Below, piece after piece: positions 1 to 16,110 of a stretch of DNA of 16,110 nt. This DNA is from Candidatus Micrarchaeota archaeon (GTDB lineage Archaea > Micrarchaeota > Micrarchaeia > Norongarragalinales > SBBD01): the NCBI GenBank assembly GCA_038046605.1, contig JBBSVW010000031.1:1-16110 (forward strand), given 5' to 3'. Below the pieces are notes generated by a model. That model saw only the letters and a program-made list of their open reading frames with translations. It did no database searches and was not told where the DNA came from. The stretch's first letter is position 1, and every line of letters begins with the position of its first letter. Position numbers and translations under genes: made by a program.

Positions 1-174
1 TATTTGTCCAAAGTAAGGATGGCAATATTTGGCAATAAATTTGAATGTGTTGTCGGCTTCGCAAAAATGGGCTCGAGTTTCAACTTACTTGGGCGCGAGG
101 GATTTTTTGAAAAGCACGAAATCACTTTCAAGGAAAAAGAGAGGCGCGTGGTAATTACCGAATTGGATGTCTAA
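1..174 (+). CDS. 3' part of a probable retropepsin-like (clan AA) aspartyl protease, truncated by the window edge
   Basis: Frame 1 is open from base 1 to TAA at 172-174: YLSKVRMAIFGNKFECVVGFAKMGSSFNLLGREGFFEKHEITFKEKERRVVITELDV. LLGRxxFF resembles the retropepsin C-terminal motif. The catalytic DTG motif would lie outside the window. Confidence 0.6.
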   Translation, partial: YLSKVRMAIFGNKFECVVGFAKMGSSFNLLGREGFFEKHEITFKEKERRVVITELDV

Positions 175-205
175 TCCTTTCTCGTCTTTCATTATGTTAT
201 TGCCG

Positions 206-244
206 CCCGTTTTCCTTTGGTTTTTGCGTAATCGCCCCAGCAGC
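206..244 (+). repeat. Bipartite direct repeat, copy 1 (left of AbiE module)
   Basis: CCCGTTTTC (206-214) + 13 nt + GTAATCGCCCCAGCAGC (228-244); matches the copy at 1836-1873. Confidence 0.7.
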
Positions 245-330
245 TATTCGATTATATGCCCTCTTTGGTGCGCAATCCCAAGTATTTTGCCCCTCCGAGT
301 GCCGGATGCAGGATGCCAAGCGAAAAGCTT

Positions 331-353
331 ATAATAAACAAATTGTTTATTAT
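331..353. promoter_or_regulatory. 23-bp perfect inverted repeat, putative AbiEi autoregulatory operator
   Basis: ATAATAAACAA-A-TTGTTTATTAT overlaps a TTATAA TATA-like box and ends 3 nt before ATG 357. Confidence 0.7.
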
Positions 354-356
354 TGC

Positions 357-962
357 ATGTTTCAAAAGAAGATTACAGAACGTGTTCTGGAGGCAATCGA
401 ACACTCGCCAAAAGGCATCGCAAGTCTGGATGTATTGGCAAGCCTTAGGATATGTGGTCGGGATACCCTGAAGACGACTTTGAGCCGGCTAGGCATGACC
501 AATAGGTTAATTCACTTAAAGCGGGGCACATATTCCGTTAATCCTTTGAGGGATGCATTCTCGTGCGCCCAGAGCACGTTCAACGGCTATTTGGGCTTCA
601 CCTCCGCGCTTTATTTGCATAAACTCATAACGGAAATCCCGTTCTCAATTACCGTAGTTACAAACCATGTATCAAAGGGTAAACTGGTCGGAGAATTCTC
701 GTTTTTGGCGGTTGCATTGAATGAGAAGGCGGTAGGGTTCGAGAAACTTGGGGATTATGTTGTCTCTAGCCGCGCAAAGACGTTATTTGACTGCCTGTAT
801 TTGCCGAAATATTCCATTGAGCAAACTAAATTGATTGCCTCTTACAAGGAAGCAAAGCTTGGGAAAACCGAATGGAAGGATTTCGACGGATATGTGAAGA
901 AATTCGCTGGAGGAAAGAAGGAAAAAATGCTTCTGGTTAAACGGGAAATTCTGGGTGGTTGA
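357..962 (+). CDS. abiEi: Type IV toxin-antitoxin antitoxin, AbiEi-like transcriptional regulator
   Basis: N-terminal wHTH-like segment (TLKTTLSRL...LIHLKRGTY), YLGFTSALYLHKL and SRAKTLFDCL motifs; directly upstream of an AbiEii-like gene. Start moved from 306 to ATG 357, downstream of the TATA/operator. Confidence 0.8.
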   Translation: MFQKKITERVLEAIEHSPKGIASLDVLASLRICGRDTLKTTLSRLGMTNRLIHLKRGTYSVNPLRDAFSCAQSTFNGYLGFTSALYLHKLITEIPFSITVVTNHVSKGKLVGEFSFLAVALNEKAVGFEKLGDYVVSSRAKTLFDCLYLPKYSIEQTKLIASYKEAKLGKTEWKDFDGYVKKFAGGKKEKMLLVKREILGG

Positions 963-1748
963 ATGGAACTGAATCTTGAAGTCTGCAGGACCATTGCGGT
1001 GCAATACGGCCTTCCTTTGCAATATGTGATCAAGGAGTTTTACGTCTTCGATGTGCTTGGGCAGGTAACGGCCGCAACAATTGGGGAGAAAAACTTTGTC
1101 TTCAAGGGAGGAACCGCCTTGAACAAGGTCTACCTGGGGAAATTGCAACGGTTTTCGGAGGACCTGGATTTTGACTTTGAAGCAGCGGGCATTTCGGAGG
1201 TCAGGGAGAAATGCAAGAAGATAGCCGGTAAAATCGATGGCTATGAGATTGACGAATTCAGGAAAATCGGGGATACGATCCAATTTTATTGCAAATTTGA
1301 AAGCGTTCTTGGGGGAAGGGATCATGTGAGGGTCGATGTCGCCATGAAAAGGATAATTTCAGCAAAGCCGCAGATAATCAAGCCCGCGCAGTCGCTCTAC
1401 ACACAAAGGTCCGTTGCCGGGTTTTATGTATATTCCTTGGAGGATTTGACGGCAAGAAAGATGCATGCCTTAGGGACGCGTGCGGAAGGAAAGGATATTT
1501 ACGATGTATATAACGCCCTGCCTTTGTGCGGAAGTTTGGAACGCGCAATAGGGAAAATGCTCGAATCCGAAGGAATCAAAGAAAATGCGGAAGTATTCAT
1601 CAAAGATACTATCGCCAAGGTGAAGGCGCAGGATGGCAGAAAAATCCGGAATTTGGCAAACCCCTTCATACCAACAAGCAGCCGGCCAAAGGATTGGAGC
1701 CAGTTGAAAAACGACCTTGTGATGAGGTTGGAAAATTTGGTACACTGA
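963..1748 (+). CDS. abiEii: AbiEii/AbiGii-family nucleotidyltransferase toxin
   Basis: FKGGTAL, RFSEDLDF, ARKMHAL and KDIYD motifs; abuts the antitoxin stop (TGA-ATG) with a GGTGG SD-like sequence. Confidence 0.9.
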   Translation: MELNLEVCRTIAVQYGLPLQYVIKEFYVFDVLGQVTAATIGEKNFVFKGGTALNKVYLGKLQRFSEDLDFDFEAAGISEVREKCKKIAGKIDGYEIDEFRKIGDTIQFYCKFESVLGGRDHVRVDVAMKRIISAKPQIIKPAQSLYTQRSVAGFYVYSLEDLTARKMHALGTRAEGKDIYDVYNALPLCGSLERAIGKMLESEGIKENAEVFIKDTIAKVKAQDGRKIRNLANPFIPTSSRPKDWSQLKNDLVMRLENLVH

Positions 1749-1835
1749 TCAAATCTGTTGCCTCATCTGACGCACCAATTCTTGGCTTTCCAACTTATTT
1801 GCTGCTGCCATTTTTCTTATATTTCAGAAAAATCA

Positions 1836-1873
1836 CCCGTTTTCGCCGGTAGTTAAGTAATCGCCCCAGCGGC
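1836..1873 (+). repeat. Bipartite direct repeat, copy 2 (right of AbiE module)
   Basis: CCCGTTTTC (1836-1844) + 12 nt + GTAATCGCCCCAGCGGC (1857-1873). Confidence 0.7.
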
Positions 1874-1958
1874 ATCTTTTCCTAATGCGCACTTTTATAT
1901 GCTATTGGGGAAAAACACTTAACGTCACCATTTTTGATCCGTTCATGAAGTGTTCCAA

Positions 1959-2468
1959 ATGCCAGCTAGAAGGAGACGGCTAATAGCTTTTCATAAGATG
2001 GATCCAATTTGGCACGTGCCTATCCTCACCATTCCCAAGCGCCGCATAAGAATGATCCAGCACCTCGTGGAGAAAAGGCCACAAACGTTCGTAAGGATGT
2101 ACAACAAGCTTCGCCTAGTATATATGGGGAAATATGCCAAATTGCTAACGGAGTTGAAGGGGCACAACATTCATGCCGAAAGCAATATGCGTATAGTCGC
2201 TGAAAATTCAATGGGAGGCCATACGCAACATTACCTAGTCGGGATCTCGCATACGGAACCTGCAAACTTTAAAGGGGCCAAAAAATTACTCGTGGAGAGG
2301 AGGAAGGATCTTTACGTGAGGGAAAAATATCTTAGCGCATTTCGGAAGGCAGCGGAAGGCAGTCCCAATTTGAAACTTGCCGAAATTCAGCACGAAGTTC
2401 TAAGTGGAGTTGACCTGATCGACTATTATTTGGCTAACCCTAAATCGGGGTTGAGTTGGAGCTATTAA
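1959..2468 (+). CDS. Hypothetical basic protein
   Basis: ORF of about 169 aa filling the gap; ATG 1959 (MPARRRR) preferred over GTG 1950; no motif recognised. Confidence 0.6.
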   Translation: MPARRRRLIAFHKMDPIWHVPILTIPKRRIRMIQHLVEKRPQTFVRMYNKLRLVYMGKYAKLLTELKGHNIHAESNMRIVAENSMGGHTQHYLVGISHTEPANFKGAKKLLVERRKDLYVREKYLSAFRKAAEGSPNLKLAEIQHEVLSGVDLIDYYLANPKSGLSWSY

Positions 2469-2508
2469 TGAAATAAATCAACTTTTTATTTAGGAAAGGC
2501 AATCGCCC

Positions 2509-3414
2509 TTAATTTTTTGGTATAAGCCGAAGGCTTTTTGGGAGCCTATCTTGCAATGAGTAAAGGGCATCCATGTTGCGTTCTCCAAGCCCTCTTGAAA
2601 TTTCCCGGATTTGCGCAATAGATGCGACCCGTGCCATCCTTTGGGCGGCCTTAATGCCCAATTCCCCATTGCCAAGAATTGTAAGGCTATTGCCAATATA
2701 TTCTGCGAAAACTGCCCGCAACACTTCGTCATTGCTTATTTTGATCCCGGGTTTAGCCATTTTCCGGATTATCAGGGATGAGGCAAGGTTGATCCCTTCC
2801 CCATGGTTGCGGACCCTTGCCTGCGCACCAAATTTTTGCACCAGCATTCCGGCAGTTTTCCTTGCTTCGAGGCTATGGTTGAATCCTTGCCAAACCAGCA
2901 CATTCCCTCCCTTCCGGGCAAGGCCGCTTAATATCTCGGTTCGGATTTGATTCCTTATCCGGTTAAGGACAAGTTTTGAAGTGATTGCCTTTCGCATATA
3001 TGCTATCGATTCATTGGGATGCCCCCTAAGGAAAAGGATAAGGGCCGCTTTCCCCTGTTCATCATCATCAGGCAGTTGCTTTATCCGGGCAAGGCGGGAT
3101 TCCTTTAACGGCTCCAGTGCAACTATTTTATGGCCATTTTCGGCGGCATTCGCCAGGAACCTAAAGAACGGAGCCCAAAACCTCTCGGCATTGGGGTTTT
3201 TGTCATATTCCCCTGCAAGCCATCGGAGTTTTGCCGGATCACTTCGGTTGATTGCGTAATGTTCGTACATTGATAGGGGTGTTTCAATTGCAAGGGTGAG
3301 TTTCCCATGCTTCTTTTGGGCGGCTTCGAAATCCGCTTTGAGATGCACCAAATCCTGCGGCTCATTATGGTTGGAGAGGCTGAAGAAAAATGTCGGTTTG
3401 GGCCTTTCATCCAT
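2509..3414 (-). CDS. Hypothetical protein, possibly EreA/ChaN/TIKI-like fold
   Basis: Start set at ATG 3414 (MDERPKPT), about 25 bp downstream of a TTTTTAAAA box, which avoids overlap with the csp gene. Pattern FFFSLSNH ... LAIE ... VLVWQGFNH resembles the H/E/H layout of the superfamily. Confidence 0.6.
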   Translation of the reverse strand: MDERPKPTFFFSLSNHNEPQDLVHLKADFEAAQKKHGKLTLAIETPLSMYEHYAINRSDPAKLRWLAGEYDKNPNAERFWAPFFRFLANAAENGHKIVALEPLKESRLARIKQLPDDDEQGKAALILFLRGHPNESIAYMRKAITSKLVLNRIRNQIRTEILSGLARKGGNVLVWQGFNHSLEARKTAGMLVQKFGAQARVRNHGEGINLASSLIIRKMAKPGIKISNDEVLRAVFAEYIGNSLTILGNGELGIKAAQRMARVASIAQIREISRGLGERNMDALYSLQDRLPKSLRLIPKN

Positions 3415-3604
3415 GGAATGATGTTGTTTTGTGCGTTTTAAAAAAGTGCTGCCCTGCAAGATCCATTGAAGGCCCTGATTTGGCCAAAAACCCCCAAAAT
3501 GCCCAAATCCGCCAAAAGTCCGCCAAATTGCCCCGTTTCCCGTCAACTTGACCCCCTTATAAGCCTCTGCCCCCAAATATAATCTCGAAAATTTGGTGGT
3601 ATAA

Positions 3605-3796
3605 ATGAAAGGAAAAGTCAAGATGTTCAACACCGGCCGCGGTTTTGGATTCATAACTGGAGATGACGGAAAGGATGTTTACGTGCACACGACCGCAATC
3701 GAGGGCGGAGTTGCCCTTGAAATTGGGGATGCCGTTGAGTACGAAGTCGAATCAAGCGACAGGGGACTACGCGCGAAGGGAGTCAAGAAAGTCTGA
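3605..3796 (+). CDS. cspA: Cold-shock domain protein
   Basis: 63 aa; MKGKVKMFN, RNP1 GFGFI, RNP2 VYVH, C-terminal GLRAKGV. Confidence 0.95.
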   Translation: MKGKVKMFNTGRGFGFITGDDGKDVYVHTTAIEGGVALEIGDAVEYEVESSDRGLRAKGVKKV

Positions 3797-3817
3797 TTTC
3801 GCAAAATAGGCTTGGAA

Positions 3818-3858
3818 TCTAGCCTGTGCATCGGAATGCCGGCTAGAATTTATTTTTT
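3818..3858 (+). terminator. Putative hairpin plus T-tract terminator after csp
   Basis: TCTAGCC (3818-3824)/GGCTAGA (3841-3847) stem with inner GCAT/ATGC stem, followed by a T-rich tract. Confidence 0.5.
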
Positions 3859-4078
3859 CAGAGCTAGTTGTAGCTTTGTGCGGGCATCATTTTTGGAAAT
3901 ATGCCCCATAATTTATTTCCATTGTTCTTTACTTTTTTTGCTCTTCCACCTTTTTTTTCAATTTTTGGTTTTTCCATACGGTCCATAGTTTTATGCCCAT
4001 ATGCCAATTTTCCTGAATTTCCATCCATTCCGCCTCTTTCTCCTAAATCTATAAAAACTGCTGTTGAGTTGCAATACC

Positions 4079-5281
4079 ATGATCGAAGCATTAGCCCTCC
4101 TAGCATTCGTCCTATTTGCCGGCTATTTCTCCGAGCGGCTCTTTGCCAAATGGAAAATACCCGATATTTTCCCCCTGCTCTTGTTTGGCCTGCTCCTTGG
4201 ACCCATTGGCCTTGCCAGCAAGATCCCTGGGCTTGAAATATTGACGCCTGCCTACCTTGCCCCCGTTGCCGCCCTTGTTGCCGTCCTTACGCTTGTCGTG
4301 ATCCTTTTTGATGCGGGCGTTGGGCTTGACATATCCGAAATGATAAAGGCGGCCCCGTTTGCATTGACAGCAACGCTCATAAATTTCCTCGCAACAACAG
4401 CCGCATGCTTCCTTGCCCTTTACCTATCCGGCTGGAACTGGCTCCATGCGATCCTTGTTGCCATAATCGTTGCAGACACTGCAGAGGAGGTGGTGTTTTC
4501 CCTCATATCAAACCTGAAGCTTAAGCCCTGGGTCAAAAACCTCCTTGTTTTTGAGGGCGCATTCACAAGCACCCTGATTGGGATTTTTTCTATTGCCGTC
4601 ATTGGCATAACCGGCGGCAACCTATCCTTCAAGGAGATAGGCTCGGCGTTTGTCGGGAACATCGCAATCGCACTGCTTTTAGGCGCTGTTGTATCATATT
4701 TGTGGGTGCATGCGCTGGTATCGAACCATATCCGCTCCCACCGGTACCTTCTCACACTCGGGGTTGCATTCCTCCTGTATATAGGGGTTGAAGCGCTTGC
4801 GGCAAATGGGGTCATTGCGGTTTTGATTTTTGGGATAGCCATGGGGATGACGCGCGATAAGCTGGAAAAAAGCATATTCGAGTTCCATAGGGAAGTCAAT
4901 TTCACCGTCCGCTCCTTCTTTTTCGTCTACCTTGGCTTCATCATTTCATTTGACCAGCTAACAATCATAACAATCCTGACCTCCCTATTTGTTGTTGCTG
5001 CAATGGCCCTTGGCAGGCTTGCTGGCATGCAATATATCGCAAGGGAGCAATCCCCAACAAAGGCTGAATTCGTCCTTCTTGCCGGCGCGCTCCCTTCGGG
5101 GCTTGCAACAGCCGTCTTTGCAACCATCTTTTCAGCATATGGCATAATCATCCCGGGCCTTTCGGAATTCATTTTCCTCATAATCTTCGAATCGATCCTT
5201 TTGAGCATGGCCTGCACCTACTATTACGCATCGGTCAATATCATGCCTGAGCGCAGGCCCCAAATAATCAAAACAAACTGA
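4079..5281 (+). CDS. Cation:proton antiporter (CPA1/NhaP-like)
   Basis: About 400 aa, highly hydrophobic; KIPDIFPLLLFGLLLGP, ILFDAG, LVFEGAF, FFFVYLG and GLATAV segments. ATG 4079 preferred over TTG 4064. Confidence 0.85.
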   Translation: MIEALALLAFVLFAGYFSERLFAKWKIPDIFPLLLFGLLLGPIGLASKIPGLEILTPAYLAPVAALVAVLTLVVILFDAGVGLDISEMIKAAPFALTATLINFLATTAACFLALYLSGWNWLHAILVAIIVADTAEEVVFSLISNLKLKPWVKNLLVFEGAFTSTLIGIFSIAVIGITGGNLSFKEIGSAFVGNIAIALLLGAVVSYLWVHALVSNHIRSHRYLLTLGVAFLLYIGVEALAANGVIAVLIFGIAMGMTRDKLEKSIFEFHREVNFTVRSFFFVYLGFIISFDQLTIITILTSLFVVAAMALGRLAGMQYIAREQSPTKAEFVLLAGALPSGLATAVFATIFSAYGIIIPGLSEFIFLIIFESILLSMACTYYYASVNIMPERRPQIIKTN

Positions 5282-5319
5282 CCAAAATTTATACCCCAAT
5301 CGGATGGGTATTATCATGG

Positions 5320-6339
5320 ATGAAATCCGGACCGGTAATTGATATGGCAAAGGAACTACCAGCTGGGAAAGCGATCGTAGTGGCGATGATCTGCCTGATT
5401 TTGCTTTTCCAGCCTGCAAGCGCGGGATGCATCCCCAAAAAAGGATCGAATGGCTATCCCCTTGGCATCCAGCCAAATGTCACCAGCATAGATGTGGATT
5501 TCAATGATTTAACCCCCAGGAATTTCACCTTCAGCTTGTACATTGAATCAGAATTCGGGACGGCAATTGATCAAAGCTGCACCGTCCTGATGGCGGCAAT
5601 TTCCGACTACCCTGCATTGAAGGTTTCCCTTTCGAGGAATTCCCTTGAAACCGGCGCCGCCTCAAACAACAAGCCGATAACTGTTTTCCTAATGCCAATT
5701 GAGGGGGTTGATTTTCCGGAGACGATCACAGGCTCCATAAAAATTGCCGATTCCGAAGCGGGGCTTAATTTTGTCCTTTTGCCAATTAATGTTAAATTCC
5801 TTTTTCCTAGGCCATCAATTTCCCCAACGCCAATGCCCGAACCCACGGGGATACCTTTTGAATTCAATGATACGGGTGAGGAAGGCACAAGCCCCGATGC
5901 AATTTTGCCAACTCCCTTTCCGGCAGGGGAGGAAATAAACAGGACCATCGAAGAGCTAAATTCCAGCGGGGTTGATATCGCAGGGCCTATGGAGGATTTG
6001 AATGAGGCAAAAAAGCTCCAAAAGGAAGGGCGTATGGATCAGGCAAAAATCCTCGCCAGCGCCTCATATGCGGAATTAAGGCGGCTTTATACGGAGCTAG
6101 GGATTTCCAGGAAAATCTTCAGCTGGTATTTTGCGGCGTTCATAATCCTACTTGTTGCCCTCTTTGCGCTTAGGGATTTTTACCGCATCTCCCAGATGAG
6201 GAAAAAAGATGAGGAAACGCTTAACGTAGCTGATATTTATTCCGGCAAAGGGCAAACGCTAAATGCGATAAGTGTTGAACTAAAGGAAAAAGAGGAGGTT
6301 AATTTGCAGCAACCTAATTCACCGGATAAATTGCCATAG
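5320..6339 (+). CDS. Hypothetical secreted, C-terminally membrane-anchored protein
   Basis: Signal-like segment ending ASA, beta-rich region, Pro/Thr linker (PSISPTPMPEPT), helical region, TM helix (WYFAAFIILLVALFAL). Alternative start at 5344. Confidence 0.75.
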   Translation: MKSGPVIDMAKELPAGKAIVVAMICLILLFQPASAGCIPKKGSNGYPLGIQPNVTSIDVDFNDLTPRNFTFSLYIESEFGTAIDQSCTVLMAAISDYPALKVSLSRNSLETGAASNNKPITVFLMPIEGVDFPETITGSIKIADSEAGLNFVLLPINVKFLFPRPSISPTPMPEPTGIPFEFNDTGEEGTSPDAILPTPFPAGEEINRTIEELNSSGVDIAGPMEDLNEAKKLQKEGRMDQAKILASASYAELRRLYTELGISRKIFSWYFAAFIILLVALFALRDFYRISQMRKKDEETLNVADIYSGKGQTLNAISVELKEKEEVNLQQPNSPDKLP

Positions 6340-6394
6340 GGAGCACTTGCCCTGCCTTGGAAAATGCCCATACTATCTGTTGCCGATATTTTTT

Positions 6395-7288
6395 TTACCC
6401 ATTCGCCTTTTTTTGGGGCTGGAATTTATCCATCAGTGCCAGCCTCTCCTTGTTCCATTGCAGGACGATCGAATAAATGTAGGCTTGGGAATAAAGGGCC
6501 GCAAACACCTGAAGGGGATTTACAACCGCAGCTAGGAGGTTGGAAAAAATTCCAATGCCGATAATCATGTCCAATATTGAAAATATGGCCCAGGGAATAA
6601 ATGTCAATAGCCAAAATACTATTCCAATGCTTAGGGAAGAGACAAATAGCCTGGCAAAAAGGCTAACCGCATATCCCCTTGTGAGTGCATACGAGGTATC
6701 AACCGCCTGCGAAGGAGTGAGTGTATCGGAGGCGAAATAAGCAAAAAGGCTTTGGGAGAGCCTGATATTCATGAAAAAACTTGCGCCCCCGTAGGCAAAA
6801 AATAGCATTACACTAATGATCATCAAAAGGGGGTTGATTAGGGGCAAGATTATCGTTAACAATAGAACAAAGAGCCATTTCTTGTCATACCACATGAAAA
6901 ATGCCTTAAAGCCCGAAATGATGGCAACTAGGATTGCGCCCTTGCGTTTTTCGAGATTTGGCCATTTTGCGGCAACACCCGCCTTGTTCAATCCGTTTGC
7001 AATTACGCTGCCAATTATCAGCATTTGCACTATCCAGAATAAGACAATAATCGTGAGCATTGCCGCAAGCAAATATACCAGATAGCCAACGCTGAAATTG
7101 GGGTCGAGAGGGGATTTGAAGCTAGCCAGCATCCCAAGAAGGGGCGCAATAATTGCTGCAATGATCAATCCAAAGACCAGCAGGTATGCAAGGACGCAGA
7201 GCCCGTAGCTCTTCCAATTCTCCGAATCCTTTGTCCACTCGAATCCGAATTTGGCCGCCGCAAACGAATCCTCGAAGAAGTCTCCCAT
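6395..7288 (-). CDS. Hypothetical polytopic membrane protein
   Basis: 297 aa with about 6 hydrophobic segments; the 'QAVDTSYALTRG...LF' segment resembles DUF975-like membrane proteins; GGGGTG SD-like sequence upstream. Confidence 0.75.
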   Translation of the reverse strand: MGDFFEDSFAAAKFGFEWTKDSENWKSYGLCVLAYLLVFGLIIAAIIAPLLGMLASFKSPLDPNFSVGYLVYLLAAMLTIIVLFWIVQMLIIGSVIANGLNKAGVAAKWPNLEKRKGAILVAIISGFKAFFMWYDKKWLFVLLLTIILPLINPLLMIISVMLFFAYGGASFFMNIRLSQSLFAYFASDTLTPSQAVDTSYALTRGYAVSLFARLFVSSLSIGIVFWLLTFIPWAIFSILDMIIGIGIFSNLLAAVVNPLQVFAALYSQAYIYSIVLQWNKERLALMDKFQPQKKANG

Positions 7289-7475
7289 TGGAAAACACCC
7301 CTATAGCGAATAAGGCAATTATTGGAACTTTTTGTTGCCTTATTCTAATATAGCGGTCATATTTGATTGTTCCATTATTTTACTTAACCGCTATAAATAG
7401 AAATTTATTGGCGTATATTAGGGTTGTGATGGGAGGCTCTAAAAAAAAGCCATGCTGTTGCGTAGGCGGTTATTG

Positions 7476-7650
7476 ATTCGCAAAACTAATTAGAGGGGGT
7501 GGGGCGACATACCGAAGACAAAGTCTTCGTATGTTAGTAGACCTTGCAGGTCTACGTAACGCGGTAGGGGATGCACTAGAAACCCGTAGTTTCTAGGCAT
7601 GCTAAGAACCTTGGTGGTTCTGACGCAACCTAGTTCCCCCTTGGTGTCGA
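7476..7650 (-). ncRNA. Putative structured RNA immediately 3' of tRNA-Gly, homologous to the tRNA intron
   Basis: GC-rich island in an AT-rich spacer with four hairpins (GAACC/GGTTC, CTAGAAAC/GTTTCTAG, GTAGACCT/AGGTCTAC, GAAGAC/GTCTTC); three motifs shared with the intron. Strand is inferred from the tRNA. Confidence 0.55.
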
Positions 7651-7651
7651 G

Positions 7652-7805
7652 TGCGACTGCCGGGATTTTCAGACACACGCATATTCGCCTCCCCAAAAAG
7701 AGGGGGTAAGGCGACACGATAGGGGGATCCGTCCCCCTTTGTGTCATTTGAACCCGGGTCCCGAGATTGGCAACCTCGTGTCCTACCAGACTGGACTACA
7801 ATCGC
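7652..7805 (-). tRNA. tRNA-Gly(GCC) with a T-loop intron (exon 1 7805-7747, exon 2 7665-7652)
   Basis: Acceptor GCGATTG/CAGTCGC + A73; D arm GTCC/GGAC; anticodon arm CGAGG-TTGCCAA-TCTCG; T arm CCGGG-TTCAAAT-CCCGG restored after splicing. CCA is not encoded. A TATA-like TATATTAAA lies upstream. Confidence 0.93.
7666..7746 (-). other. 81-nt tRNA intron at position 59/60 with a canonical bulge-helix-bulge motif
   Basis: CCGGG-TTCA-AA^T-GACAC ... GTGTC-TGAA-AA^T-CCCGG: 4-bp central helix TTCA/TGAA and two 3-nt AAT bulges. Confidence 0.9.
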
Positions 7806-7926
7806 ATGAAGGCATACTTATGCAGGAAATAATTTAATATATGCTCCGAAAGGTATGATCGTCGTATTTTGCATTTACCAAATGGATGCTCCAGCGTTTT
7901 AATTCATTCCAGCAATATGGGATTGC

Positions 7927-9609
7927 CTACAATATCCACTTCGCAAGGAAGAATAGGGCAATTATCAGGATCATTCCGCCAAGCATCACGGCGTAATCGC
8001 CAGGTATATTTGCAAACTGATTTCCCTCCCCCGTACCCTGCGTTGCGCTAATTGATGATGAAGGCGCCCAGATGGGGGGCTGAATTGAAGCCATTAGTGA
8101 AAATTCAAATGGCTGGATGGTTTTTTTACCGGTCGTTTCAAGGCCAAATTCCCCTCTAAGCGTTTCTTCCCCCTCCAGCGGAACAAGTGAAAAAATGAAC
8201 TGCCTTTCAAGGCCTGCTCCGAGTGCCACAGGCTGCGATTGGCTTTGGTGATTTTGGCTTTCCATTGAAATGCTGCCAGCCGCCTCGATGTTGCCCGTGT
8301 TTTTCACAGTCACAGCGATTTGAATACCACTCCCTGTTTTAGCACTCGAAATTCCCGTAATTTTCAATTCCTCGTTTTTTTGCACATCTCCCTCATCCGA
8401 TGCGCGGATCGTGCCAGTTGCATCCTGCCCAAGGCTCTCAATTAGTACCGGGAACTTGTATTCGTAACCCGATTCGAGCTTGGGTATGATGACCTTCCAT
8501 TCGACCTCCTTTTCCTCGTAGGGTTCTAGCAAAACAAGCTTGTCCTCGTTGACCAAGTTTTCCCCGGAAATTTTCACCTCCGGGGGAAGAAGGAGCGATA
8601 GGGGAACTGCCAGGCGATTGCCCTTGTTCGAAACCCTCGCCTTTATGGCTTCAATTGAGCCCTGCCCCACCTCGCTTTCCGGAAGAATCAATTGCAGGGT
8701 GAAGAGCTCCGGGAAATTTCGCACCTCATTGAATTTGACATCAAAATCCCTTGTCAGCTTCACCTTCGAAACATCGGCATTGTAGCTCCTGATCGAAATA
8801 TCCTCCTTGATATCCGCCTGATCAAACCCTTCGCCGAATTTGAGGTGGGTCGCATCCAGGATGATCCCTTCATTGAAGGTTGGATCGAAGGGTATCCACT
8901 CCCCATCAATTGCCGCCTCCACAAATGCGTGGGCGCCCCAATCGGTTCCGCTGTAAACGTATGATGCCGCAAATTTGGCGGGAATGCCAATCGATCTAAG
9001 CATTGCAATGAACAGGTGCGAAAACTCATCGCATGTGCCCGCCCTTTCCGACATCACCGCATCCGAACCCTTGACGACATTGATGTAATTGCGGTCGTAC
9101 TTTACATTATTGTGCACCCATTGCGCAATCGCAACCGCTTTTTCCATATCCGTTTTGTAGTTGGATGCGATCTGCGATGCCTTCTGCTTAATTTCAGGGG
9201 TTATTTTAATGTAGGCGCTTTCCTTGAGGTAATTCGAGGCATCGGTTGCCTTCGCAAAATCAAAGCCAAACTGCACCTTGAGCTCTGTTTGCATGGAAAA
9301 GCCCTGGAAATCCTTCTTTGGGTCCAAGTCGAAAACCAAAACCCCGTTCTTGAATGCATTGGTTTCGGTGTATGCGGGAATAGAAGTGGTTTCGTAGAGC
9401 CTTTGCTGTGAGGGATAATTCCCAAATTCGAAAGTCTTGATCTGGAGCTCCGAAAGTTCCTGCCCCTGCAGATCTATGTTCCAGCTAAGATTTACAGTTG
9501 CCCTAGCGTAACCAGTTTTCTTTGGCTTGATCCCCTCATCCGCAGCGAAGGCTAGGGGCAAGAGCAGTGCAAAAATGGCTAGAAGGCAAATGAGGCGGAT
9601 CCCTTTCAT
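7927..9609 (-). CDS. Secreted transglutaminase-like domain protein with Ig/CARDB-like C-terminal domains and a TM anchor
   Basis: Signal peptide from ATG 9609 (MKGIRLICLLAIFALLLPLAFA); Cys-His-Asp triad motifs GTCDEFS, AHAFVE, WIPFDPT; VTVKNTGN; C-terminal TM helix. Confidence 0.88.
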   Translation of the reverse strand: MKGIRLICLLAIFALLLPLAFAADEGIKPKKTGYARATVNLSWNIDLQGQELSELQIKTFEFGNYPSQQRLYETTSIPAYTETNAFKNGVLVFDLDPKKDFQGFSMQTELKVQFGFDFAKATDASNYLKESAYIKITPEIKQKASQIASNYKTDMEKAVAIAQWVHNNVKYDRNYINVVKGSDAVMSERAGTCDEFSHLFIAMLRSIGIPAKFAASYVYSGTDWGAHAFVEAAIDGEWIPFDPTFNEGIILDATHLKFGEGFDQADIKEDISIRSYNADVSKVKLTRDFDVKFNEVRNFPELFTLQLILPESEVGQGSIEAIKARVSNKGNRLAVPLSLLLPPEVKISGENLVNEDKLVLLEPYEEKEVEWKVIIPKLESGYEYKFPVLIESLGQDATGTIRASDEGDVQKNEELKITGISSAKTGSGIQIAVTVKNTGNIEAAGSISMESQNHQSQSQPVALGAGLERQFIFSLVPLEGEETLRGEFGLETTGKKTIQPFEFSLMASIQPPIWAPSSSISATQGTGEGNQFANIPGDYAVMLGGMILIIALFFLAKWIL

Positions 9610-9684
9610 ATGGTACTTTTCGGTTCCCTGCCATTTAATTAGTTTCGTTTTTGTGTACATTCGTTTTGTTGCCGCATAGTGGGT

Positions 9685-9716
9685 TTTACTTCCTAAATAG
9701 TTTGCTTCCTAAATAG
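9685..9716. repeat. Tandem 16-bp repeat x2
   Basis: TTTACTTCCTAAATAG / TTTGCTTCCTAAATAG, bracketed by TAGTGGGT at 9677-9684 and 9720-9727. Confidence 0.75.
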
Positions 9717-9762
9717 GTTTAGTGGGTAACTTAGGGCGCCTTCATCCTCCTAGCCATTTAAT

Positions 9763-11025
9763 TCATCCATACTCGGCATCCTTTCCCAGCATCCCTTCTA
9801 TCCTAAGCAGCCGGTTGTATTTTGCCGTGCGCTCCCCCCTTGCCGGTGCGCCGAGTTTAATTTGGCCGCATCCAAGCCCGACTGCAAGGTCCGCTATGAA
9901 TGCATCCTCAGTTTCCCCCGACCTGTGGGAAACCATGACCCCCCAGCCGTTCTTGAATGCGTAATTTGCCGCAACAATACTTTCCGTAAGGGTTCCAATC
10001 TGGTTTACCTTAAGGAGAAGGCAATTTGCGCTTTTTTTAAGCACGGCGGTTTTCAGCCTTGAAATATTCGTGACTGTCAGGTCATCGGCAACAATTTGCA
10101 CCTTGCCCCCAATCCGCTTTGTCAACCGTGCGAAGCTTCCAAATTCATCCTCGGAAAAGGGATCCTCTAGGGAAATGATTTTATATGTGCGGATGAGCTG
10201 CGAATAATATTCGGATAATTCCTCCGGGGCCATTTTCCTTCCATCGATTTCGTATTTCCCATTTTTGAAAAATTCGGAAGCGGCCGCATCAATTGCGAGT
10301 TTTACCTCCTTAGGATAGCCCACTTCGTCAATTGCTTTCTGTATCATTTCCAGGCCTTCATCCGTGCGCTTCAGAGGCGGGGCAAATCCGCCCTCATCCC
10401 CCACATTAACCGCGCTTTTGCCATATTTTTCCTTCAAGTCAGCCTTTAGCTTGCCATATACTTCACTTACCATCCTTGCGCCCTCATAAAAGCCCTTTGC
10501 CCCAACTGGCGCAACCATGAACTCCTGGATTTTCAAATCATTCCCTGCATGGACCCCGCCATTGATGATGTTTGAAAAAGGGACGGGCATGAGGAAAGTT
10601 TTTCCGTTGCCCCTTCCTGACATTTTTGCGATGTTTTTGAAAAGTTCCATGCCGCTGAAAAGCGCATTTGCCCTTGCCGCTGCCAGGGAAACTGCAAGGA
10701 TGGCATTTGCCCCAAGCCTCCCCTTGTTTTTAGTGCCGTCCAAATCAATAAGTGCGGAATCAATTTCCTTTTGGGCTGATGCATCCATTCCGATAAGTTT
10801 TTTTGCAATTGGCCCATTGATGTTTTTTACCGCCCTCAAAACCCCCTTTCCCCCAAAGCGTTTTTCGCCATCCCGCAATTCGATTGCCTCATGGGATCCC
10901 GTGCTCGCTCCGGATGGCACAATTGCGCTTGCCATTCTCCCATCCGCGAGAGTGATTTCGCACTCCACCGTTGGGCAACCCCTCGAATCAAGCACCTCCC
11001 TTCCAATTATTTTTTTCATTTGCAT
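9763..11025 (-). CDS. eno: Enolase (phosphopyruvate hydratase)
   Basis: LDSRGxPTVE, PSGASTG, GANAIL, GDEGGF, LLKVNQIG, SHRSGETED and ERTAKYN motifs. Confidence 0.98.
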   Translation of the reverse strand: MQMKKIIGREVLDSRGCPTVECEITLADGRMASAIVPSGASTGSHEAIELRDGEKRFGGKGVLRAVKNINGPIAKKLIGMDASAQKEIDSALIDLDGTKNKGRLGANAILAVSLAAARANALFSGMELFKNIAKMSGRGNGKTFLMPVPFSNIINGGVHAGNDLKIQEFMVAPVGAKGFYEGARMVSEVYGKLKADLKEKYGKSAVNVGDEGGFAPPLKRTDEGLEMIQKAIDEVGYPKEVKLAIDAAASEFFKNGKYEIDGRKMAPEELSEYYSQLIRTYKIISLEDPFSEDEFGSFARLTKRIGGKVQIVADDLTVTNISRLKTAVLKKSANCLLLKVNQIGTLTESIVAANYAFKNGWGVMVSHRSGETEDAFIADLAVGLGCGQIKLGAPARGERTAKYNRLLRIEGMLGKDAEYG

Positions 11026-11098
11026 ATTTCGACCACTTCAATGCATGGGGTTGATCCATATTATAATTCCAATCCTCCATTCCCCAAGTTAAAATCAT

Positions 11099-11755
11099 TC
11101 AAGAAAAGATGCTTGCGCCGATTTTTTGGCCCCCTTCAATCCAGCCCTCGAAATTTGTATATTCATTGATTAGCGCGTCCAGGAACGCCCCAAATGTGGA
11201 TGGGTAGGCATATGCGAGCAATAGGAATGCGATGAAACCGGAGATTACGCCGTAATCAAACCAGCGCATCTCAAGCGGATCCTTTTCACGGAAGGGGTTT
11301 GAGCGTTTCACGCTTTCTTCCGCAATGCCCGTGATTTTCAAGAGGTGGGCAAATCTGCTATATCGCAGGAAGATGAGCGCAAATACGGTTGCGATCAGGA
11401 TGTTGAATATTTTTACCGCCCCAACATACATGAAAACCGCCATTATTCCTCCGATGAAGAACACCAGGCGGTAAAAGCTTTTCATCCCTGCAATCATTGC
11501 CTTTTCGCTGGTAGTTACCATCTGCTTTGAAAGATGCCATATCTGGTTTGCCTCGTGGTCTGAAAAGCCTTCGGATAGCAGATAATACTTGCAGATGATG
11601 TAGTCCTTTCCCTGCATGCGCATTTCCTTTACGCTTTTTATGGCTTTGAGCGTTTTTTCGGAAAGGGAGTTTTTTTGCGGGACTTGCGGCGCCTCCTCCT
11701 TTGCGATAGGCGCCTTTTCAATAATCTGGGAAATTGTTGGAGCCATATATCCCAT
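11099..11755 (-). CDS. Hypothetical membrane protein
   Basis: 218 aa; soluble N-terminal helical region followed by about 3 TM segments; co-oriented upstream of eno. Confidence 0.7.
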   Translation of the reverse strand: MGYMAPTISQIIEKAPIAKEEAPQVPQKNSLSEKTLKAIKSVKEMRMQGKDYIICKYYLLSEGFSDHEANQIWHLSKQMVTTSEKAMIAGMKSFYRLVFFIGGIMAVFMYVGAVKIFNILIATVFALIFLRYSRFAHLLKITGIAEESVKRSNPFREKDPLEMRWFDYGVISGFIAFLLLAYAYPSTFGAFLDALINEYTNFEGWIEGGQKIGASIFS

Positions 11756-11843
11756 TAGATAGTTTTGCTTAATTTAAACATTCCTTTGGCACTCGAAATG
11801 ACCTTGGGATTGATATTAAAAGCAATTCGCGCAAAAAAGGATT

Positions 11844-13040
11844 ATGGAAAGCGATTTCTACGGGCAACCGCTCACGGATCTATATCGTTTTAAGAGCCCC
11901 CGCGAAAAGCTCCTCTCGCAACTTGTGATCAATTCGCATTTAAAGCCCCTGAAAAAGGAGATGTTTGGCCCAACACCCCCAAACATTTTTGTGGGAAGGG
12001 TTGGGTACCCTTCAGTTTACGTGGGCCCACTTGTTGGCGCGGATGAGGGCATTGATGCGGCGCTTTATGATAATCCAAGGGGCTGGTATGGCCTTCCAAT
12101 TGAAGAAATTGTGAAATTCCGATCATCGCTAGTGCGCGGAAAAAAACTCGAGCATGTGAAAAAAAGCCGGGAGCTTCTTGATTTGCAGGATAGCGTGCTC
12201 TCGCAAAAAGCCGTGGACATGGAGGTGAATTTCAAAAAGCCCCCTTCCATGGGCGTGTATTTCCATTCCACTTTCCAGCCCATGGGCCCAACTGCCGAAT
12301 ATGTGAATTTGCGCCTGGTAGGCAATCCCCAAATCCCAAGGAAGGTCGATTCCGTTATTTCCGAGGGGCTAAAGGCGCGGGAGGGCTTTGAGGAATTGAT
12401 GCGCCATAAATTCGATGTCTACTACCTCCAAAAGCTGCTCTCTGCAGGGCTGCTTGGCGAAACTCAAAAGAAAAAGCTTGTGCCGACAAGATGGAGCATT
12501 ACTGCTGCGGATAAAATCGCAGCCGATATTTTCATCGAACAAGTGCGCACTCTCAAATCCGTAAATGAAATCCAGCTCTACACAAACACCTATCTGGCAA
12601 ACCATTTCGAAATCCTTTTGCTTCCCGGCAACTGGGAATTCGAGCAGTTCGAGAATTGGGAGGGGGGCATTAGCTGCAACAAAACAAAGGAATGGTTTTT
12701 GGAACATGAATATGAGCCATTCGAGGGACGGAGTGATTATGCAAAAAGCGAGGGCGGGGGCTACTATGCCGGAAGGCTTTCGGTTGCGGAATATCTTGCA
12801 TCATCCCTCAAAAGGCAGGCGCGCGCTGTTGTGATCCGCGAAATCCACAAGGAATACGATGTGCCTGTTGGGGTTTGGGAAATTAGGGAAAATGTAAGGC
12901 ACGCCCTTGCCAAAGAGCCAGTGAAATGCGCATCCCTTGAGGAGGCAAAATCGCTCCTTTGCACTCGCCTTAGGAATCCGCCGGAACTGTACTTTCAAAA
13001 GAGCAGGATTTTGCCGCAAAGGAAGCTTGTTGATTTTTGA
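11844..13040 (+). CDS. nreA: Nre-family archaeal DNA repair protein with a C-terminal PIP box
   Basis: IFVGRVGYPxVxVGPL, PMGP, LSAGLLG, KLVPTRWSITAAD, GGYYAGR, PVGVWEIRENVR; ends QRKLVDF. Confidence 0.92.
   Translation: MESDFYGQPLTDLYRFKSPREKLLSQLVINSHLKPLKKEMFGPTPPNIFVGRVGYPSVYVGPLVGADEGIDAALYDNPRGWYGLPIEEIVKFRSSLVRGKKLEHVKKSRELLDLQDSVLSQKAVDMEVNFKKPPSMGVYFHSTFQPMGPTAEYVNLRLVGNPQIPRKVDSVISEGLKAREGFEELMRHKFDVYYLQKLLSAGLLGETQKKKLVPTRWSITAADKIAADIFIEQVRTLKSVNEIQLYTNTYLANHFEILLLPGNWEFEQFENWEGGISCNKTKEWFLEHEYEPFEGRSDYAKSEGGGYYAGRLSVAEYLASSLKRQARAVVIREIHKEYDVPVGVWEIRENVRHALAKEPVKCASLEEAKSLLCTRLRNPPELYFQKSRILPQRKLVDF
13011..13038 (+). repeat. 28-bp direct repeat, copy 1 (3' end of nreA)
   Basis: TTGCCGCAAAGGAAGCTTGTTGATTTTT, identical to 13639-13666. 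Confidence 0.95.
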
Positions 13041-13070
13041 AGCTTTGAGGAAGGTTTATATTATATAAGG

Positions 13071-13088
13071 TTAATTAATATTAATTAA
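13071..13088. promoter_or_regulatory. 18-bp perfect palindrome, putative antitoxin operator
   Basis: TTAATTAATATTAATTAA lies between a TATA-like box (TTTATATT at 13055) and the SD-like AGGTGA (13088-13093). Confidence 0.6.
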
Positions 13089-13098
13089 GGTGATATGC

Positions 13099-13326
13099 GT
13101 GGCAATTAAAACATTCAACATTGCGGAAAATGTCTACGAGCAGTTTTCTGCATTCTGCAAAGAAAGGGGCCTAAGCATGAGCAGGCAGGTGCAATTTTTC
13201 ATGGAAAATTTCATTGAGAATGAACCCGAAGCAAGGGTTGATTATTTGGCAAAATTGGAAGAGATACGTAAGGGGAAATTCATTAAAGTTAGAAGTTTCG
13301 CCTCGCGCTACGGGCTGGATAAATGA
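13099..13326 (+). CDS. Ribbon-helix-helix-type antitoxin
   Basis: KTFNI strand, then ENVYEQFSAFCKERG helix and SMSRQVQFFM helix; overlaps the toxin start. GTG 13099 follows AGGTGA. Confidence 0.75.
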   Translation: MAIKTFNIAENVYEQFSAFCKERGLSMSRQVQFFMENFIENEPEARVDYLAKLEEIRKGKFIKVRSFASRYGLDK

Positions 13327-13586
13327 AATATTCCCTTGTTATCGGTGATAAGGCCGATCGCATATTCAAAAAGATGGAGAAGAAGGACCGCCAAAGACTC
13401 AAGATGGTAAACAGAAAAGTAGACGAAATACTACAAAACCCAATCCATTACAAGCCCCTTCGCGGCGATCTACATGGCGCTAGACGAGTTCACATTGATA
13501 GGTCATTTGTATTGATATTTGAGGTTGACGAAAAAAATCAGATCGTAAAGCTGCTAGATTTCGACCATCATGATGATATCTATTAA
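13323..13586 (+). CDS. relE: RelE/ParE/YafQ-superfamily type II toxin
   Basis: 87 aa basic protein; NPxHYKPLRGDLHGARRVHI and FVLIFEVD...FDHHDDIY. Confidence 0.88.
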   Translation: MKYSLVIGDKADRIFKKMEKKDRQRLKMVNRKVDEILQNPIHYKPLRGDLHGARRVHIDRSFVLIFEVDEKNQIVKLLDFDHHDDIY

Positions 13587-13638
13587 TGCATAGCGTTGGG
13601 TCAATTCTTCAAACCCCATTTCTGGCAATTTGTGCATC

Positions 13639-13666
13639 TTGCCGCAAAGGAAGCTTGTTGATTTTT
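13639..13666 (+). repeat. 28-bp direct repeat, copy 2 (orphan copy of the nreA end)
   Basis: Identical to 13011-13038; with its flanks it reads ILPQRKLVDF-TAG. Confidence 0.95.
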
Positions 13667-13733
13667 AGTTGCGTTTCCAAAGAGGTGAAACCCTTAAAAA
13701 TCTCTGTTGAGTGGTAATTGCGGGAATATTTCC

Positions 13734-14576
13734 ATGAGAGGACTTTTTCTTTTGGGATTGCTAATTTTGCTTGCTATGCCTATTGCCAATGCCGCTGACA
13801 ACGTTGGCCATGTCCTCGTAGTACAGCCCATCCAAAAGCAGATTTTTGAAGGCGAAGTGCTTGATCTTGGGCTAGTTGGGCCCGGCCAAAAAGTCGAGCT
13901 TGAAATTTCAAGGAGCTCGAATATTTACGATTTCCGGAATGTGGAGGAGGTTTGGGATAGGCTCAAGATCGACGACAATACGCTTCCGGATTTCTGGCGA
14001 TCCGAATATTCACTTCGCTATGAGGCAAACCCCAAGGCGTTTGTTATTGTCGATTCCGATGCGCCCGATGGCGAGTATGAGTTTTCCCTGCATACCGAGC
14101 GCGACTACGGCGATGCCTCGAAAAATCCTGTAAGGTTCATGGCAAAAATACTGGTAAGGCGGGATGTTCTTGATTTGCAGGTTCTAAGCAAAAATGTCAA
14201 TGGGGGCGTTGAACAGCCATCCGAATTCACCATAAAGCTTGTAAACATGGGCAGCGCAAACGATGCTTTTGAGCTGGAAGTTGTTTCCGGCCTGCCAAAT
14301 GAATGGCGCTTCAAAAAGCAGGTCTTCATTCCACACAATTCCGAAAAAATCATTCCTTATGAGCTTGTGGCAAAAGAGCAGATTGATGAGCAGATAGTTT
14401 TCAAGGCAACTTCGCTTTCATCGACTTCAATAACCGATTCCGATTCTGGCTCATTATCGACTAGGAGCAGCCTTTTGCAGGATATGAAATCCGTGGGCAA
14501 CGGCGTCCTGCTGTTCCCAAACATCGAGATGGCAGTCTATTACCTGATGGGATTTGTTGCGAGCAACTTTTTCTGA
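13734..14576 (+). CDS. Hypothetical secreted protein with Ig-like (COG1470/NEW3-like) character
   Basis: Signal peptide from ATG 13734 (MRGLFLLGLLILLAMPIANA); FTIKLVNMGSANDAFEL...GLPNEW motif; hydrophobic C-terminus. Confidence 0.75.
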   Translation: MRGLFLLGLLILLAMPIANAADNVGHVLVVQPIQKQIFEGEVLDLGLVGPGQKVELEISRSSNIYDFRNVEEVWDRLKIDDNTLPDFWRSEYSLRYEANPKAFVIVDSDAPDGEYEFSLHTERDYGDASKNPVRFMAKILVRRDVLDLQVLSKNVNGGVEQPSEFTIKLVNMGSANDAFELEVVSGLPNEWRFKKQVFIPHNSEKIIPYELVAKEQIDEQIVFKATSLSSTSITDSDSGSLSTRSSLLQDMKSVGNGVLLFPNIEMAVYYLMGFVASNFF

Positions 14577-14578
14577 AA

Positions 14579-15745
14579 TTATTTAACCGCTTTTAGCACA
14601 TCTACTAGTTTAGCATCCGTCTTGAAGCTTGTCGGGGAATAGTGCGTTGGCGATGTGCGCATCCCTTTTTTTTCCAAAAGCGCCATGATTTTCGCTGTCT
14701 TCTTTGCCCTCACAGTTAGTTTTTTTGCAATCGTGTGTATGTCAAAGAACGAGGGTCCAAAATCGTTTTCGGAATTGAGCAATTCGAGCATTTTGGCAAT
14801 TTCTTGCTTCTCCCCAAAATCAGCATTTCCGTTTCCCTTCCCCTCAAATCCCGATTTTCCGTTTTCTTTTTGCATTTTTCCGATCATTTCCCCATCCTGC
14901 ATTTTGCCAATCCATAATTCCCCTGCAAAATCATAGCTTTCGCCGCAATTTGGGCATTTTTCCTTTGTGCGCTTTCCAGTTTCCCGGTTAAGGCATTTAT
15001 GGCAGTGCATGATGAAGCCCAAATTGGGGATGATTTCATCCGCTTTTGCTGCGGATTTTTCGGCAAGCACAATGCACTTGATTGCATGCCCCTTGAAAAA
15101 TGAAAGCATTGGGTGGCAGCCAAAATCCTGCATCATCAAATCACGGGCTGTCCTTCCAAGCAAAATTCTAAGTGCAACCTCATGCGCATACTCGCACCTT
15201 AAGGGTTTGGAATCGTAGTGCTTGATGCATGGCCGTTGGTTTGCGCCTGCAAGATTAGCCAGATCGGTTGCCGTAATTGATAGGATTGCCTTTTTCCTAA
15301 GTTTGCGGATGGCATTCTGGAGGAAAAATACCGGAGAGCCGAAAGGGTCGATTTCGATGAAATCAAAATAAGTTGCCGTTGTAAGGAGGAATTTGTTCAA
15401 ATCCATTTCCGCAACATGTGCGTTTTTCAATTTGTTCAGTTTGATGTTTTTTTTCAATACCTTCAAGGCATCCGGGTTTGCATCAACGAAATGGACCGCT
15501 TTTACCTTGTTTTCCATTGCATACCGAATGCCCCTTGAGCCAAGGGAGCTAAGGCCGTCAAGGACGGTGAAATCCTCCTCAAATAGGTCCCTGCAGCTCC
15601 TCATTGCAAGCGATGAGATGCTCCGGTTGAACCTCATTGCCGGATTATAGAAGACCGGAAGGTGGAAGGCATCGTTGAAGGATTCCTTTGGGACCATAAG
15701 CTTTGCTTTGCCTTCGGTGATTTGGATTAGTTCCATTGCCTTCAT
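14579..15745 (-). CDS. trm1: tRNA (guanine-26,N2)-dimethyltransferase
   Basis: VFYNPAMRFNR, LDGLSSLGSRGIRY, IEIDPFGSP, SITATD, CxxC...CxxC zinc ribbon, GELWIG, THYSPTSFKTDA. Start at ATG 15745 or 15736. Confidence 0.96.
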   Translation of the reverse strand: MKAMELIQITEGKAKLMVPKESFNDAFHLPVFYNPAMRFNRSISSLAMRSCRDLFEEDFTVLDGLSSLGSRGIRYAMENKVKAVHFVDANPDALKVLKKNIKLNKLKNAHVAEMDLNKFLLTTATYFDFIEIDPFGSPVFFLQNAIRKLRKKAILSITATDLANLAGANQRPCIKHYDSKPLRCEYAHEVALRILLGRTARDLMMQDFGCHPMLSFFKGHAIKCIVLAEKSAAKADEIIPNLGFIMHCHKCLNRETGKRTKEKCPNCGESYDFAGELWIGKMQDGEMIGKMQKENGKSGFEGKGNGNADFGEKQEIAKMLELLNSENDFGPSFFDIHTIAKKLTVRAKKTAKIMALLEKKGMRTSPTHYSPTSFKTDAKLVDVLKAVK

Positions 15746-15778
15746 GGTAGCTTTCTGCCTGCGAACCTTTAAATATCT

Positions 15779-15792
15779 TTTTAGTACTAAAA
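15779..15792. promoter_or_regulatory. 14-bp palindrome in the divergent promoter region
   Basis: TTTTAGTACTAAAA, just after a TTTAAATA box and 16 nt before ATG 15809. Confidence 0.5.
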
Positions 15793-15808
15793 TAGTATCA
15801 GAAAAGTT

Positions 15809-16066
15809 ATGGAATTTGATTTGCATAACGCGGAAATAATCCTGACAAAGAGCGCTTCACGTGATGCGGTTGCGAGGCTTGGCGATGCGGACGGTACTCT
15901 CGCAAGGGCTTTGCTGAAATCAGGCAAACTCATCAAAAGGCCGGGCAAGGACGGTGAAATTGGAATCGTGAACCACAGGAAGGAGAGGAAAGTGAGGTTG
16001 GTTTTTACGGTACGCAGGGGCATTATCTATATTGTATCCGTCGATACGGGTGGAAAATATGAATAG
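15809..16066 (+). CDS. Small basic protein, DUF4258/RelE-like putative toxin
   Basis: 85 aa; IILTKSA...R N-terminus and VRLVFTVRRGIIYIVSV C-terminal beta pattern; overlaps the next ORF by 8 nt. Confidence 0.5.
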   Translation: MEFDLHNAEIILTKSASRDAVARLGDADGTLARALLKSGKLIKRPGKDGEIGIVNHRKERKVRLVFTVRRGIIYIVSVDTGGKYE

Positions 16067-16110
16067 GCTGTTGTATTGCACAATATGCAAAAAGGATAGG
16101 AAAATGGGGG
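16059..16110 (+). CDS. 5' end of a probable zinc-finger protein (YgiT/MqsA-like antitoxin?), truncated by the window edge
   Basis: MNRLLYCTICKKDRKMG with a CxxC motif; overlaps the upstream ORF. Confidence 0.45.
   Translation, partial: MNRLLYCTICKKDRKMG

Follow-up and report, generated by a model that had tools for sequence, protein, structure and literature searches.

A dispersed hairpin element as the probable source of a tRNA-Gly intron in a micrarchaeal genome

Introduction

The closest described counterpart of the locus reported here is the 'transposition' of tRNA introns in the Thermoproteales (Fujishima et al. 2010, as recounted in parts of PMC4090602 and of 10.64898/2026.10.13.758758), in which, by those accounts, related introns are found in tRNAs of different identity and at non-canonical positions, always within a bulge-helix-bulge (BHB) motif; the mechanism of such intron transposition is called unknown in a section of the 2014 review PMC4090602. 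Unlike the Thermoproteales introns as portrayed in those parts, the introns described below belong to a family that is also a genome-wide intergenic repeat with target duplications and empty sites, and they occur in DPANN archaea, not in Thermoproteota. Their hosts are tRNA-Gly(GCC) and a second tRNA of the genome under study (G000), tRNA-Arg(CCU) of the relative G003 and tRNA-Gly(CCC) of the relative G001. A tRNA-Trp intron of archaea also harbours a box C/D sRNA, and the present element would likewise be an RNA unit that sits in a BHB intron and is released by splicing, though it has neither C/D nor H/ACA boxes, gives no Rfam match and is not confined to introns.

Small mobile elements offer further comparisons. 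Like MITEs and REP/REPIN sequences, the element is small, non-coding, multi-copy, mostly intergenic, non-autonomous, hairpin-forming and nestable. Its ends (GACACC on one side, GCGAAT or a variable sequence on the other) are not the inverted repeats of a MITE, however, and its target duplication varies from 11 to 67 bp instead of being short and of one length. It also departs from these elements in that no cognate transposase or RAYT was found for it and in having a precise left and a variable right end. SINEs and processed retrocopies arise by target-primed reverse transcription, which leaves variable duplications, 3' microhomology and a complete 5' end; to our knowledge, retroposition of the SINE type is not known in prokaryotes. 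The element resembles SINEs in being a short non-coding unit linked to tRNA transcription units, in its complete 5' end, in the divergence of its copies from any source copy and in combining a variable duplication with a homology-assisted 3' junction (the latter in six of the eight shortest inserts), and differs from them in lacking an A-tail and in the absence of an RVT_1 match from all seven genomes of the genus.

As regards target duplications, parts of 10.1101/2022.12.15.520654 state that IS200/IS605, IS91 and Helitrons generally produce none, and that in Replitron-1/N1, an HUH Rep transposon of Chlamydomonas, the left end is precise, the right end 'fuzzy' and the duplication variable; a portion of PMC2266710 gives direct repeats of 8-514 bp for IS1549/IS1634, long and variable and with no model offered. 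The element shares the signature of the Replitron-1 type as given there: its left end is exact, its right end is fuzzy and bears extra sequence of varying length, and the duplication varies. Replitron-1 and IS1549/IS1634, as those texts present them, are autonomous elements of at least 1.5 kb or deletion derivatives of such elements, with a known transposase, whereas the element measures 40-100 nt and no Rep, DDE or other enzyme was found for it; a parental flank as the origin of its extra 3' sequence was not borne out by our searches, which found no parent.

Results and discussion

Organization of the interrupted tRNA-Gly(GCC) gene

The window, that is, the whole stretch of 16,110 nucleotides analysed, lies on contig C31 of a 1.64 Mb micrarchaeal genome (Micrarchaeota, DPANN). 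Its minus strand carries the only tRNA-Gly(GCC) gene seen in the assembly, which is interrupted in the T-loop by one copy of the element and followed in its 3' trailer by another, the two copies being 97 nt apart in one transcription unit. The element itself is a hairpin in which two helices, P1 ((Y)GACAC/GTGTC(G)) and P2 (a purine G-run paired with a C-run), stack on either side of a small internal loop. The tail behind the hairpin contains another C-run and, in many copies, a T-rich stretch that ends in GCGAAT. Where no nested inserts are present, the inserted piece amounts to approximately 40-100 nt. The features of the locus are listed below, with exons, intron and 3' extension assigned from the sequence.

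7747..7805, minus strand: tRNA-Gly(GCC) exon 1, tRNA positions 1-59 (partial Rfam tRNA match at 7743-7805)
7666..7746, minus strand: intron of 81 nt in a bulge-helix-bulge, at T-loop position 59/60; a repeated AAT lets its borders slide
7683..7746, minus strand: element copy 1, the short full form, with P1 5' strand, P2 hairpin, P1 3' strand, C-rich tail and GCGAAT
7666..7682, minus strand: 3' extension of the intron, 17 nt, contributing to the BHB its two intron-side strands, GTGTC and TGAA
7652..7665, minus strand: tRNA-Gly exon 2, with T60, T-stem 3' strand, acceptor 3' strand and discriminator A
7476..7649, minus strand: element copy 2 in the 3' trailer, starting 2 nt past the discriminator, its core split by two nested inserts
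7571..7626, minus strand: nested insert 1, two hairpins within the P2 loop of the trailer copy, a separate dispersed repeat
7510..7559, minus strand: nested insert 2, two hairpins, lying between G7560 and T7509 and so dividing the 3' strand of P1
7441..7448, minus strand: T8 run, likely terminator of the tRNA transcription unit, 27 nt past the trailer element

Joining the exons gives a tRNA-Gly(GCC) of 73 nt, whose T-arm and 3' end are the same as in the uninterrupted genes of the same-genus genomes G003 and G001; exon 2 matches the 3' end of these genes, and the few differences lie elsewhere in exon 1, which is 95-98% identical to its orthologues. ARAGORN and the Rfam tRNA model recovered the gene only in distorted form, and the 94-nt tRNA called by ARAGORN at 7713-7806 was rejected as a mis-parse of the interrupted gene. 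Oligo-T terminates archaeal transcription, and the trailer copy would be transcribed together with the tRNA up to the T8 run and then removed by RNase Z.

A preliminary description of this DNA had placed three shared motifs in the same order in the intron and the 3' trailer of a tRNA gene, and both the tRNA context and the motifs were borne out. On the minus strand, motif A (7745-7732 and 7648-7635) is identical at 13 of 14 positions and motif B (7716-7699 and 7509-7492) at 16 of 18, motif C (GCGAAT; 7688-7683 and 7481-7476) is in each copy separated from B by exactly 10 nt, and A and B are 15 nt apart in the intron and 125 nt apart in the trailer. A search of the window with the motif pattern returned exactly these two places, as against a mean of 0.00 and a maximum of 0 in 200 dinucleotide-preserving shuffles. 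That intron and trailer are versions of one element also agrees with the scores of a covariance model (CM R1) built from the intron copy and 31 other genomic copies: the intron copy, which forms the first row of the underlying 32-copy alignment A1, is matched at C31:7675-7753 with 51.4 bits (E 6.5e-10), and the 3' part of the trailer copy (7468-7543), which was not used in building the model, scores 44.2 bits.

The predicted plan of a conserved core with variable inserts was likewise seen. The unit of nested insert 1 (BLAST query positions 181-244) has many matching places in G000-G006 and recurs reverse-complemented in the element copies at C9:56853 and C32:2540. Relatives of nested insert 2, again two-hairpin segments, split the copies at C9:23161, C73:31696, C79:39495 and C82:4588 at the same point, and this region (query positions 241-307) has BLAST matches as well. 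The 17-nt 3' extension of the intron (7666-7682), by comparison, has no counterpart in other copies, BLAST matches being confined to the 5' part of the intron.

Structure and covariation of the element

Both helices covary. Across the 32 copies of A1, 93.5% of the cells pair and 10 of the 14 pairs are changed on both sides, a result that none of 500 shuffles reached. An alignment of 58 copies from other metagenome-assembled genomes (MAGs) gave 91.8% pairing with 8 of 14 pairs changed, matched by 0 or 1 of 500 shuffles depending on the measure. P1 pairs in 100% of the cells of A1, and three of its pairs show compensatory changes (G-C to A-U, A-U to C-G and C-G to A-U). The preliminary description had not recognized the family, and Rfam 15 holds no matching model: the window gave no match at gathering score, and relaxing the threshold to E<=10 added no more than one weak tRNA match and others at chance level. 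A literature search at the level of titles and the opening parts of abstracts returned no description of the element.

An H-type pseudoknot had been proposed in which GACA/TGTC and the G-run/C-run pairing interleave. Its first component is a real covarying helix, GACA(C)/(G)TGTC, but the knot as stated was not supported, the G-run having a nested partner: within the intron, the 15 nt taken as a spacer between motifs A and B form the 3' strand of a plain G-run hairpin (AGGGGGA-loop-TCCCCCT) that had been overlooked. The core is nested and not necessarily knotted. Over the family, the length of the G-run correlates more strongly with that of its nested partner (Spearman 0.79) than with that of the C-run in the tail (0.50); G-run and tail C-run are equally long in 55% of copies versus 29% after shuffling, a correlation that shared descent of subfamilies could also produce. 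In the minimum free energy fold of the insert-bearing trailer copy the G-run pairs with the tail C-run, a modelled pairing that may form solely as an alternative to nested P2.

Apart from two edge pairs, the remaining helix mismatches comprise 14 G.U and 15 A.C pairs. Two further ideas about the fold were dropped. Sense-strand-specific folding, suggested at first by a closing pair that reads U.G in 38 of 90 copies, was rejected in view of these counts and of pair 18-40, which reads A.C in 33 of 90. A parallel, triplex-like arrangement of the tail C-run on the purine strand of P2, considered on a few subfamilies, is indistinguishable from antiparallel pairing or shared descent.

Copy number and genomic distribution

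The genome contains about 84-87 copies spread over many contigs (86 nhmmer matches; 87 CM matches at E<=0.01), and copies occur in at least ten other MAGs. Among 151 sampled genomes of the phylum the CM matches 11, strong matches being limited to all four genomes sampled from the family of the window and to two others of the order, with at least 28 copies in G001 and 18 in G003 as the copy-rich relatives. A scan of named records yielded 43 loci, assigned to Candidatus Micrarchaeota (35), 'archaeon' (6), Norongarragalinales (1) and Laspinema (1); viral contigs gave no match to the family pattern. The element has multiplied in one lineage of the Micrarchaeota.

The 74 copies classified by position fall into orientation classes of 16, 23, 16 and 19, so that both orientations occur. 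Thirty-five do not stand behind a co-oriented gene; divergent genes enclose 19. Among the 39 that do follow a co-oriented gene, 20 start between -5 and +6 nt from its end: 12 behind ORFs and 8 behind tRNAs, the latter including the trailer copy of the window, positioned manually. In another 13 copies the end comes within 10 nt of the end of a convergent gene or reaches up to 15 nt into that gene, and antisense copies are also found at gene ends, e.g. at C55:21526. Hairpin-plus-C-run elements of this kind occupy the trailers of tRNA-Lys (G000, G001 and G003) and tRNA-Gly (G000, G001 and G002), and across genomes their P1 sequences differ while the architecture is alike. The closest relative of the intron is the T-loop intron of the other tRNA at C26 (92% over 63 nt), not the trailer copy.

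Traces of insertion

Exact direct repeats of 11-42 nt flank 17 of 72 copies in the window's genome, where a reversed-flank control gave at most 9 nt, and at loci of other MAGs repeats of 11-67 nt were found around 31 of 50 copies, compared to 1 of 50 in the control. The target-site duplications (TSDs), variable and 11-67 bp long overall, abut the element with their left repeat at its 5' end. In new copies this end is precise and reads GACACC or AACACC, whereas the 3' end varies. At C55:21526 the 36-nt repeat represents the last 12 codons of a gene, and in all five same-genus genomes this stretch is single and leads directly into the stop codon. At C76:3117 the repeat is 29 nt long, and G002 has it once. 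Similarly, the copy behind a stop codon at C44:2073 is absent in five of five relatives, and the one at C89:9940, which starts in a TGA, in the four relatives examined. Long duplications of this kind mean that insertion into the last codons of a gene, or into the 5' or 3' end of a tRNA, leaves one intact copy of that end, which accounts for the many copies found directly next to stop codons and tRNA ends.

For the two copies in the window no duplication could be detected beyond AAAT at the intron, and their mobility therefore rests on empty sites in relatives. The T-loop intron is absent from the orthologous tRNA-Gly gene in G003, G001 and G007, and the T-loop is intact in G002 and G008; behind the tRNA-Gly gene, no such element is present in G003 or G007. 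We consider it probable (roughly 0.8) that intron and trailer result from two independent insertions of a small, non-coding and non-autonomous mobile element, and that the tRNA gained its intron in this way.

A different reading takes the element for a functional structured RNA, either a cis-acting 3'-end module that stabilizes, terminates or processes transcripts or a trans-acting small RNA released from pre-tRNAs, with its spread being secondary. The covariation in both helices, the conserved single-stranded tail, in which the C-run varies in length with the G-run, the 20 copies starting close to the end of a co-oriented gene and the recurrence right behind tRNA-Lys and tRNA-Gly genes in several genomes are all in keeping with such a role. 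It is nevertheless unlikely, considering that nearly half of the classified copies have no co-oriented gene in front of them and that gene ends harbour antisense copies too, that orthologous sites are empty in close relatives and long target duplications mark insertions, and that the helix mismatches do not favour the sense strand. The one RNA run with a match in the window covers just 7301-7395, a neighbouring 95-nt MITE, and the runs compared correspond to contigs and are uninformative on transcripts of the element. The preliminary description had offered a functional ncRNA family and a small mobile element side by side; target-site duplications, empty sites and both orientations uphold the latter, and the former is less favoured.

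Search for a mobilizing enzyme

Mobility raises the question of the enzyme involved. RVT_1 was matched in none of seven genomes of the genus, at 84-91% completeness, and Phage_integrase is lacking in G000 and present in five of the seven. No TnpB zinc ribbon was found, and the searches for IS91 Y2 (Y2_Tnp) and Viral_Rep returned no match, with the control genomes silent likewise. A single Y1_Tnp gene is encoded in G000, at C9:24297-24650.

This gene might suggest a REP/REPIN-like or IS200/IS605-derived hairpin (PATE) for which the sole Y1 (HUH) transposase of the genome would act on a single-stranded DNA form, in line with the imperfect hairpin with its internal loop, the absence of terminal inverted repeats and the intergenic spread of the element. 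Y1_Tnp is, however, missing from the copy-rich G001 and G003, each 91% complete (it occurs in 17 of 61 genomes of the order and, among the copy-rich ones, in G000 only), the hairpins flanking the gene on C9 are unrelated to the element, and target duplications are long and frequent here where IS200/IS605, IS91 and Helitrons generally have none, which makes such an origin very unlikely.

It is scarcely credible, too, that the tRNA-adjacent copies are att scars left by integrase-mediated integration of larger elements. Partial duplicates of tRNA ends, as expected of att sites, do exist (19-20 nt at C26:10951 and C9:23161, 11 nt in G001 C2, 24 and 38 nt in G003), but similar duplications flank copies in protein-gene ends and intergenic DNA, only 37-196 nt lie between the repeats, and G000 has no Phage_integrase match, just as viral contigs lack the pattern; a full-length integrative element with the hairpin at its attP was not seen. 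The thought that the trailer is a one-off local duplication of the intron, or the reverse, which the 97-nt spacing within one transcription unit could suggest, is refuted by the 86 nhmmer and 87 CM matches in the genome, the copies in at least ten other MAGs and the closer kinship of the intron to that at C26, and is practically inconceivable.

Predicted splicing of the intron and a possible route of gain

Insertion into the T-loop would kill tRNA-Gly(GCC) if the copy were not removed. The outer part of the BHB consists of the T-stem CCGGG (7757-7753) and a 4-bp helix of TTCA (7752-7749) and TGAA (7671-7668), and is followed by 3-nt bulges of AAT (7748-7746 and 7667-7665) and an inner helix of GACAC (7745-7741) and GTGTC (7676-7672), so that CCGGG/TTCA/AAT/GACAC stands opposite GTGTC/TGAA/AAT/CCCGG in the hBHBh' order. 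RNAfold formed the outer T-stem and the inner helix in its minimum free energy structure and left the middle as a 7x7 loop. Judged by its letters, the intron copy is placed in a textbook BHB motif and is predicted to be spliceable. The genome encodes a splicing endonuclease (tRNA_int_endo, C20; a frame of 395 aa with both domains, 75.5 bits) and RtcB (C28; 569 bits), and the same T-loop intron design recurs in the second tRNA of G000 at C26 and in tRNA-Arg(CCU) of G003, whereas the intron in tRNA-Gly(CCC) of G001 has the same central 4-bp helix but bulges other than AAT. How insertion into the T-loop would gain the exact 4-nt complement needed for the BHB is left unexplained by the proposal below.

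We propose that the element would be copied from a single-stranded template, RNA or DNA, with a fixed 5' end, and that its 3' junction would form by annealing of short homologies between tail and target, for instance GC(G/A)AAT and the T-loop CAAAT. In the eight shortest TSD-flanked inserts, the alignment to the family HMM runs 2-12 nt into the right repeat in six cases, as opposed to two of eight in the control. The identity of TSD-flanked inserts to the nearest paralogue is no higher than 84-98%, and BLAST of 17 of them within the genome found no identical or extension-bearing parent; for the insert at C18:5596, 11 genomes of the family contained no parental copy of its 3' extension. Comparing 5' flanks with the GCGAAT end by eye in A1 disclosed no general homology. 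Within the tRNA-Gly gene, the 5' GACAC, the 17-nt 3' extension and the T-loop would then build a canonical BHB from which the splicing endonuclease and RtcB could remove the intron, and because the BHB built with the T-loop permits removal, the copy would spare tRNA-Gly(GCC). The suggestion that splicing endonuclease and RNase Z free two related RNAs from one pre-tRNA is plausible, and these RNAs are most likely by-products.

A more specific version, possible but doubtful, would make the element a prokaryotic counterpart of SINEs: a structured RNA, its 5' end set by RNase Z or the splicing endonuclease, would be copied in a target-primed manner into widely staggered nicks, with priming at the tail homology, so that a T-loop target, which resembles the GCGAAT end, would yield a spliceable new intron, all without a recognizable reverse transcriptase. 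If true, this would be the way, long looked for, in which tRNA genes of archaea acquire their introns.

The locus provides a concrete and datable case of intron gain, tRNA-Gly(GCC) being intact in two congeners and interrupted here. The interrupting sequence is a member of a dispersed repeat family with fresh insertion footprints at other copies, which makes intron gain accessible to study through insertion polymorphisms in metagenomes. For a prokaryote the element is unusual in measuring tens of nucleotides while generating duplications of up to 67 bp and in having one sharp and one ragged end. Since it brings stop codons with it and doubles the ends of genes, it can settle in a very compact DPANN symbiont genome without breaking genes. 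Adjoining the element in the window, at 7302-7397, is a true MITE with TATAGCG inverted ends, which looks quite different.

A dispersed hairpin family with a covarying core

The intron and the 3' trailer of the tRNA-Gly(GCC) gene are two members of one repeat family. The three motifs by which the preliminary description had linked them (A, B and C, the last being GCGAAT) lie at the positions claimed, each composite pattern occurring twice in the window and in 0 of 200 shuffles, and a covariance model (CM) built from 32 short copies scored 51.4 bits for the intron and 44.2 bits for the 3' part of the trailer. Searching the genome with motif A returned further exact copies; iterated nhmmer gave 86 matches and the CM 87 at E ≤ 0.01. 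The family is a new one to Rfam, none of whose families matches the element, and no description of it was found in the literature searched, mostly at title and abstract level.

The consensus begins with a pyrimidine, followed by the 5' strand of the outer helix P1, GACAC (variants AACAC, AACCC and GACAAAA), and a 3-nt loop. In the inner helix P2 a purine G-run pairs with a C-run across a loop of 3–5 nt, after which come a 3-nt loop and the P1 3' strand, GTGTC-G. The tail consists of CC, 3–4 nt and a further C-run, then a T-rich segment whose end is often GCGAAT. The 15 nt noted earlier between motifs A and B of the intron form the nested 3' strand of P2.

Covariation in the core helices is strong. 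An alignment of 32 copies from this genome had 93.5% of its cells paired and 10 of 14 pairs changed on both sides, which 0 of 500 shuffles reached; 58 copies from other metagenome-assembled genomes (MAGs) gave 91.8% and 8 of 14, with 0 or 1 of 500 shuffles, depending on the measure. Sliding the partner strand abolished the pairing in both alignments. The types of helix mismatch gave no indication of which strand folds. We consider it rather improbable that the element primarily serves a function as RNA. The tail C-run and the G-run correlate in length (Spearman 0.50; 55% of copies have equal runs, versus 29% after shuffling), less closely than do the G-run and its nested P2 partner (Spearman 0.79). 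In the minimum-free-energy fold of the trailer, whose P2 strands are separated by inserts, the G-run pairs with the tail. The pseudoknot proposed earlier is therefore no more than possible.

A composite 'twin' form was seen at five loci (C89:9940-10050, C26:8871-8953, C55:12434-12547, C76:12938-13011 and C89:16770-16879; contig:position), in which P2 and the P1 3' strand of an outer copy are separated by a short inner copy that has the hairpin and C-run but lacks the T-rich tail. This composite seems to spread as a unit.

Target duplications and empty sites

The element behaves like a small non-autonomous transposable element. Exact flanking repeats of at least 11 nt surround 17 of 72 copies tested in this genome (11–42 nt; reversed-flank control at most 9 nt) and 31 of 50 at loci of other MAGs (11–67 nt; control 1 of 50, 13 nt). 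The left repeat abuts the 5' end of the element, most copies having 0–6 additional bases there and one having 24, and the right repeat begins 37–196 nt further on, often after 15–50 nt of unrelated sequence following GCGAAT, so that the 5' end is sharp and the 3' end ragged.

On sequence comparison, the flanking repeats are proved to be target duplications, because relatives carry single copies or empty sites. The antisense element at C55:21526 is flanked on both sides by the final 12 codons of a 496-aa gene, to which it adds one codon and a stop; this 36-mer is single, and followed by a stop codon, in all five same-genus genomes examined. The 29-mer of C76:3117 is likewise single in a relative (G002). 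The copy at C44:2073, which separates the stop codon of a chaperonin-like gene from its T-rich terminator, is absent in five of five relatives, and that at C89:9940, which begins within a permease gene's TGA, in all four compared. In six of the eight shortest, 3'-truncated inserts the family profile runs 2–12 nt into the right repeat (control, two of the same eight), which places the junction within a short homology between tail and target; at C26:10951 this homology is between CAAAT of a T-loop and GC(G/A)AAT of the element.

Genomic placement and host range

Gene calls for placement were crude (longest ORFs plus Rfam tRNA hits). Among 84 merged copies, 74 lay between two called genes, four inside the span of a called ORF or tRNA and five at contig ends, the intron itself making up the last. 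With the element's own direction as reference, the neighbours (upstream/downstream) of the 74 were +/+ in 16, +/- in 23, -/- in 16 and -/+ in 19; thus both orientations and promoter-side positions are common. Behind a co-oriented gene, 20 of 39 copies start -5 to +6 nt from the gene end (8 tRNAs, 12 ORFs), a count that includes the trailer copy of the window, whose position 2 nt from the tRNA end was assigned manually (the automatic listing had its 3' half only). The element's T-GA or T-AA often acts as the stop codon of the preceding gene, and in 13 further copies the 3' end lies at most 10 nt away from where a convergent gene ends, or reaches up to 15 nt into that gene.

Elements likewise stand directly behind, before or within tRNA genes in two genomes of the same genus (G001 and G003). 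Some copies stand upstream of tRNA genes, between duplicated stretches of 11 and 24 nt from the tRNA 5' end (L135, G001 C2:32380-32700; L137, G003 C6:186520-186760; C9 near 51000 in this genome), and since the same arrangement precedes one tRNA both here and in G003, some insertions must predate the divergence of the species.

A family-pattern scan of named genome records gave 43 loci, by record title 35 from Candidatus Micrarchaeota, six from 'archaeon', one from Candidatus Norongarragalinales (an order of Micrarchaeia) and one from a Laspinema MAG. The last (L066) is a single copy, CM 37.8 bits, in a 264-nt stretch of a contig binned as a cyanobacterium; a genuine occurrence seems less likely here than a binning error. 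The flanking genes Nre, Trm1 and enolase identify the window's organism as archaeal. Viral contigs gave no match to the family.

A recently gained tRNA intron

The tRNA-Gly(GCC) gene was only half recognised by ARAGORN and the Rfam tRNA model. Reading the sequence revealed 81 nt of non-tRNA sequence between the T-loop and the T-stem 3' strand, and a bulge-helix-bulge (BHB) arrangement.

Features of the tRNA-Gly(GCC) gene, from sequence reading
7805, minus strand: start of the gene
7757-7753, minus strand: T-stem 5' strand; the T-stem is the BHB outer helix
7752-7746, minus strand: T-loop
7752-7749 (TTCA) with 7671-7668 (TGAA), minus strand: BHB 4-bp helix
After each strand of the 4-bp helix, minus strand: 3-nt BHB bulge, AAT
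7745-7741 (GACAC) with 7676-7672 (GTGTC), minus strand: BHB inner helix
7664-7652, minus strand: T-stem 3' strand, acceptor 3' strand and discriminator

This helix-bulge-helix-bulge-helix design is, as read, that of a canonical BHB intron. A cut after the second bulge base puts the intron at 59/60 (7746-7666) and gives a spliced tRNA of 73 nt; both flanking helices were recovered by RNAfold, and in structural tests 7746-7666 had the properties of a BHB intron. The genome encodes an RtcB ligase and a splicing endonuclease whose two catalytic-type domains in one 395-aa frame recall the single-chain enzyme reported for Candidatus Micrarchaeum (PMC3488258). The endonuclease gene lies at C20:907-1527, with a copy of the element 4 nt past its stop codon. 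A second copy of exon 1 was not found in the assembly (completeness 90.7%).

Neither G001 and G003 nor G007, from another genus, have an intron in the orthologous gene. In G002 and G008 the T-loop is intact and a different intron lies at 37/38; the G006 gene is interrupted in the D-arm and, by an unrelated sequence of 32 nt, in the T-loop. Because orthologues are intron-free or carry other introns, intron turnover in this gene is fast, and the window's intron is a recent gain, species-specific among the genomes examined. The value of the finding lies here, in a dispersed mobile repeat with fresh footprints being tied to a newly gained tRNA intron.

The intron copy is a T-loop insertion with a duplication of at most 4 nt (AAAT), and would be viable because of the BHB. 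Over its first 63 nt, of which 14 are exon, it shares 92% identity with the T-loop intron of another tRNA of this genome, on C26, which is probably tRNA-Asp as read by eye. The two introns diverge in their 3' portions, where each holds the 4 nt complementary to its own T-loop (TGAA here, CGGA on C26); the corresponding 4 nt in the intron of tRNA-Arg(CCU) of G003 are CGAA. A possible origin of this complement is an already adapted, excised intron that propagates into a tRNA with the same T-loop; another possible one is selection among many failed insertions, aided by a broad-specificity endonuclease. An 85-aa minus-strand ORF at 7490-7747, spanning intron, exon 2 and trailer element, is an artefact of ORF listing.

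The trailer copy and its nested inserts

Features of the trailer copy
7649-7476, minus strand: trailer copy, from 2 nt past the discriminator to the GCGAAT end; standard core plus two nested inserts
7626-7571, minus strand: nested insert 1, in the P2 loop; belongs to another dispersed two-hairpin repeat
7559-7510, minus strand: nested insert 2, splitting the P1 3' strand
7448-7441, minus strand: T8 run downstream of the trailer copy

Like many other insertions, the trailer copy stands beside a tRNA 3' end; it would be co-transcribed with the tRNA and then removed by 3' processing. The element copies at C9:56853 and C32:2540 contain the repeat of insert 1 as its reverse complement, and several other copies hold a different two-hairpin segment at the point of insert 2. 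The two-hairpin unit of insert 1, about 56 nt long (window 7571-7626; C9:56853-57007; C32:2540-2703) occurs in either orientation within main-element copies, and also at many other places in G000 (this genome) to G006; it is another mobile mini-element, nesting in the main element.

Possible mechanism and comparison with known systems

Inserts flanked by target duplications share 84–98% identity with the closest paralogue. Their 3' extensions could be traced to no source in this genome or, for one insert tried, in 11 related genomes. Insertion probably proceeds in a copy-and-paste manner, the template being single-stranded and fixed at its 5' end and the 3' side being joined via microhomology into widely staggered nicks; an RNA and a DNA template are about equally likely.

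The search for an enzyme returned no RVT_1 domain in the seven genomes of the genus, no tyrosine integrase in this genome and no TnpB zinc ribbon; IS91-type and viral Rep searches gave no match, control genomes being silent too. One Y1 (HUH) transposase gene is present here, with none found in G001 or G003, and its flanking hairpins are unrelated to the element. This gene (L083, C9:24297-24650), the genome's only one, is by eye far more G+C-rich than the genome (46.8%), and with its own G+C-rich hairpins resembles a separately acquired IS200-type element.

A sharp left end, a fuzzy right end and a variable duplication are the outcome of target-primed reverse transcription in eukaryotes. The element has the same triad of features as that described for Replitron-1 of Chlamydomonas (10.1101/2022.12.15.520654), and shares long variable duplications with IS1549/IS1634, for which the part of the source consulted gives no model (PMC2266710). 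By their defining tests, the element is neither a MITE nor a REP/PATE sequence nor an att scar.

Other repeats and genes in the window

A MITE of 95 nt, with terminal inverted repeats TATAGCG/CGCTATA, lies at 7302-7397, between the trailer terminator and the next ORF. Other contigs hold at least 12 near-full copies (87–100% identity), and a contig from an RNA library (run X9) carries one in another context.

A second small repeat, a T-rich/A-rich hairpin unit ending in CAAGGC, serves as both tRNA intron and tRNA trailer (L085, G003 tRNA-Gly trailer; L120, C106:10500-11300 of this genome; L099, G002; L090, G006; C9:22983-23160 of this genome). As an intron it occupies the D-loop of the C106 tRNA and position 37/38 of the G002 tRNA-Gly, and it also interrupts the tRNA-Gly of G006. 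Behind the trailer copies comes a partly duplicated tRNA 3' end. The intron/trailer duality thus extends to more than one repeat family of this genus.

The region 306-1748 comprises, by Pfam search, a 218-aa ORF without a Pfam match and, directly behind it, an AbiEii nucleotidyltransferase toxin gene (963-1748; E 6e-26), of which the ORF may be the antitoxin partner.
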